Shown here piece by piece: positions 1 to 64,000 of a stretch of 64,000 nt of DNA. Below the pieces are notes generated by a model that saw only the letters and a program-made list of their open reading frames with translations, made no database searches and had not been told where the DNA came from. The translations under genes were made by a program, and so were the position numbers. Location of the stretch: positions 9,034-73,033 of the IMG/VR virus record IMGVR_UViG_3300032132_000004. One strand, given 5' to 3'. Positions within the stretch are counted from its first letter, which is position 1. Each line of letters opens with the position of its first letter. This DNA is from a virus.

Positions 1-1278
1 TCCTCCTGATAAGGACACGAAGGGAATAACATTCTTACGGTGAGTGACCGTCTCCTTAAGTTGTTCGTCAAACTCAATGATGAACTTGCCTTGAGAGAGG
101 TGGGCTAGGTAGAAGTTCACCTTGGAGTTGAAATATGAGAGCACGTTCTTGATAATATACTTGACGATACCCTGCTCAGAGAATGCCTTCTCCCAGAACC
201 TCATGATCTCGTACTTACTGTTGAACTCTTGCTTGATGTCATGAGCTTCTTGGATCCTAACAAGAGTCTCCTCTTTAAGCTCAAGAAAGGTTGCCTCTTG
301 GGACTTGAGAGTTTTGTACTCCTGTAGTTTAGAGAACTCAAGGGAGGATATAGGAACCTCAGGAGTATAGGCCTCTAGTAACCTATGCTGTTCTCCTAGT
401 TCTTGAAGCGTAGCTTCGCTTTCCTGCTTCTTACGAGCGTAGTCTTCCTTAGATAATCCCTTTACCTTTGAACCGCATTTACTACACTTGTGAGAATTCA
501 TAGTTAGCTCTCGTAGTATAGAATCCTCCTGCCTAATAAGAGTATTAGACATTGCGATTCGGGAAATATGTAGCTCTACTTCTTTTTCCTGCACTAGGAT
601 ATCACCCAAGGATAGGTCGAGAGTTCCTTCGAACGATGTATCCTCTGCCTTGTCCATCTTGCTCAGCTTGTTATCAAACTCTTTTATACTCTTCTCATGC
701 TCTGCAATGATAGCATCCTGGCTCCTGATCTTTTGTGAGTACTCAGACTTCAGACGCTTAACGGATTCTCTGAGGGAGAATAACTCCTCCAAGTTCAGGA
801 AATTCTTAATGATGGTGCGTTTATCATCAGGAGTAGCAGTGATGAACTCCATGTTGTTTTGCTGTCCGAACACAGAAGAGGCTAGGAACACCTTATAGTT
901 AGTGTGTAGTGTCTCCTCGATGAATGCTTGGGTGTTCCTTACGGAGTCTCTTGTTATCTCCTTGTCTCCCTTGAAGAACTTAAGGAACCCAGGCTTCTTA
1001 CTCCTATGGATGACATACTCGTCGTTAACCGTGAGCTTTACACTACAGTCCTTTCCTGCAAGGTTGTTGATGATATCATCGTTGGAAGACTTACGAATAG
1101 TACTACCGAATAGGCACCATGTTACTGCTTCAATGAGGGCACTTTTGCCTGACCCATTGGACCCCTTGGTATCTTTATTCTTCCCCTCTAGTAGGACTAA
1201 ACCAGAGTACGAATCAAAGTCTACCTTAACGTCCTTAAGGGAATAGAAGTTAGTTATTTCTGTCTTGTTGATGTTCAT
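1..1278 (-). CDS. gp46: Rad50/SbcC-like recombination ATPase (T4 gp46-like), 3' end runs off the window
   Basis: Not in the ORF track. Manual translation from ATG at 1278 gives MNINKTEITNFYSLKDVKVDF...EGKNKDTKGSNGSGKSALIEAVTWCLFG (Walker A). A CSKC zinc hook occurs near 475-490. Overlaps the end of the Mre11-like gene. Confidence 0.92.
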   Translation of the reverse strand, partial: MNINKTEITNFYSLKDVKVDFDSYSGLVLLEGKNKDTKGSNGSGKSALIEAVTWCLFGSTIRKSSNDDIINNLAGKDCSVKLTVNDEYVIHRSKKPGFLKFFKGDKEITRDSVRNTQAFIEETLHTNYKVFLASSVFGQQNNMEFITATPDDKRTIIKNFLNLEELFSLRESVKRLKSEYSQKIRSQDAIIAEHEKSIKEFDNKLSKMDKAEDTSFEGTLDLSLGDILVQEKEVELHISRIAMSNTLIRQEDSILRELTMNSHKCSKCGSKVKGLSKEDYARKKQESEATLQELGEQHRLLEAYTPEVPISSLEFSKLQEYKTLKSQEATFLELKEETLVRIQEAHDIKQEFNSKYEIMRFWEKAFSEQGIVKYIIKNVLSYFNSKVNFYLAHLSQGKFIIEFDEQLKETVTHRKNVIPFVSLSGG

Positions 1279-2296
1279 GAATTAGTTTCAATCCGCCAAG
1301 AAGTTCGTCCTTATTTATCTTTGCGTTGCTCTGGTTGATGTAGTGATCAAACAACTCGTCGTTAATAGCGGTAGTAAATACCCTATCGTCCGTCTCAAAC
1401 TCATCCCTCTCGTCTAGTAGGGGTTTGTATCTAACCTGTACGAAGGGAGCAGTAATCTTATCACACAAAGCAGCAATGTCCTCTTGGTCCTCACTAACAG
1501 TATTGATATTGATTCTCAGTAGAGTGTAGCCATACTCTCCATCATCATTGATGAAGTCTAGGTTATCCTCTACATCCTCATAATCCATTACGATATGTCT
1601 TGGTCCCCACGTTGACGGGATTTTTTTAAGGTTGAAAGAGCCTGTGCTGCTGCTGGTAGATCTGGGATATTCATCATCAAGGATACCATAGTAGCAGTCT
1701 TTGCTTCGGTCCCCGAAGTTGATAGTGTAGGGCGTTCCGAGGACGGAGACGTTTCCGTTAGTGCCTTCTTTATGAATGTGTCCCAGGATAGTAGGGTTTT
1801 TAAAATCAGATAAGGCAAGACCAAAATCAGCGTCCCCGGCAGAATTAAGAACACCGTGATAACCAAAGTGACCGAAAACAGTATACCCCTCAGGGACATT
1901 AGCAAGAGCTTCTTTAATGATTTGTTCATCTTCATAGTGTGGAATGAATACCATTCTCCTTTTGTGATCTGTGTATGTGTGAGTAATTATGTTTGTACTC
2001 CACCGCTCATTCTCAAACAAACTTAAGGCAGTAACACCATCATCTGCCTTGCTAACGCTATCATGGTTGCCTCTAAGCACAAACACATGCTTGTGTTGTA
2101 TAGTATCAAACACTTCTTTCAAAGCTAAGAGTACTGCTGGGCGAGGATGTCTGTGCATCATTAGGTCGCCAAGGAATACAATAGTATCACAATGATCAGC
2201 TTCTTCGCAAATCTTTAGGACAGCATTCTTCTGAGCTTCTAGAAGACCAGGGGGCTTATCGACAAAATGCAAATCGCCTATTATGAGTGTTGACAT
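1250..2296 (-). CDS. gp47: Mre11/SbcD-like metallophosphoesterase nuclease (T4 gp47-like)
   Basis: Motifs GDLH, FLGD, RGNHD, GHF and GHIH; adjacent to the Rad50-like gene. Confidence 0.92.
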   Translation of the reverse strand: MSTLIIGDLHFVDKPPGLLEAQKNAVLKICEEADHCDTIVFLGDLMMHRHPRPAVLLALKEVFDTIQHKHVFVLRGNHDSVSKADDGVTALSLFENERWSTNIITHTYTDHKRRMVFIPHYEDEQIIKEALANVPEGYTVFGHFGYHGVLNSAGDADFGLALSDFKNPTILGHIHKEGTNGNVSVLGTPYTINFGDRSKDCYYGILDDEYPRSTSSSTGSFNLKKIPSTWGPRHIVMDYEDVEDNLDFINDDGEYGYTLLRININTVSEDQEDIAALCDKITAPFVQVRYKPLLDERDEFETDDRVFTTAINDELFDHYINQSNAKINKDELLGGLKLIHEHQQDRNN

Positions 2297-2952
2297 AAAG
2301 CTTTCCAGCTAACAGGGAATAGTTCTTCCATAATCTTACCTATAGCTTTAGCATACTCCTGGGTTTCAAGCTGAGTGTGAGGGTCTGTTCTTTGTGTGAA
2401 CATATGGTGCCAACCTAGTAGTGTTCCCGTTGTAACTGTTGTGGTGTACATAGATTGGGGCAGGACCATACGAGCTTGCTCTGGGCAAACCCCCATCTCT
2501 AATAAATTTGAATACTCTTGCAAAGCATATTTGTTTGCTATACCAACGCGAACTCTAGCATTGGTATTCCCTCCCTTTGGTTCTTCATTAATAGATCCCT
2601 GTTTCACATTATTTGGTCTAGCTCTAAACTTCCAAGGAATATAAAACTCAGGCTCTGATTTAATGTACCTACGAGATACCTCACTCCAACTGAACCCCAC
2701 TTGATGCTTGCCTATCTGTCTTAGTACGAACAGAGGAGCGACGATTCTAATAGTAGCACTAGGATGACGGAAGGGAAGTAAATGCTTATGCTTTGCCAAG
2801 TAATTAATAAGCTTTGCATCTTTGTCATTCTCAAATATCTCATGTGCTTTATCAAAGGAACACCTAGCAGCATTTACTACAAGTAGATCACCTTTACAGG
2901 TGCTACTTATTAACTCCACTGATCCCCTGTCTAGTACTTTAATATTTACCAA
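2281..2952 (-). CDS. thyX: Flavin-dependent thymidylate synthase ThyX
   Basis: VVNAARCS, H..PF.H, KHQVGFSWSEVSRRY (ThyX RH-x7-S-like motif), EQARMVLP and R...HTQLE. Confidence 0.95.
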   Translation of the reverse strand: MVNIKVLDRGSVELISSTCKGDLLVVNAARCSFDKAHEIFENDKDAKLINYLAKHKHLLPFRHPSATIRIVAPLFVLRQIGKHQVGFSWSEVSRRYIKSEPEFYIPWKFRARPNNVKQGSINEEPKGGNTNARVRVGIANKYALQEYSNLLEMGVCPEQARMVLPQSMYTTTVTTGTLLGWHHMFTQRTDPHTQLETQEYAKAIGKIMEELFPVSWKALCQHS

Positions 2953-4013
2953 GCTGTCACTTCCTTACAGTTACCAAAATTGGTACCTACTTCGATGTCG
3001 ATGTCCAAGGGAATGTCGAAGTGGATGTTGAAGATCTCTTTCACAAGAGGGTAGTGTACCATTTCATGATAGATGATGTCGAGCATTTGTTTCTCCTCTT
3101 CTTTGGGACAAACTGCTTCGATGCTGTCATGCACCGTAGCGACTGCGTATCCTTGCAGCCCTTCCTCCTCGATTCGTCTATCAATACCAAGTAGAACGGT
3201 CATTAGGATATCAGACGCAGGACTTTGGATGGTGAAGTTCAACCCTTGTCTCAGGGATCTGTTAACTACCTTGAAGTCTCTACTGCATACGTTGGGAAGG
3301 TTCCTTGTGCGACCGAAAATAGAGTAGGCGTATCCGTTCTCTTTGATATAATTATTTACGAACTCCATGTAAGAGAAGATGCCTGGGTAGACGTTCTCGT
3401 AATCCGCGATAATCTTTTTAGCTCTGGGTAGAGAGATCCCCATAGTCTCACTAAGGTTGAACGCTCCTCCTCCGTACACGATCAAGAAGGATACTGTCTT
3501 GGCGATCTGTCTCTCTGTCTTTGTGATCTCCTTCTTGTTGAACAGGAGCTTACCAGTATATGTGTGGAGGTCAGCACCTTGGTTGAAGGCAAGCTGCATG
3601 TTACCCTCCTTCGCAATGTGTGCTAGGATTCTAAGCTCCATAGCCTTGTAGTCGGCAGCAATAAAAGACCAATTTCCAGGGGCTTTATACAGGCTACGAA
3701 TGTTATTCTCTTTCTCCCTGGGTAGAGTGTGAAAAGAAACACCCATAGCTTCCTTAGCTTTGTAAGAAGCACAGGACAGTCGCCCAGTAGCAGTACCGTC
3801 GAAGTTATATACCATGTACACCTTATTGTGTCCGTTGTATGCAATAGCCTTCTTTGTACCAGTGATATAAGTTTTGGTTAGCTTCTCAGACTTACGAAGA
3901 TCCAACAAGCCTTGCAGGAACTTCTTTGTGTTGCGTAGATCATCCGTACTCTTACCAGCTAGGACTTCCTTACTGATTCTCTTTCCTTCGTCTCTGTATT
4001 TCCAGTTAACCAC
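2946..4013 (-). CDS. polA: Family A DNA polymerase, C-terminal subunit (thumb end, palm, fingers)
   Basis: TATGRLS, motif A ADYKAMELRILAH, motif B RQIAKTVSFLIVYGG, NFTIQS, motif C TVHDSI. GTG start with GAGGAG 10 nt upstream. Confidence 0.95.
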   Translation of the reverse strand: MVNWKYRDEGKRISKEVLAGKSTDDLRNTKKFLQGLLDLRKSEKLTKTYITGTKKAIAYNGHNKVYMVYNFDGTATGRLSCASYKAKEAMGVSFHTLPREKENNIRSLYKAPGNWSFIAADYKAMELRILAHIAKEGNMQLAFNQGADLHTYTGKLLFNKKEITKTERQIAKTVSFLIVYGGGAFNLSETMGISLPRAKKIIADYENVYPGIFSYMEFVNNYIKENGYAYSIFGRTRNLPNVCSRDFKVVNRSLRQGLNFTIQSPASDILMTVLLGIDRRIEEEGLQGYAVATVHDSIEAVCPKEEEKQMLDIIYHEMVHYPLVKEIFNIHFDIPLDIDIEVGTNFGNCKEVTAW

Positions 4014-4482
4014 GTTTCTCTAGCTCCTCATTAGTTTGTTCCAGAAGGATCTTCAAAGTGGGGGCAGACACTGAGGGCTTTCCTTTAGTTGTCCTGTCGG
4101 GAGGATACAACTCCAAACCTCCTTCTCTGGTGTACAGGATATCCATAAGGTCACCACCTGAAAGGTTATCTGTTTTTAACACACCATCGCACTCATAAAG
4201 AAGGTCTTCATCTTCAATATTCTTAGTCTTCAAATGCCTACCCACAGAGTCTAGGTTCTCCGTAGCAACATCCAAGCCTACGAACTCCTTCTGTGCGAAG
4301 GTATTAAGGGAAGGCATAAGGACATGCTCAATGAGCTTCATAACAGGTTTGCCCTCAAGCTTCTCCATTACCAGATCAAACAGCTTGAGTGTGAAGTATG
4401 TGTCGAAGGCATTTCCTTCTGCACAATCAGACAGGGACATCTCATCCCATTTGAAAGTTTTAGGATTAGAAATCGTAAGCAT
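4006..4482 (-). CDS. Family A DNA polymerase, middle subunit (ExoIII helix plus first half of thumb)
   Basis: AEGNAFDTYFTLKL aligns with the ExoIII YAAED..T..L helix. E..LMP.L.....E..G, NLSG.DL..ILY and TTKGKPSV match the PolA thumb. Confidence 0.85.
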   Translation of the reverse strand: MLTISNPKTFKWDEMSLSDCAEGNAFDTYFTLKLFDLVMEKLEGKPVMKLIEHVLMPSLNTFAQKEFVGLDVATENLDSVGRHLKTKNIEDEDLLYECDGVLKTDNLSGGDLMDILYTREGGLELYPPDRTTKGKPSVSAPTLKILLEQTNEELEKRG

Positions 4483-5510
4483 TAAAGACTCTCCAACTCT
4501 CCAGCAAAGTATAGTTTAACAAGATCCATCAGGCTTCCAGGCATGTTCTCATCTAATTGATGGTGCATAACCTTAGTGTCCCAAGGGTTGGTTACTTTGA
4601 TTCCGTAGTTCAGAAGGAACTTCAGGTCAAACTTAGCGTTGTGAAATACTTTCCTTGCAGGACTCCTCATAATAATCCTAAGGAAATCTCTTAGACTAAG
4701 CCACTTAGAATTTAATACCTCCCCCTTTTTAAAAGGACTATCTTTGTGGTCAACAGGAATAACCCATGTCTCTTCTCTGCATGAGATAGAGATGGTCATG
4801 ATCTTATCCGTAAGGAAGTTCAGTCCTGTAGTCTCAAGGTCTACAGCGAGGTCATCAGTGTAGTTTTGAAGCTTCTCAGCAAGAGCAGAAACCTCCTCCA
4901 AATTCATCAACACAGAGTAGTTAAAGTTACCCTCGGTCTTCTTGCCTAGGATATACTTCTCGTAGGCATTCTGAATGTCTCTCTGGAAGAGAGGAAGGTG
5001 AGCAGGCTCTTTGATACAAGCATAAGGATGGAAGAGCGGAACTACAGTGCAGGTATTCCCATTTTCAGTTGTGTATTGGTAGGCCTTACCTCGCTTACTT
5101 GTAATTCCACTCTTTTTGATCAACATTTTCATAGCCATGTTACCACAGGGGAACACTAGCTTAGGCTTCACCTTATCTATAGTAGCCTCTAGGTGTACCC
5201 GACAGATCTTCATATCGTTAGAGGTCATGTCTGCCTCTCTAACGTCAGGGCACTTGACAGAGGCTGCTGTTACGAAGTCCTCTGAATAACTCTCCTTGAT
5301 GAGCTTGAGGGACTGGGGCATAAAAGCTACGGTCGAACCATGCTTGTAACTTAGAGAATCAGATAGGAATAGGACAGGAGACTCCCTAAGTTCTTCGTAA
5401 TCCATGTGAGAATGGCACGGTTTGTTTTTACTTAGGATGGTACAGCCTTCGCAGAGAGGGTTATCCCCCTGCATCTTACTGTCACTATATAAATTGTTAA
5501 GATCAAACAT
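4482..5510 (-). CDS. Family A DNA polymerase, N-terminal subunit: UDG family-4-like Fe-S domain plus 3'-5' exonuclease ExoI/ExoII
   Basis: CEGC...VKCP...IC...KPKLV...G..A...PLFHP (UDG-4 fold), then AVDLETTGL (ExoI), FHNAKFD (ExoII) and WDT. Confidence 0.88.
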   Translation of the reverse strand: MFDLNNLYSDSKMQGDNPLCEGCTILSKNKPCHSHMDYEELRESPVLFLSDSLSYKHGSTVAFMPQSLKLIKESYSEDFVTAASVKCPDVREADMTSNDMKICRVHLEATIDKVKPKLVFPCGNMAMKMLIKKSGITSKRGKAYQYTTENGNTCTVVPLFHPYACIKEPAHLPLFQRDIQNAYEKYILGKKTEGNFNYSVLMNLEEVSALAEKLQNYTDDLAVDLETTGLNFLTDKIMTISISCREETWVIPVDHKDSPFKKGEVLNSKWLSLRDFLRIIMRSPARKVFHNAKFDLKFLLNYGIKVTNPWDTKVMHHQLDENMPGSLMDLVKLYFAGELESL

Positions 5511-5524
5511 GGCTATAATATGGT
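5511..5524. promoter_or_regulatory. 14-bp divergent spacer with overlapping -10-like boxes
   Basis: TATAAT at 5514-5519, 5 nt before ATG 5525; TATTAT on the minus strand, 4 nt before ATG 5510. No room for a Shine-Dalgarno site in the spacer. Confidence 0.6.
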
Positions 5525-5866
5525 ATGAAGAACCACTACATCGACAACGATAGGTTTGAGGAGATCATCCTATCATACCAACGGGACCCAGAAACTTACG
5601 AGGAAGATCTAGTATCTTTATTCGATGTGCTTATTACCAACATCATAGAATCTTTTAAGTTCAAGGTAGACTCGGGAGACGCCAAGCAGGAATGCTTCAT
5701 TCTGGTTCTTAAGACAGTTAAGAATTTCAAACCTAGAAAGGGCACAGCCTTCAACTACTTCACCACTATCATTATTAATAACTTGAAGCTTCTCTACACT
5801 AGAGAGAAGAAGTACAACAAGAAGATAGAGAACTACATTGAAAGAAAGAAGGATGATTTTATTTAA
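5525..5866 (+). CDS. gp55: Minimal T4 gp55-like late-transcription sigma factor
   Basis: N-terminal NHYIDN (compare gp55 NYVNN), DAKQEC, and NFKP...AFNYFTTII (compare NPFAYFT); sigma region 2 only. Confidence 0.75.
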   Translation: MKNHYIDNDRFEEIILSYQRDPETYEEDLVSLFDVLITNIIESFKFKVDSGDAKQECFILVLKTVKNFKPRKGTAFNYFTTIIINNLKLLYTREKKYNKKIENYIERKKDDFI

Positions 5867-6194
5867 GGCCCAGCTTATCTATCACTAAGGATAGGTAATC
5901 AAGAGACTGTACTTTATTGTTGGTTACTCGTACCAAGTGGGGAAGCTTTGTGGTATTGTAAATAACAAAGCTGTGAGGCATGTGGTAACTATCCACAATG
6001 TAAAGAGGTTGCAGCATATCAGACTCAGAACAAAGCGCACCCTCGTACTGCTCCTTAAGCTGGTCGATCAGCTTATTACAGTACTCATCCCACAAGGATA
6101 CAAAGAGTACTGTAAAAGGCTTCCTATTAGCCTTGTTAGATTTTATGATCTTGTTCAGATCATTTTCCTTCTTAAGGAAGTGTAATTTGTACAT
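5859..6194 (-). CDS. Thioredoxin-fold protein lacking CxxC (WDEYC)
   Basis: FTVLFVSLWDEYCNKL resembles F.A.WCxxC; LYIVD and YNTTKLPHLV resemble the cis-Pro segment. Confidence 0.6.
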   Translation of the reverse strand: MYKLHFLKKENDLNKIIKSNKANRKPFTVLFVSLWDEYCNKLIDQLKEQYEGALCSESDMLQPLYIVDSYHMPHSFVIYNTTKLPHLVRVTNNKVQSLDYLSLVIDKLGLK

Positions 6195-6195
6195 T

Positions 6196-6606
6196 CTAAG
6201 CTTCGTGTTTAGAGATGTCTTCGGATGTAATAACGCTTTCTTCTATAATAGGAGCACCAGACAGTTCTGATTCAATCAGATTTGTGTCTGCGAGTTTAAC
6301 GTTTCCGTCCTCGTCCTCAATAACAGTGATACCTGAGGCAGCAAGCTCTTCCTTGTTTTCAGAAGCGTACTTCTGCATCAAGCCTGCAAGCTGCTGGTTC
6401 ATGGCTTCAATGCCAGTAACAAAAACAACTCTAATGAACTCTTCTGAGGAAGTTCCCTCGGGCTTTACTACAGCCTCAAAGTTCTTAAAAGAGGTTGCCT
6501 CGTCCTTCGATAGTTTAATTGATAATTTCATACGTCCCTTACTCCGTTCATCTGATCTAATTTTCCAAGTACTTACGTCTAGTTTAATTGAGTTCTCGGG
6601 TTCCAT
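6196..6606 (-). CDS. Hypothetical protein, possible ribbon-helix-helix DNA-binding domain with acidic tail
   Basis: MKLSIKLSKDEA..F........TSSEEFIRVV fits the RHH alternating-strand, helix, S-x-x-E-F-I-R pattern. Confidence 0.5.
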   Translation of the reverse strand: MEPENSIKLDVSTWKIRSDERSKGRMKLSIKLSKDEATSFKNFEAVVKPEGTSSEEFIRVVFVTGIEAMNQQLAGLMQKYASENKEELAASGITVIEDEDGNVKLADTNLIESELSGAPIIEESVITSEDISKHEA

Positions 6607-6622
6607 CTTGCTATTATAGTAT
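6607..6622. promoter_or_regulatory. 16-bp divergent spacer with quasi-palindromic CTATTATAG carrying two -10-like boxes
   Basis: TATTAT at 6612-6617, 5 nt before ATG 6623; TATAAT on the minus strand at 6618-6613, 6 nt before ATG 6606. Confidence 0.65.
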
Positions 6623-7150
6623 ATGTCTACAGAAATTAATGATGATTATGATATTTCTTCACTAAAGAAGAAAAAGAAAAAGAATAGTAGAGCCAAGGGC
6701 AGCACCTTTGAAAGGGATATTGCTAAGCTACTTAATAAAAGATTCAATACATCCACCTTTGCAAGAACACCTGGGTCAGGAGCCTTTGCTTCTACCCATA
6801 CCTTACCAGAGCACCTACAAATCCATGGAGATCTAATCACTCCTGCTAACTTCAAGTATTGTCTAGAGTGTAAGAAGGGGTACAACAAAGAGAGCCTATA
6901 CAGTCTATTCAATTATAGCTCAGACACATGGAAGTTCATTGAGCAAGCTGGGAAAGATGCGAAGAGAGCAGGAAAAGTACCCATGGTAATATTTAAACAA
7001 GATAGACGAGAAATATTAGCAATCGTGCCCTCTTATATTATATACTTAAATAACTTAAAGAGTATAGAGATACAAAAAGAAGACAGTAAGTATAGAATAT
7101 ACCTTCTAAAGGATCTACTTAAAGAGGAAGACTATGCTTGGATTGATTGA
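6623..7150 (+). CDS. Holliday junction resolvase (Hjc/T5 D14-like PD-(D/E)xK nuclease)
   Basis: NSRAKGSTFERDIA...RTPGSGA...GDL...LECKK...W..QA..DA...PMVIFKQDR. Confidence 0.85.
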   Translation: MSTEINDDYDISSLKKKKKKNSRAKGSTFERDIAKLLNKRFNTSTFARTPGSGAFASTHTLPEHLQIHGDLITPANFKYCLECKKGYNKESLYSLFNYSSDTWKFIEQAGKDAKRAGKVPMVIFKQDRREILAIVPSYIIYLNNLKSIEIQKEDSKYRIYLLKDLLKEEDYAWID

Positions 7151-9839
7151 GAATAGATTCTAATAGATTCATCTGTCCTCTAAGGAATTGATGGAGTGTG
7201 CTCTCTTCTTGCTCCTTTTCAAAGGTCTTCGCATGTTCTACTTTCTTAGCAATTTTAGAAGCCTGATCCTTTCTAATTTTCCCTGACATAGTTGCATTAC
7301 CTTTAGATCTTTCTAGATTAACTTGGTATTCAATATCTTGCATCGTGCCAGTAGCATCCTTACATTTAAACTTAAACACATAGGTTAGTCCTCTAGGTTC
7401 AATTACTAATGGATTACCCTTACTCGTCCTGGCTTTTCCTATAGCCCTAAGAATATCATTCTGGTTAAGAACCATAGTATGACCTTCTACTGATTCTTGG
7501 GTTACTATCTGCCCAAGTTCAGACTGCTCCATGATAGTAGCCCCAGCCATCTTACAAAGAGCATCTCTAGCTCCTTTCTTTTTAACAGGATCATCGCTTT
7601 TTAAATCTGTTGAAAGTGTGTGTCGTATGTAATCTCGTTTTAAAGCTTCTTCAGCTTTCTTTCTAAGCTTTTTTGCTTTTGGAGTATCTCCTTCAAGAGA
7701 TACTCTCTCTCTTATAGTTTTAGGGTTATCATCACTTACCTCAGAGGTAGGATCGTAGTTCTTGTTAGGGACTTCTTTTGTACATATCTTATAAAAAAGG
7801 GAACCTTTTTGTCCATACTCAAAGTTAGCAATAGCGAACTTGGCAACAGCGGTTGCGGCTAGGGATGGATCAGTGACCTGAAGAGTTCCATTCTCATCTA
7901 CATACCTTGCTCTTTCTGATATAGAATCAAGAGTATTATAAGTAGTTTGAATATCTCTAAGGTAGTCAGAAACAGATGTATCATCTTCAGCAAAACCTAA
8001 AGAGGAAACGTTGAGCTTTTCGTAAAAATCTTTCTGATTAGGAGGTAGGCTTGCGCCTGTTAGTACATCTCCCATAGCTATACTAATAGCTCTGTCAAGG
8101 GAAAGATCTCCAAACTTAATAGTATTACCTCTAGATAATTTATTCCCTGCATTTAATAGATGTATTTCTATTTCATTATTATCAATACTAATCCCTAGAT
8201 TATTTAAAGATGCTTCTATATTAGGTTTGAGTGTTTTTGATGCATTATAATACCAGCCCGAAGGAGATAGGGACGTAACATTATCTTTTGTCAAAAGAAG
8301 CTGTCCCGCATTCTTCTTAGCACGCCCCAAACCTTCTTCTCCTTCATAAACGAAAAAGTTATCTACTTTACCTGCAAGCGTTTGTGCTCTACCTCCCGCG
8401 ACAATCTCATCAGCTTCCAGCGCATGTATTAATGACGCAGTTTGCACCATCATATTTTGGAATAGAGTTTTGACTTTTTGGATATCTGATAAAGCAGTAA
8501 GTTGCTTGTTTACTTCCGACACAGTAGGATATGCTTTAATATCAATAGCCATATCTGCCATAGGAGTGTTCCCAGCAAATGTTGTTAGTTCTTTTTTAGT
8601 TTCCTTTAGCTCATTACTGAATGAGTCTAATGCCTGTTCCAGAATTTCCTTTTTGTTTGTTCTTAGAGAAGATAGCACACGCACCATTACTCCCATAAAC
8701 GATTCGTTGAAGCGTCCCTTTGTTTCGTTTTCTGCATTAGTTCCTGGGAACTTATGCTGCTCAAGATCACAGTTAAAACTGTCCAGCATAGCTTTATGAA
8801 AGCTTCCCTTTTCTAAAACAACACCTTCAACACCAAACTCTTCATCGTTATTAAGATTTTCAGCACGATCAGTAAAAAGAACTATCTTGTTACTACCAAC
8901 TAATCCCACTCTTTTCTTTACTTCATCGCAATTAGCATTTCCTTTTGGATCTAAACTAGTAGTCATTAACTCCAAAAGTTCGAGATTAGTCTTGAAGACA
9001 TCAAGGTACATCTCTTCCCCAATATCTTCTTTAATCATATTACCTGATGCATCAAAACCAGCAAAACCTACCCCATGAAATAGTTTTGATTCTATACTCT
9101 TTTTATTAGAGCCTCCAATATACTGAAGCATATTGACATCGCCCTTGCAGATATAATCTGGTAGACCTCGCACTGAGCCTTCTTCATCCTCAGTATCATC
9201 GCCGCACAACTCTTTCAGCTTTCTCATAGCTTCTTGCTGTACCCCTATTATATCATTAGCCAATGAAGCTAACTCAGGTTTACTATTTATTAAAGACCCT
9301 AGGGTATTTAATCTTTTCTGAAGGAGTTCTTCCTCACGTTCCTGTCTGATATGTTCAGTAACGTCCGCATCTATATCTGCTTGCCCCTCCATAAAGTATT
9401 TAATTAATTGCTTCCATCCCTTAGAATCCGTAATCGGAGTTCCATCTGCCTTAGCTAGTGCCATAGGCCGTTGAGCACCAAAGACTAGACTTATACTTGC
9501 AGCTACTATAGGTTGTTGGGGATCTTCTTGGTCAGTCTTAGCCTGATCGGCGTCACCAGTCACAATCTTATTCCCCACCACTCTTCCCTTTTGGCTAGGG
9601 TGCCTTATAGGGGTTTCATAAGCATATGGCTCTCCACCCTTTACTGCAAACTCGACAACATCAGCATAACTTTTGCCCTCACCATCAGCAATAACTTTTT
9701 TAGCCTGTTCCTCAGCGGCAGCCAGCTTCTCTGGGTCTTCCCCAGACTTCTCCTTATCTTCCTCACTAAGATAAGTAAGCTTAAACTTCCTTTTCTTAAG
9801 TCTATCGTAGCTCTCTAGTAGTTCTGAGAAGTAGTCCAT
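7119..9839 (-). CDS. Large hypothetical protein (906 aa), probable virion internal or ejection protein
   Basis: Long open frame. N-terminus MDYFSELLESY...LSEE resembles prohead-protease-cleaved leaders. Function is inferred. Confidence 0.7.
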   Translation of the reverse strand: MDYFSELLESYDRLKKRKFKLTYLSEEDKEKSGEDPEKLAAAEEQAKKVIADGEGKSYADVVEFAVKGGEPYAYETPIRHPSQKGRVVGNKIVTGDADQAKTDQEDPQQPIVAASISLVFGAQRPMALAKADGTPITDSKGWKQLIKYFMEGQADIDADVTEHIRQEREEELLQKRLNTLGSLINSKPELASLANDIIGVQQEAMRKLKELCGDDTEDEEGSVRGLPDYICKGDVNMLQYIGGSNKKSIESKLFHGVGFAGFDASGNMIKEDIGEEMYLDVFKTNLELLELMTTSLDPKGNANCDEVKKRVGLVGSNKIVLFTDRAENLNNDEEFGVEGVVLEKGSFHKAMLDSFNCDLEQHKFPGTNAENETKGRFNESFMGVMVRVLSSLRTNKKEILEQALDSFSNELKETKKELTTFAGNTPMADMAIDIKAYPTVSEVNKQLTALSDIQKVKTLFQNMMVQTASLIHALEADEIVAGGRAQTLAGKVDNFFVYEGEEGLGRAKKNAGQLLLTKDNVTSLSPSGWYYNASKTLKPNIEASLNNLGISIDNNEIEIHLLNAGNKLSRGNTIKFGDLSLDRAISIAMGDVLTGASLPPNQKDFYEKLNVSSLGFAEDDTSVSDYLRDIQTTYNTLDSISERARYVDENGTLQVTDPSLAATAVAKFAIANFEYGQKGSLFYKICTKEVPNKNYDPTSEVSDDNPKTIRERVSLEGDTPKAKKLRKKAEEALKRDYIRHTLSTDLKSDDPVKKKGARDALCKMAGATIMEQSELGQIVTQESVEGHTMVLNQNDILRAIGKARTSKGNPLVIEPRGLTYVFKFKCKDATGTMQDIEYQVNLERSKGNATMSGKIRKDQASKIAKKVEHAKTFEKEQEESTLHQFLRGQMNLLESILNQSKHSLPL

Positions 9840-9850
9840 AGTACATTATA
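9840..9850 (-). promoter_or_regulatory. -10 box immediately upstream of a start codon (leaderless type)
   Basis: Minus strand reads TATAAT-gtact-ATG(9839), just downstream of a terminator hairpin. Confidence 0.6.
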
Positions 9851-9863
9851 GCTAAGTACAACA

Positions 9864-9895
9864 GGCTCAGTCTGATCTAAATAACAGACTGAGCC
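9864..9895 (-). terminator. Stem-loop terminator after the tail tube gene
   Basis: Perfect 11-bp inverted repeat GGCTCAGTCTG / CAGACTGAGCC with a 10-nt loop, followed by TGTTGT on the minus strand. Confidence 0.7.
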
Positions 9896-9919
9896 CAAGT
9901 AGATGCATCCTGATTCTAA

Positions 9920-10513
9920 TTAGGATGGGTTAGAGTAGTTGAACGAATTCATGAAATCGTACTTGAAGTTCACAGTAAGTTGGTGGAACTGGTTGGTAGA
10001 GTAATTGAATTCAGAAGCAGACCAAGATGTGGGGTACACTCCGTAAAGTTCTACAACAGAGTGTGGGACTAGAGTGTTGTCTAGTTGAACAACCTCAACC
10101 TTGTCTGCTTTAAAAGATGTTCCTGCAAGACCTCCTGGCTGAGAGTTCTTAGTCATTTGTCCCGTGATAGGATCGTAAACACTTCGGAAGTAACGGAAGA
10201 GATCAGATGCTGTTTCCCTAAGATAAAGGTTGTCGAAGTCTACGGACAGTTCACCTGGGGTAGTCTTACCAGGGTAATGAACTTTGTCGTTAACTCTATC
10301 AATTACGATAGCTTCGTTCTTAATCTCAAGACCCGTAATCTTTTTAGCAGCTAGAGTTAGATCAGTTTCGTTAGTAACATCAGCAGGTAGCCCGTGAAAA
10401 TGAATTTCGAATTGATAAGCTCTTACTGAATCTAGATCAGTAGAGATAGTAGGAAGGCCTTGACCAGGGGTGAACTGCCGTCCATATTTATCCTTGTAGT
10501 ATGATTTTGCCAT
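9920..10513 (-). CDS. gp19: Tail tube protein (T4 gp19-like)
   Basis: RAYQFEI, YPGK...ELSVDF, LYGVYPT, EFNYS, LTVNFKYD; follows the sheath gene. Confidence 0.9.
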   Translation of the reverse strand: MAKSYYKDKYGRQFTPGQGLPTISTDLDSVRAYQFEIHFHGLPADVTNETDLTLAAKKITGLEIKNEAIVIDRVNDKVHYPGKTTPGELSVDFDNLYLRETASDLFRYFRSVYDPITGQMTKNSQPGGLAGTSFKADKVEVVQLDNTLVPHSVVELYGVYPTSWSASEFNYSTNQFHQLTVNFKYDFMNSFNYSNPS

Positions 10514-10524
10514 TTATATTACCC

Positions 10525-12714
10525 TTATAGGTTTCCTAGTTGAGCACTCTGGTTTGTAAGATTGACCTCAAAGATGAGCATCTCAGCAGTTTTAGTAGGC
10601 TTGATTAGAACCTTAGTCCAAAGCTCGTTTCGATCCACTCTAACAGGAGTGTTAGTTGTTTCATCACAAACTACACGGAACTCAGTGATACCCCTTCTTC
10701 TTCGAATGTTATCAAGGAAGGGATTAAGTACGCCTTCTATTTGTGCCCAAGTAAATTCATCGTTAGCTTCGAACACAAATCTTTGAGTTGCAGCTAGGAT
10801 AATTTTTCTTATGTAGATCATTAGTCTACGGATATTGATTCTATCCAGGGCTGAAGCAGAACGTTGAGTAGTTCTTTGTCCGAAGATAGTAATACCTTGT
10901 TGAGGGAAGGCTACGATTGGGTTAACCACATTGCCTCCGCTGTAAAGGCTATCACGATCACCTTGGTTAAGTTTGACTTCTACCTCGGTAGGCTTAGTGA
11001 GTCTACCTCTTCGGAATCCAGCAGGAGCAGCCCAGCTATCAGCTACGGCATCAGTTAGTGCCATCTGACGAGCAGCAAAGATGGAAGGATCATACCAGCG
11101 GTCCTTACCATCGAAGGTGCTGAATACTTTTACCCAAGGCCAGTGAATAGCTGCATATGAACTATTAATAGAAGCGGTTCTAGAACCACCCGTAGTCGAG
11201 GATCTACCGTTACTCCAATCAATAGCATCTTGAACAGTTCCTACTGCGACAGGAGGAGACACAAGAGCTAAGAAGTTTTGTGTAGTTTCCGCCAAAGTAA
11301 TGAGATTATTCTGTACATTTTGAGTCTGGATGCCTGGGACTAGTGCGATACCGATGTTGAGGATATCGTCATCTAAAGCTTGCATACCTGTTTTAGGCTC
11401 AACAGCATTAGAACCGATGAGAGCAGTATCCTGAGCAGTGCCGCCAGGATCTCCATTAGTCCCTCCTGCTAAGCTAGTAGCTGCGGCAGGAAGTAGTTTA
11501 AGGAAGATAGGTCCGTTAAGAACGGATCTAGATACAGGAGTTACGGACAGGGTATTATCTACAGAAGGAATATTCCACTGAGAAGTAGTCAAAAATCCAG
11601 TATCTCCTAGTAGAGTTCCTAAGTGTCCTGTGAAACTTGCAAGCTCAGCAGCAGTAGCATCAGCACCATCTTTAACCAAGTTACCTTTGATAATGTCAGA
11701 AGTAGTATTAGTTTCCCCTGTATTAATTACAGTTTCAAGGAAATTACCTGATCCAACAAAGCTTGTTTTAAATGTTTCCGCTGCTGTGCCGTTTTGATTA
11801 ACAACCACATTACAATTTTTAGAACCTAAGGAATTTAATGTAATACTGTTTCCACTTGTGCTTCCATCTGATTTAGTACCACCATTATATCCTGCTCCAG
11901 GGTGGAGAGATTCAATCACATAAGCAGCAGAGTCTGTGCCTGTAGAAAGAATAGTACTTCCGTATACTCGCACGGCAGAAGCAATAGCACCAGAAGCTCC
12001 AAAAGAACTATTAGATCCTGAACCTGCGTAGACTGCGTGAAGAGCAGACACGCCATTGACTGCTGAGAAAGTAGTTGAACTACAAGCTGACATGCTCATA
12101 GATGCCCCTGAGCCAGCAAAAGACCCGACTACTGCTCCAGATAGACCTAAAGCAGTAGCGCCTGTTCCTGCTTCTCCGTCATAAAAAACTCCAACCTTAT
12201 CAGAATCAAGACCTCCACCAATAATCTTACGTAATGCTTCTGCTTGGCTAACCGCTGTACCCGCAGGGATAGAAAAGTCTTTACCTTGGCTAGAGTTATC
12301 TGTAAATTGTGCTATACCATCATTATTGTATACCTGAATACGCAAGGTAAGAGGAGTAGCTACTCCATGTCCTTCGCTCACTGAAGCAGCACCAGAAACA
12401 ATAACTGCTGGGCAGGATCCAATACTCATAGTAGCAGAAGCATCAAGAGCACCATCAGCGGCTCTTACATAATAAACAGAGTTAGTCTGCTCTAGAATTT
12501 CTAGAGCACCCTCAATACCTTGGCCTGTAAGGTTTTCGCTAGGTTCCCCGAAAGTAGAAACGAGGTTGTTTTGGCTAGTAATTAAAGTAGCTTTGTTTGT
12601 AGGACCTTTGGATGCAAAGCCTACTATACCAACAATAGACGTATTAATAGAGGGTGCATACTCTGAGATATCTTTTTCAATAACGTAAACACCGGGACTA
12701 ACAAAATTAACCAT
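10525..12714 (-). CDS. gp18: Contractile tail sheath protein (T4 gp18-like)
   Basis: FVSPGVYVIEKD start; YAAIHWPW, WAAPAGFRRG, RDSLY...NPI, FGQRT, DRINIRRL and FVFEAND. Confidence 0.97.
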   Translation of the reverse strand: MVNFVSPGVYVIEKDISEYAPSINTSIVGIVGFASKGPTNKATLITSQNNLVSTFGEPSENLTGQGIEGALEILEQTNSVYYVRAADGALDASATMSIGSCPAVIVSGAASVSEGHGVATPLTLRIQVYNNDGIAQFTDNSSQGKDFSIPAGTAVSQAEALRKIIGGGLDSDKVGVFYDGEAGTGATALGLSGAVVGSFAGSGASMSMSACSSTTFSAVNGVSALHAVYAGSGSNSSFGASGAIASAVRVYGSTILSTGTDSAAYVIESLHPGAGYNGGTKSDGSTSGNSITLNSLGSKNCNVVVNQNGTAAETFKTSFVGSGNFLETVINTGETNTTSDIIKGNLVKDGADATAAELASFTGHLGTLLGDTGFLTTSQWNIPSVDNTLSVTPVSRSVLNGPIFLKLLPAAATSLAGGTNGDPGGTAQDTALIGSNAVEPKTGMQALDDDILNIGIALVPGIQTQNVQNNLITLAETTQNFLALVSPPVAVGTVQDAIDWSNGRSSTTGGSRTASINSSYAAIHWPWVKVFSTFDGKDRWYDPSIFAARQMALTDAVADSWAAPAGFRRGRLTKPTEVEVKLNQGDRDSLYSGGNVVNPIVAFPQQGITIFGQRTTQRSASALDRINIRRLMIYIRKIILAATQRFVFEANDEFTWAQIEGVLNPFLDNIRRRRGITEFRVVCDETTNTPVRVDRNELWTKVLIKPTKTAEMLIFEVNLTNQSAQLGNL

Positions 12715-12724
12715 AATTTAACTC

Positions 12725-12901
12725 CTATGCGTTGGAAATCTTAAACTGCCTTCTGCGGTGAAGGGTCTTAATCTGCTCTGTGATGTAAGGTTCAGGAACT
12801 ACAATACTTTCTCCTGGCTTCATATTACGTTCTTTGCATCCTTTTTCTGTGTTAAAGTATACGGTAATAGATTGGAGACTATCGTTTTTTACAACTTTCA
12901 T
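12725..12901 (-). CDS. Small hypothetical protein upstream of the sheath (58 aa)
   Basis: Start reassigned to ATG 12901 (MKVVKNDS...), which has AGGA upstream; the longer track ORF would run through a promoter region. Confidence 0.65.
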   Translation of the reverse strand: MKVVKNDSLQSITVYFNTEKGCKERNMKPGESIVVPEPYITEQIKTLHRRRQFKISNA

Positions 12902-12920
12902 AAGTAATTCTTTCCTATAA

Positions 12921-12926
12921 TATGTA
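12921..12926 (-). promoter_or_regulatory. Putative late promoter TANATA (TACATA)
   Basis: Sits in the gap ahead of the sheath/tube operon; the same hexamer pattern recurs before other virion operons. Confidence 0.45.
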
Positions 12927-12957
12927 CTACAGAGAATAGTGTTTTTTGAAAACTTTT

Positions 12958-13773
12958 TTATCCACACCCATTATTGATTGTAACCCTAATGGTATGGGTG
13001 CTGTTGTTCTCATCAGGCTCTGTAGTGGTGTTGTGGATATCAGCATAGATTCCAAACACATACTCTTCTTGGTCTACTTGGTATAAATCATTATACTCAA
13101 AGACTCCTGATATCTCTTGACCTGGGGCTAGACCAGCCACATCATGCTGTGCTACTAGCTCAGAAGGGGGGTTAAAAGGTATGGAAGCTACGGTTAGGAC
13201 AGCAGTAGCAGGAGCATCCTCTGGGTTTAGGAATCTCCAAAAGCCTACTACAAAAGGCTGTGCTGCATCGTTCCCTGTGTTCCTAACAGTGTAGGAATAC
13301 TGTACAGTGTCAGGCCTTTCCAAGCTAATATTAGCTAGCTGAATAGGGTTTGTTCCTTCCCAGCAATGAAAACGTGCTGCGGGCATATTGATAGGAGGGT
13401 AATGACCTTGCCCAGAGGCGGCTAAGAGCAGCTTGTCAGCAGCAAAGGTGGTCACCTGTAGGTCTGCCTTAGGAGCCTCTCCAGTGGTGTTAGAATCGCC
13501 TGCAAAGCCTGTACCCGCTGTGACCCTCGTTTGGCCTGCGATGGTCCTAGGGGCCGCGTGAGGGCTCTTACCGTGCGAGGTAATGGCATCCCCCTGTAGG
13601 GACACTTTCATACCCTCTACAAAGACGTTCTGAGAGCCAGGACCAATAATCAAACCCCCTGCTGTGTCATTCTCGACACGGCTAACCCCTTTTCCTTCTA
13701 TAGTAACTCTACTACTTCCAGTTTGAGGATGCCCACACGAAGCAGGGGTTCCTTGTACACTAATATCAGGCAT
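12958..13773 (-). CDS. PAAR spike-tip protein fused to a C-terminal CARDB/Ig-like domain
   Basis: N-terminal SCGH...GSSRVTIEGKGVSR...GSQNVFVEGMKV...GD...H...H (PAAR); C-terminal ADLQV...VRNTG...GLAPGQE...AD.....EPDENN (CARDB). Confidence 0.88.
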   Translation of the reverse strand: MPDISVQGTPASCGHPQTGSSRVTIEGKGVSRVENDTAGGLIIGPGSQNVFVEGMKVSLQGDAITSHGKSPHAAPRTIAGQTRVTAGTGFAGDSNTTGEAPKADLQVTTFAADKLLLAASGQGHYPPINMPAARFHCWEGTNPIQLANISLERPDTVQYSYTVRNTGNDAAQPFVVGFWRFLNPEDAPATAVLTVASIPFNPPSELVAQHDVAGLAPGQEISGVFEYNDLYQVDQEEYVFGIYADIHNTTTEPDENNSTHTIRVTINNGCG

Positions 13774-13779
13774 TATTGA

Positions 13780-16083
13780 TTAAATACTAACCATTGCTTG
13801 TTCTGATTGAACCCCTTCGGCTGTAGAAGAGTTAGCAGATATTGCATAGTAGTATGTACCTCCCCCAGGAGGTGTATCGTTGTTTATGAAAGTATCTGTT
13901 GTTGTTCCTACGAAGACCATTTCTTTAGCGAAACTTACAGGGTCATCATTACGACCATCCCCACCACCAATAGCGGGTAGAAGGTGCCCAGGAGTAATCA
14001 AATCACTAACTGCTTGGGCACCAGTAGCGGATCTCCAATTGCTATTTACTACAGTGGGATTTGTAATAGAACGATATAGGTTGTAAGAAGTGGCTGCTTC
14101 AGAAGTAGTAGCTGTGGATGCTACCACAGCATCCCATGTAAGATTAACTGTACCATTTCCATTATCGGTAGCTTGTACATTTTCCGGGGCTGGGATCCAA
14201 CCATCCCAAGCCTGAGAATCAAACTCTCCTCGACCAGCAGTACTTGTACTATTTTCAAAACCATCTTGATTTCTGAAGTACTTAAAGAACCAAGATTTAT
14301 GGTGATTTTTCATAAAGCGGCTAGCCCTTACGTTATAAGGATCCTCATTACGAGGGAACAAGGCCCATAAAGCAGTAGCTCCTCTATTTTCAAGGTGAGG
14401 ATAAAACGTGGAAAAGCCCGCCGATCCACCATCATCAGAGCATAAGCATCCAAAAGGAGACACATCAGTATTGGAACCAGTAAAAGGCCCATCACTTCCG
14501 ACATGCCAAAGACCTCCTTCAATAGAAGGAGTAGTAGATAGGCCTAAAAGAGCCCTAGCCCAAATGGAATAACCCCAAGTAGCTAATCTGTGACTACCCT
14601 TCCCAAAATAAGTATTGCCAGGACCTCCCCACGATGGGTTCCCTCCTGGCTGTATAGGAGTCCCACAAGTCTTACCAAATCCAGGGTTATCATTGTCCTC
14701 TTGTTCTCCGTTATGGAGGTATAGACTGTATCCAAGATCCCTTAAGTATTTATGATAAAAAGGAGCACCATTGATATGGGTACCTCCAACATAAGTACAT
14801 GTAGTCCCTGGTCCGTTAGCGTATTGGAAAGCAGCAGTGTGTGGGCTAGCTTGGTCTACTGCCTGTGCCATAGATGCTAACATATGATGAAGTGGTTCCC
14901 AGCTAGGATCCTTACCCAAAGCAGCGGCAGATATTATCAAAGACATGCGGGCACCGTACTCATAAGGAGCGTACCTACCATAACCGTGTGCAAGCCAATC
15001 CCTTTGGCCCATATTCTCATGACCATGCATTCCCCAGTGCTGAGGAACATTAAAAGCAAACTCAAGTATGCGTTGAGTTATTTCCTCATCGTCATCACTC
15101 CAAGCATTATTGGGATCAATTAGCCCAAAACCATTAGCAAGTTTTGCGTGAGCACGATAAAGAACAATCTTTTCCAACTGTAAAGCTTGATTAGAAGCAG
15201 ATCCACCTGAGGTCCATTGGAAATCAGTTGGTAGATTAGTAGCAGCGGCAACAGATGTGATACCATCATAAGTAGTTCCTCCCCATCCTGTTACCTTATC
15301 TATGGCTATGTTTTTAAAGTGTTCCCACAAGGCTACATTGTAAGAAGGAGAATCAGTACTAGCCCACATCCCTGATCTGTATTCAGGTTGCGAAGAACAT
15401 TTAATAATCGTACCGTCTGAGCCTACAGCTTTAGCTAAATTCAAAAATCCTTCGGGTAGAGTGTCTGCATCAGCACCTATAGAGGTAATAGCTCCACTCT
15501 TAGGAGTTCCATTGCTCCAATGAACACCATAGGGATTTCCAAGCGTAATTGGATTATTTGGATATGTAACCTGATCCATACTTACAAAACCGTACCAAGG
15601 ATTTCCATACGCTACCTGAAGAGAATCACCTTCTTGAAGAGTTACTGTTGCGGTAGCTAGTTGGTTAGGAAGCATACTCCCACCTTGTTGCACAGAACCA
15701 TAGGTAGGCGCATCTGTATAAAGCCATGAGAAGGTGGGATCAAAAGTTGGGTACGTAGCAGTTACATAATCCATCGTCTGTGAGTGGACTCTATAATAAA
15801 CCGTAGCAAACTGTCTCGTAACTCCTGTGTGGCGACCATCGAAACCACTATGAATCCCAGGAGGGTTGACAGCTATAACATAATCTCCAGGCGTAACCCA
15901 ACCGCCAGGGTATTCTTGATACCCTCCAACAGCCCACACACTCTGAATGGCTGGATTTACTGCTGTTACTTTAACACCCATTAGATCCAAAGATCCATTA
16001 GGTTTTGGGAAAGCAGCAACAGTTAATGGTGGTGCTTCTTCTGGGGTTGCATAAGCTTCTAAACTGTAGGGTGATTCTTGCAT
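13780..16083 (-). CDS. Virion-associated protein with C-terminal FN3 domain; in-frame continuation of the upstream gene
   Basis: PAPENVQA...VNLTWD...SYNLYRS...YYYAISA...EG..S is an FN3 pattern. Its N-terminus QESPYS..AYATP is the last strand of the FN3 domain begun upstream. Confidence 0.75.
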   Translation of the reverse strand: MQESPYSLEAYATPEEAPPLTVAAFPKPNGSLDLMGVKVTAVNPAIQSVWAVGGYQEYPGGWVTPGDYVIAVNPPGIHSGFDGRHTGVTRQFATVYYRVHSQTMDYVTATYPTFDPTFSWLYTDAPTYGSVQQGGSMLPNQLATATVTLQEGDSLQVAYGNPWYGFVSMDQVTYPNNPITLGNPYGVHWSNGTPKSGAITSIGADADTLPEGFLNLAKAVGSDGTIIKCSSQPEYRSGMWASTDSPSYNVALWEHFKNIAIDKVTGWGGTTYDGITSVAAATNLPTDFQWTSGGSASNQALQLEKIVLYRAHAKLANGFGLIDPNNAWSDDDEEITQRILEFAFNVPQHWGMHGHENMGQRDWLAHGYGRYAPYEYGARMSLIISAAALGKDPSWEPLHHMLASMAQAVDQASPHTAAFQYANGPGTTCTYVGGTHINGAPFYHKYLRDLGYSLYLHNGEQEDNDNPGFGKTCGTPIQPGGNPSWGGPGNTYFGKGSHRLATWGYSIWARALLGLSTTPSIEGGLWHVGSDGPFTGSNTDVSPFGCLCSDDGGSAGFSTFYPHLENRGATALWALFPRNEDPYNVRASRFMKNHHKSWFFKYFRNQDGFENSTSTAGRGEFDSQAWDGWIPAPENVQATDNGNGTVNLTWDAVVASTATTSEAATSYNLYRSITNPTVVNSNWRSATGAQAVSDLITPGHLLPAIGGGDGRNDDPVSFAKEMVFVGTTTDTFINNDTPPGGGTYYYAISANSSTAEGVQSEQAMVSI

Positions 16084-16086
16084 AAT

Positions 16087-19000
16087 TTAATCCGTTAAAG
16101 CTGTTACTACATAATAGTACGTAACCCCGTTAGTTAGACCAGTGTGTAAAAAGTTACTAAGAGTAAGAATAGAACCATTTACCTGTGTATAAGGTCCTCC
16201 TTGATTAGTAGATTGATAAACGTTGTAGCCAAGGAGGTTACTTTCAGTATTATCATTCCAATAAAGATTTACAAACTCATCCCCTGGGACTGCTGTAAGG
16301 CCTGTGGGTGCTACTACTGGAGGAGGAATATTTGGAATGCCCGCTACTTCAGCACTTTGTGGGGATTGGAACGATCCAAAGCTATCCCTAATAGTAGAAG
16401 GAAAAGCAGTTACTACATAATAGTACGTAACCCCGTTAGTAAGTCCTGTATCTACATAGGAGTTAGTACCTAAATAACGAGGCACTACTTGCTCATAAGG
16501 TCCTCCTGAAATTAAAGATCTCCAAAGTAGATAAAATACAGGATCTGTATTATCAGTCCAAGTAAGACTAAGAGTTCCATCGTTAGGAGTTACCGTTAGC
16601 CCCGTAGGTGCTGCTGGTATGGAGTCTACATACCAGCCAGGATTAATAAGAGGTTCTGTAAAAGATACAATCCCAGCAGTTTGTATACTATCATGAAGCC
16701 ATACGTTGTTAGAAACAGTAGGATTGCCTTGAAGTGAAACCCCTAAAGGAGTATCAACTTGGTAACCTCTAAGAATTCTATTATTTTTAAAAACTACATT
16801 CTTGGGAATATTATCAGAGTTACCATCATCAGGTTCTCTGCCTGTAATATTAAGAAATCTTATACCTGCATTGATCCAGTTATCTTCAATAAGAACGTCC
16901 TTAATACCTCCCTGGGGGACATTACCCCCAAGACCAATCTGCAAAGCAACACCATCTCCCCAAGGATTCCCAGGTCCAGCATGTTCACCAAGTACTTCCA
17001 TGGCTTGATGATGAGGAATATCAAAGAAGTTTCCTTTAATATCTATACCATTTCCTTTTCGTACTTCTAAAGCATTAAAAATTTCTGTATTGTAACCTAA
17101 GTGGTGAATCCAGTTTGCTTCAATAGTAGTACCAATACTATTTAATGGAGTCTTAGCATCTACTACAATACCATCCTGCCCCATAGAATGAAGCTCACAG
17201 TATCGTAGATTAAAATCATAGCCTATTATCCCTGCTTTTGCAAAGTTTTTAATTTCTGCATTCTCAATAGTAACTCCTCCAAAGAATCTATTAGGAGAAA
17301 GACCATCAAGAGGAGCATTGCATATAATACCATAGTCTGGTCCGTCTGTAGGGGAGACAGTTGATCCTACAACACTGAAGTTTCTAAGAGTTACAGGTAT
17401 AGTAGTGGCACACCATATTGGACCGTCATGAGAGAAGTTTTCAAATACCGTTGCCTCCGTAGTCTCCCCAGTTACAGGATCATAATTGCTAAAGTTCTGT
17501 GCAACAGCGTCATCATTAATAACAAGTACACCATCCTGATTAATAGCAAAAGAATATGAGTCAGAAGCTGGTACTAAACTCCCTGCCCATCCTGTATTTC
17601 CTGCACCTGGGGTAAGGTCTATAGGGGGTGGTGCTCCTTCGCCTGAGGCTAAAGCTGTTATCTGCTCTTGCGTAAGAGCTTGAGCAAACAGACGAACATC
17701 ATCAATACGCCCATGGAATGATTTGTCAGAGGGTCCACCTGGGGGCTGGTTTCCTATTGCTACAGGAATGCCAGCGTTAACTGCAACGCTCCCTGTTTTA
17801 GGAGTGCTGCCAACCTCAAGTCCATCTAGGAACAACTTCATTGTTGTTCCATCATATAAAGCAACAGCATGATGCCATGTATTAGTTTGCAATGCTCCTT
17901 GAGAAGCTATAAGAGTAGAAGTTGTAGTACCAGTCTTTAGACGGAAGCGTAAGCGAGTTTCTCCTTGCTCAGTAATAGTACTTAGCATCCAATGATGTTC
18001 TTGCTCTTGCACTCCTACAGCTTTGGACATTATTCTAGCATCAGTAATACCAAAGGAATCAGCATTAAACCAAGTGGCTAAAGTAAAAGCACTTCCAGGG
18101 ACATCTACATTCCCAACATCTACACGATCCTCTTCTCCATCAAAAACTAAGGACCAAAGGGAGGACTGCTCAGGAGAGGGATCTCCCCAAGTCGCACCTA
18201 CTATAGTTCCATCATTAAATCCATACCCTGAGTCTACTGTTGTAAGACCTGTTCCTTCTTCGAAAGACCAGTGGCCCAAAGGAGGACCAAGTGGAGGAGG
18301 TGGCGCAGGAGTGGCAGTAACTCCAGAACTCTGTGGAGACTCCTCTGCATCTGCGTTTACAGCAGTTACAACATAGTAGTACTGAGTACCATTTTCTACA
18401 AGATCGTCTAAGTAAGAAGTACCAGTAATTAAACCAGCGTTTTGTAAAACAAAGCTACCCCTTGGAGACTCTGAACGGAAAACATTATACCCATCAATGT
18501 TTGATTCTGAGTTAGCGTCCCAAGTAAGGGTTACAAGTTCGTCCCCTGGGTTTGCATTTAGACCTGTAGGTGCTGCTGGTGGGCCTGTGGGGGGAGCAGT
18601 TCCTGCTCCGTTAAAAAAACAAAGCTCTCCAAACAAAGGTGAGGAAGGAGGAGAGGTAAATCCATTAATAATACTTCTTTCCGGGGGATAGTGCTCATCG
18701 TCGAATACAGTAGCATACATATCTGTATCTTCTATACCGCACCACCTATTTCCTGTAACTACAGTAGGATTAGCTCCTCCTTGGTCAAGAGAGATAGGAC
18801 CAAACGCATATAAATCACCAAATATATTATCTCTAACAAAACAATTTTGAGGGAAAGGATAAGAGGCATTCTTTCTTTCAACGTATACAATATTATTACC
18901 ACCGTTCATCCAATTGTTATCAATACGAAGACCTTCAGGTCCTCCATCTATTCCGTGGGTATCATTACTAGATTGAATAATTACAGCAGCATTAGATTTA

Positions 19001-20109
19001 TAAATCCAGCTACCTCCTAAAGTGTAAGGAGCAGTATGTGTAGCGGCTCCTGCTATTGCAGCTAAGGTATCATAAGGAGCTTCGGGTCCAAGATTGTTAT
19101 AATCATTAGGCCAAACAGGATTTGGGTCGCTTGGGTTTTTTGGAGGGGGGTTTGGCCCAAACCCTTCTAAAGATTGCGTCCACCTACCAGCCCCCGCAAG
19201 CACAGGTGATCCATTAAGCATTACGGTTTCCCCTGTTACATTACCATTAACAGCCCATGGATAACTGCCTCCTTGTATAGATCCCATAGGAGCTAGATTC
19301 GGAGTTTGTAAATTTCCTGTAACACCTCCCTTAGGGACTGATAGTGGATCTACCGCAGGAGTATGCGTGCCAGGGTGATTAGGATGGGGCATATCACAAA
19401 AGTTATGGTGAAAATTAACATCCCTACCTAGATTTCTAATCTGAAGTGCATCACAATGAGAGTGTATCCCGCGACCGTTGTGATGAATCCAGTTATTATT
19501 TATCTCAGACCTCATAAGACTAAGCATAGAATCAGCACCAGCATCATGCATATTATTATGGTGCCAATGATTTCTAGTCCCCTCTTCTACACCCCCATTA
19601 CATATAATATGCTGGCTAATAGGATTAAGCATTTCACAAAAACGAATCTCCGTGGAGGAGTGTAAAGTATTGGCAGAAGGTATATTAACACATTGAGAAT
19701 TAGAAAATGCTGCATCAATCCAACAATCTTCAATCAATATGTTATTGGCTTTTTGAGCTTCCGTACCTTTAATTAATATGCTACGTAGATCACACTTCTT
19801 TATAGTACAATTACTATGCCTGATTTCTATATAAGAAGTAGCAATAACATTTTCTATAATTTGATTATCTGCTGTTGTTTTTATACGTGTTCCATTCCAT
19901 AAGGGGTGATTTTCTTGAGAGATAAAAGTAATATCAGTCTTCTCTACTGGTGTATGTCCTATAACAATAGCCCCAGGTCCAGTGTTGGTAGGTCCTGGCT
20001 TTTCTACTCCTCCAATAATATTTTGAGTTGGAACTCCGGTATCTCGTACAGTAACAATACGACCTTCTTTTCTAACTTTCTTATAATAACGATCTCTACG
20101 TTGTGCCAT
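16087..20109 (-). CDS. Large multidomain virion surface protein: two right-handed beta-helices, three FN3 domains and a LamG domain
   Basis: NNWIHH/HCDALQ and IEDNWING beta-helix repeats; PAAPTGL...LTW...YYYVVTA three times; HWSFEEG...WHH...YDG...FHGRIDDVRLF (Laminin_G_3). Confidence 0.85.
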   Translation of the reverse strand: MAQRRDRYYKKVRKEGRIVTVRDTGVPTQNIIGGVEKPGPTNTGPGAIVIGHTPVEKTDITFISQENHPLWNGTRIKTTADNQIIENVIATSYIEIRHSNCTIKKCDLRSILIKGTEAQKANNILIEDCWIDAAFSNSQCVNIPSANTLHSSTEIRFCEMLNPISQHIICNGGVEEGTRNHWHHNNMHDAGADSMLSLMRSEINNNWIHHNGRGIHSHCDALQIRNLGRDVNFHHNFCDMPHPNHPGTHTPAVDPLSVPKGGVTGNLQTPNLAPMGSIQGGSYPWAVNGNVTGETVMLNGSPVLAGAGRWTQSLEGFGPNPPPKNPSDPNPVWPNDYNNLGPEAPYDTLAAIAGAATHTAPYTLGGSWIYKSNAAVIIQSSNDTHGIDGGPEGLRIDNNWMNGGNNIVYVERKNASYPFPQNCFVRDNIFGDLYAFGPISLDQGGANPTVVTGNRWCGIEDTDMYATVFDDEHYPPERSIINGFTSPPSSPLFGELCFFNGAGTAPPTGPPAAPTGLNANPGDELVTLTWDANSESNIDGYNVFRSESPRGSFVLQNAGLITGTSYLDDLVENGTQYYYVVTAVNADAEESPQSSGVTATPAPPPPLGPPLGHWSFEEGTGLTTVDSGYGFNDGTIVGATWGDPSPEQSSLWSLVFDGEEDRVDVGNVDVPGSAFTLATWFNADSFGITDARIMSKAVGVQEQEHHWMLSTITEQGETRLRFRLKTGTTTSTLIASQGALQTNTWHHAVALYDGTTMKLFLDGLEVGSTPKTGSVAVNAGIPVAIGNQPPGGPSDKSFHGRIDDVRLFAQALTQEQITALASGEGAPPPIDLTPGAGNTGWAGSLVPASDSYSFAINQDGVLVINDDAVAQNFSNYDPVTGETTEATVFENFSHDGPIWCATTIPVTLRNFSVVGSTVSPTDGPDYGIICNAPLDGLSPNRFFGGVTIENAEIKNFAKAGIIGYDFNLRYCELHSMGQDGIVVDAKTPLNSIGTTIEANWIHHLGYNTEIFNALEVRKGNGIDIKGNFFDIPHHQAMEVLGEHAGPGNPWGDGVALQIGLGGNVPQGGIKDVLIEDNWINAGIRFLNITGREPDDGNSDNIPKNVVFKNNRILRGYQVDTPLGVSLQGNPTVSNNVWLHDSIQTAGIVSFTEPLINPGWYVDSIPAAPTGLTVTPNDGTLSLTWTDNTDPVFYLLWRSLISGGPYEQVVPRYLGTNSYVDTGLTNGVTYYYVVTAFPSTIRDSFGSFQSPQSAEVAGIPNIPPPVVAPTGLTAVPGDEFVNLYWNDNTESNLLGYNVYQSTNQGGPYTQVNGSILTLSNFLHTGLTNGVTYYYVVTALTD
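16103..16440. repeat. Exact 32-bp direct repeat between tandem FN3 domains
   Basis: gttactacataatagtacgtaaccccgttagt at 16103-16134 and 16409-16440. Confidence 0.9.
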
Positions 20110-20114
20110 TGGAG

Positions 20115-20831
20115 TTATTCTTCCTTAAGTTCTTCTATTTCCCCTGTAGAAGTTACTAGAAATTTAGGGTTAGGAATGTAGGTTCTGAATACTATATTAA
20201 ATGTCTTCTTCAAAATCCTATCTTCTTTGTCAGTAGCTGTAACTTGACCAGCATCTTCTTCACTTGTTATGTATGCTTTTGCTAAGGTAGAGAAGCTTGT
20301 TGGTACATTCATTTCTGGATTAAATTTTAGTCTAACTTGTTCTGCTATTTGATCCATATCAGAAGCATACTTAGACCATACATTTAACTGATAGGTAATG
20401 TTTACTGCTTTAGGAGCAAAGCTAAGGACTCTAATAGCTCTATGCTTACTCTCATCCCAGTACTTCTCATGCACAAGGATACTCTCTGATCTCTGTCGTT
20501 CTGTATCGTCCTCTGATATTGTCTGGGATACTGAGAGGATAGGAAGTATGATATTATTCTCTTGGAAGAGCTTGGCTACACTACGTTCTGCGTTAGCGTA
20601 TATACATTTTATGTCATTGAACTTCTCTTCGGAATCAATATAACCTACATCGTTAAAAGATGCGATCATAGCTCTTAAAGATTCCTTGTAGACAAAGGAT
20701 ATATTGTGCTTAGCCTTTGTCATCTTAGCTATCTTCTTTTTGATATCACCTTCTCTAGTAGGAAAATACCTGTTCCTACTCTCAAAAGAAGAGGTGTCTA
20801 GCTCGTTGCTTATGTAATATTCAAAAGGCAT
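20115..20831 (-). CDS. gp15: Tail terminator / sheath stabiliser (T4 gp15-like)
   Basis: ILPILSV, P.AVNITYQLNVWSKY..DMDQIAEQVRLKFNP, similar to gp15 DDMFQIVEQILPYF.P. Confidence 0.8.
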   Translation of the reverse strand: MPFEYYISNELDTSSFESRNRYFPTREGDIKKKIAKMTKAKHNISFVYKESLRAMIASFNDVGYIDSEEKFNDIKCIYANAERSVAKLFQENNIILPILSVSQTISEDDTERQRSESILVHEKYWDESKHRAIRVLSFAPKAVNITYQLNVWSKYASDMDQIAEQVRLKFNPEMNVPTSFSTLAKAYITSEEDAGQVTATDKEDRILKKTFNIVFRTYIPNPKFLVTSTGEIEELKEE

Positions 20832-20833
20832 GG

Positions 20834-21556
20834 TTAGTTATCTGTAGCCACACAGCAATCAGTATTTCTATAAGTATTATCACAGATTAGCATTTTATTA
20901 TAAAAGTCGGTCATAGCTCCAATAAGATCGTTTTCAAACTCATCATTTGCTTCTTTACGCCCATCCATATTACAATACATTTCAAATGCTTGTAGATAAC
21001 ATTGCCTCCTTCGGTGTAGGTTCTGGTGCGTGCTATCACATATTCCCTGTGCGGTAGTAAGTCGTCTCCCTGCCTCCATATAAAGAGGACTAAAGTATTT
21101 AAACATAGCACTATCTAAATCAGCAGCTAAACCATTTTGCGCTGATAGCAGACAAAGAATCCAAGCTGCTCTTGCCGCAGCCTCACATGCTGCATCTAGA
21201 ACGAAGCCAGGGGGACAAGTTTTCTTTGGAGGAGAAGGATAATTAGAGGCCTCTCTTATAAGATCCATAACTGATTCAGTTATAGAGTCTGGGCTCCTCC
21301 AACAATCTGAGGGAGGCTGTATTCCCCCTGAGCTTTGAGCAGCATACTGTATTTCGTCCTCTCTCTTTTCCCTTCTCCTAATTAGATTTAATTTTTTAGC
21401 ATAGGCTAAAGGGTCCTCCCCCACCTTAGCCGCTGGAACTGTTCTTGTGTTAGCAGTAACAGGAGTAGTTGTTACATTAGCGTCTGCAACAGGAACGGTA
21501 ACTAGCTTTCCATCTTTCCTAATAGTTACAAATTCTTTATCTCTTCGTTTTGGCAT
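20834..21556 (-). CDS. Cysteine-rich hypothetical protein in the neck cluster
   Basis: 240-aa ORF packed between gp14 and gp15; its N-terminal peptide resembles that of the 1340-aa protein. Confidence 0.7.
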   Translation of the reverse strand: MPKRRDKEFVTIRKDGKLVTVPVADANVTTTPVTANTRTVPAAKVGEDPLAYAKKLNLIRRREKREDEIQYAAQSSGGIQPPSDCWRSPDSITESVMDLIREASNYPSPPKKTCPPGFVLDAACEAAARAAWILCLLSAQNGLAADLDSAMFKYFSPLYMEAGRRLTTAQGICDSTHQNLHRRRQCYLQAFEMYCNMDGRKEANDEFENDLIGAMTDFYNKMLICDNTYRNTDCCVATDN

Positions 21557-22135
21557 TTAATTATCTCCTATCCCTGTATAACCACCAAGGTCATCACTTA
21601 TCTGAGTAAGGTTTGTATCCTGCGTATCAGGAGCATCACGAAGAAGTTTAGCAGAGCATACTAGGTGGTAAACACCATAAGACTCAAAGCCATCCTCAAC
21701 TACCTCAAAGATCTCATACTTCTGATCCTGAAAGAAAGGTTTGAGTATATCCCCAGGCATTACTGGGCGACCTAGCTTCCTTTCAATATAACTCTTATTG
21801 AACGTGAACAACTGATCGTTAGTTAATTCAATACCGAACTGTGTAAGCTCTTCGCTCATGGAGATAGGATCGTAGTGCCCATGTACTGTAATGGGGGTAT
21901 TAGAGATAGGCTTGTTCCTAGACTCCATGTACACAGGATCGTACTCTTGTGATTGAAGGTACTTATAGAAATGAAACTTAGAACCAGCAAGCTTAATCAA
22001 TTCGTCATCTACTAGGTTAAATAGATTAATATCAGCATTCTCCTGATCGAAAAGATTTAATAGACTATCTCCATCCCCGTCAATATCTCTAAGTTCGGGA
22101 GGTTTAGTCGTAGCTTTGTAGTTCTTCTTTGCCAT
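21557..22135 (-). CDS. gp14: Neck protein / head closure (T4 gp14-like)
   Basis: LVDDELIKLAG, DPVYME, LTQFGIE...FTF, P.PGDIL, YEIFEV. Confidence 0.8.
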   Translation of the reverse strand: MAKKNYKATTKPPELRDIDGDGDSLLNLFDQENADINLFNLVDDELIKLAGSKFHFYKYLQSQEYDPVYMESRNKPISNTPITVHGHYDPISMSEELTQFGIELTNDQLFTFNKSYIERKLGRPVMPGDILKPFFQDQKYEIFEVVEDGFESYGVYHLVCSAKLLRDAPDTQDTNLTQISDDLGGYTGIGDN

Positions 22136-22798
22136 TTACCTATCCCCAGGAGCCGCCCTTCTTTCCTTATCGGCCCTGAAATCCGCTTTCCTATCGTTTG
22201 GATTCTCTGGTCCTAGGCCTACCTTCCTGTTCTTATTCCTTGCTCTATTTGTCTTCTGTGCCTGAGCCACTAAATTGGGAGTATCTGCCCCAGGCCCAAC
22301 CTTTGTACGTATCCTTTTCTCTATTTTATTAACTGCCTTAGTAACGTCCCTCTTAACTTTACCATCTCCAATGTTTTTCCTTTTTACACCAGTATAGTGT
22401 TTAGCTATAGGCCCAGTTGGTAGACCAGCATTTTCATAGATAGTTTTTCCTAGTCTACGATAAAAGGAAAAAGCTTCTGATACTTCGTCTTCGTCAGTAG
22501 TAGTCAAGCTGACCTTATTGCGCTTATTGTTAATCATATTTGTTACCTTATCTGTTGCCATATCTGTTCCCTTATCTATTGCCATATCTGTTGCCTTCTT
22601 CTTAACCCCTCTACCGACAGCCTTAGATCCTTGTACGGCACCTTTACCAGCAGCAGACAAGCCCCTACCTCCAGCCTTCGCAGCCCCTACGGCACCTCTA
22701 CCAGCAACAGCCAAGCCCCTAGCAGCGACTGAACCTACCTTAGCTAGCCCAGCAATAATAGGGGCAATCTCGTCAATTCTTTCTTGTTCTGTTTTCAT
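22136..22798 (-). CDS. Basic Gly/Ala-rich protein, probable internal head protein
   Basis: Start reassigned to ATG 22798 (MKTEQERIDEIAPII), 4 nt after the gp13 stop. Contains I-D-E, V-S-E and I-Y-E candidate cleavage sites. Confidence 0.65.
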   Translation of the reverse strand: MKTEQERIDEIAPIIAGLAKVGSVAARGLAVAGRGAVGAAKAGGRGLSAAGKGAVQGSKAVGRGVKKKATDMAIDKGTDMATDKVTNMINNKRNKVSLTTTDEDEVSEAFSFYRRLGKTIYENAGLPTGPIAKHYTGVKRKNIGDGKVKRDVTKAVNKIEKRIRTKVGPGADTPNLVAQAQKTNRARNKNRKVGLGPENPNDRKADFRADKERRAAPGDR

Positions 22799-22802
22799 AA
22801 TA

Positions 22803-23687
22803 TTAAAATAGTGTGAAGGCCGGAGGCTCTTCAATCTCAAGTAGAAGCTCTTCTTTGAGCTTTTCTTTCTCTTCGGTACTCTGAGCAGTAAGCTCAGGAC
22901 CATTCAGAACAGCACCACCTCCTGGGGATGGTAGAGATTTATACTTACCTCTAATCTCCCCAAGGATACCTTTAGCAACAGCTAAAGCATATCGTTGGAT
23001 CCAGTTCTTGTAATAAGGGTGCATTGTATAGGAATCTAAAGCCCTATAAATAACGATAACAGGCTCACCAGTTCTTACAGGAGTCGGATACACTTGAAGT
23101 ACGTTACCGTTAATAAGATCAAAGGTCCCCTCCTGGCTTAGGACTTTCCTCATGGTTTCCATATGTGTTTGGAGAAGGTAGTAATCTGAGATAGAGAAGT
23201 TACTAAAGAGGAAGTTGTCTTGGAAGTACTTGATAAAGAAATCGTACTCTAGTGTTCCAGCCATGTTCTGAATGCTTAGTAAGGACTTCTTATAGGCCAC
23301 ATAAGAGAGGTTGTAGGCGATATGTCTTGGTAGGACATAAGCGTTTACTCCTGCTAAGGTAGCGAAGGTTGCTACTTGTGTGCAACCAAAGGGAGCATGA
23401 TAATCAAGATTAGAAATAGCCTCATCTATTGCTATCTTAATTTGAAAATCTGTTAGTTCTACGCGAACTACAGGATGTCCTAACCTGCCGAGAATGTAAT
23501 CTCTAACAGTTTGCTCAAGAGGGTTTAACTCTACACCACTATCAAGTAGATTAGTATTAAGCTTAGAACTATCTATTGCTGTGTTGTAGATATCAGTGTC
23601 CCCTAAATGCGTACCCGCATATGTTCCAAAGGTATCTCCATACCCTAATAAAATAGGGTCAACTCTAGGGGCTGCTGGTCCTGGCAT
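22803..23687 (-). CDS. gp13: Neck protein / head-tail adaptor (T4 gp13-like)
   Basis: DYILGRLGHPVVRVELTDFQI..AIDEA and WIQRYALAVAK..LG..RGKY..LP.PGG...LNG. Confidence 0.92.
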   Translation of the reverse strand: MPGPAAPRVDPILLGYGDTFGTYAGTHLGDTDIYNTAIDSSKLNTNLLDSGVELNPLEQTVRDYILGRLGHPVVRVELTDFQIKIAIDEAISNLDYHAPFGCTQVATFATLAGVNAYVLPRHIAYNLSYVAYKKSLLSIQNMAGTLEYDFFIKYFQDNFLFSNFSISDYYLLQTHMETMRKVLSQEGTFDLINGNVLQVYPTPVRTGEPVIVIYRALDSYTMHPYYKNWIQRYALAVAKGILGEIRGKYKSLPSPGGGAVLNGPELTAQSTEEKEKLKEELLLEIEEPPAFTLF

Positions 23688-23889
23688 TAGTAGGTTCCTC
23701 TTTTTTAGGGGGGTTAGGGAGTTTTTCTTTCCCCTTGAGCTTTCTTTCCTTAGGTTCCTTAAGAAGCTCTAAGTATCTAGAGCTAACTAAGCTTTTAGAT
23801 TCAAATAATTCTGAAGGTCTTATTTCTACAACTTCTTCATCTATATGAAGAAGCATATTCCATCTACATTTGCTTCTATACTTATACAT
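23665..23889 (-). CDS. Small basic hypothetical protein
   Basis: ATG preceded by GGAG; lies between the capsid terminator and gp13. Confidence 0.65.
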   Translation of the reverse strand: MYKYRSKCRWNMLLHIDEEVVEIRPSELFESKSLVSSRYLELLKEPKERKLKGKEKLPNPPKKEEPTNARTSSP

Positions 23890-23915
23890 TATGCTCCATA
23901 GTATATAGGACTGAA

Positions 23916-23950
23916 AAGAGGGCTAGAGGAAAAAAACCTCTAGCCCTCTT
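23916..23950 (-). terminator. Rho-independent terminator after the major capsid gene
   Basis: 14-bp perfect stem AAGAGGGCTAGAGG / CCTCTAGCCCTCTT, 7-nt loop, ending in TTTT on the minus strand. Confidence 0.85.
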
Positions 23951-23971
23951 GTATTAAGTAATTACTAACTA

Positions 23972-25633
23972 CTAGGAAACAGAAACACCGCTGACCGTAG
24001 TGTTACGAGAGAACGGGCTGAATAGGTAGTTAGATGTTGGGCCAATCACGCGGATTACTCTGTAGAATCTACTGTATGGCTCAATCTGTACCTTACCATA
24101 ACGAGTAAGGATACCCTTCCTTGGTTGGAAGGACTCTGGATCCACAATGGTTGGCAACTGCTGTAGTGGGATGTAGGGTGCATAAATGAACCCAGAATCC
24201 ATAGCGTTGGAACCTTTATAACCCATAAGAATTTCATCTTGTGGGTACATTGGATCTACGTAGAGGTCATAACGACCCATAAACTTACCTTTGTATTCAA
24301 TGGAGTTCTTACCGAAGTTGGTAGGACCATCTCCACTCTGAATACCACCTTCAAGCTTAGTAGCACTCTCAAGAAGAGAAGCCATAAGAGGAGAAGTTAG
24401 TAGCCAGTTGCCTGGACCGCGCATAGTTGTGCGGTAGATATCTTGCGAAGCAAGGTTAATCAAGGCAAGTAGGTTAGCGTATACCTCGCCAACGTGACGA
24501 GGAGCCAAACCGTCCTCCATTCCAAAATCAATAACAAAGACGTTAGAGCCTACACCAGAACCATCTCCTGGCATCTCAGTCGAAGTTCCTGTGCCTTGAG
24601 CACCATTAAAATCATAAGTAAACTGTGCTGGGATAAAGGTTCCTGCGCTAGCAGAATCAACGATACCTGGGCTACCACCCATGTTAATGTAGCTACTGTC
24701 CATAAGGTTTTGATTAACTCCACCCATGTTTCGTCCACGGAAACCATAACCAATCATGCGAAGATCTTCAATGAGTTCACGGTCGATCTCAAGTTGAAGT
24801 TCCTTCGAAAGAAGATCAGTAAGTTCGCGCTCAAGATCAAGGTTATGGTATGCTTTAAGATCTTGAGAAGCCTCAAGAGTCCAAAGAGCACGCATCTTAC
24901 GAGTGTTGGCAACAACTGCCTCTTGCTCGATATGGAAGGTCATCTCTGGGATGCCCGTTCCTGTTAGACGCTCACCAGCCGAAAGCTGATAACCCATTAC
25001 TGAACTTGTGTTGGGCCATGCACCAATTTGACCACCCATGGTACCAGAACCAGCACCTGCACCTTGAATTGAAGTACCTGAACCAGCCAAGACATTGGAG
25101 AGGTCGAAGCCACTCTGGGCATCATCACCGTCAAGACCAGGACCAGAAGTTCCGAACTGGCCTCCGCCCGCAGTAGTAAGTGATCCCCCAACACCAGCAG
25201 CAAGACCAGTCTCCAATGAACCAACACGCTGTGCAACATTACCTTGGTAGGTAAGGTTGAACTTACTGTAAACAGCTTGGATATCACCAGTACCAGCACC
25301 ACCATTTCTGGCTCTAGAGTTACCTAGGTAGAAGACCTGTGAGACAGGACCCTGCATAGGCTGCACTCCGCAAAGGGAGTGGGCTAGAAGTTTTGGGTAA
25401 ACCCGACGAACGAGAGGGAAAGCAAACTTTTGGAAGGTACCAAGCTGACCAGTTGTGGTGGCAGCAGCGGAGATAGCTTCATCAAGGTTTCTTGATTTCT
25501 CTTCAACAATGGATTTTGCTTGGTTCTCAAGCAATTGCGCTGTTACGCGCCGAACATAGTCATTGTCGATGCCCTCAAGGACAGGCTCCCACCTCTGGAC
25601 TAATTTTTCATCTGTTTGATGCATAAATTCCAT
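23972..25633 (-). CDS. gp23: Major capsid protein (T4 gp23-like)
   Basis: WEPVLEG...AQLLENQ, PLVRR, GVQPMQGP, RKMRA.WTLE..QDLKA.H.LD.E.EL, EIDRE, YAPYIPL, SFQPR.G..TRYG. Confidence 0.98.
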   Translation of the reverse strand: MEFMHQTDEKLVQRWEPVLEGIDNDYVRRVTAQLLENQAKSIVEEKSRNLDEAISAAATTTGQLGTFQKFAFPLVRRVYPKLLAHSLCGVQPMQGPVSQVFYLGNSRARNGGAGTGDIQAVYSKFNLTYQGNVAQRVGSLETGLAAGVGGSLTTAGGGQFGTSGPGLDGDDAQSGFDLSNVLAGSGTSIQGAGAGSGTMGGQIGAWPNTSSVMGYQLSAGERLTGTGIPEMTFHIEQEAVVANTRKMRALWTLEASQDLKAYHNLDLERELTDLLSKELQLEIDRELIEDLRMIGYGFRGRNMGGVNQNLMDSSYINMGGSPGIVDSASAGTFIPAQFTYDFNGAQGTGTSTEMPGDGSGVGSNVFVIDFGMEDGLAPRHVGEVYANLLALINLASQDIYRTTMRGPGNWLLTSPLMASLLESATKLEGGIQSGDGPTNFGKNSIEYKGKFMGRYDLYVDPMYPQDEILMGYKGSNAMDSGFIYAPYIPLQQLPTIVDPESFQPRKGILTRYGKVQIEPYSRFYRVIRVIGPTSNYLFSPFSRNTTVSGVSVS

Positions 25634-25652
25634 AATAATAAATCCTTAAAGA

Positions 25653-26294
25653 TTAATTCTGGGAGGAGGGCATGAATCTCATGACCTCATTGTTAAGGAA
25701 CTCATTCTGAAAGGGAGCTTGTTCCTCGTTTATCTCTTTATCTGCTAGAGAGATAACTAGTGCTTGTTCTGAGGAGACAAATTTCTCCTCATTAACAGCT
25801 TCCAAATTAGCAACTTCTTCAATAAGCTGCTCTTTTTGATCTTCTAGTTCCTTAGTAGTTTCTTCTTGAATAGAAGCTTTGCTACTTAGAACTTTAATTG
25901 TGCTTTGTAGTTTTTCATTCTCTATAGCTAGTAAGCCTACTTGCTCAGAGATAGTATCGAACTCTTCTTGGAGTTCTCCATGAGAGGTAGCGATCTCAGA
26001 AACAGCAGAGTCTTCATCTGCACCAGTAAGCTCTAAGGTCATCAGAGTTCGGACTGATTCAAAAAGACGAGCGTTCCTAAAAACCTCGTTCTCTTCTGAT
26101 AGCTCTGTTAAAGCTTGTTCTTTTAGTTGGTCAACCTTGGTGCGTAAATAGGCATTAACCTTAGCCTCCAAAAGACCGATCTTCTCAGAGACTTGTTCAT
26201 TAATAGTAGAATCCACCAGTTCGAAAATAGTTTCGACAGTGGATTCATCAAGTCCTTCGGGAAGAATATTTGCAATATCCTTTAAATTATCCAT
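25653..26294 (-). CDS. gp22: Prohead core scaffold protein (T4 gp22-like)
   Basis: Acidic coiled coil between protease and capsid genes; TIFE...V, KVNAYL; AGGAG Shine-Dalgarno. Confidence 0.8.
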   Translation of the reverse strand: MDNLKDIANILPEGLDESTVETIFELVDSTINEQVSEKIGLLEAKVNAYLRTKVDQLKEQALTELSEENEVFRNARLFESVRTLMTLELTGADEDSAVSEIATSHGELQEEFDTISEQVGLLAIENEKLQSTIKVLSSKASIQEETTKELEDQKEQLIEEVANLEAVNEEKFVSSEQALVISLADKEINEEQAPFQNEFLNNEVMRFMPSSQN

Positions 26295-26318
26295 ACGTAT
26301 ACGTCTCCTAGGTTACAA

Positions 26319-26324
26319 TATCTA
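26319..26324 (-). promoter_or_regulatory. Putative late promoter (TATAGATA)
   Basis: One mismatch from the T4 late promoter TATAAATA; upstream of scaffold and capsid genes. Confidence 0.55.
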
Positions 26325-26380
26325 TAACCCTCAGAATAAATTTTTATTTTTATTTAAAAAATGTATGTTTAAACTAAGGC

Positions 26381-27763
26381 TTACTTTACATTAAGCATCT
26401 CAGCGATTATGTTACCAATTCTCTTGTAGGCAACAGCCTCGTGAGTCCCGTGTTCTTTCTTAAATCTATCTTTACTTTGGGTTGCGGCTCCTCTAGCTCC
26501 CCCTATGTATTTTTTCCTTTTAGCTTTATCGTCGTTTGGGTTATTTTTTCTTGCCTTAGTCAGTCTTGCTTTAAGCTGTTTGGCTAATTTATTCCTATCG
26601 GCCTGAAGCTCTACGGTTCTAGTTTCGCCTGGTTTTCTACCCGCTACTGTCCTTTTAGAGTCTTTAGGTTTAAGGGCATCAGCCTTCTTTTGGAGCATAG
26701 CCTTACTCTTATCGGAATAGTCTGCTGACCCTGGGCCTCCAGCGCCAAGTTTAGCTCTTAAACCTACATCGCCTCCAGCTTCGCCCCTTGCTCTGATTCG
26801 AGATGCCTGAACATCGCCCACAGCTTCTGCCCTTTTACCTGCTTTTATCCTCAAACGATCCCTAAAGCCAGGACCACTTTTGCCGCTACCACTAGGTTGC
26901 CTAGATATTAGTTCTTTAGCAAGGTCCCTATTTTCTTTATCCTTTTTTTGGGAATCTAACTCACTACTAATATCTTCTCTAAGAATAGAAGCAAGAGCAT
27001 GTGCTATTGGGATATAAGAATCTTGAACATAGCGCATCATTTGATTCGAGGGCCTCTTCTTCTTCTTCTTCTCAGGCTTCTTAGGCTTCTCAGGCTTCTC
27101 AGGCTTCTCAGGCTTCTCAGGCTTCTCAGGCTTCTCAGGCTTCTTAACCTCCTCAATCCAAGGCTGATATGCTTCACGAAGTTTAGACTGTAGCATGGTA
27201 ACTAGGTTACCCTCTTTCTTAAGCTTGCTCTGAGACTCTCTAACAAACTGGTTTTCTGTAGACTCACACATGCCTGGGAAAGCTCCTCTAGTTGATGGAT
27301 CTGCAACTAGGTCGAAGGTAACTAGCTTGTAGTCTTCGTTGACGATCTTGTTTCCTTCAGAATCTTCTGAAAGAGTTCCCATGCCTCTGCTTGAAATACC
27401 AATCTTAACTCCACCTTCTACAAGAGCTTTAGCTGTAAGACCAGCAGGAGTGTTCAGGAGTTCTGCTTCTCCAATATAATCGTTGCCTACTAGGTCTAAA
27501 GTTGTGATTAGGTGGGAAGCGTTAGAGAGCTTTACAGTGTCGTTCTGGGGGTGGTCGAGTTCTCCGCACAGTCTGCGCTCTGCAATCAAAGGCTGAACCT
27601 GCTTTAGCTGTCCTTCTAGAACATTACGTGGGTAGATTCTACCGTTGTTGTTCTTCTCATTACAACGACCAAAGACGCCCTTAATCTTAGTTGGGCCTTT
27701 ACCTTTACTTTCAGAAATAATCTGTAGGTTCTCAATTATAAAAACATCTTGGAGTAATTGCAT
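26381..27763 (-). CDS. gp21: Prohead protease (T4 gp21-like) with a long basic C-terminal extension
   Basis: NNNGRIYP, GELDHP, LNTPAG, GISSRGMG, FDLVADPS. Start reassigned to ATG 27763, immediately after the upstream stop. Confidence 0.93.
   Translation of the reverse strand: MQLLQDVFIIENLQIISESKGKGPTKIKGVFGRCNEKNNNGRIYPRNVLEGQLKQVQPLIAERRLCGELDHPQNDTVKLSNASHLITTLDLVGNDYIGEAELLNTPAGLTAKALVEGGVKIGISSRGMGTLSEDSEGNKIVNEDYKLVTFDLVADPSTRGAFPGMCESTENQFVRESQSKLKKEGNLVTMLQSKLREAYQPWIEEVKKPEKPEKPEKPEKPEKPEKPKKPEKKKKKRPSNQMMRYVQDSYIPIAHALASILREDISSELDSQKKDKENRDLAKELISRQPSGSGKSGPGFRDRLRIKAGKRAEAVGDVQASRIRARGEAGGDVGLRAKLGAGGPGSADYSDKSKAMLQKKADALKPKDSKRTVAGRKPGETRTVELQADRNKLAKQLKARLTKARKNNPNDDKAKRKKYIGGARGAATQSKDRFKKEHGTHEAVAYKRIGNIIAEMLNVK
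27071..27142. repeat. 9-bp tandem repeat, 8 copies, encoding (KPE)n in the protease extension
   Basis: CTCAGGCTT seven times plus one CTTAGGCTT variant. Confidence 0.95.
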
Positions 27764-27764
27764 A

Positions 27765-28172
27765 TTATTTATCCTTCTTATCTTCTCTTCCGTCCTTGCC
27801 ACCAATACCGCGTTCCTTCTTGATGGATCTACTACCGTACTTCTGAGCTAACTTGTCTGAGCCTTTGCCGTACCTTAGGAGAGTACGTGCAGCGTGCTTC
27901 TTAACGCTAGGAAACTTAGCGGAGGGGGTAGCACTTCCAGGCGTGAAGCCTTTAGCGATCTTTCCTCTACCACTCTTCTTGCCCCACTTACCTTTAGATA
28001 CAACGTATATCCTACCAGCAGCTTTAGTTGTAAACATACTACCATAAGCCCCATCAGAGAGAGCAGACTTAATACTATCGTAAGTCTTAACTCTTCCTTT
28101 GAATGCTTTCTTCTTTTCCTTAGGCTCTTCTTTGCCTTCGGAAAGTGTGGTTAGTAGGTCAGTAAATTTCAT
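27765..28172 (-). CDS. Highly basic small protein, probable internal head protein
   Basis: MKFTDLLTTLSE leader followed by a Lys/Gly-rich body; head-cluster position. Confidence 0.7.
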   Translation of the reverse strand: MKFTDLLTTLSEGKEEPKEKKKAFKGRVKTYDSIKSALSDGAYGSMFTTKAAGRIYVVSKGKWGKKSGRGKIAKGFTPGSATPSAKFPSVKKHAARTLLRYGKGSDKLAQKYGSRSIKKERGIGGKDGREDKKDK

Positions 28173-28660
28173 TTGCGTCTTGAAACAAGTCTAGCTCTAA
28201 TAGAATCTTTTCGCTTTTCTTTTTTGCTATTTTTAGGTTTCTTATAAGTAGCCTCTGGTGAGGGGTTAGATTGCTCAGGACCAGCTAGGTTACATCCAAT
28301 GTGCCCTGTGCCAGTAGTAGCTGCCGTCATCTCTTTAAGGAGATTCCGTACTTCCTCTAGCAAAGGTACAAGCTGTTGGGCTGTACTCTCTGTTAGAGTT
28401 TCTAAAGAAGGCTTCTCTTCCAGCTTATCATCCGTCCAGACTACTTCTGGCATAGCTTCATCTGCTGGCTCTTCCTGTGAGTGGAAGCTCTCCCCTAGAA
28501 GAGACTTCATAAAAGAATCAGGAACCCTAGTCTCGGAGATATCAATGCCAGCAGGAGCTAACCCAGATCCCTTTGAATTAGGGGGTAGAGCTTTCCCTTG
28601 CTTAACATCGGCAACACTCTCAAGAATTAGCTTCTCTGCGAAATCGCCTATGCTATCCAT
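28169..28660 (-). CDS. Hypothetical prohead core protein
   Basis: ILES, LGES, LTES and LKEM motifs; position matches the T4 gp67/gp68 region. Confidence 0.65.
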   Translation of the reverse strand: MDSIGDFAEKLILESVADVKQGKALPPNSKGSGLAPAGIDISETRVPDSFMKSLLGESFHSQEEPADEAMPEVVWTDDKLEEKPSLETLTESTAQQLVPLLEEVRNLLKEMTAATTGTGHIGCNLAGPEQSNPSPEATYKKPKNSKKEKRKDSIRARLVSRRK

Positions 28661-29037
28661 TACTCTTCTTCAGTTACATCTTGAAGAAGGATTTCTTTAA
28701 TAGTTGCGTCTATGACAGCATCAACATCCTCTTCGCTCTCATCAAGCTGAGAGAGACGATCTACAAGACCGACAACTACTTCAAGGTGCTCTAGAATACG
28801 ATCTTCTTCGATAGCCTCTGAAAGCTCAGAAGTGCAAAGAGGGCATACGTGTGCTTCCTCGATAGTATCTTCTTCAGCCTCTACGGCTGGAGCTTCTTCT
28901 TCTTTCTCAACTACCTCCGAGGTAGCCTCATCAACTCGCTCTACTGGAGTGATGCCTACTTTGCCCCATGCTGCTGATTCTAGTAGCTGGTTGCGAAGCT
29001 CGTCCGTTAATTTAATGTGATCCATTGTATTATCCAA
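28660..29037 (-). CDS. Acidic prohead core-like protein with a CxxC
   Basis: LLES, VDEA, LSEA and LDES motifs; HVCPLC. Confidence 0.65.
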   Translation of the reverse strand: MDNTMDHIKLTDELRNQLLESAAWGKVGITPVERVDEATSEVVEKEEEAPAVEAEEDTIEEAHVCPLCTSELSEAIEEDRILEHLEVVVGLVDRLSQLDESEEDVDAVIDATIKEILLQDVTEEE

Positions 29038-29065
29038 TTTTGGTTAAGATTTTCATCTCTACACA

Positions 29066-29071
29066 TATTTA
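29066..29071 (-). promoter_or_regulatory. Putative late promoter (CTAAATA)
   Basis: TAAATA core of T4-like late promoters, in the gap ahead of the head operon. Confidence 0.55.
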
Positions 29072-29113
29072 GCTTAGTTGCATATAATCTCTAGTTTTAT
29101 TTTGAAAAATGAC

Positions 29114-31861
29114 CTAGCGTGGAGTAGAACGCTTTGTTGGGGGTTCTGTGGTCGTTGGAGGCACAACCTGCTCTCCTGTGTTGAGGGACTTGATGGGTTG
29201 GAAGGTGTCAGTTGTTGCAGCAGCTTTAGCCTTTCTCTGCACTAGTAGAGACTTGAAGAAGTTGATCCTTTTGTCTGCACTTTTAATAGGAGGTACCACC
29301 TTTACATCGCTAAAAATACCATTTCTAATAGAGTCCCTTATGAGGGGGAAATTCTCTAAACCAAGTAGTCTATTGAACTGATGAAAGTATAACCTACTAA
29401 ACACATCATGCTCTGTAACTGATTTTCCAATACCGTTAAAACCTAGGAGGTAGTTATCATCCATCTCAGTGATAATCTCTTTCAACAACCGTAAGCCTGT
29501 CTTCTTTCTAGCTGGGGTAAAGGTGGAGGCTGAGACTAAATCATTACCTTCCCTATATCCTGTAGTGAATATCTTATCCCCAGGGGTGATTTGAGTAATC
29601 CTAGCTTGGGTATTAGGGTTCCCCCAAACGTCTGTTCCATCCCTTCCATTGGTTTGCAAACGTACAAATTTGTTTGTTTGTTCTTTATTTAGGTTTGGAA
29701 CTATACTAGTCCTACACCTTAGCTGTCTGATCACTGTGCCAGAAGTCTCCATAGACACGATCTGAGACTTACTATTGAAGACGTTTAGATCGCTTCTGTT
29801 AGTGGGATATACTATTATGTACCAAGGGATTTGCCTAGTTAGGAGAGGTATTGTTTTGTTTACCTTAGGGGAATCAAACAGAATGTCTGTCTGCTTCATA
29901 GTAAGAGAGGAGGTATCCTCTATATAATCCAGAATAATATCCTCATCATCCAAGAGGAATACCCTGTTATTTGCTTTGTATTTTATATAAGCGTTCACTT
30001 CTGCAAGACCAGCATCAGTAACGGTGTCTGCAAGCTCGTATCTTGCCGTAGTATCTTTAAGTAAGAAGGATCCAGTAGGGCTTGGTTTGGTTGTAATAGA
30101 GCTTAGTACACAACTAAGCATGTAGTACGGTTGTCTGGTAGCAGTTAAAGAGTAGTTGAACTCTATGTTCGATAGGATACTTGCGCTAACCTCCAGTGTT
30201 CTCCCTGAGTCCCCCCCTAGGAGGTTGATAGCTTTTTGCCTTGTCCTCTCTGGGATTAGGAATGCGTGATCCTTCTCAGACTTAACAAAAAGATCGTAAG
30301 TCTTATCCCCTCTCTTCACCTTGAAACAATCTCCGTCGTGAATAGAAAGGGAACTTCTCTCAATGAAAGTATCATCATCGTTAAGGTAGAACTGTCGTAT
30401 CTCTCCGTCAATCTTACAATCAATCCTCTTGTCTGTGTCAGAGGCTAGAGTCTTCCAGTTAGGAAGAATATTCTGCATGTTACCCTTAGCGTTGGAGACA
30501 TCTAAGCTGAACATATCCCGCTCAATTAAAGACACTGCTGCAATTTCGTTAACCTTATCATGCACACTTCGTTTAATAAGAACTGGTTCCCTACTCTTAC
30601 TGTCTTCTGCTAAGGTTCTAAGTAGGCGTAGAGGAATAGCATCTAAAGTTCCATCCAAAACTCTAGAACCAATCATAGAGAATATTTGATTCTTATTTAA
30701 AGGAGTACCGTCGTAGTTTCTTATCTCCTCTAGGAGAGTCCTTACTTCTGGCTTCAAGCTTCTGTACAAGGAATCAGGGGTTACCCCTGCTGTGTAGTTA
30801 CTATTCCAATTTCCTGTATTATCTTGGTTAGACAAAACATACTCTATATTACTGTCAATCTCCTTGTTAAATAGCTCAGTGTGTCTGGAAGTATTCCTAG
30901 CTATGGTAGGAGCAGGAGGAGTTAAATCAAAGGCAAGGTCTGCATCCTCTAGTCCCATAGGATTTTCTTCTAATAAAGTTCCTATGATAGTAGGATCGTT
31001 TAGATCAATTTCTCCTGTTTCCATTGCTGCATTAACTAAAGAATCTACATTCGTACCTACGTTCCCATTTCCTATAGGAGGAGTAGAAGGTTCAATTAAA
31101 CCTCCTCCTATACTAGGAGTTAAAGTATCTGCTAGAGTTCCTACATTACCTCCTAAATCATTGTCGCCTGGATCAAGTAAGCCTTCCCCTGGATTTGGGG
31201 CTAGGTTATCTTCAAACGTTCCTACGTTCCCACCGAAAACGTCTCCACCCCCAGGGGTTACGGTACCTCCTCCAGGGAAGGGGTTTTGAGGTCCAACGGG
31301 AATTCCTCCACCTCCTCCTCCTGGGGCTGGTCCTGGGATATCATCGTTTGGGCTTTCTGGGGGGGGCCTATTACAGTTATTTTCACAGTCTGCCTGGGTC
31401 CTATAAGCACCCCCTCCAGGGGGAACGGTTATATCTTGTGTAAAAGAAGTACACTTATAATCAGGGAAGCCTGAGCACTTCCAGTATGTTACTAGGGTTC
31501 CGCCGCCTCCGCCTCCTCCTCCCCCACCTGGGGCTGCTGGGGAAGGTGGGCCAGGGGAAGTTGGTCTAGGGGCCTGAGGACCTCCTCCTGGCTGTCCTGC
31601 GGGTCCTCCTCCTGTGCCTGGGACTACTGCGGGTGGTGGGGGATTGCCTGGAGGGGGCACAGGACCAGGAGTGCTAGGTCCAGGCTGCACTGGTCCTGTG
31701 GGTACTTCAGGGGGAGATGGCTCTAAAGGAGGTATACTAGGCCCAGGCCCAGGATCACCTCCTCCGCTATCAATAGTTCCCCCGCCATCAAATTCAGGAA
31801 AGTTGCCGGGACCAAATCCAGGGAGAAAAGTCCCGCAACCGAATGTGGGATTCTCGGCCAT
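29114..31861 (-). CDS. Large virion-region protein with Pro/Gly-rich N-terminal third
   Basis: 915-aa ORF abutting the baseplate operon; low-complexity PG region, small Cys module, GNVGT repeats. Confidence 0.8.
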   Translation of the reverse strand: MAENPTFGCGTFLPGFGPGNFPEFDGGGTIDSGGGDPGPGPSIPPLEPSPPEVPTGPVQPGPSTPGPVPPPGNPPPPAVVPGTGGGPAGQPGGGPQAPRPTSPGPPSPAAPGGGGGGGGGGTLVTYWKCSGFPDYKCTSFTQDITVPPGGGAYRTQADCENNCNRPPPESPNDDIPGPAPGGGGGGIPVGPQNPFPGGGTVTPGGGDVFGGNVGTFEDNLAPNPGEGLLDPGDNDLGGNVGTLADTLTPSIGGGLIEPSTPPIGNGNVGTNVDSLVNAAMETGEIDLNDPTIIGTLLEENPMGLEDADLAFDLTPPAPTIARNTSRHTELFNKEIDSNIEYVLSNQDNTGNWNSNYTAGVTPDSLYRSLKPEVRTLLEEIRNYDGTPLNKNQIFSMIGSRVLDGTLDAIPLRLLRTLAEDSKSREPVLIKRSVHDKVNEIAAVSLIERDMFSLDVSNAKGNMQNILPNWKTLASDTDKRIDCKIDGEIRQFYLNDDDTFIERSSLSIHDGDCFKVKRGDKTYDLFVKSEKDHAFLIPERTRQKAINLLGGDSGRTLEVSASILSNIEFNYSLTATRQPYYMLSCVLSSITTKPSPTGSFLLKDTTARYELADTVTDAGLAEVNAYIKYKANNRVFLLDDEDIILDYIEDTSSLTMKQTDILFDSPKVNKTIPLLTRQIPWYIIVYPTNRSDLNVFNSKSQIVSMETSGTVIRQLRCRTSIVPNLNKEQTNKFVRLQTNGRDGTDVWGNPNTQARITQITPGDKIFTTGYREGNDLVSASTFTPARKKTGLRLLKEIITEMDDNYLLGFNGIGKSVTEHDVFSRLYFHQFNRLLGLENFPLIRDSIRNGIFSDVKVVPPIKSADKRINFFKSLLVQRKAKAAATTDTFQPIKSLNTGEQVVPPTTTEPPTKRSTPR

Positions 31862-34378
31862 TTAATTCTTAAGCGTGATAGTTGGGTTAGTACCGTTTAG
31901 GTTACCGTAGAGGTAAGGAGCATCTGAAAGATAGATTCCTGTGAGGGACCACATAACGGTTGGGTATGTACATTTTGCCATACGAGGGTTACCAACATAC
32001 CCCCTACCGTTTCCTGCGGCAATAGGCTCTGTGTTAGAGTAGAGGATATCTCCTACAGGAACGACAAAGCCACTAAATCTTTCTCCATCCCTCTGCGATA
32101 CGGTTAGAGGGTTTGCAGCAGTAGATACTTTGCCAGGAACATTCGTTACTGAGTGAGGTGCTGGGAAAGGCACTGCATTCCCAAGAACATTATTATTATC
32201 ATTTGCTACAAACGCAACGTAGATAGTAAACTCATCAAATCCCTTCTCTACCCAGTGACCAGCATAGCTTCCTGTATCTAGTTCTGAGTGATGACCATGA
32301 GAACCTGCTAGAGTACCTCCTATACAGTTAACCAAACTAACATCTACTTTGTAGTCAGCTAGGTCTGGGTGTGTGGTCCTATCAAATTTAATCTTCTTAG
32401 ATACATAGTGGAAGTTTATCATTCCAAGAGGACTTCCTGTTAGGTACTTATCAATATTTACATTAGTAAAGTTCTGAAGCCTAGTAGGATCACCCCCACC
32501 CGTAGTAGTTCCGTCAGTATTAACTAATTGGTTATAGCTTCCTCCTACAATGCTAGGATCGCTTCCAACTGTTGTTTGAGCGGAGATAAAGGTATTGATG
32601 TAATCATTAGGATAAAGCCCTTTCGAATCAATATCCTGCTGAATACACCACTGAGCTAAATCCCAGTCTGGGTAGGTTGGAACATTGATGGAAGCTCCTG
32701 CGCTGCCAATACCATACTTAGATCGAATGTGCTGCTTGATATACGCATCGGCATTAGTATCAGTACTACCATCATCTGCAAAGGATGCTTGGTAGAAATC
32801 ATACATAGCTCCTTCTGGGCCGAAGTTCCAACCTCCGAAGACATAGCCCATAGCCAGTTGGTTAATACCATCTTGCGATGTAACACCATCAAGAACAGTA
32901 ATACGACCAGCAAGCTCATCGTAAGCTCTCTTGATCTCGTAATCCATCTGACCCTTGCCTACTGCTGGGTTAGCTAGGGATAGCTGTGGGAAGGCTGCAC
33001 CGATACCTGCTCTCTCGTTGTATGCCAATTCGGCAGTACGGAATAAAGGTCTGATATCAATAACATCTGTGCTTAGGACTACCTGGGAACCACTCTGTAC
33101 CCACACATAAGCTACTGGAAGAATAGACTGTCCGACAAGCTCGTATGCATCATCCTCTAGCTTCTCTGAGATTAGTGGAGCTAGGTTAAGAATATCATCA
33201 GGAGCAGGGAAACTTCCTTTTACCGTTTCTGCTATATCATTAGCAGAAGTGGAAAGAAAACCCATGGATGTGTTCATCTGATCTCCTGGGTGAGCAGCAA
33301 TGCCATGGTCATCATTGAGGTTTTTTATGTAGTCTTTGGTAAAGTCTGAGGTTTCTTGGAAGTTTGTCTTGATTCCTGCTCCTCTTACAATACCCAAAGC
33401 GGGCTTGGTGATTACCTCTTTGCCTGTTGGCTTAAGAATAGTAGTAGCACTAGCATCAATAGGCTTACTGTAAATGAATACTAAATCAATACGACTCTCT
33501 ACGCCAGTAACAGGAGTAGTAGTGCCAGCGGAATTAGTGTAAGCAAAATCGTCAGCATCAAACTGAGGAACTTCAATAGTAATTTCATCATCTACATCTA
33601 CAATTGCTAATCTGGAAACACCACGCCAACGCTTAATAAAGTAATTCTCTGTTCTTGGGAACTTAGCCCAACCATTGTTAGTGTTTGTAGTTTCAAAGCT
33701 AGGAAGGATATAGGAGTCTACTGCTGAGTCTTGAGACTTAGCCCAAAGAAGGGCTTGGGAAATTACCATAGGGGAGTACGGTACTCCTACCCCAGGGTAG
33801 TTTATGTTAATAAGGTCGTTCCCTGCATAGCTGAGTACCCCCTCTTCTAACTTAACTCCAGTAAAATTGATAGGAGTGTCTGAGTTTAGGACAGGCCAAG
33901 TGAAAGCTCGTTCCGCTAAGCCGTTCATACCCATAGCGGATTCAGCCGCATGAGTTTGAAAAGTATCTAAAGCAGCCTGTAGGATAGCGTTCTTTCCATC
34001 CTCAAAGTTTCCTGGGTTGGGAAGGGCTGTAGACCAAGCATCTACATCTCCTACTGCTTCTCCCATAACTTTACGAAGGTATGCTAGGGGAGCTTTAGTA
34101 GCCGCATCGTTTATCCTAGCAGTGAAGCGTCCTGGCTTTACACGGAGTACTCTATCTCCTCCAGAAGCAAAGGGGCGTAATTCGTCAAGGTCACTTCTTT
34201 TAACACCTAGAAGAGTATTAGTATCCTTACGAACTTGGTCACGAAGCCACAAGCAGTTCTCTTGTAGCTGCTTAAGAGGAATGTTATCTACCTCAAAGTA
34301 GTAAGGGTCGTTAGCCTTAAAGAACCTTGGAGGATCAGTAAACCTGTAATTGCTATCTTGATAAGTCCGTTCAGCCAT
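31862..34378 (-). CDS. Putative baseplate or tail fibre-associated structural protein
   Basis: 838 aa, translationally coupled in the baseplate operon; N-terminal FKANDPYYFEVDNIPL and RIDLVFI. Confidence 0.7.
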   Translation of the reverse strand: MAERTYQDSNYRFTDPPRFFKANDPYYFEVDNIPLKQLQENCLWLRDQVRKDTNTLLGVKRSDLDELRPFASGGDRVLRVKPGRFTARINDAATKAPLAYLRKVMGEAVGDVDAWSTALPNPGNFEDGKNAILQAALDTFQTHAAESAMGMNGLAERAFTWPVLNSDTPINFTGVKLEEGVLSYAGNDLININYPGVGVPYSPMVISQALLWAKSQDSAVDSYILPSFETTNTNNGWAKFPRTENYFIKRWRGVSRLAIVDVDDEITIEVPQFDADDFAYTNSAGTTTPVTGVESRIDLVFIYSKPIDASATTILKPTGKEVITKPALGIVRGAGIKTNFQETSDFTKDYIKNLNDDHGIAAHPGDQMNTSMGFLSTSANDIAETVKGSFPAPDDILNLAPLISEKLEDDAYELVGQSILPVAYVWVQSGSQVVLSTDVIDIRPLFRTAELAYNERAGIGAAFPQLSLANPAVGKGQMDYEIKRAYDELAGRITVLDGVTSQDGINQLAMGYVFGGWNFGPEGAMYDFYQASFADDGSTDTNADAYIKQHIRSKYGIGSAGASINVPTYPDWDLAQWCIQQDIDSKGLYPNDYINTFISAQTTVGSDPSIVGGSYNQLVNTDGTTTGGGDPTRLQNFTNVNIDKYLTGSPLGMINFHYVSKKIKFDRTTHPDLADYKVDVSLVNCIGGTLAGSHGHHSELDTGSYAGHWVEKGFDEFTIYVAFVANDNNNVLGNAVPFPAPHSVTNVPGKVSTAANPLTVSQRDGERFSGFVVPVGDILYSNTEPIAAGNGRGYVGNPRMAKCTYPTVMWSLTGIYLSDAPYLYGNLNGTNPTITLKN

Positions 34379-37300
34379 TAGTTATCCCTCGAAAGATCGA
34401 AAATTGAAGCAGATTTAAAGCCAACAGAACCGGAAGTGTCCCCTGGATATGCCTCTGCGTCTCTGTTAGCATCTGATTTAGCCCTATAAAGAGTTACCTT
34501 TTTAGGTCTGCCCGCCATACCCACACTAGCATTCTTCGCATTCGCAAAAGTATCTCCTGCTGATTCCTCTAACATACATTGTGTTGGATTCTCCTCAAGC
34601 ATCTCTGAGCAGTAGTAGAACCCATAAGTATCTAAGGTATCAAGAATACCGTCACTATTAGAATCAACTAACTTTAGAAGATCAGGATAAGCAGCACTTG
34701 CATTTATTTCTCCCGCAGGACTAGTTGGGATAATAGCGGAAAGAGGTGCTGAGCAATTGTATCCTTGAGCAAAGATTTGATATGCAGGTCCTACTACTCC
34801 ACTAAAGTTTCCAGTGTGCGGCCATGCCCCATGATTATACCCACTCAAGTCACTTTGTAGTACCTTAGCACTTGCTTTAGGCGTCCAGTAAATTCTAAAT
34901 ATTCCCTGGTTCTCGCTAGTATGTTCTGTGGCTCCCCACTTATAAGTAGTGTTTCCACTTACATGAATACCAGCTTGAGATAGCAAAACTTTCTTAGCAT
35001 TAGAGGCACCCGCCTCTAATGGATAAGATCTTCCAAAAGGAGAGTTGAAAGCAACACCTGATGGTGGAAGCCATACAGAACTTCCCGCTCCAAAAGCATC
35101 TAAAACGCTTAGTGATCCCGTATCAGGGGTTCCTGAAGGTGCTCCATGAGCTATAGCGTCCGTAGCAGAAAGCCAAATAGCACTAGGCCCGTGCCATTGC
35201 GTGTCCCCTGGGTGCATACCGCTTACGGACAAGTAAGAAGCGTTTAGCCTAGAGGTATCCGCTATGTTCCAGATACCAAACCTGTCACACTGACTACCGC
35301 TAGCATTATAATAAAAACCATCAAGAGGACTTAGGTTTGTTGCAGCAGGGAAGTGAACGTCTCTAACATTAACCACACTGCCTTGGGTTGCTCGTACACA
35401 AGTTCCCCCTTGAGTAATACTACCTAGATCATCTGATCCTGCGGTATCAATAATCTGAGATGTTTTAAAGAACCTGTTAATTCCAACAAGACTTGTGAAT
35501 ACTGGGATCGTAGGGATAGTGATTGCTCCTGTGATATTATCCAAGTCTAGGTCCCCTATTGCGGTATCGTCTTGTGGGTTAGGATAGAATTGAAGGGAAC
35601 CAGAAGCAGTATAGGTACTTGTATCGAAAACACTTGTGGGATAATCAACCCCAAGTCCTAGTGCAGCTACACCAACAGCAGCCCTAGGCCAATTGGCACC
35701 ATATGATCCTAAATCAGCCAAGTTAAGGACAGAGTTTTTATTAACAACTAGGCAAGCTCTTGTTGAATGAAGCTCTACCGAAGTATGGTTACCTCCTGAG
35801 CTTAGGTCAAAAGCACTAACCTCAAGACCAAAGGAGTCCCTAGTGCGAGCAGGTTCAATATTGATTGTAGAATTATTCTCAGCTAAAACATCAACCCCGA
35901 AGTGACCAATAGCTGTGGGGCCGTGTAAGTTGATCTCAGAGGAGTTGTTAGCATATAGGCCTGCCATCTTTTGTTGGTAAGTAAGACCAGCAGGACCGAA
36001 GACAAAGGTGCAGCCAGACCCTGTACCAAACAGGCTTACTTTAGAATTATTAGTAGCTCTAATTCCTCGACCGTAGCAAGGAACCCCAACAACTGATTCA
36101 TCAAGTCCATCAAGCCTAAGGTCAGCATGAATAAGATCTAGATTAGAACCATCATCTACCGAAATTGCTGGGAGAGAGAACTTGTTTACTCCTCCCCACT
36201 TAATTACTCCATGGGCTGTTTGGAACTTACAGTTTCCATAAGTAGTAGGCATATTATTCTTTCTCTCAACAGTAAAGGTACTGTTGCTGAGTAGGTTTAT
36301 ATGCTGCCCGTTAGCGGACATATCTAACTGTTTACGGTCGCTTTGTCCAGCAGATTGTGGAGAGGCTGGGGAATCAAAAATGAACAAGGAGTTCCTAGCC
36401 TTGATTGCTTCGTTAGAATGAGCGTCCGCACACAAGTTCTCGAATACTACCTTAGAGTTGTCAGCCTGAATACCAACACTGTTTCCGTAGACATCTAAAA
36501 GCCCTTTGGCTTTTATTTGAGAGTTAGTAAGTAAGAATCCGAAACCAGTATTTAGTTCTGAACTAATAATACTTCCCTCTAAAGAAACTGTTGGAAGAGT
36601 TCTTCTTATTCCACCAGTAAGCTTTGAGTTGTCTAGGACGAAGCCTGCGTAGTTTCTAGAAGCAATAATAGCACAGTCTACACCTGATGCGCCGTTATCC
36701 CCTACAGCAGTACTTCCTATTGCTACAGGAAGGGAGCTAACAGTTACTTCACTATTGACAGCGTGGAATCCGTATCCCTTTTCTGCCTCTCTTGTAGTGG
36801 TAGTAAGTAGATTGTAGTTTCTATATGCTGCTGCGAATCTAGAAAGAACGATCTTAGAGTTATTAAACTTGAACCCAGCTTCCTGTGCTCTAGTAGCTGT
36901 GCAGTTTTCTAGTAGCACATCAGAGTTAGTTATTTCGACTGCTATCTTCCCCGTAGTAGCTCCATCAACAAAGAAGTTTCTAACAAAGATTGGCCCATCG
37001 CAGTTCTTAACACTAATCTTGGAGCATTTATTAAAGTAAATGCTACCTCCAATATTCTCGTCAGCAGCAATATCATCTCTGGTTACTTGAGCATCACCGT
37101 CTGCTTGGTTAACAGCACTAATGTCTAGAGAGGGCAAGGAAGCATCAAGAGCATCTGCGGCAACCTCATAAGGACTAAAATCAAACCTATCGGCTGTTCC
37201 CGCTGGGATAATTGTCTGCCCTAATCCAACAGAAAGAGGAGCGGATCTTAGAATGTGCTTAGGGTAAATAGCAATATTAGAATTATTAGCCGCTCTGATA

Positions 37301-37878
37301 TCCCCTCCACCACTCAATACGTTTGTTGAAATGTGAACACAAGAAGTATCCGTCAAAGCATTACTTAGGTCCAAAGAGCTTAGTTGGTTTACAATATTAT
37401 GAGAAGAGTTTAATGCTGGAGAAACGGTGGTTTTAGCCACCGAGGATAGGTTAATAGATCTGCCGAAGTTACGATTTACAATCTCTATGGACCCACTCTC
37501 TTCGATTCGGAAATTATGTAGCTCTAACTTTCCTAGATCTCCAAAATTTCCTACTTCTACAAGTACGGGAAATCTAACCACCTTTGGGATGGATGCGATG
37601 CAAGAGCTAAGGTCTGTAAATATAGTATTGTCTGCCAACAACGTTGCTGCTGGAGTATCAGCAGATACCGTAAGAGCTAGTCCTGGGACTGCTGATGTAG
37701 GGTATCCTGCCTGCTCCCATAGCTCGTAGGTTCTTTCCTCTAGGTCATATAGGGGAAGGTTATCCTGCTCCCAGTTATAGAAACTGGAAGTGTCGTGTTT
37801 ACTAACGTATGGTGTCCAGGCGTTCCATAGCTGTACGCTTCCGCTAGTGGAGTAGTGATCGTGTTGGTTAAAAGGCAT
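34378..37878 (-). CDS. Putative tail fibre/tailspike with right-handed beta-helix
   Basis: Repeated G(F/I)x(A/L)xNS.(V/I) rungs; FTDLSSCIASIPK motif typical ahead of tailspike beta-helices. Confidence 0.72.
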   Translation of the reverse strand: MPFNQHDHYSTSGSVQLWNAWTPYVSKHDTSSFYNWEQDNLPLYDLEERTYELWEQAGYPTSAVPGLALTVSADTPAATLLADNTIFTDLSSCIASIPKVVRFPVLVEVGNFGDLGKLELHNFRIEESGSIEIVNRNFGRSINLSSVAKTTVSPALNSSHNIVNQLSSLDLSNALTDTSCVHISTNVLSGGGDIRAANNSNIAIYPKHILRSAPLSVGLGQTIIPAGTADRFDFSPYEVAADALDASLPSLDISAVNQADGDAQVTRDDIAADENIGGSIYFNKCSKISVKNCDGPIFVRNFFVDGATTGKIAVEITNSDVLLENCTATRAQEAGFKFNNSKIVLSRFAAAYRNYNLLTTTTREAEKGYGFHAVNSEVTVSSLPVAIGSTAVGDNGASGVDCAIIASRNYAGFVLDNSKLTGGIRRTLPTVSLEGSIISSELNTGFGFLLTNSQIKAKGLLDVYGNSVGIQADNSKVVFENLCADAHSNEAIKARNSLFIFDSPASPQSAGQSDRKQLDMSANGQHINLLSNSTFTVERKNNMPTTYGNCKFQTAHGVIKWGGVNKFSLPAISVDDGSNLDLIHADLRLDGLDESVVGVPCYGRGIRATNNSKVSLFGTGSGCTFVFGPAGLTYQQKMAGLYANNSSEINLHGPTAIGHFGVDVLAENNSTINIEPARTRDSFGLEVSAFDLSSGGNHTSVELHSTRACLVVNKNSVLNLADLGSYGANWPRAAVGVAALGLGVDYPTSVFDTSTYTASGSLQFYPNPQDDTAIGDLDLDNITGAITIPTIPVFTSLVGINRFFKTSQIIDTAGSDDLGSITQGGTCVRATQGSVVNVRDVHFPAATNLSPLDGFYYNASGSQCDRFGIWNIADTSRLNASYLSVSGMHPGDTQWHGPSAIWLSATDAIAHGAPSGTPDTGSLSVLDAFGAGSSVWLPPSGVAFNSPFGRSYPLEAGASNAKKVLLSQAGIHVSGNTTYKWGATEHTSENQGIFRIYWTPKASAKVLQSDLSGYNHGAWPHTGNFSGVVGPAYQIFAQGYNCSAPLSAIIPTSPAGEINASAAYPDLLKLVDSNSDGILDTLDTYGFYYCSEMLEENPTQCMLEESAGDTFANAKNASVGMAGRPKKVTLYRAKSDANRDAEAYPGDTSGSVGFKSASIFDLSRDN

Positions 37879-38498
37879 TAGAAGTTAATTGTCCACCTAA
37901 ATATTAAGCTGAAGTCGCTCGTTTTGTAGATATTAGAGAAGGTTCTATATGCTACTAGGATGGGCCTATCGTCAGCATTTCCAGTAGGATTCTTCATAAG
38001 CAATCCTACCTCGTTTATATTAGCATCAAGAGAGTCTCTCTCTAAACCATTACAGGCTTCTTCATCTACAACCAAAGTGTATCTAACAGAAGCTTCTCCT
38101 ATCTTTGTACGTTTACTTGCAGGAATAAGAGCGGCATAAGTCTCTGTTAAGGTAGTATTTGTTAACTGATCTTTCACATCAATGAAAAGGTTACTACCAG
38201 CACCCCATTCATCAACAGACGTTAAAGACCCAGAAAGCTCATAAATAGCACTAGTAGCCCCTCCTGTGGGAGGACCAGATACGCCTACTTGAAACCTATC
38301 AATCTGGTAGTCTAGGACAGAGTTTGATCCTGAGCCTGTAAACATATAGGTTAGGCCTACACCCATACCTGAAACAATTATGTTGTGGTCATCGAATACA
38401 ACTTCTTCCTGACCATCTGTATATCGCTTAGAGATGGTTAGGTGTCCGTTAATACCCAATTCTTCTGTAAAGTTTTTCATAGGAAGTGCAGTCTCCAC
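37878..38498 (-). CDS. Baseplate wedge / fibre-attachment subunit
   Basis: NIIVSG...INEVGL...LVAYRTF..IYKTSDFSLIFRWTINF, a pattern typical of myovirus peripheral wedge proteins. Confidence 0.7.
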   Translation of the reverse strand: METALPMKNFTEELGINGHLTISKRYTDGQEEVVFDDHNIIVSGMGVGLTYMFTGSGSNSVLDYQIDRFQVGVSGPPTGGATSAIYELSGSLTSVDEWGAGSNLFIDVKDQLTNTTLTETYAALIPASKRTKIGEASVRYTLVVDEEACNGLERDSLDANINEVGLLMKNPTGNADDRPILVAYRTFSNIYKTSDFSLIFRWTINF

Positions 38499-39604
38499 TT
38501 AATTGTTAAGTCTGTGTATTGTCTTTGTCCTGAGATGGATCCATTATCATTTATGTAACATAGATTCTTGGATAAGCCTTTGCGGGCAAAAAGTTTGTAT
38601 TTCCTAGGATTATTTAGTACACTAAACGAGAAGGGTGGAGTATTTCCGTTTAGAAGAGATTGCTTAATATTAATAGCCCAAAGACCTAAATGATATATTC
38701 CCCCAAAAGCATTAGCGTAGCCTACATCTCCTGCTGCCAAAGTAACACTGTACTCCACAATACCATCAGTAGCGAAAGTAGAGTTAGCCGACATACAGAG
38801 CCCACTATAAGTGCTAGACATAGAGTAAGAGGCGTCTGGGACACTAGACATTATCATATTTACAAACCCAGAGACATCCATAGAGCTTACTTCATTAAAC
38901 ACCCCAGCCCGAAATTGGGGAGAATACAAAGCAGTTGGGTTGCCGTCTACAAACACAAAATGCCTGTTTGTATTTCCAAACAAACCACTACTTCCATCAG
39001 GAAAAGCCCCCATAAGTATACCTACAGCAACAGCAGAGGTAGTACTTGAAAAAACAGTAGGCTCCATCAAAGCACTTAATATAGCAGAAGGCATGAAATT
39101 AGTTAACTGTCCGTTGCCTGGAAATATGGAACTTACTGCCGTTCCTCCTACTACAGAAGAGATAGAAGTGTCTTCTTCTAGAACTGTTAGCATAGGATCA
39201 GGAGGAACAGGCAACCCAACCACAGGATGATAAGATTTTCCCTCTACAATATTATTATTCCCGCTTAAATCATCAATACTGGATAACCAAACAATGGAAG
39301 GTAGAGCGTTTGCTGCCGTGACTGTAACGGAAGGGATAGCTTCATCAACTAAGTAGTTTTCTTTATATTGGTCTAATGCATGAGCATTAGATAAGAAGGC
39401 ATCCTTACCTGTACCGAAGGAAATAGCTTGGATAGTGTAGTTAGAGGAATCTAATATAGAGGAGGTAGCTGTATCTGTAATACCAGATAAGGAAGGAGAG
39501 ACTGTCATAATGTCAGCCAATAGCTCACCAGCACCATCAACAAGCATGTTAGGTTCTCTTGATACTAAAGTATCTCCTCTCCAAATTTCTACTTCACCTC
39601 TCAT
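38477..39604 (-). CDS. Baseplate wedge subunit, paralogue of the downstream gene with insertions
   Basis: GEVEI...NMLVDG...ISFG...YSVTL...IYHLGL...LFARK...LTIKWRLHF. Confidence 0.65.
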   Translation of the reverse strand: MRGEVEIWRGDTLVSREPNMLVDGAGELLADIMTVSPSLSGITDTATSSILDSSNYTIQAISFGTGKDAFLSNAHALDQYKENYLVDEAIPSVTVTAANALPSIVWLSSIDDLSGNNNIVEGKSYHPVVGLPVPPDPMLTVLEEDTSISSVVGGTAVSSIFPGNGQLTNFMPSAILSALMEPTVFSSTTSAVAVGILMGAFPDGSSGLFGNTNRHFVFVDGNPTALYSPQFRAGVFNEVSSMDVSGFVNMIMSSVPDASYSMSSTYSGLCMSANSTFATDGIVEYSVTLAAGDVGYANAFGGIYHLGLWAINIKQSLLNGNTPPFSFSVLNNPRKYKLFARKGLSKNLCYINDNGSISGQRQYTDLTIKWRLHFL

Positions 39605-42600
39605 TAGTTATCAAACTCCAAGCTCTCATAATTATTGTAACTTGGTTGTTTTACATACCCAGCAGTCCAATCAGGAGCAGTTCTGTAATTCAATCTACTT
39701 CCTCCGCTAACCTCTAAAGTACCTGAGGTAAGTGTAGCGTCTCTAGAGGCTAAGCTAGTAGCGTATACCCCAGTCCCTAGTCCTGCTAATCCATTATAGA
39801 ACTTTAAAATATCTCTAAGTTGGTCTTTATCTAGGTAAAGTTTATCCTCTTTAACAAAGGGGCGTAAAGGTATTCCGCTAGTCTGTACTCCATGTCCTGC
39901 TCCTATAGCAGCATTCTCTCTCTGAGTAACATCTTGGAATTCTATAGAGTCTATAAGAAGATATTTACGTGAATTATTATTTGGGAGGAAAAAGATCTCA
40001 ATAATGTAATTAGTATCGTCTCTATTTACTTGCTCCCTCAACTTGTAAAAATCATCCTTCATAGGAATAATATCCAAGTACTCAAAGTTATTGTTGATAG
40101 TAAAGTTCCTAGTATCGAACTCTACCGTAAAGTTTTCAAAATACTTATCCTTTATATTATTAAGAGAGGTATCATTAATATCTTGGAAGGAATCGGAGGT
40201 ATTTCCTAAGCAGTACTCTTTGGTAGAAACATCAGGAGTTTTTATATCAAAGGTGTACTTATGAGCTAGACTATCCTTCACTAAGGGGAGAGAAAGTCTG
40301 GACTCTTCTGTTATTTCCCACTTCTGCTTAGGTGTCCATGACCATACAAACCCGTCAGTAGGCTGGGTGTGAATCCAAACTCCTATCTTGCCTCCTCCTA
40401 GGATGGGCTCATTCTCATCAGCCACAAGAGATTTAATGTCTAACTTGAACTTGTGATCCTTGATAAAGTAGTTTCTTCTGTCCCCGTAAGAGGAAAGATC
40501 AAACCTGATTCTAGGTAACCCTCCTACAGACTTACACTTTATTACTGTATTGTTTATTAGGAAGTTGTCTTTCTCAGGTACAAGGAAGGATGGATCTAAT
40601 TTAAAGATAGTGAACTGGTTACCAGAAGGAGCACCAGAGAGATCACAGAACTCTAACCCACTAAGGATATGAGGATTCCTATAGTCTGCGTTATTAATAT
40701 TACCAGATACCCAAGAGCCAGATAAGGGGATAACTGACTGGCCTGCATCACTAGCGATGAAGGTTCCATTAGCTGTACTGTTCCACACGTTAGAGGCATT
40801 AATTGCACTAGCCCCTATAGTGCTAGAGGTGATCATATTACCAACAGCAGAGCCTGCTAGTGCAAAATCACAATTGTATAACCCAGTACCGAAGACTTGT
40901 GCGAATATATTTCCTCCAGTCTTCTCAACCTCATTCAACCCAAGGACATGCTTACTAAAATATTTACAGTAATCCCTATGAGTTTCCTGCAAGCCTGTAC
41001 CAAAACTAAAATTCTCATAATCCGCAAAAGAGTTTAGGACAAAACCACTAGCTATAGCTTCGTTGGCAAAGCTTTGCCTGTTGTTCTTCCAATAGGCGTC
41101 CTCTTCAACAGAGCTTGGGTTCATATTAATCTGTTCGTTAGCGTAGTCTAGGGCTTTAGCCTCAAACAACTTATGCATAGTTGCGTAAAGAGTAGGAACC
41201 TGTCCTCTATCAATATACCTAGCTGTGGCAGAAGCCTCCTCAGACATCTTACTGTTTGAGCCTAGAGCGGATAAGCCCCTATAAGGAAAAGTAGCACTAG
41301 TATACACTCCTGAAAACTGCCGTGTAGAAGTGAGTTTTTCACACTCATGCCACACTCCAGAAGGATTTACATGATCTTCGATTGGGAAAAACTTACCTGC
41401 CGAGGCCACGTAACCCAGAGTTAATTCTCCTAAGGAGGAGGGCATGGAATTCTCAAGTGTAGAGGGATCATAACTAACAGGCCCATTAAACCCTGTCCTG
41501 TCGTAGTAGCCTTCATGAGGGAGAAGGTACTTAAGGTTACGTCTCCGCATAGCTCTCCTTGCTACACTCCCTAAAGAAGCTACAGAAGCGGTAGAGGAAA
41601 CCATAGGATCAAGGATAGCATCAACACTGGCTCTCTTAAAAGTGTTAGCCCCGTTTCTACCACCGCTAGAATCTGTGTTGTTATCTCCCCCACCAGAATC
41701 AAATGTCATTGGTACACCGCTGTACTCAAAATTACCTAACACCGAAGCAGAAGTATAACTAGCCCTGGTATCATCATGGTCAAAACCGAGGTACTCATAC
41801 TTAGTACTAGACATAGAGAAATCATCAGACGCACTGGCATTTAGGTTTACTCTAGTAATAGCATGAGCAGGGGCAAACTCACGGGCTGTTCTAGCAGCCT
41901 CGTACAGAGCATACTTTCCATCTCCCTCTAGAGTTGTCTTATTAAAATCAAAATCTGTATTATCAAAATCAATAAAGAGATGTGAGGACTTTCCACTCCA
42001 AAGATTAAGAAGGTTCTTCTCGTAATCGGAAATGCTAAGCATTACATTATTGAAATTAGGAGCAACTTGTACGGAACTAAAGAGCATTAAGAACTCATTC
42101 AAAGATCCTATATTTGTATCATCCGTTACTGCGCTGCTAAGCACATAATCCCCAACACTATCGGCAAAGGTATCTTCTACTTTGAAGCATTTAAGACGAG
42201 ACACAAGAAACTTTACTAAGTCTGCGGTAACAGTACAGTCTCTATAGTACTTGATCTCCTCAAAAGGAGGCATTGGGTAGTTGTTTCTGTTTCTGTAATT
42301 GAATAAAAACTCAATAGACCCAGAAGGCTTTAAGTATACTGGGCGCTCCCCTGTTTTGGGGTGGTCCGCTCCTGCCATATAAACACCGTAGCCTAAAGGT
42401 CCGTGTCCTGTAGCTGCTTCGAATGCTTTACCCTCATCGAAAAGCTTAGCATCCTGTTTGTATGCTTGGAACCCAGGATCAGTTTCTAGGTGACCATGAA
42501 AAGCTTTCATTCCAGGCTCGCCTACGATAGTATACCTTTCGACCTCACACCCATCATTATCAACAACAAAAAGCTCAGGAACTTGGAACTTATCCCCGTG

Positions 42601-44019
42601 GAATAAGAAGTTCTCAGGGAACTCTTTGTACATATCCAATAGGATTGAATCTGTAACTATCCTAAGGTTTTCTTCTAAACTACTTGTACTGTAAGAGAAT
42701 ACCCCAGCTTCTGCTGCTAAGGCAGGAGTCCAAGTATTTAGATTGTGAAATAAAGGAGACTCTGTTCCTAAAGAGTACCAAATTAAGTGAGGGATGTAGG
42801 ACTCCCAAAGCTCTTGAACACTACCAGACACATCAAAAACAGAATCAACAATAAGAGCATTAATAGCTGCTTGAATTGCTGCAATAGTACCTGATTGTTT
42901 GTATAAATCTAAAGCCAACCGTAGCTGGTGTCTCCACTTAGAAGAAGAGTTTCCTCTTAGCCTAAACCCTATTAGGTCTGCAATGTACTGAAGGTGTTCT
43001 TCTTTTACATTCTCTATATCATAGATTAGACTTATGTTCTCTATCTCATCCTGCATGTCAGTAAGAGAGAAGCCAAGGATGTTAGAGAACTTTCTGTGTG
43101 GTCCTTTAGATGTGCGATCTACTAAGGACAAAGTAGAATCTATATAACTATCAAAAGAGTCTCTAACTGTAAAGTCCTGCTGGTCTATGTACAGAGGAGA
43201 ATAGACAACATCAATCATTGTCTTTAGTGCTTCTAGTCTTTGTGTGCCACTAGTATACGTTGCAACAAGGCCTGCACTAGTATCTACAATACTGTCTGCG
43301 GTTCCTGATACGAAGTCCTCTGGGATGTATCCTCCGAAAGAACAAGCAGTGTAGTTTCTCCAAAGATACTCAGTAAATCCTTTAACCCCATCAACGGTTT
43401 CTAGATCTTTTCCTAGGTACACGGAGTTGAGGGAATCTAAAACAAAACTTGAAGGAGAGTAGGTGAGTCCTCCATCAGCAGAAGTGTTTAGGAAGTAGAA
43501 CCACCCTAAAGTATCTACTAGGTAGTTATGAACACTACTAGCATTTACATCTCCAGTTAAAGCCGATAGGGTTGTTATATTTGCTTGTATAGGATCTACC
43601 TGAGTACTAGTAGAAGGGATTATCATCGGCAGCAAGGTGGCCGACAAGTAAGTATTAAAATCCGCACTAGTGTCGTAGTTAGCAATAGAGGTTCCCAGGG
43701 GGATAAGTATCTTGCTTTCTAAAAGGTAGGGGTTGATCTTTGTTAGTTCGTTCTGCTTAACGAAGTACTGAGAAATACCATTGATGGTTCCTAAGGAGCT
43801 AGTTTGGGAATTAGCTACACTTGATAAAGAAAGGACAGAGGAAATGTTATCAGCAACAAGTAGATGAGAGTTAATTACTTGTGAGATAGGATTAATCTCT
43901 GTACCGCTAAGAGTTACATCCTCACTCCTATACACCTCAGGAGTAATTAGCTCAATGAGGTCTATAAGGTTAGTCTTGAAGTACTTCCTCGGATCAGATG
44001 AATACTTATTAAATCCCAT
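39604..44019 (-). CDS. Large baseplate wedge protein (gp7 / P2 gpI-like domain)
   Basis: YDIENVKEEHLQYIADLIGF...WRHQL..ALDLYKQSGT..AI (Tail_P2_I-like) and REFAPAH; follows gp6. Confidence 0.8.
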   Translation of the reverse strand: MGFNKYSSDPRKYFKTNLIDLIELITPEVYRSEDVTLSGTEINPISQVINSHLLVADNISSVLSLSSVANSQTSSLGTINGISQYFVKQNELTKINPYLLESKILIPLGTSIANYDTSADFNTYLSATLLPMIIPSTSTQVDPIQANITTLSALTGDVNASSVHNYLVDTLGWFYFLNTSADGGLTYSPSSFVLDSLNSVYLGKDLETVDGVKGFTEYLWRNYTACSFGGYIPEDFVSGTADSIVDTSAGLVATYTSGTQRLEALKTMIDVVYSPLYIDQQDFTVRDSFDSYIDSTLSLVDRTSKGPHRKFSNILGFSLTDMQDEIENISLIYDIENVKEEHLQYIADLIGFRLRGNSSSKWRHQLRLALDLYKQSGTIAAIQAAINALIVDSVFDVSGSVQELWESYIPHLIWYSLGTESPLFHNLNTWTPALAAEAGVFSYSTSSLEENLRIVTDSILLDMYKEFPENFLFHGDKFQVPELFVVDNDGCEVERYTIVGEPGMKAFHGHLETDPGFQAYKQDAKLFDEGKAFEAATGHGPLGYGVYMAGADHPKTGERPVYLKPSGSIEFLFNYRNRNNYPMPPFEEIKYYRDCTVTADLVKFLVSRLKCFKVEDTFADSVGDYVLSSAVTDDTNIGSLNEFLMLFSSVQVAPNFNNVMLSISDYEKNLLNLWSGKSSHLFIDFDNTDFDFNKTTLEGDGKYALYEAARTAREFAPAHAITRVNLNASASDDFSMSSTKYEYLGFDHDDTRASYTSASVLGNFEYSGVPMTFDSGGGDNNTDSSGGRNGANTFKRASVDAILDPMVSSTASVASLGSVARRAMRRRNLKYLLPHEGYYDRTGFNGPVSYDPSTLENSMPSSLGELTLGYVASAGKFFPIEDHVNPSGVWHECEKLTSTRQFSGVYTSATFPYRGLSALGSNSKMSEEASATARYIDRGQVPTLYATMHKLFEAKALDYANEQINMNPSSVEEDAYWKNNRQSFANEAIASGFVLNSFADYENFSFGTGLQETHRDYCKYFSKHVLGLNEVEKTGGNIFAQVFGTGLYNCDFALAGSAVGNMITSSTIGASAINASNVWNSTANGTFIASDAGQSVIPLSGSWVSGNINNADYRNPHILSGLEFCDLSGAPSGNQFTIFKLDPSFLVPEKDNFLINNTVIKCKSVGGLPRIRFDLSSYGDRRNYFIKDHKFKLDIKSLVADENEPILGGGKIGVWIHTQPTDGFVWSWTPKQKWEITEESRLSLPLVKDSLAHKYTFDIKTPDVSTKEYCLGNTSDSFQDINDTSLNNIKDKYFENFTVEFDTRNFTINNNFEYLDIIPMKDDFYKLREQVNRDDTNYIIEIFFLPNNNSRKYLLIDSIEFQDVTQRENAAIGAGHGVQTSGIPLRPFVKEDKLYLDKDQLRDILKFYNGLAGLGTGVYATSLASRDATLTSGTLEVSGGSRLNYRTAPDWTAGYVKQPSYNNYESLEFDN

Positions 44020-45605
44020 TACTCTATTAGTTCTACATTAATCGTTAGATTGTTTAATTGAATGATCTCATTGAAATCAATTGTAATATCTTGTCCTACG
44101 TTGTCAATAGTGGAAATACGAACCTCGTCCACCTCAAAGATCTGCCTATTTATCTCTGATACTCTAAAGTCCTCACCGAACTCTTTGTTGTCAACATTCA
44201 TATAGGTGAGTATCTTATCTCTTACCTTAGCTTTGATTCGATCTTGGTTCTCTTCATTCTCCCTGTCAATACGAATGGTAGTAACCAAGTCCAAGGTTCT
44301 GATAAGACCATCGACAATTACAATATCATCAGTTGCCATCTTTTTAGCGTTTATACCAGTTAGCAACTGTGTTTTAAATGCCGTAGTAGCTCTTTGTAAT
44401 TGAAAGTCCGAGGCTTTCTCTAGGACGTAGATATCAATAACATTTGCTGAGGAGTAAGCTTTCCTAGTAGCAGCAGTAGCTTTTCCTACGGTACCAAAGG
44501 TACTAATAAAAGTATTAGCGTATACTGAGTAATCCTCTAAAGTAACTAATCGGTCCTGGCGTCTAAAGTTTAGAGGAGCATATCTCTTGGCATGTTCGAT
44601 TGTTTCTGCGTTAGACCCTCCTGTACCTTTGGACGTATTGGTAACTGTTGCTGTGTTAGGTAAACTGTTAGTAGTCGTAACTAGACTAGCATTGATCGAA
44701 TCTCTACCAATGTTTCCTCTAGTGCCTCCACCTACTCTGTAGAATGCAGTATAATCAGAAGTGCTATCAGGAGAGACTCCAACACTTCCATCTCCGAATA
44801 CTATAGTGGCTTTGTAGTCATCATCGTATACCACTTCAAAGATTTTATCAGAGGAGCCAGAAGCAAAGAAAACACTAGGCACTTCTGTAAATGCTCCGTT
44901 CTTTGCAGCACTTGGGCCTGTGGTAAATACCTGCACGCTTCCTTCTACTACGGGTCCGTTAGTTAACTTGATAGTCTTAACTCCCTCTGTGGCAGCGAAG
45001 GAGCCAGCATCCTGAACCAAAGCCCCTTCTTGCATTACTACGTTTTCAAAAACTATCCCACCACCAGCTTCGGACTCGGCTAGCATTAGTTCGATCTCTC
45101 CCGATTGGTTAACAAGATCAACTAAACCATTAACTACCTTATAAAGAGTAAAAGTTAAGGCTCCTCCGTCCTCAGGAGAAACAGTTTCAATTACTCTTTG
45201 AGCAGGAGTAAGCTTCATTAAACCTGTTACTGCAATATCTGAAATTATTTTAGCATCAGCGGCGGCGGAAAGAGGGCCTTTCATTCTAACACCTATAAGC
45301 TCTAAAAGCTTCTTAACACTAGAGCGTTGATTGGCTGTAGCGAGGAAGTTCTCATTAGCAAGCATGTCAGCCTTCATGGACATAACAGATCCCATATAAG
45401 AAACAAGCTCTATAAACATCATCCCTAGATCAGACTCTACAAAATATTTATAATCGTTTGGATAAACTGCCTTGGCATAAGCTATGAGAGACTGGCGTAG
45501 TGTGGAGAAATCCGTTGCAGCAAAATTGATTAGAGAAGGCCTCTTTAGAAGAGGAACATCTGCTAATTTCATAAAGTCTGATGTAATTGTTCCAGAAAAG
45601 TTCAT
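44019..45605 (-). CDS. gp6: Baseplate wedge subunit (T4 gp6 / baseplate J-like)
   Basis: DFSTLRQSL..Y, ESDLG..FIEL, NENFLATA.QR.SV, FGDG..G, YRVGGG..GN, GG..AET, QDRLVTLEDY. Confidence 0.93.
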   Translation of the reverse strand: MNFSGTITSDFMKLADVPLLKRPSLINFAATDFSTLRQSLIAYAKAVYPNDYKYFVESDLGMMFIELVSYMGSVMSMKADMLANENFLATANQRSSVKKLLELIGVRMKGPLSAAADAKIISDIAVTGLMKLTPAQRVIETVSPEDGGALTFTLYKVVNGLVDLVNQSGEIELMLAESEAGGGIVFENVVMQEGALVQDAGSFAATEGVKTIKLTNGPVVEGSVQVFTTGPSAAKNGAFTEVPSVFFASGSSDKIFEVVYDDDYKATIVFGDGSVGVSPDSTSDYTAFYRVGGGTRGNIGRDSINASLVTTTNSLPNTATVTNTSKGTGGSNAETIEHAKRYAPLNFRRQDRLVTLEDYSVYANTFISTFGTVGKATAATRKAYSSANVIDIYVLEKASDFQLQRATTAFKTQLLTGINAKKMATDDIVIVDGLIRTLDLVTTIRIDRENEENQDRIKAKVRDKILTYMNVDNKEFGEDFRVSEINRQIFEVDEVRISTIDNVGQDITIDFNEIIQLNNLTINVELIE

Positions 45606-46066
45606 GATATATTTACCTCAACGTCGAATACTTGTAAATCATCCGTATCTAGTTTTAAAGATAAGACTACGCTAAGAGTGTTGCCCCCTGATGAACCCTC
45701 TTCTCCAGACGGGAATACCGCTATCTTAGCAATCTTAGCCCCTACAATATAGTTAGAGAAGGAGTATTGAATCTCTCTTTTAATAGACTCAAACAATTGC
45801 TCATCTAAGGGCTGGAAGAGGTACTTTCTAAGGTTGCATCCGAAGTTAGGGAGCATCAGTCTCTCACCTTTTTCTGTTAGGAGTAATTGCTTAACAGAGT
45901 TTTTAATCATCCTAATGCCAGACTGCTTGGCAAAGAAGCCCCCTCCCTTAGACGATCCTAGTGGGAAAGACAACCCAAATACTTCTTTTCTTTGAGCTTC
46001 GGGCAGTTGCTGCATATACCTAGGAGCTATCTGTCCATGAATAGTTACTGTTTGATTTGCTGCCAT
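45602..46066 (-). CDS. gp25: Baseplate sheath initiator (T4 gp25-like)
   Basis: IKNSVKQLLLTEKGERLMLPNFGCNL..YLFQP. Confidence 0.93.
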   Translation of the reverse strand: MAANQTVTIHGQIAPRYMQQLPEAQRKEVFGLSFPLGSSKGGGFFAKQSGIRMIKNSVKQLLLTEKGERLMLPNFGCNLRKYLFQPLDEQLFESIKREIQYSFSNYIVGAKIAKIAVFPSGEEGSSGGNTLSVVLSLKLDTDDLQVFDVEVNIS

Positions 46067-48774
46067 TAGATTGAGATATTCTTAAAGAAGCCTTGTTGGG
46101 CGTTATAGTTTTTTAGAACTTCTCCATTATCTAGGGCTCTTGAGTAAAATTTCAAGCTTCCCAAGTGTCCACGAAGACCACTTGTAATACCCCCTCTATC
46201 CCCTCCTAGGAAGTTACCATAACTATACATACCATCTGTATATCCGCCCCCTACGATCCAAGGAGTGTAGAATGTGTTAAGGAGGGGACCTTGTTTTAGG
46301 ACAGTGGGACCATCAACCGTGGTAGAGGAGTATTGGAAGCTATTATTCTTCTTGAAAGAAGGAAGCATTGGAGGTACTTGTGGGTCCACTCCGAAAACAT
46401 CAGAGATGGAGGAGGTTGCTACTAAGGAGCCGTCCGCAAACATCTTAATAGTGTCTGTTTTTGGATCACACGATATGTCGATCAAAACGAACTGTGAAGA
46501 CACGTTACCGAAACCTGTAGCTGATAGATCCACTTTCATCTTGTGGAACGTCTCATAATCTTGACAATCATCATTATTGATCCAAGAAGCAGAGGACAGA
46601 TCTCTAGATTGTGTAGGTGCTATAAAGAAACTAAGAGAAGATGCTGGATCGTTGTCGTAATTGTTGTTACTAAAGCTACTGGATACTTGTGTTATTCTTC
46701 TATCTCGACTAAACCCGCAAACCATACCTCTCACAAACTGCTCGCCTCTTTGATTCTCTAGGAAGTCTAAGTCTCTGATAGCCCCTGTGTGATCCAAGGC
46801 TAATAGACCAGAGGTGGCTCCTACATTCTCGCTTCCTAAGATTACCTTCGTTAGAGAGGACGCTGTAGCACTCAACCAGCCCACACCAGCGTCCATGATG
46901 TTAGGGACATAGGCCCAGCACTCTAAAGTAAAGCCTGTGGAGGAGTAAGTAAGATCCCTAAACTCCTTAGTGTCAGGAAGCTTCATAAAGGAACCTAAAG
47001 CCGAAGCTGCTACGGATGGGGCTATGCCTGTATTCTTTACAATACCTTCTAAGTAAGGAATACCTAGGCCTGAAACAAATACTGATCTTTTGGAAGCTGC
47101 TACAAGCTGAGCATTGTTGTATCTATCTTCTGTGGCACAGTTTGTTACTTGGAAATTGGTAGAAGAGGGTAGCTCTACATTACTCTCTAACATATTGTAA
47201 ATAGCGAACAGGCCTTTGTTTACAATCTCATCATTTAAAGACAATACTGTTCCAGCCTGTGTCGAGGAGGGAGAGTAGATTATACCTCCCTTTCCTACAG
47301 TAGGAACTCGTAAGTGTCCGAAGGAGAAGGAAGGAGGTTTAGCAGGAGACTTTACAAATTTTGCATTCAAAGGAAGAACAATACCTACAACGTCCGCTTG
47401 GTTGAAGATTAGGGCATTCTGCTTCTCTAGGTCTACCTCTAAGTTGTAGTCCTCTAGGTAGGAGAAATCATTAATTGGAACCTTGCCTGGAGCGAATATA
47501 GGGCCTATCGAGTCTCCGTATATCTGAGGTACTTTGATAGCTACTTCAATCTGCTTCTTTCTTCTATTGATCTTATCATTATGGTTAGCGATCTCTGAGA
47601 TAATAAGATTGCGCTGGTTAGTAACAATAGAGGAGTCTTCTCCGAACTCGGCAAGGTAGGTAACAAGGTCAGAAGATAAATCGTAAGTTAGCTTATCCCT
47701 CTGCTGCTTAAGTACCGAGAGAAAGTGATCCTCATCGTAGTACTTCTGCAAACCAATGCTATCATCAATTCTTGTGGGATCAAAGATGTTGTCCGTGAAC
47801 TTGTTTAAAGACTTAATGGAGATCGCTTGGCCCTTACCTCCTAGGTTAGGATCGTAGTCGTACTTCCACTGATCTCCTATAGGAACTATTCCCGAAATAG
47901 CTAGGTACACTGGATCCAACCCCCCGCTCTGGGAATCGTAGTACAGACCGTCTGAGGTCAGGACGTACTGACCAGCAACTGATGTTGGGGGTCCATAAGT
48001 AAGCCTGAAGATCTCAGCCTCATCTGCTCCTACTTCGGGATCTTCTAAGGAGTCCCTTGTGAAGGTCGTTTGGTCTAAGAAGCCATCTAACTCAGAGCTA
48101 TCTAATAGGATTGGCTCAAGGGAAGGGTCTGCTTCTCTGGCTGCAAAGATATCGTTGATATCCTTTATAGTTTTATTACAGTTAGAGATGAACTCCGAGG
48201 CAGAGGCTAGCCTTGCTTTGTCCCCTGCATACATGGAATTGAAAAGCTCTTCGGAGGAAGCAGGATCTAGCGTTGCCTTCTGGTCTGCCGAGTTTCCTGC
48301 CTGGAAGGATTGAAGATCATTGAACTTCTGTAAGCAGTTTTGTATTGCTTCTATCTCATTGTTTATATCAGTATAGTTCTGATAGATCTGCGCTCCAAAA
48401 GAAGCTGCATATTGAAAGGCTCCTAATAGACCAGCTAGGTTATCCTTTGTTTGGCTATCGTCGCTGTCAATACCGTGCCAGGAGGTATCAGATCCAAACT
48501 TAAAGACTCCGTTCTCTGTATCAAACTCGATAATGCCCGTATTTAGCATTAGCTTCTTGAACACCTCTTTGGTAACCTCATTAGCTTTGGCTTTGCCCTC
48601 AGAAATCTTTGATTGCATGTCTGAGAGGACAGATGATGGGAGAAGGCTCATAGCTTCAGAGGCTAGATTGAGCATACAGCTAGGCATACCAAAGGACATA
48701 CCCAGTGCCTGAATTGCTCCAGTACCTGTTTGTCCTTGTACTTTTAAGAATGTTTCTAGATCAAAGCTTGCCAT
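46066..48774 (-). CDS. Structural protein with helical N-terminal half and C-terminal LamG-like domain
   Basis: GFTLECW, IKMFADG, LRGHLGSLKFYSRAL..EVLKNY is a concanavalin/LamG-like terminus. Confidence 0.7.
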   Translation of the reverse strand: MASFDLETFLKVQGQTGTGAIQALGMSFGMPSCMLNLASEAMSLLPSSVLSDMQSKISEGKAKANEVTKEVFKKLMLNTGIIEFDTENGVFKFGSDTSWHGIDSDDSQTKDNLAGLLGAFQYAASFGAQIYQNYTDINNEIEAIQNCLQKFNDLQSFQAGNSADQKATLDPASSEELFNSMYAGDKARLASASEFISNCNKTIKDINDIFAAREADPSLEPILLDSSELDGFLDQTTFTRDSLEDPEVGADEAEIFRLTYGPPTSVAGQYVLTSDGLYYDSQSGGLDPVYLAISGIVPIGDQWKYDYDPNLGGKGQAISIKSLNKFTDNIFDPTRIDDSIGLQKYYDEDHFLSVLKQQRDKLTYDLSSDLVTYLAEFGEDSSIVTNQRNLIISEIANHNDKINRRKKQIEVAIKVPQIYGDSIGPIFAPGKVPINDFSYLEDYNLEVDLEKQNALIFNQADVVGIVLPLNAKFVKSPAKPPSFSFGHLRVPTVGKGGIIYSPSSTQAGTVLSLNDEIVNKGLFAIYNMLESNVELPSSTNFQVTNCATEDRYNNAQLVAASKRSVFVSGLGIPYLEGIVKNTGIAPSVAASALGSFMKLPDTKEFRDLTYSSTGFTLECWAYVPNIMDAGVGWLSATASSLTKVILGSENVGATSGLLALDHTGAIRDLDFLENQRGEQFVRGMVCGFSRDRRITQVSSSFSNNNYDNDPASSLSFFIAPTQSRDLSSASWINNDDCQDYETFHKMKVDLSATGFGNVSSQFVLIDISCDPKTDTIKMFADGSLVATSSISDVFGVDPQVPPMLPSFKKNNSFQYSSTTVDGPTVLKQGPLLNTFYTPWIVGGGYTDGMYSYGNFLGGDRGGITSGLRGHLGSLKFYSRALDNGEVLKNYNAQQGFFKNISI

Positions 48775-48775
48775 A

Positions 48776-49873
48776 TCAGTATGTAGTGATCCCTTCGCCT
48801 CCGTATGTACTTTCTACAGAGGGTGTATCTGGTGGTGTAGGAGTAGATTGGTCCCCAGCAAGATGAATAACGCTGCCGTCTATATTAGCTACCCCTGTTG
48901 ATCTAACGTCTAGTGTGGCGCAGTCGATACTAACCTTGCTTCCTGCTTTCATGTTAATACCTTCTCCTGCGTTCAGGTTAAGGTTACCCTCAGCGTTTAG
49001 AGAAATGTCTCCCCGTGTCTTTATAATAATACCCCCGCCTGTGCCTTTTGTTTCTATTTGAATAACTTGGTCGCTACCGTCTTGGTTTAGGCATTGGATA
49101 AATATCTTACCCTTTTCTGCACATGAATATACATTAATGTCTCTCCATTTGCTCTGGATATTAACATTGCCACACTCTGCACCGTCTCCCCACTGTACTC
49201 CGTTAGCTCCATTGAGTAGTTGTAGTTCGCGTCCATCTGCACCTACTACAACGTCTGTTTGGGATCCAGAGTTAATGAACTTCTGCGGTCCTACGCTTTC
49301 TATTTGGATAGCTCTGGAGGGGAGATGATCATTCTTAGGGTCGTTCGATATAGTAATCTTACTACCGTTACCTGAATCAAGAATAAGAGAATCAACAGCA
49401 GGGCTATCGTTTAAGGTAACCTTCTTTCCTACAGTTGAGTTTAGCTCTACCTTTTTATTAATGAACTCAGGGTTGTACTCCTCAGAGATGGTCAAGCCTG
49501 CTCCGTCATTGCTCTTTAAAGCAATTTTCATAGGAACACCTCTTGCCCTGGAGATGTTAGGATCAACTCTATCTAGAGGTGGTACGCTTGCATCAGAAAG
49601 CTTGGCTCCCTCTGCCTTGTTTTCTTCAGGTGAAAGAGTGGATCCCATATAGTACCAAGCCTGAGATCCTACAGGACGGCATACAAGAATTTCTGTACCT
49701 TCTTCTGGAATAGCTATAAAAGCTCCTTCTCCGTTAGAAGCATAAGGAGTTACATAGTTCACTCTAACTTCTTCGTTATTTAGGTAATCAATCCTAGCTA
49801 AAAAAGACCCAGTACCCCAAGGATCAAAAGTATCTCTTACCTCTGCTAAAGAAATTATTTGTTCATTTTTCAT
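48776..49873 (-). CDS. gp5: Baseplate central spike (gp5/VgrG-like OB-fold plus beta-helix, no lysozyme domain)
   Basis: DPWGTG, FIAIPEEGTEILV...YYMGS (OB fold); C-terminal GDISL.A.GNLNL.AG repeats ending IDGSVIHL. Confidence 0.8.
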   Translation of the reverse strand: MKNEQIISLAEVRDTFDPWGTGSFLARIDYLNNEEVRVNYVTPYASNGEGAFIAIPEEGTEILVCRPVGSQAWYYMGSTLSPEENKAEGAKLSDASVPPLDRVDPNISRARGVPMKIALKSNDGAGLTISEEYNPEFINKKVELNSTVGKKVTLNDSPAVDSLILDSGNGSKITISNDPKNDHLPSRAIQIESVGPQKFINSGSQTDVVVGADGRELQLLNGANGVQWGDGAECGNVNIQSKWRDINVYSCAEKGKIFIQCLNQDGSDQVIQIETKGTGGGIIIKTRGDISLNAEGNLNLNAGEGINMKAGSKVSIDCATLDVRSTGVANIDGSVIHLAGDQSTPTPPDTPSVESTYGGEGITTY

Positions 49874-52535
49874 CAGAAACTCCTTTCGTTGGTATTTTAA
49901 CCAAACGGAACTCCGATTGCGAAGATCTAGACGTTATAGTATGTTTGAATCCGTATATACCGTAAAGACCACTATAGAACGTGTTCATTAAAGTTTTTTC
50001 AACCTTTCTACTTTGCGTTATGTTGGCATCTTGAGCTAGAAGAATACAGGGCTGGCCGATGTGCGTTACTATGTTTGATAAGTGAAAAGTGGGAAGCGTT
50101 TTCATGGTTACGGTATAAGTCTTTCTATACATATCCTCCATCAAATCAGCCATAATGCCGTTAGGGTTGCCTGGGAGCACTTGATCTATTTCTATGTACC
50201 CTTTATAGGTTTGATCCTTTAATTTGTCTAGAATCATAGCTATAAAATCTGCTTCTTTTTCTGCGCCAACCTCTGCTGAAAGCTCGGGGGACAATCTAGT
50301 CATCAAGTCCTGAATAAGTTTTTGTCTGTCCTTAGGAAACTCATTTAGTTTTAGGTACGCTATTGCAGCGGCTCTGGTTGTAATAGGAAGAGATCCTTTG
50401 CCCAAAGGTAAAACACCCTCCACCACTGCTGAAGATTTCCTAGTTACACCTTTACTAAATCCTATTCTCAACTGATCTAAATAAATATTGGATTTAGTTA
50501 GATTAAGAGAAAGGACATTAGGGTTCTGTATATTGAATCGGAACACTGGTATGGCTTCATTTTTGATATATTCCTTTTTCTCATCAGAAAATAGATTATC
50601 TGAGTACGCGAACTCGTCTGGTAGTTCTGTGATATCCCCAAAAGCCCCAACTAGTTGTTCTCTTCTAGGAAAAACTATATCTCGTACTGTCTTGTTGTAC
50701 CTTACATCCCCAACAATGATTTTATCCAAAGGATGAAGAGGTATTTTTTGTACGATCTTATCTAGGCTAAGCTGAGTTTCGTTTATATCAGCCTGAAGAA
50801 GGCTAGTAAACTCTGTAGGAAGATTAGTTTTCTCTAAGTCTGACTCAGCTAAAGACTTTTGCGCTCTTAGCTTATTAATACTTTTGTATGATGGAGCCAA
50901 ATCCAAGCTACCGAATAAGTAGTTATCTATCATAGCTACGTCTCCTACAATAACAGCTTCCTTGGCTTCATTGAACTTTGAGTATCCTCCAAAGGTAGAA
51001 AATTTGGACGGATTAATAGTACCGTCTCCTTTAGTCCAATAATCTAGTAATTTTGTATTGGTTTCATTTACAATAGCCAGCCTAAAGTTGTAGGCTCCCT
51101 TAGAGTTTTTACTTATAGCATTAAATACTTTACTTAGTACTTCATTATGGTCAGGAATACGCCTATCATGGGTTGAACTCTCTAGTATTCCATAAAACTT
51201 CCCTTCTTCGTAATACTTTTTTCTTCTATCTTCTGCTGAAGGGGCCTTCTCCTTAGAAGTGTACTTATTTACTTTCGCGGAGGGGATAGCGCGTGGAAGC
51301 TTAGGGGGGCGCTCATGGGGCAGGCCTGCGAAGCGTTCTAGCCGTGCTAGTTCCACCTCTTCCCGAGATGGGAGTGAATGAAAGGTTGGTTCTGGCCTTT
51401 CAATAAAATTAGCCGTGAGTGGCCTTTCAAGTGGTCTTTCGGCAAAGAAGACGGGCTTGTCAGTGGGTATTTCGGAGGATGGACTCCCTAGGCGCAAACC
51501 AAAATCCTCTAAGAGTATTTGTATTACATACTCGTATTCTCCTGCTAACTGGTACTGTGATAAAGGTGATTCTGGCCTTTCGACAAAGCCGCTGCTCCTA
51601 TTGTCAGGATATGGCCCATATTTTAATATATTACTTATCTTTTCTCTACAAACAATATTGAGATCAGGAAGAAGAACTATTACATTAGGATTGTTTGTGG
51701 CGTGCTGTACGTAGCTTCTTATAGTATCTACTACTAAAGAATGAAAATCTAAGGATCCTAGGGTTCTTAAATTAAAAGACTCTAAAGTAGAAGCACCTTC
51801 CTCTCTACTATTTTGCACAGCGTCCTTATACAAATCTAGCTCTAAGTGATTTAAAGGATCATAAATTCCATGTCCTGAAGAGAAGTTGATGAGGTTTGAT
51901 TCTCCAACATGCCTTAGGGTGAGGCCAGCAAGATTAAGGTTAACCTGTTCGTTAAAGTCTCCTCTTCTTCTTCTAAAGTTTAAGTCTGTAGCAGTGGGTG
52001 CAAAAGTAAGAGTAATCTTCCTAGGTCCTTTTACTTCTATATGTGCCCCCGTTAGTACACATCTATGAGGTCCAGACCATAAAGCTAAATTATTCCCTGT
52101 ACCGTATGCTATATAGAAAGTATTTATCCCTATATGTTTGCTAAACTCTTCTTTAAGTTCCGAAAAATACTTATCATTATAAAGAGACTGGCTGCTCGCC
52201 ATATCTTTCGTAACCTTGCTAGCAAGAGTGCCTTCCTCTGAAGAATCTGTATAAGCACTTCCTGCTATAGCGGGAAGCAATTTATCAGAAAATAACCTTC
52301 TCTCTAGATCCCCTTTGGGGTCAATGAGCACTAGTTTCATCTTCCATCCATCCCCCATATTACCAGTATGCTCGAATGATATGAAACTAGGGTTAGATTC
52401 GTTATCGAAAAGAAGTGCGTCCTCTTCCTCTGAAAGTCCCTTCATAAGGTTTTTGTACGTAGCTCCTTCAGCAAAGAGACTATTCATAACATCTTTATTA
52501 AAACCTACGATAACATTAGCTACTGGAATATTCAT
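49863..52535 (-). CDS. Putative baseplate hub protein (gp27 / P2 gpD-like)
   Basis: Between gp53-like and spike genes; NPNVLSL and C-terminal YSGLYGIYGFKHTI.....SEFRLVK. Confidence 0.7.
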   Translation of the reverse strand: MNIPVANVIVGFNKDVMNSLFAEGATYKNLMKGLSEEEDALLFDNESNPSFISFEHTGNMGDGWKMKLVLIDPKGDLERRLFSDKLLPAIAGSAYTDSSEEGTLASKVTKDMASSQSLYNDKYFSELKEEFSKHIGINTFYIAYGTGNNLALWSGPHRCVLTGAHIEVKGPRKITLTFAPTATDLNFRRRRGDFNEQVNLNLAGLTLRHVGESNLINFSSGHGIYDPLNHLELDLYKDAVQNSREEGASTLESFNLRTLGSLDFHSLVVDTIRSYVQHATNNPNVIVLLPDLNIVCREKISNILKYGPYPDNRSSGFVERPESPLSQYQLAGEYEYVIQILLEDFGLRLGSPSSEIPTDKPVFFAERPLERPLTANFIERPEPTFHSLPSREEVELARLERFAGLPHERPPKLPRAIPSAKVNKYTSKEKAPSAEDRRKKYYEEGKFYGILESSTHDRRIPDHNEVLSKVFNAISKNSKGAYNFRLAIVNETNTKLLDYWTKGDGTINPSKFSTFGGYSKFNEAKEAVIVGDVAMIDNYLFGSLDLAPSYKSINKLRAQKSLAESDLEKTNLPTEFTSLLQADINETQLSLDKIVQKIPLHPLDKIIVGDVRYNKTVRDIVFPRREQLVGAFGDITELPDEFAYSDNLFSDEKKEYIKNEAIPVFRFNIQNPNVLSLNLTKSNIYLDQLRIGFSKGVTRKSSAVVEGVLPLGKGSLPITTRAAAIAYLKLNEFPKDRQKLIQDLMTRLSPELSAEVGAEKEADFIAMILDKLKDQTYKGYIEIDQVLPGNPNGIMADLMEDMYRKTYTVTMKTLPTFHLSNIVTHIGQPCILLAQDANITQSRKVEKTLMNTFYSGLYGIYGFKHTITSRSSQSEFRLVKIPTKGVSDEK

Positions 52536-52840
52536 TACACTTTAGGGATTAATATCCTTTGATTTGGTCTGAATCCCTCAGTAGGATCAGCTATCCCGTT
52601 TACCAGCATAAGCAACCACCAGTTCTTAGGACTTCCATAAAATACATTGGAAATCAAGTCTGGTCTATGCTCGTAGCCTTGAGGGACATAACCTACCTCA
52701 TACTCATACGCAGTATCCAAGCCTTGTAAGAGTGAATCAAACTTTGGAGAGTTCAATATAGTGGTTGTAGTTACGTTACGATGCTTCACATGGTTAACAT
52801 CTAGACTATAAGGGCCTTTGTTTCCTTTTAAAAAAGCCAT
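52535..52840 (-). CDS. gp53: Baseplate wedge protein (gp53 / LysM-like)
   Basis: EHRPDLISNVFYGSPKNWWLLMLVNGIADP...ILIP. Start reassigned to ATG 52840, a TAATG overlap. Confidence 0.85.
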   Translation of the reverse strand: MAFLKGNKGPYSLDVNHVKHRNVTTTTILNSPKFDSLLQGLDTAYEYEVGYVPQGYEHRPDLISNVFYGSPKNWWLLMLVNGIADPTEGFRPNQRILIPKV

Positions 52841-53715
52841 TAGATGCCACCAGACCCTGGATCCATGCTGTGAGTTGATCCTAGTACAACGGCTTCCCAC
52901 CCAGCGAGGTTATCTCTTTTAATTGGGTTACTCTCGTCATCTGGTTTGAATTCCCCGAAATCTCCTGTTCTAATCTCTTCTAGCTTCATGTTAATCTTTA
53001 ACTGACGAGGGAGTAGAGTTTTAAGGTCATATCCCGCTTGTTCATTATACTCAATAGAATAATTAGTACAGATGCAGGGAACATCTTGATATAAAATCCC
53101 ATGCCTTAATCTTATAATAGGTGGTCCGTAAATTGGGTTCTTAGAGTAATTTGTGACGCTAGATCTAATGATGTTAGTCCAGTAGATAATAATATCAATG
53201 ATTTGGCTACTTGCCTCTTCAGCTTGCACATCCTCTTCCTCTGGAGGGGCCTCATCAATTCCTAGATTATTTCGTACCTGTTTAGCGGATTCTTCTGCTA
53301 GTCCTTTAGTATAAGCAGTTCCTAAAATCCAAGCCAGACCCTTTGCAGGAGACTCTAATTTATGTGGATTTTTGAACAGTTCTCTCTCAAGATCTAGGTT
53401 ACTTTTGTCGTTGTCGTAAGTAATATACTTGTCTAGGGTTATGTCTGGGTGATCATCTTGAATATGAGGCAATGTTATGTTAAAAGAAAGGTTTAGCTGC
53501 CTAGAATCTGCACCTAAGTAGCTGTACAGGTTGCTAGACCTAGAAATCAAGGAATATTTCTGATATCGAGCCTTTTTACTCTCCTTAATTACTATGTTTT
53601 CAAAGAAAGGCATAGTTACTACGTAATAATTTCCATTATACTCTAAGGAAGGGAAGTAAAATCGTAGCTTAGACCTTTCTGGTAAAGCTCTGTCTATAAT
53701 ATGTCTATTTGTCAT
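52840..53715 (-). CDS. Tail tube initiator (gp48/gp54-like)
   Basis: I.ESK.A.Y...SRS...Y.Y.G...RQLNLSF and PPIIRL..G..Y..VPCICTNYSI, typical of contractile-system tube initiators. Confidence 0.72.
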   Translation of the reverse strand: MTNRHIIDRALPERSKLRFYFPSLEYNGNYYVVTMPFFENIVIKESKKARYQKYSLISRSSNLYSYLGADSRQLNLSFNITLPHIQDDHPDITLDKYITYDNDKSNLDLERELFKNPHKLESPAKGLAWILGTAYTKGLAEESAKQVRNNLGIDEAPPEEEDVQAEEASSQIIDIIIYWTNIIRSSVTNYSKNPIYGPPIIRLRHGILYQDVPCICTNYSIEYNEQAGYDLKTLLPRQLKINMKLEEIRTGDFGEFKPDDESNPIKRDNLAGWEAVVLGSTHSMDPGSGGI

Positions 53716-55415
53716 TAGCCACCTGAGTCAGTAGGTATCGCACCGTCTGGTAAAACCAGTTCCGTTTCTTTTCCATTAAGTAGGGTTAATTGCTCTAACA
53801 TTTCTTCTTGAGTAGTATTTCTGCCTACTCCAAGTATCCTCTCAATACTACTACCAAGCATATCTGCCGTTGTATCTAGGAAGGCTGGGGGAGTACTTTT
53901 GTCTGGAGTCTTCCCATCAATGCTTTCTGTAGCTCTGGCTGTTCTTCCAGCGATTCCTGTTTCGTCCGTATAAGTGTCTAATAGTTCTTGTAAAATTATA
54001 GAAATCTTGTTGTTTTCTTTGGCAATTGCTAGAAATCCTTTTTTTCCCTCTTTTGCGGCCTCTAGTCTACCTTCAAAGCTATTGTTAAAGGCTTCTTCCG
54101 CCTTTCTTTTAGCATCTTCTTTATCGTTAAACCAGCCTGCAATACTTTCAACCCAATGGTAGCCAGACACCCACTTCAACAGAACTAAAGCACTACTCAA
54201 GCTCTTCGTTACATCACCAAGTATTTCGGCTGTTTTCCAAAGAAACTTCCCAATCATAACTAATCCTTCTTTGATTATAGGCCAGAAGAATTTAATCTGG
54301 GCTTGTACTCCGTAGAAAAAATCCGTAAAGAAATTAGAAATTTTAATAGCCCCCTTAACCAAGGCAATGGTAACCATTTTAATATTAGCGTCAATGGTTT
54401 TAGAAGGGAACTTGCTTTTAAACCAATCAACAAGAGCTTGGGAAAACTTATTGGCAAAGCCTGAGATAACCTCAAAGGTTTTTACGAGAGGTTCGTGCCA
54501 TCTTATAAAAGCTTCTGTGAGAGGTAAAAAGGCTTCCTTCCTTAGAGTTTCTATTGTAAGCCAAAAGGAGGCGGATTTCTCGTTTGCATCCTTCTCTCGT
54601 TTGCCCATATTAGCCATTAGAGTAACAGCAAAAAGGCCTCCCTTACCGTATATACTTTTTGTAGAGTCTAGTAAATGGAACGCATTCTTTTTGGCCCCTT
54701 TTGAGAAATCTTCAACAGAAGTGCCCGCAATTACAATGGCTTCCTCTAACATTCGCGTCTGTGTTAAAACATCTTGCCCAGATATCCTCTCTCTTATGCC
54801 TCCAAGCCCCATAGCAGCTAGATGCCCTAATGTTTTGTCGCTGGTATCTACAAGCATCTTCAGAAAACCCTCAACGGCAGCACGGTTCTTCTCTCCACCG
54901 AACTTACCAGTTAACTCTGCTACCACTCCCGTCAGATTCTCCAATCCTGCTAGCCTCATCACTGGGAACGAGTCCTTCAAGCTATTCACAGCCTGTACAA
55001 GCGTGGCTGTTGAGACTTGCCACTTATCACCTGTCTCTATGAAGGATTCAGCCAAAGTGCTCACAGCGTCATTAGAGAGCCCCAGAGAGGCTTGGAGGTG
55101 AGCCATGACCTTACTAGTATTTCTAAACTCAGTTCCTGTTAACTGTTGCTGGTTAGTTAACTTAGAAACACCCTCAAAATTACCTTGAAGACCTGCTTCT
55201 AGCCCCAACATGCCTGCTTGCAGTCTATCTGTAAAGCCACCTCGCAAGCTATCCATTGACCCTGCTAATTTATCGTGAGTCTCTCTAAAGGACATTCCCA
55301 AAGCTAGGGATGCTTTTTGGGCTTTGTCCCCCAGCATAATGGTATCCTTTAAGCCATTTATAGCAGATTCTAAGCTAAGGAACGAGGCCTTGCCTGGGGG
55401 TATTGGATTTACCAT
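53715..55415 (-). CDS. Tape measure protein
   Basis: Helical, Ala/Gly/Leu-rich with a periodic F/W region; precedes the tube initiator. At 566 aa it is similar in size to T4 gp29. Confidence 0.75.
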   Translation of the reverse strand: MVNPIPPGKASFLSLESAINGLKDTIMLGDKAQKASLALGMSFRETHDKLAGSMDSLRGGFTDRLQAGMLGLEAGLQGNFEGVSKLTNQQQLTGTEFRNTSKVMAHLQASLGLSNDAVSTLAESFIETGDKWQVSTATLVQAVNSLKDSFPVMRLAGLENLTGVVAELTGKFGGEKNRAAVEGFLKMLVDTSDKTLGHLAAMGLGGIRERISGQDVLTQTRMLEEAIVIAGTSVEDFSKGAKKNAFHLLDSTKSIYGKGGLFAVTLMANMGKREKDANEKSASFWLTIETLRKEAFLPLTEAFIRWHEPLVKTFEVISGFANKFSQALVDWFKSKFPSKTIDANIKMVTIALVKGAIKISNFFTDFFYGVQAQIKFFWPIIKEGLVMIGKFLWKTAEILGDVTKSLSSALVLLKWVSGYHWVESIAGWFNDKEDAKRKAEEAFNNSFEGRLEAAKEGKKGFLAIAKENNKISIILQELLDTYTDETGIAGRTARATESIDGKTPDKSTPPAFLDTTADMLGSSIERILGVGRNTTQEEMLEQLTLLNGKETELVLPDGAIPTDSGG

Positions 55416-55416
55416 A

Positions 55417-55776
55417 CTACTTCTTTCTTACTCTCCTAAGAGGACCATATATTTTGGACAGTATGTAGGTCCTATAATTCTCTTTTGGAAGTTCCTTATT
55501 GGTATATAGAGAACGTATTGAATCTGGTGTATAGTTACCCTGGGTAGGCATTTTGAATCCTGTTAGTAAAATGTTACCTGTCCTTGCCTCCTTAACCACT
55601 GGCTCAGTTACCAAGAAGAGCCTCATACCCCTTTTCCTTTTAAGAGAATATCGGAAAAATAATATATCTCCTGGGACAGCACAAGACATGCCTTTAGGCA
55701 CTATATGGACGTTATCCTCAGGATCTGCTTGAATACTCTTAAGAAAATTCAAGATTTGTCGTGAAAAATTAGCCAT
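55417..55776 (-). CDS. Putative DNA end-protector (T4 gp2-like)
   Basis: PGDILFFRY...LTG...YRTYILSKI resembles the gp2 PG..Y.F.Y and terminal ..Y....I segments. Confidence 0.5.
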   Translation of the reverse strand: MANFSRQILNFLKSIQADPEDNVHIVPKGMSCAVPGDILFFRYSLKRKRGMRLFLVTEPVVKEARTGNILLTGFKMPTQGNYTPDSIRSLYTNKELPKENYRTYILSKIYGPLRRVRKK

Positions 55777-55825
55777 GTTTCCCTCTTATAATATATAACT
55801 AGTTAAAAAGTAAAGAATAGACATT

Positions 55826-56116
55826 ATGCATACTAACCTTGACATTGAGATTATTGATTTCCTTGATTTAATAGATGTAACACTTAGCTATTCTTTTATT
55901 GAAAAGTGGAGACATAAGTTTAGTGAAAAGTTTGTTAAGCACTTTCAAATGAAGATTCTTGATGCAATGAATAAAGGTAAGCCTATCAAGCTTGAGATGC
56001 TCAATAATTATCTAGTTAAGAAGTGTAAGTACTCTCAGGAACAAGTATCTAGCTTCTTTACCTCTATTGATATAGAAGTATATAGACCCTTCATCTACGG
56101 AAAGCTTCGTAGTTAG
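55826..56116 (+). CDS. Hypothetical protein (96 aa)
   Basis: Fills the gap between minus-strand genes; TATAAT upstream at 55787-55792. Confidence 0.7.
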   Translation: MHTNLDIEIIDFLDLIDVTLSYSFIEKWRHKFSEKFVKHFQMKILDAMNKGKPIKLEMLNNYLVKKCKYSQEQVSSFFTSIDIEVYRPFIYGKLRS

Positions 56117-56922
56117 GACTTCTTACTAGCCTTTTTAGCTTCGGCTAGAAGTTTCTTCCTGGCCTTTAGGTCTTCAATACCCTTTTGGCAGGTATGAATG
56201 TCATTGAACTCTGAGCAAATCGGTTTGTAAGCACACCAGTTACAGAACTCATTACGGCTAGGCTTCATGTTCTCTTTCTTAGCCTTCCGTATCCTCCAGA
56301 CCTTTTCTACAATACCTCTTTTCCAGGCATGGATTTGAGGATTATTGTATTGTACGTGAACGAAGTTATTAGTAAGAGGGTAGTAGTGTGCTGCGACTAT
56401 CTTAGAGACAGGAACCTTGTACATGGTGCTGATAGCATTGACGTATCCTTTTAGCTGGCTATCTTGATACAGGTCAACCTTGCTTTTCTCTCTCTTGGAA
56501 GTCTTGTAGTCGATGATCAAAAGGCCACCATCTGTTCCCTTACATACACGGTCGATGATACCGTTTTGAAGAATGTCCTCTGCAAGAGGTACTTCGTATA
56601 CAAGCTCGATACCCACCGTCTCGGTGAGTTTCTTGTCGAAGGTAAGAAAGTTCTTAAAACACCTTAAATCTTTGCCCTTGTAGGACTCTGATACGTTGTA
56701 TGTATCCTTCAGCCCATCAGCAATATGCGTTAGCTCCTCTAGGGTCACGGCATTGGCCTTCACTCCTAGCTCAAGGACCTCATGGACGTAGCTACCGAAG
56801 CGTAGTGCGTCAGTATTGGCCCCTTTGGGCTCAGGAAGACGGTCAACGTAGCGGAACTGATACTTTAGTTTGCAAGAGTCCCATGTCGAGCCCTTACTTT
56901 CAGAAATTGTCTTAATGTACAT
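56113..56922 (-). CDS. PD-(D/E)xK exonuclease, RecB/Cas4-like, with four-Cys Fe-S staple
   Basis: WDSCKLKY, FGSYVHEVLE, GIIDR, IIDYKT, QLKGY, CNWC...PIC; GAGGTG Shine-Dalgarno 5 nt upstream. Confidence 0.9.
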   Translation of the reverse strand: MYIKTISESKGSTWDSCKLKYQFRYVDRLPEPKGANTDALRFGSYVHEVLELGVKANAVTLEELTHIADGLKDTYNVSESYKGKDLRCFKNFLTFDKKLTETVGIELVYEVPLAEDILQNGIIDRVCKGTDGGLLIIDYKTSKREKSKVDLYQDSQLKGYVNAISTMYKVPVSKIVAAHYYPLTNNFVHVQYNNPQIHAWKRGIVEKVWRIRKAKKENMKPSRNEFCNWCAYKPICSEFNDIHTCQKGIEDLKARKKLLAEAKKASKKS

Positions 56923-57904
56923 AATTTCACCTCAATTTATTAGAGACTACTTGGTCGAAAACTTCTCCGATATTGGCCGTATCTCTGCCGATGGGTGCGA
57001 GTTTGTCATGGAGTCCATCTTCGAAGAGCATGACTGGAAGAGGCACCTGAGCATTAATGTAGATAGTGGTCTGTGGCAGTGTTTCAAGTCTGGAAGGAAA
57101 GGAAACTTCACTCGCTTCTACGCTGAGGTACGAGGGATCCCCTACTTCAGAGCATCCAGGGAACTACTGATTAAGAACTTTGAGTTCCTTGGTGAAGAGG
57201 TTCCCGAATTATCTAAACCTGATAACAAACTTGAGCTAGACACTTCTAAGCTTATCCCCCTCGATATCAATTCAGGTAACTCCGAGGACAAGAATGTTCT
57301 AAATGCTTGGTCCTACCTTTTCACTCGCCGCCTGTTTAATGAAGTGGTAGAAGAAGAGGAGCCTTTCTACCTTTGCACCGAGGGTAAGTTTGCAGATAGA
57401 ATTCTAATCCCATTCAGGGAGGATGGTAACGTATTCTTTTTCCAGGCCAGAGCTTTGTATGACCAGCACCCTAAGTACCTGAATCCCTCCTCAGAGATTG
57501 CTCCCAAGTCTTCCAACGTACTGTATCCTTACGACGAGGAAGCTGATTTCCTTGTTGTCGCAGAGAGCCCTCTATGTGCTCGCTCTCTACAACTACAGGG
57601 AGTTAATGCTACGTCTCCTCAAGGCTGTGTTATCAGCGACCAGCAAGCAGACATCCTCTCTACGTTCAAAGGAAAAATCATCATAGGATTTGATAACGAC
57701 TCTGCTGGTTTGAAAGGGCTTACGAGGTTTGAAGAGACACGCAAAAGACTAAGGATGCCTGAGGTCCATGTCTGCCCTATCCCAGAAAACTGCAAAGACT
57801 GGAACGAAGCTCATGTAAAGAAGGTGGACACTTTAACTTGGGTTAAAAAGAAAAGCCGCCCTTATGATTTCGAATTTAGAACTTTGCAGGCTTTTATGAA
57901 ATAG
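56915..57904 (+). CDS. DnaG-type DNA primase (Toprim)
   Basis: LSIN...GLWQCF.SG.KGN, RILIPF, FFQAR, PKYLNP, FDNDSAG, KDWNE. Start reassigned to ATG 56915 (MYIISPQ). Confidence 0.88.
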   Translation: MYIISPQFIRDYLVENFSDIGRISADGCEFVMESIFEEHDWKRHLSINVDSGLWQCFKSGRKGNFTRFYAEVRGIPYFRASRELLIKNFEFLGEEVPELSKPDNKLELDTSKLIPLDINSGNSEDKNVLNAWSYLFTRRLFNEVVEEEEPFYLCTEGKFADRILIPFREDGNVFFFQARALYDQHPKYLNPSSEIAPKSSNVLYPYDEEADFLVVAESPLCARSLQLQGVNATSPQGCVISDQQADILSTFKGKIIIGFDNDSAGLKGLTRFEETRKRLRMPEVHVCPIPENCKDWNEAHVKKVDTLTWVKKKSRPYDFEFRTLQAFMK

Positions 57905-58835
57905 TAAAGAAGTAAGGAGGGGTAACAATAGTCTCATCCAATAAAGTGTACTTAGCAGTGATCCTATACGGACCTGTTACTCCTGCAAAACTAGCTACGT
58001 TTGGATGAGTAGTTAGTTGAGTGGTATCAAAGCGGAAGACTAACGTATTGTCTGAAGTGATATCCACAAGGCCTTCCGAATCAGCAAAACTTGATACAGT
58101 TACATGAGAAGGAAGGTTAGTAGAATCCTCATTGATTTTATCAATTTGAATAGTAGCTGATGTAATGGCTGATCCTTTGAAAATGTTTTTTATGCTTTCA
58201 TCAATATCTTTATTCTGTATGGTAATTTCAGTGGTAATCTTAATGTTTTCCACAGAACTAAGAGTTACATGCTTATTGAGCAATCTGTTACGAGGCTCTA
58301 GGAGTACTCTTTGCGTTGTAGAGAAAAAGGTATCATCATACAAACTAAACTCATTAATAAGAGTATGGAATGGATTCCCATCAAAATTTCTAATTGTCCA
58401 ACAGTCGATGTAATCCCCTACCGTAGCAGAATCCCCTGGTGATGTTATTACCACAGAACTTCCATGAAGATTATAATGACCATCCACAGCTTTCGTGCCG
58501 TCTAAAACACATACGTATTCTCCTAATCCTAACTTGTAGATTCCGCTGAGTGATCCTGAGTTGTTAGGATTGTATTGAGTAACATCGTCAAGTCCGGTGC
58601 CATAGAAACCAAAGTGCATCACAATATCATCGGCATCTAACGTAGAAGATATAAGGTTGCCCTCTAAAATGCTATTTGGGCTTAGGTTAGCGGATTTATG
58701 AAAAACTGTTACTCCGCTAACCGTATGAGGATCGTAATACTCCCCATCGTTTATAAAAAAGACCCGAAGTGCCGTTTTTTGGATAACAGTGGGTCGATTG
58801 TGCCTGTCAACAAGGCTAATTCCGTTCAAGTTCAT
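57894..58835 (-). CDS. Hypothetical beta-rich protein, probably structural
   Basis: 313-aa ORF co-oriented with the tail chaperone genes. Confidence 0.7.
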   Translation of the reverse strand: MNLNGISLVDRHNRPTVIQKTALRVFFINDGEYYDPHTVSGVTVFHKSANLSPNSILEGNLISSTLDADDIVMHFGFYGTGLDDVTQYNPNNSGSLSGIYKLGLGEYVCVLDGTKAVDGHYNLHGSSVVITSPGDSATVGDYIDCWTIRNFDGNPFHTLINEFSLYDDTFFSTTQRVLLEPRNRLLNKHVTLSSVENIKITTEITIQNKDIDESIKNIFKGSAITSATIQIDKINEDSTNLPSHVTVSSFADSEGLVDITSDNTLVFRFDTTQLTTHPNVASFAGVTGPYRITAKYTLLDETIVTPPYFFTIS

Positions 58836-59004
58836 CGTTTTGTCTTTCTATATCCTCTTTAGTTAGCTTGATGAAGATGGTCCTTTCTGTACGGGTCATC
58901 GTTTTTACATCTGCATAACTAAAGTTACTCTTCTTTACGAGTATATAGGCTTCTAGAAGAAGAGAATCAATATCAATTACTTCATCTAGCTCACATCGAA
59001 AAAA
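58816..59004 (-). CDS. gp51-like tail chaperone C-terminal domain, in the -1 frame of gp26
   Basis: Absent from the track. Reads FFRCELDEVIDIDSLLLEAYILVKKSNFSYADVKTMTRTERTIFIKLTKEDIERQNDELERN*. No ATG/GTG/TTG between the upstream in-frame TAA and the conserved segment. Confidence 0.75.
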   Translation of the reverse strand, partial: FFRCELDEVIDIDSLLLEAYILVKKSNFSYADVKTMTRTERTIFIKLTKEDIERQNDELERN

Positions 59005-59732
59005 CTTGCATCCAATGGCAAGTCTTTGACTGAAATCCCCTCGCAGTCCTTACACTGAAATTTAATCTTAGTATCAACACCGTAATCGGACTTTAGGGCG
59101 TTTAGGATGGTTTTAGAATCCTTTAGGGGAAGTTTATTAACAACTGCTGCAATGATGGACTTGTCAGTGTGTCCATCAATCTCTAGTACAAATCTCCAAA
59201 GCTGATCTAAGAAGTCTTCTGGGTTATTAAAAATAGCCTCATCTCTAACTCTGGGAAGTTTTACTTTAATTTCCTTTTTTAGTTGAGGAAGGGTTATCGA
59301 GATTGGATCGGTGAACTCATCAGGGACGGGGTTGACGTTAAGCTGGGAGAGTCTAACGGTCGTGGGATTCTCTGCTCTACACTCGGGGCAGATTAAAAGG
59401 GTATGATAATCATCCCCATAAGAGATCTCCCTAAGCTTCATGATTAGGAAGAATTTGTCCATTGGGAGCAGGTCTAGTACTTTGACATTAGACACACATC
59501 TATCCAAAACTAGGTTGATGGGATCCTCACCTTTTTTAGCCCCAACGATATTCTTTTCGTCTTCGAAGGTCATAGGGCGAATGCTTACAGGAACCCCAGG
59601 ATCTATCAAGTCATACACTTTGCATTCAGAGGGAAGTAGTACCTCTACTGCGGTATCCGTAGGTAGCTCTTTTAGTAGGTCTTTGATGATCTCTGCCTTG
59701 GCATCATCACTTACATTGTTTGGTTCTAGCAT
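58986..59732 (-). CDS. gp26: Baseplate hub / tail assembly chaperone (T4 gp26-like)
   Basis: LPS...IRPMT.EDEK, D..FLIMKLREISYGD, CPEC, LP......K.KLPR, CKDC, ending ..SFF. Confidence 0.88.
   Translation of the reverse strand: MLEPNNVSDDAKAEIIKDLLKELPTDTAVEVLLPSECKVYDLIDPGVPVSIRPMTFEDEKNIVGAKKGEDPINLVLDRCVSNVKVLDLLPMDKFFLIMKLREISYGDDYHTLLICPECRAENPTTVRLSQLNVNPVPDEFTDPISITLPQLKKEIKVKLPRVRDEAIFNNPEDFLDQLWRFVLEIDGHTDKSIIAAVVNKLPLKDSKTILNALKSDYGVDTKIKFQCKDCEGISVKDLPLDASFFDVS
58998..59004 (-). other. Slippery heptamer T TTT TTC, candidate -1 ribosomal frameshift site
   Basis: Correctly phased X XXY YYZ near the end of gp26 (AGT TTT TTC GAT GTG AGC TAG). Confidence 0.7.
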
Positions 59733-59761
59733 ATTATATTTCCTTTATATACAATTCTAAT

Positions 59762-59770
59762 CTATAATAG
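59762..59770. promoter_or_regulatory. CTATAATAG quasi-palindromic -10 element between divergent gp26 and uvsW
   Basis: TATAAT at 59763-59768, 6 nt before ATG 59775; reads TATTAT on the minus strand. Confidence 0.6.
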
Positions 59771-59774
59771 TGTG

Positions 59775-61136
59775 ATGAAGATCACTACAGGAATTTTAAC
59801 CTCTAAGATAGAGACAGACAACCCTAAGCTTTTAAACGCATTATACGAGTTATACGCCTTTAAGATCACAGGATCCGAATATTCGACTGCCTACAAAAGA
59901 AGGCACTGGGATGGAAAAACTCATTTTATCTCAAGAAATGGGACTTTCCCTACAGGACTCTTAGATAGGGTTCTTGGTGATTTAAAGAAGATTGAGTGTG
60001 AGCCAGAGATTTGGGGGGATGCAGGGTCTGAGGGTAAACTTTTTGCTCCTTACGATATTTCAGGGTTTACCTACTATGATTACCAAAAGGACCTTATTGA
60101 CCGTGGATTACGGAATATGAGGGGTATCATCAAATCTCCTACAGGATCGGGAAAAACCCTTATAATGGCAGGAATGGTCAAAGCCCTTCATGGGCGCAAG
60201 ATGGTCATCCTTTTTAACGCCAAACAATTATTAACACAAACATATGATTTTCTTAGAAGTTGCGGCATTGACGGTGTTGGCCTTTGTTATGGCGAGGGTT
60301 ATATTTACGGCGATATTATGTTATGTACTATCCAGAGTATCGACAAAATCCTCGACACACACCTTGAAGAAGCCGAAGTCCTCATGGTGGATGAGTGTCA
60401 TGAGTTCTCTAACGGGAAGACAACGCTAGCTGCCCTCAGGAGCTTCCCTAAGGCTGTGTATCGCCTCGGCTTCACAGCTACGGTTCCGAGGGAGTCCATC
60501 CCCCGATATAACCTAGAAGGGGCCTTAGGGAGCGTCATAGAGGCTGTCAGTACAAAGGACCTAGTAGACGAGGGAACACTAGCGAAACCCATAATCCAGA
60601 TGGTGACTAGATCCTACGATGCTTCTGGGGCAGATGAGAATATGTCCTACTTAGACGTATATGAAGAGTACATAGTTAGGAATGAATCAAGAAACAAAAC
60701 AATAAAGGAGATAGTAGATGACATCAAAAAAAGAAATGAAAAAGCACGTATCCTTATTCTTACCAAATCACTTGATCACGGAAGAACCTTGGAAAAGCTT
60801 TGCGGAGGGGTCTTCTTGGAAGGGGCTAATTCGCTCGAAAGCAGGTATAACACTATATCTAGATTCCGAGGAAGTGATGCCACTAGTGTCCTCATTGGCA
60901 CTAAAATACTCCAAACAGGGATTAACATTGAAGAAATAACCCACTTCATTAATGCAAGGGGGATGAAATCAGAAATAGCTACCATCCAAGCATTAGGTCG
61001 TGCTATTAGAAAGCATAAGACCTCACCTGAGGTATACGTATATGATTTCCTAGATCAGGAGAAGTATCTGGCTGGGCACTCTAGAGCAAGAAGACGCCAC
61101 TATAAACGAGAAGGACACAAGGTAACTACATTATGA
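59775..61136 (+). CDS. uvsW: Superfamily 2 DNA helicase (UvsW-like)
   Basis: HWDGK, YDYQ, SPTGSGKT, VDECH, GFTAT, TGINI, QALGRAIR, VYDFLD, HS..R...Y..E. Confidence 0.93.
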   Translation: MKITTGILTSKIETDNPKLLNALYELYAFKITGSEYSTAYKRRHWDGKTHFISRNGTFPTGLLDRVLGDLKKIECEPEIWGDAGSEGKLFAPYDISGFTYYDYQKDLIDRGLRNMRGIIKSPTGSGKTLIMAGMVKALHGRKMVILFNAKQLLTQTYDFLRSCGIDGVGLCYGEGYIYGDIMLCTIQSIDKILDTHLEEAEVLMVDECHEFSNGKTTLAALRSFPKAVYRLGFTATVPRESIPRYNLEGALGSVIEAVSTKDLVDEGTLAKPIIQMVTRSYDASGADENMSYLDVYEEYIVRNESRNKTIKEIVDDIKKRNEKARILILTKSLDHGRTLEKLCGGVFLEGANSLESRYNTISRFRGSDATSVLIGTKILQTGINIEEITHFINARGMKSEIATIQALGRAIRKHKTSPEVYVYDFLDQEKYLAGHSRARRRHYKREGHKVTTL

Positions 61137-61360
61137 AAACAAGGAAATCAATAGAAAAACAATTATTCGAACTATCAGAGGAAGATACTAGAAATCTTAA
61201 AGGGCTCGTAGAAGACATAAACTCTATTATATCCAGACGGAGGATAGAAGAAGCTACTATAACTAAGCTAACAAACGTCTTAACCGTTCTTACTTCCTTT
61301 AAAGATAACTATATGTGGAGGCTACTTAACGCAGCCAAACAGAACCACATGATTGATTAG
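61133..61360 (+). CDS. Small helical protein following UvsW
   Basis: ATGA overlap with uvsW; same position and size class as T4 uvsW.1, which is positional inference only. Confidence 0.6.
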   Translation: MKTRKSIEKQLFELSEEDTRNLKGLVEDINSIISRRRIEEATITKLTNVLTVLTSFKDNYMWRLLNAAKQNHMID

Positions 61361-61803
61361 TTATCTCCAACCTCAAAGTTATCAAGCTTTTTACCTTTAA
61401 ATATACCAGTCACCTTAGCAATTAGGGCAGATACCAATCCTACGAAGCCAACGATTAAAGCGTAGATAGAGTAATCCATTATATCTTTTTCACCTTTTTC
61501 CTCTTTACCTCCATCTGGATGTTTGTCATGCACAAGGGTAAGAGTTCCTGCTTTAGATACTTCTAATTTAGCTAGGTTAGTGAAAGCTTCTCTTGCTTCG
61601 TCAGAAGCTAGTTGTGCAAAAGCACGCGCTTCGTTCTTATTCACTCCCGCCCAAGAGGGGGAGAATCCGAACGTAATCACCTCATAACCTTGCCCTCGTT
61701 GATTTGGGGTAATGGTCCCATACTCTATGTATGGATTATAAGTTTCAGGTAATGTGCTACAGCCTAGAGATAAAAGAATAAGAGCAAGGAAGGGTAGTTT
61801 CAT
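61357..61803 (-). CDS. Lipoprotein with C-terminal transmembrane helix (unimolecular spanin-like)
   Basis: Lipoprotein signal MKLPFLALILLSLG-C; C-terminal YSIYALIVGFVGLVSALIA followed by a Lys-rich tail. Confidence 0.65.
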   Translation of the reverse strand: MKLPFLALILLSLGCSTLPETYNPYIEYGTITPNQRGQGYEVITFGFSPSWAGVNKNEARAFAQLASDEAREAFTNLAKLEVSKAGTLTLVHDKHPDGGKEEKGEKDIMDYSIYALIVGFVGLVSALIAKVTGIFKGKKLDNFEVGDN

Positions 61804-62231
61804 GGTTTTTTATCTAGCCACACTACCTCCTCAATTAGAGAAGTTCTTCTCTGCAACTCTTTGAGTATTTCCTTATGAGATACATCTCTCTCTTTTTGTA
61901 ACTCACTTCTAACAGCTTGAGTATTTTTTTGCTCTTCCCGCATCTGGTTGTTCATATAAGCATACACCCCAGCGACTACAAAGATTACAAAAGTAAGGAT
62001 AGAGAAGGAAAAGCCTAAAGCGGTTATATTAGGTCTAACAGCAGCAGTTTGAGCTATTGTTTGGGCGGATACTAATTCTTTAATATCCGATCTAATAGCC
62101 CTAGTATCTGCGGCTCTTCCCTTTCCCTCTTCTTTGATAGCCAGAGCAAGACCAGCTATATCTTTTGATACCATCTCTCGATTTATATCAAACTCTTTCC
62201 TTGAAACCTGCAAATCTTCGGTGTTACTCAT
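61800..62231 (-). CDS. Single-pass membrane protein with coiled coils (possible holin or other lysis protein)
   Basis: TM segment ITALGFSFSILTFVIFVVAGVYAYM; ATGA-coupled to the lipoprotein gene. Confidence 0.55.
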   Translation of the reverse strand: MSNTEDLQVSRKEFDINREMVSKDIAGLALAIKEEGKGRAADTRAIRSDIKELVSAQTIAQTAAVRPNITALGFSFSILTFVIFVVAGVYAYMNNQMREEQKNTQAVRSELQKERDVSHKEILKELQRRTSLIEEVVWLDKKP

Positions 62232-62254
62232 TGTTGTAAATATCTATGTTGTGC

Positions 62255-64000
62255 CTAAGCTAATCTTCTACAGTTAAAGGAAGAACCTCTCCCTTGTCTA
62301 ATATTATTGGAACCATCAATTTTTAAAGTAAAGAACTCTCCCGCTGTAACATCTCCTGTATACTTCATAGCAATAGGCCAAGGTTTATTTGCTATAGCTA
62401 GGTAGGTATCTAAAATACTTTTAGGAGTCTCTGTTAAGCCTAAACCTGTAGTTTTTTGCATGGTTAGAGCAACATCACAGGCAGCAGTAGTAGCTATAAG
62501 AGTACCTACAAACTCAAATTCATATGTACCAGTAGCACTGATACTAAAGTAACAGTCAGCATTGATCCAATTAATGTGGTTAACATTAGACTCATCAACC
62601 CCCTGTGTACAACCAGAAGCATGATAAAAAGGATCAGCAGTGTTTACACCGTTTTGTACATTAACTTGAGAATAAGCCCAAGGAGGGGGAATTGGACAAG
62701 TTCCTACTGTTATGTTAGTAGCATCTGCACTAAGAGCAGTACTAACGTGTAAGGTATCAACTATAGTAGTACCCTCTGCACTAAGAGCAGTACTAACGTG
62801 TAAGGTATCAACTATAGTAGTACCCTCTGCACTAAGGGAATTACTAACGTGTAAGGTATCAACTATAGTAGTACCCTCTGCACTAAGGGAATTACTAACG
62901 TGTACGGAAGACAGGATTGTTAAACCATCTAAAATATTAGTAGTACCAGGACCTGCACTAAGGGAATTACTAACTTGTAAGGAAGACAGGAGTGCTAAAC
63001 CATCGAAAGTAACAGTAGTACCAGGACCTGCACTAAGGGCAGTACTAACATTTGTAGTATGAGAGGTTGTGGTACCTGCTACTAACATAGTTTCCACTTC
63101 TATTTCCCCCACTTCCATTGTCCCAGAGGGATTATTAATCCTCTTAGTACCAGTATCGGCATTTATTAGAATAGGATTCCCATAACCCCCCGGCTGGGTA
63201 AGATATGGATATTGCCATGCAACTTTAGCCTCCGCTGGCTTCATTACCAAGTAGTGACCAAGCCCAGGAGGATTATCTATAGTTTCCCCACCAGCACCAG
63301 ATACAGGAACAGAGGATCCATCGTTCACAACTATACCTGAGGCAGTTCCAGAAGGGTGAGTAGTCGAGCCATCTGTAGAATGTGCGTATGCCTGACTCCA
63401 GTTATCAGCAGAAAGCGAGAAGTTAGAAGTTGTAAAATCTCCTCCTATACCAGTACCATTAGTTTGGTTTACGCGAAATTCACCACATAGAAGTTTTATT
63501 TCTCCATCCCTACTATCACCAGCGGATATTTTAATAAGGCCAGTGTCGCTGTTACCAGTAGAAGAAATTTCAAAATTTCCCCCTGCTACTTTTTGCTTTA
63601 GGCTGTTATGAGTACAAAATTGATCAAAGGTTACATTTTGTATCTCATTGCCCCCACCAGCAAGGTTATTAGCTAGAGTAGGAGTAGCTCCTCCTAGGAA
63701 GTTATCATCAGATGTGCTTAAAGCTTGAGCTAGAACTGCTGCACTAGCATCAATAGCAGCAGATAGTTCAGTAGAACTAACAACCATATTAGCTATAGCA
63801 GTCTCATTAGCGGCTATATCAGTATCATTATTAACTATAGAAGCAGTATTAGCGACTATAGCTAATGCACTAGCAGTAATAGCAGCAGATAGTTCGGTAG
63901 CACTAACAACCATATTAGCTATAGCAGTCTCATTAGCGGCTATATCAGTATCATTATTAACTATAGAAGCAGTATTAGCGACTATAGCTAATGCACTAGC
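62255..64000 (-). CDS. Tail fibre, C-terminal part; 5' end lies beyond the window
   Basis: Frame stays open to 64000. Heptad repeats, then beta repeats, then a C1q/gp53-C-like tip (FSISATGTYEF...VTAGEFFTL). Confidence 0.78.
   Translation of the reverse strand, partial: ASALAIVANTASIVNNDTDIAANETAIANMVVSATELSAAITASALAIVANTASIVNNDTDIAANETAIANMVVSSTELSAAIDASAAVLAQALSTSDDNFLGGATPTLANNLAGGGNEIQNVTFDQFCTHNSLKQKVAGGNFEISSTGNSDTGLIKISAGDSRDGEIKLLCGEFRVNQTNGTGIGGDFTTSNFSLSADNWSQAYAHSTDGSTTHPSGTASGIVVNDGSSVPVSGAGGETIDNPPGLGHYLVMKPAEAKVAWQYPYLTQPGGYGNPILINADTGTKRINNPSGTMEVGEIEVETMLVAGTTTSHTTNVSTALSAGPGTTVTFDGLALLSSLQVSNSLSAGPGTTNILDGLTILSSVHVSNSLSAEGTTIVDTLHVSNSLSAEGTTIVDTLHVSTALSAEGTTIVDTLHVSTALSADATNITVGTCPIPPPWAYSQVNVQNGVNTADPFYHASGCTQGVDESNVNHINWINADCYFSISATGTYEFEFVGTLIATTAACDVALTMQKTTGLGLTETPKSILDTYLAIANKPWPIAMKYTGDVTAGEFFTLKIDGSNNIRQGRGSSFNCRRLA
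62725..63050. repeat. Intragenic tandem repeats of 51 bp and 75 bp in the tail fibre
   Basis: Anchor tgcactaag at 62726, 62777, 62828, 62879 (period 51), then 62954 and 63029 (period 75). Confidence 0.9.
63750..64000. repeat. 126-bp (42-aa, six-heptad) near-exact tandem repeat in the tail fibre
   Basis: catattagctatagcagtctcattagcggct at 63785 and 63911; continues off the window. Confidence 0.9.

What the first reader, a model, noticed from the sequence alone, without database searches (positions are those of the whole stretch)
2946..5510. Family A DNA polymerase split into three genes, with the proofreading site divided between two chains
Seen: three abutting ORFs are colinear with one PolA. 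ORF1 carries a UDG-like domain plus ExoI (DLE) and ExoII (HNAKFD). ORF2 carries the ExoIII helix (GNAFD, Tyr apparently replaced by Gly) plus half the thumb. ORF3 carries the rest of the thumb plus motifs A, B and C. The junctions look evolved, not broken: a TAATG stop/start overlap at 4480-4484, and an 8-nt overlap at 4006-4013 with GAGGAG before a GTG. Extra helical residues flank the thumb break (EQTNEELEKRG / MVNWKY...KSTDDLRN). There is no intervening intron DNA and no intein end. Established: PolA enzymes are normally single chains and T4-like phages normally use PolB. Inference: a heterotrimeric PolA replicase whose exonuclease active site assembles in trans.
Basis: partly seen in the sequence, partly recalled or inferred. 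Interest (0 to 1): 0.9.

Follow-up and report, generated by a model that had tools for sequence, protein, structure and literature searches.

The report
Three-gene split phage DNA polymerase
This uncultured marine phage, like many related phage contigs, encodes its Pol I-type DNA polymerase as three separate genes, cut once inside the proofreading domain and once at the tip of the thumb, so the enzyme most likely works as a three-protein complex and the cuts are not sequencing errors.

Summary
Three abutting minus-strand genes (4482-5510, 4006-4482, 2946-4013) are colinear with one UDG-PolA. Gene 1 carries a UDG-like domain plus ExoI and ExoII. Gene 2 carries ExoIII, with Gly where Pol I has Tyr, plus the first half of the thumb. 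Gene 3 carries the rest of the thumb and motifs A, B and C.

The cuts are real and old. No IMG/VR relative has a fused junction (0 of 44 at junction 1, 0 of 47 at junction 2). Contigs from three other studies bridge both junctions without indels. All three genes are under strong purifying selection.

Half of the relatives carry unrelated genes, often on the opposite strand, between genes 1 and 2. Gene 3 always has its own GTG or ATG start behind a GAGGAG. This argues against read-through, frameshifting, introns and inteins.

Distant relatives have a two-gene form, cut only in the exonuclease domain. Three unsplit PolAs that I read keep the Tyr.

That the three chains assemble, and that the exonuclease is active, are inferences.

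The closest published case is the two-gene exo|pol split of T7-like cyanophages, so this is a new variant of a known kind. This scan found the same three-gene layout before on other DNA (e1-6083086, e1-5965831, e1-6017021).

The parts
4482..5510 (-). Gene 1 (342 aa): UDG-like N-terminal domain plus the first two thirds of the 3'-5' exonuclease domain (ExoI, ExoII)
   Evidence: An alignment of 29 relatives (A1) aligns to Klenow chain 6-128 and to family 4 UDG 4zbx.
4941..5510 (-). UDG-like domain (about residues 1-190 of gene 1); the catalytic loop is not conserved and four Cys are nearly invariant
   Evidence: PF03167, 31.3 bits. The profile matches UDG 4zbx at E 4.3e-15, with L-S-D-S-L opposite the glycosylase's G-E-A-P-G loop. 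C20, C23, C87 and C103 are conserved at 90% or more.
4833..4841 (-). ExoI motif D-L-E (D224, E226)
   Evidence: Read. D224 and E226 are invariant in 29 of 29 sequences.
4626..4640 (-). ExoII motif N-A-K-F-D (N291, D295)
   Evidence: Read. D295 is invariant and N291 is conserved at 90% or more.
4480..4484 (-). Junction 1: TAATG, where the stop of gene 1 overlaps the start of gene 2
   Evidence: The same overlap is found in 22 of 44 relatives. The other 22 have 151-1565 nt of other DNA at this point.
4006..4482 (-). Gene 2 (158 aa): last helix of the exonuclease domain (ExoIII), the connecting helices and the first half of the thumb
   Evidence: The profile of 101 sequences aligns to Klenow chain 158-294 at E 3.5e-20. 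The AF2 model has pLDDT 91.5, five helices and pTM 0.52.
4402..4416 (-). ExoIII motif G-N-A-F-D (Gly23 in place of the canonical Tyr; Asp27)
   Evidence: Read. G23 and D27 are invariant in 101 of 101 sequences and N24 is conserved at 90% or more.
4024..4029 (-). GAGGAG ribosome-binding site for gene 3, inside the end of gene 2
   Evidence: A GAGGAG-like purine run stands at this spacing in most of the 47 junction sequences printed; I judged this by eye and did not count it.
4006..4013 (-). Junction 2: GTG start of gene 3 overlapping the TAA stop of gene 2 by 8 nt
   Evidence: A start codon at the same codon is present in 47 of 47 relatives, GTG in 43 and ATG in 4.
2946..4013 (-). Gene 3 (355 aa): second half of the thumb, palm and fingers
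   Evidence: PF00476 at E 2.9e-71. Residues 36-346 align to Klenow chain 304-601 and residues 30-318 to Bst chain 272-556.
3630..3665 (-). Polymerase motif A (F-I-A-A-D-Y-K-A-M-E-L-R; D121)
   Evidence: D121 is invariant in 25 of 25 sequences. It aligns with the Bst motif.
3471..3512 (-). Polymerase motif B (R168, K172, F176, Y180)
   Evidence: All four residues are invariant in 25 of 25 sequences. Alignment.
3117..3137 (-). Polymerase motif C (T-V-H-D-S-I-E; H295, D296)
   Evidence: H295, D296, S297 and E299 are invariant in 25 of 25 sequences. Alignment.
5859..6194 (-). Possible accessory protein (not shown to bind): 111-aa thioredoxin-fold protein without a CxxC motif, a syntenic neighbour of the polymerase genes
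   Evidence: AF2 model with pLDDT 85.9. Foldseek matches thioredoxins at E 1e-6, TM about 0.67-0.70. tblastn found it upstream of gene 1 in 47 of the 52 loci searched, the three two-gene relatives included.

Best explanation
The phage makes its family A (Pol I-type, UDG-PolA class) DNA polymerase from three separately translated proteins that reassemble into one enzyme.

- Gene 1 gives a UDG-like domain and the exonuclease core with three of the four metal-binding carboxylates (ExoI D and E, ExoII D).
- Gene 2 gives the last exonuclease helix with the fourth carboxylate (ExoIII D), the connector and the first half of the thumb.
- Gene 3 gives the second half of the thumb, the palm and the fingers, with motifs A, B and C.

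The genes are read from one transcript by translational coupling: TAATG at the first junction, and a GAGGAG plus GTG that overlaps the stop at the second.

Shown here: the gene structure, its conservation, the selection on it, and the mapping of the cuts onto Pol I. Inferred: that the chains bind each other, that the composite exonuclease site is active, and that this enzyme replicates the genome.
For: Structure and colinearity. Gene 1 aligns to Klenow chain 6-128, gene 2 to 158-294 and gene 3 to 304-601. The pieces are also colinear with natural fused or unsplit proteins.

Not an error. Of 49 IMG/VR loci at 65-78% identity in gene 3, 0 of 44 with junction 1 and 0 of 47 with junction 2 are fused. 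Logan contigs of runs from three other studies (X2, X3, X4) bridge both junctions, and X7 bridges junction 2. No indel is listed at either junction.

Separate translation.
- 22 of 44 relatives hold 151-1565 nt of other DNA between genes 1 and 2, with ORFs mostly on the opposite strand.
- No Rfam intron was found in 11 such loci.
- Gene 3 starts with GTG (43) or ATG (4) at the same codon, behind a GAGGAG-like run in most (judged by eye). The frame offset between genes 2 and 3 is +1 in 42 loci, +2 in 4, and 0 in L026, whose gene 2 is frameshifted.

Selection. Median dN/dS is 0.061, 0.064 and 0.051 for genes 1, 2 and 3 in the pairs with usable dS. Median pN is 0.19-0.23 against pS of about 0.8.

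Catalytic residues. D224, E226 and D295 are invariant in 29 of 29 sequences. D27 is invariant in 101 of 101. D121, R168, K172, F176, Y180, H295 and D296 are invariant in 25 of 25.

Breadth. Of 117 clusters related to gene 2 in 1.84 billion representatives, 111 are proteins of 181 aa or less. The best 120 of 971 gene 3 relatives in the 195-622 aa class are all 322-373 aa.
Against: - No experiment or interface model shows that the three chains bind.
- The ExoIII Tyr, which in Klenow helps to position the attacking water (recalled), is Gly in all 101 relatives. Proofreading may therefore be weak or may work differently.
- Motif C reads H-D-S, not H-D-E.
- No run on record as RNA holds the stretch, so expression is not documented.
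- The record is about 64% complete, so another polymerase elsewhere in the genome cannot be excluded.
- One relative (L026) has a frameshifted gene 2.
- Low-level ribosomal frameshifting at junction 2 of this particular window cannot be excluded from sequence alone.
Confidence: 0.85

Rival explanations
1. The three chains assemble, but the exonuclease site is dead or much weakened. It would serve only as a structural scaffold for the polymerase, as the inactive exonuclease-like domains of Taq and Bst Pol I do.
For: The canonical ExoIII Tyr is replaced by Gly in 101 of 101 gene 2 relatives. Three unsplit relatives that I read keep the Tyr: P0116, P0255 and P0288. The site is also cut in two, which could lower its stability.
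Against: All four carboxylates are invariant across deep divergence, and the Asn of G-N-x-x-D is conserved at 90% or more. Inactive Pol I exonuclease-like domains lose these residues (recalled for Taq and Bst). In Klenow, changing Tyr497 lowers but does not abolish activity (recalled from Derbyshire et al. 1991; not read here).
Confidence: 0.2
2. The pieces do not form one enzyme. Gene 1 would act on its own as a UDG-like DNA-binding protein or nuclease. Genes 2 and 3, or gene 3 alone, would be the polymerase.
For: Exonuclease-only and polymerase-only phage proteins exist; PHROG 192 is named 'DNA polymerase exonuclease subunit'. In half of the relatives gene 1 is separated from gene 2 by other genes.
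Against: Gene 1 lacks the last part of the exonuclease profile (positions 6-129 of 173). The missing ExoIII helix, with its invariant Asp, sits at the start of gene 2. The gene 2 model is five helices with high pLDDT but pTM 0.52; I read this as no compact core, and that reading is my inference. All three genes stay together and in order in every locus that covers them.
Confidence: 0.07
3. A single chain, or a gene 2-3 fusion, is made by recoding: stop read-through or ribosomal frameshifting at the junctions.
For: Both junctions are overlaps. A purine-rich GAGGAG lies upstream of a stop codon at junction 2, which superficially recalls the +1 frameshift site of prfB (recalled).
Against: At junction 1, 22 of 44 relatives have whole genes, often on the opposite strand, between genes 1 and 2. 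At junction 2 the bases in the overlap vary (GTGGGTAA, GTGAGTAA, GTGTCTAA, GTGGCTAA, ATGA) and the frame offset differs between clades. A start codon is kept in 47 of 47 loci, and two loci lose the overlapping stop without fusing the frames.
Confidence: 0.04
4. Sequencing or assembly errors, or a decaying pseudogene.
For: Frameshift errors commonly split long genes in metagenome assemblies. One relative (L026) does carry a frameshifted gene 2.
Against: The same two cuts are present in all 44 and 47 loci that cover them. They are also present in contigs from independent runs. dN/dS is about 0.05-0.06 in each piece and the catalytic residues are invariant.
Confidence: 0.01

Closest known systems
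Two-gene exo|pol split PolA of S-SBP1-like T7-like cyanophages (Czernecki et al. 2023, NAR, PMC10201439; I read the abstract passages and section 32. Also clade B cyanophages such as S-TIP37 in PMC12695635, passages only)
   Same: A phage family A polymerase turned into separately translated genes by gene fission. The cut is conserved within a clade, and the pieces are thought to re-associate.
   Different: There the enzyme is of the T7-like subfamily, has one cut, and the cut lies between the exonuclease and polymerase domains. Here there are two cuts. One lies inside the exonuclease domain, dividing the active-site carboxylates three to one. The other lies at the thumb tip. The enzyme is of the UDG-PolA type. 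That paper calls its split the first seen in PolAs.
Single-chain UDG-PolAs: N4-like cluster 17 and the SPO1, SP-10 and SP-15 type (Czernecki et al. 2023, passages)
   Same: The order is the same: family 4 UDG-like domain, 3'-5' exonuclease, polymerase. As in N4-like enzymes, the UDG catalytic loop is not conserved. The best hits among cultured phages include SP-10 and SPO1-like Bacillus phages at about 30% identity.
   Different: Those are one chain of about 800-900 aa. Two unsplit UDG-PolAs that I read (P0255, P0288) have the ExoIII Tyr, where this clade has Gly.
Split DNA polymerase of OM43 phages MEP401 and MEP402 (PMC10580990, passages)
   Same: [quoted passage not shown] This is like the inserts at junction 1 in half of the relatives here.
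   Different: It has two pieces, in a podovirus lineage (Zobellviridae). Its position relative to the exonuclease motifs was not compared here. The authors leave open whether an intron is involved.
T7 gene 5 polymerase with host thioredoxin bound to a thumb insertion (recalled; the thioredoxin-binding domain is mentioned in the PMC10201439 passages)
   Same: There is extra sequence at the thumb tip, about 35-45 residues more than Klenow. A thioredoxin-fold protein is encoded next to the polymerase genes.
   Different: The thioredoxin-fold protein here is phage-encoded and lacks CxxC. The thumb insertion is cut into two chains. No binding was tested.
Split family B polymerases: PhiKZ DNAP-N plus DNAP-C (bioRxiv 10.64898/2026.09.30.755723, abstract only); split gp43 of some T4-related Aeromonas phages (recalled)
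   Same: A replicative phage polymerase that works as a stable complex of separately encoded pieces.
   Different: They belong to a different polymerase family and have two pieces.

Membership tests
Family A DNA polymerase (PF00476) | Pfam DNA_pol_A match above the curated cut-off | tested here: met
   Gene 3 scores 240.9 bits against a cut-off of 34.3, over profile positions 66-380 of 381. It is the only match in the record.
Family A DNA polymerase (PF00476) | Motif A Asp; motif B R, K, F/Y and Y; motif C H-D | tested here: met
   D121, R168, K172, F176, Y180, H295 and D296 are invariant in 25 of 25 sequences and align with the Bst motifs. The residue after H-D is Ser, not Glu.
Family A DNA polymerase (PF00476) | A single polypeptide carrying exonuclease, thumb, palm and fingers | tested here: not met
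   There are three genes, with 0 of 44 and 0 of 47 fused junctions in the relatives.
DEDDy 3'-5' exonuclease domain of Pol I (PF01612) | ExoI D-x-E and ExoII N-x3-D | tested here: met
   D224, E226 and D295 are invariant, and N291 is conserved at 90% or more. PF01612 scores 64.7 bits.
DEDDy 3'-5' exonuclease domain of Pol I (PF01612) | ExoIII Y-x3-D on the same chain | tested here: not met
   The Asp is present (D27, invariant in 101 of 101), but it lies on gene 2, and the Tyr position is an invariant Gly.
Family 4 uracil-DNA glycosylase (PF03167) | Pfam UDG match above the cut-off | tested here: met
   31.3 bits against a cut-off of 24.3. The profile matches UDG 4zbx at E 4.3e-15.
Family 4 uracil-DNA glycosylase (PF03167) | Catalytic G-E-(A/G)-P-G loop | tested here: not met
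   L-S-D-S-L lies opposite G-E-A-P-G in the alignment to 4zbx. The unsplit P0255 has G-E-A-P-G.
Family 4 uracil-DNA glycosylase (PF03167) | Four Cys that hold the 4Fe-4S cluster (that they are the ligands is recalled) | tested here: inconclusive
   C20, C23, C87 and C103 are conserved at 90% or more. C87 and C103 align with Cys of 4zbx. The N-terminal pair was not aligned, and no metal was tested.
S-SBP1-like split T7-like PolA (Czernecki 2023) | One cut, lying between the exonuclease and polymerase domains | tested here: not met
   There are two cuts. They correspond to roughly Klenow residues 452-480 (between ExoII and ExoIII) and 618-626 (thumb).
S-SBP1-like split T7-like PolA (Czernecki 2023) | Membership of the T7-like PolA cluster | not tested
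   No clustering was done. The best PDB and phage hits are Pol I, Bst and SPO1/SP-10-like enzymes, not T7.
Split intein or intron-interrupted gene | Intein halves at the new termini, or a self-splicing intron between the pieces | tested here: not met
   Pfam found no Hint or intein domain. Only 11 residues of gene 2 lie beyond its Klenow-aligned part. The genes abut. No Rfam family scored in 11 relatives that carry inserts. The window itself was not scanned with Rfam.

The most novel reading that the evidence does not exclude
The replicase is a four-protein machine. The three polymerase chains would be joined by the neighbouring phage-encoded, redox-dead thioredoxin-fold protein, which would dock on the cut, enlarged thumb tip as a built-in processivity factor. 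This would be a phage-owned version of the T7 gp5-thioredoxin pair. Splitting the proofreading site, together with the invariant Tyr-to-Gly change, would let the phage tune or switch proofreading through subunit assembly.
Probability: 0.15. Interest if true: 0.8.

Novelty: new variant of a known kind. Interest (0 to 1): 0.62.

Why it matters
Pol I-type polymerases are textbook single-chain enzymes. The one published natural split that I found described separates whole domains. Here a large and widespread group of marine phages has kept, across saturating sequence divergence, a polymerase cut through its proofreading active site and through its thumb.

- It shows where the Pol I fold tolerates breaks.
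- It offers a natural model for how active sites can be assembled from separate chains.
- It gives ready-made split points for engineering split polymerases.
- It also matters for annotation. Surveys of viral PolA that expect one long gene will miss or mislabel these enzymes, and the 158-aa middle gene matches no Pfam family above cut-off.

Tried and rejected
Complex prediction. I sent gene 1 residues 185-342, gene 2 and gene 3, each with its alignment, with gene 2 as the partner. The verdict was 'no answer', because a control in which chain 3 was replaced scored nearly as high. I do not use this result either way.

Searches that found nothing:
- blastn of the region against the phage collection gave no match.
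- tblastn of gene 2 against phages gave no match.
- PHROGs gave no family for gene 2.
- Pfam gave no family for 10 ORFs inserted at junction 1 in relatives, so no homing endonuclease was recognised.
- None of these inserts has a homologue in the window's own genome.
- A PDB sequence search with the 111-aa neighbour gave no match.

Weak or incomplete results:
- Foldseek with the gene 2 model returned only Pol I large fragments, at E 0.15 or worse and TM about 0.4. This is consistent but not significant; the sequence profile result carries the mapping.
- The promoter and terminator scan of 1200-6700 found sites at chance level.
- The tree of the gene 2 region is only the quick tree, because the careful search did not finish, and most forks are weak. 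It places the fused gene 2+3 forms among the stand-alone ones (at least 2 changes). The order of fission and fusion at the thumb therefore stays open.
- Rows left out of that tree: proteins outside 145-190 aa, apart from the five long forms and P0116.

No RNA holder was listed for the stretch.

Literature. Five searches found no description of a three-gene PolA. Supplementary files were not opened and may hold relevant gene tables.

A slip of my own: the gene 2 end was overstated for L005, L007 and L020, because tblastn had read through the stop. One search shows the stop at the usual place.

Full report
WHAT IS THERE

The window holds three abutting minus-strand ORFs:
- gene 1: 4482-5510, 342 aa, ATG start
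- gene 2: 4006-4482, 158 aa, ATG start
- gene 3: 2946-4013, 355 aa, GTG start

Pfam gives gene 1 a UDG domain (PF03167, 31.3 bits against a cut-off of 24.3) and DNA_pol_A_exo1 (PF01612). The exonuclease match covers only profile positions 6-129 of 173. Gene 2 has no match above cut-off. Gene 3 matches DNA_pol_A (PF00476) over positions 66-380 of 381. PHROGs places genes 1 and 3 on successive parts of one long polymerase family, phrog_17: positions 523-785 and 929-1236 of 1445.

- D-L-E at 4833-4841
- N-A-K-F-D at 4626-4640
- G-N-A-F-D at 4402-4416
- TAATG at 4480-4484
- GTG at 4011-4013, overlapping the TAA at 4006-4008
- GAGGAG at 4024-4029, 10 nt upstream of the GTG

MAPPING ONTO POL I

- A profile of 29 gene 1 relatives aligns to Klenow fragment chain positions 6-128.
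- A profile of 101 gene 2 relatives aligns to chain positions 158-294 at E 3.5e-20.
- Gene 3 residues 36-346 align to chain positions 304-601.

Adding 323 to the chain index gives Klenow numbering. Gly23 of gene 2 then falls on Tyr497 and Asp27 on Asp501.

The first cut therefore lies in the stretch between ExoII and ExoIII. The second lies at the thumb tip, just after the S-T-S-E-E-V-L-E-E-L segment of Klenow. At the thumb cut this enzyme has about 35-45 residues more than Klenow. These are the last 11 residues of gene 2 plus the first 35 or so of gene 3, against 9 residues in Klenow.

The AlphaFold2 model of gene 2 alone is five helices, with pLDDT 91.5 but pTM 0.52. Its Foldseek matches are all Pol I large fragments but weak, at E 0.15 or worse.

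NOT AN ERROR AND NOT A DECAYING GENE

A scan of IMG/VR gave 49 loci with gene 3 at 65-78% identity. All of them keep the three pieces in order and in separate frames.

Of the 44 loci that cover junction 1:
- 22 have the TAATG overlap;
- 22 have 151-1565 nt of other DNA there;
- none is fused.

Of the 47 loci that cover junction 2:
- all have a start codon at the same codon, GTG in 43 and ATG in 4;
- the gene 2 stop overlaps the start by 8 nt in 41, by 4 nt (ATGA) in 4 and by 26 nt in 2;
- none is fused.

Many loci are near-copies of one another. The distinct protein sequences number about 30, 26 and 27 for the three genes.

The stretch, or part of it, is held by 20 marine metagenome runs of 12 studies. 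Contigs of X2, X3 and X4, each from a different study and none the likely source, bridge both junctions. X7 bridges junction 2. No inserted or missing base is listed at either junction.

The only gaps listed are four single-base gaps at 4403-4422 in X3, and they cancel out. Worked out by hand from the tables, that variant keeps the reading frame and a G-N-A-x-D motif.

Median dN/dS in the pairs with usable dS is 0.061 for gene 1 (3 pairs), 0.064 for gene 2 (20 pairs) and 0.051 for gene 3 (13 pairs). Over all pairs, pN is 0.19-0.23 against a pS of about 0.8.

NOT RECODING, INTRON OR INTEIN

The DNA inserted at junction 1 in relatives holds ORFs of at least four unrelated kinds:
- a family on the opposite strand that shares a 25-residue N-terminal motif, with up to three copies in L026;
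- a 91-aa hydrophobic protein on the same strand;
- a 161-aa protein on the opposite strand;
- a 92-aa protein in L051.

None of these matches a Pfam family, and no Rfam family scored in 11 such loci. A ribosome cannot read through genes that lie on the opposite strand.

At junction 2 the overlapping bases vary and the frame offset differs between clades, while the start codon is kept in all 47 loci. A GAGGAG-like run precedes it in most, judged by eye. No intein domain was found, and the termini leave no room for intein halves.

HOW WIDE AND HOW OLD

In 1.84 billion cluster representatives, gene 2 has 117 relatives at E of 0.001 or better. Of these, 111 are 181 aa or shorter, and most begin at residue 1 of the query.

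Six are longer. P0098, P0112 and P0114 (515-563 aa) are natural fusions of gene 2 and gene 3 and are colinear with them. Their IMG/VR loci, L051-L053, carry a gene 1 homologue just upstream. The first cut is in the same place, and L051 has a 92-aa gene in the gap.

A two-gene form therefore exists, cut only inside the exonuclease domain. Its gene 3 region is about 41% identical to the one here.

The closest proteins of 623 aa or more are only 28-36% identical to gene 3. The best 120 relatives in the 195-622 aa class are all 322-373 aa long.

The unsplit proteins I read have Tyr in ExoIII: P0116, and the UDG-PolAs P0255 and P0288. All 101 members of the split family have Gly.

A quick, weakly supported tree places the fused gene 2+3 forms among the stand-alone ones. 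The order of events at the thumb is therefore open.

CONTEXT

The record is an IMG/VR virus contig of 73,033 bases, with no end repeats found and an estimated completeness of 64%. Related contigs reach 98-118 kb.

The structural genes are distantly T4-like. The major head protein is about 29% identical to those of cyanomyoviruses, and there are a tail sheath and a prohead protease.

Around the polymerase lie:
- ThyX;
- SbcD-like and SbcC-like genes;
- a class I-type ribonucleotide reductase;
- a DnaB-like helicase;
- a DnaG-like primase;
- a UvsW-like helicase;
- a RusA-like resolvase.

No PolB domain is in the record.

Two small neighbours stay with the polymerase genes in 47 and 43 of the 52 loci searched, the three two-gene relatives included:
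- a divergently transcribed protein with a weak Sigma70_r2 match, at 5525-5866;
- a 111-aa protein at 5859-6194.

The 111-aa protein is modelled with pLDDT 85.9 as a thioredoxin fold (Foldseek E 1e-6, TM about 0.67-0.70). It has W-D-E-Y-C where thioredoxin has its CxxC, and most relatives have no Cys there.

MOST LIKELY MECHANISM

Step 1. One transcript, read by coupled translation, yields three proteins. This is inferred from the overlaps, the ribosome-binding sites and the absence of terminator-like sites on that strand between the genes (at chance level).

Step 2. Gene 2 is the clasp. Its first helix completes the exonuclease fold of gene 1 and brings the fourth carboxylate. Its last helices pair with the first helices of gene 3 to form the thumb. 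This is inferred from colinearity with Pol I and with the natural fusions.

Step 3. Polymerase chemistry sits wholly in gene 3. Proofreading chemistry is shared between genes 1 and 2.

Whether the Gly-for-Tyr change weakens proofreading, or is made good by another residue, is unknown.

COMPARISON WITH WHAT IS KNOWN

Czernecki et al. 2023 (PMC10201439; abstract passages and section 32 read) describe a two-gene exo|pol fission in S-SBP1-like T7-like cyanophages and call it the first in PolAs. They also describe single-chain UDG-PolAs. A split polymerase with a small ORF in the gap is reported for OM43 phages (PMC10580990, passages). A split PolA of clade B T7-like cyanophages is reported in PMC12695635 (passages).

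Five full-text searches found no three-gene PolA, and no cut inside the exonuclease site.

I therefore rate this a new variant of a known kind.

This scan had already noted the same layout on other genomes. My checks were made independently on this window and agree with those notes.

Noticed in passing
window 5859-6194 (-): A 111-aa protein modelled as a thioredoxin fold (pLDDT 85.9; Foldseek E 1e-6), with W-D-E-Y-C in place of CxxC. tblastn found it next to the polymerase genes in 47 of 52 loci searched, the two-gene relatives included. It may be a phage-owned thumb-binding processivity factor like thioredoxin for T7. Binding was not tested.
   Followed up: partly
window 5525-5866 (+): A 113-aa protein with a weak Sigma70_r2 match (23.7 bits, cut-off 24), transcribed divergently from gene 1. 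It is 54-88% identical in 43 of the 52 loci searched, which in most loci is higher than the identity of polymerase genes 1 and 2.
   Followed up: partly
relatives L006-L047 and L051, between genes 1 and 2: The gap between genes 1 and 2 is a hot spot for small genes of at least four unrelated kinds. One is an opposite-strand family with a shared 25-residue N-terminal motif, present in up to three tandem copies in L026. None has a Pfam family, an Rfam intron or a homologue in this genome.
   Followed up: partly
L026:5500-6010: One relative has a gene 2 with a deletion and a frame change in its middle. This may be an assembly error, a broken copy or a further split.
   Followed up: no
window 4941-5510 (-): The UDG-like domain keeps four nearly invariant Cys (C20, C23, C87, C103) but has L-S-D-S-L in place of the catalytic G-E-A-P-G loop. 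The two-gene relatives L052 and L053 lack the Cys as well.
   Followed up: partly
window 3117-3137 (-): Polymerase motif C reads H-D-S-I-E, with an invariant Ser where Pol I has Glu and an invariant Glu two residues later. The two-gene relatives and the unsplit P0255 and P0288 also have H-D-S.
   Followed up: no
window 4400-4432, run X3: A variant from another study has a diverged patch over the ExoIII codons, shown as four single-base gaps that cancel out. By hand it keeps the frame and a G-N-A-x-D motif, which suggests a recombined patch.
   Followed up: partly
L050:4837-6900 (own genome, upstream of the window): A 687-aa HEAT-repeat protein (HEAT_2 at E 3.9e-30) sits in the replication module between the ribonucleotide reductase and the helicase region. 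This is unusual for a phage.
   Followed up: no
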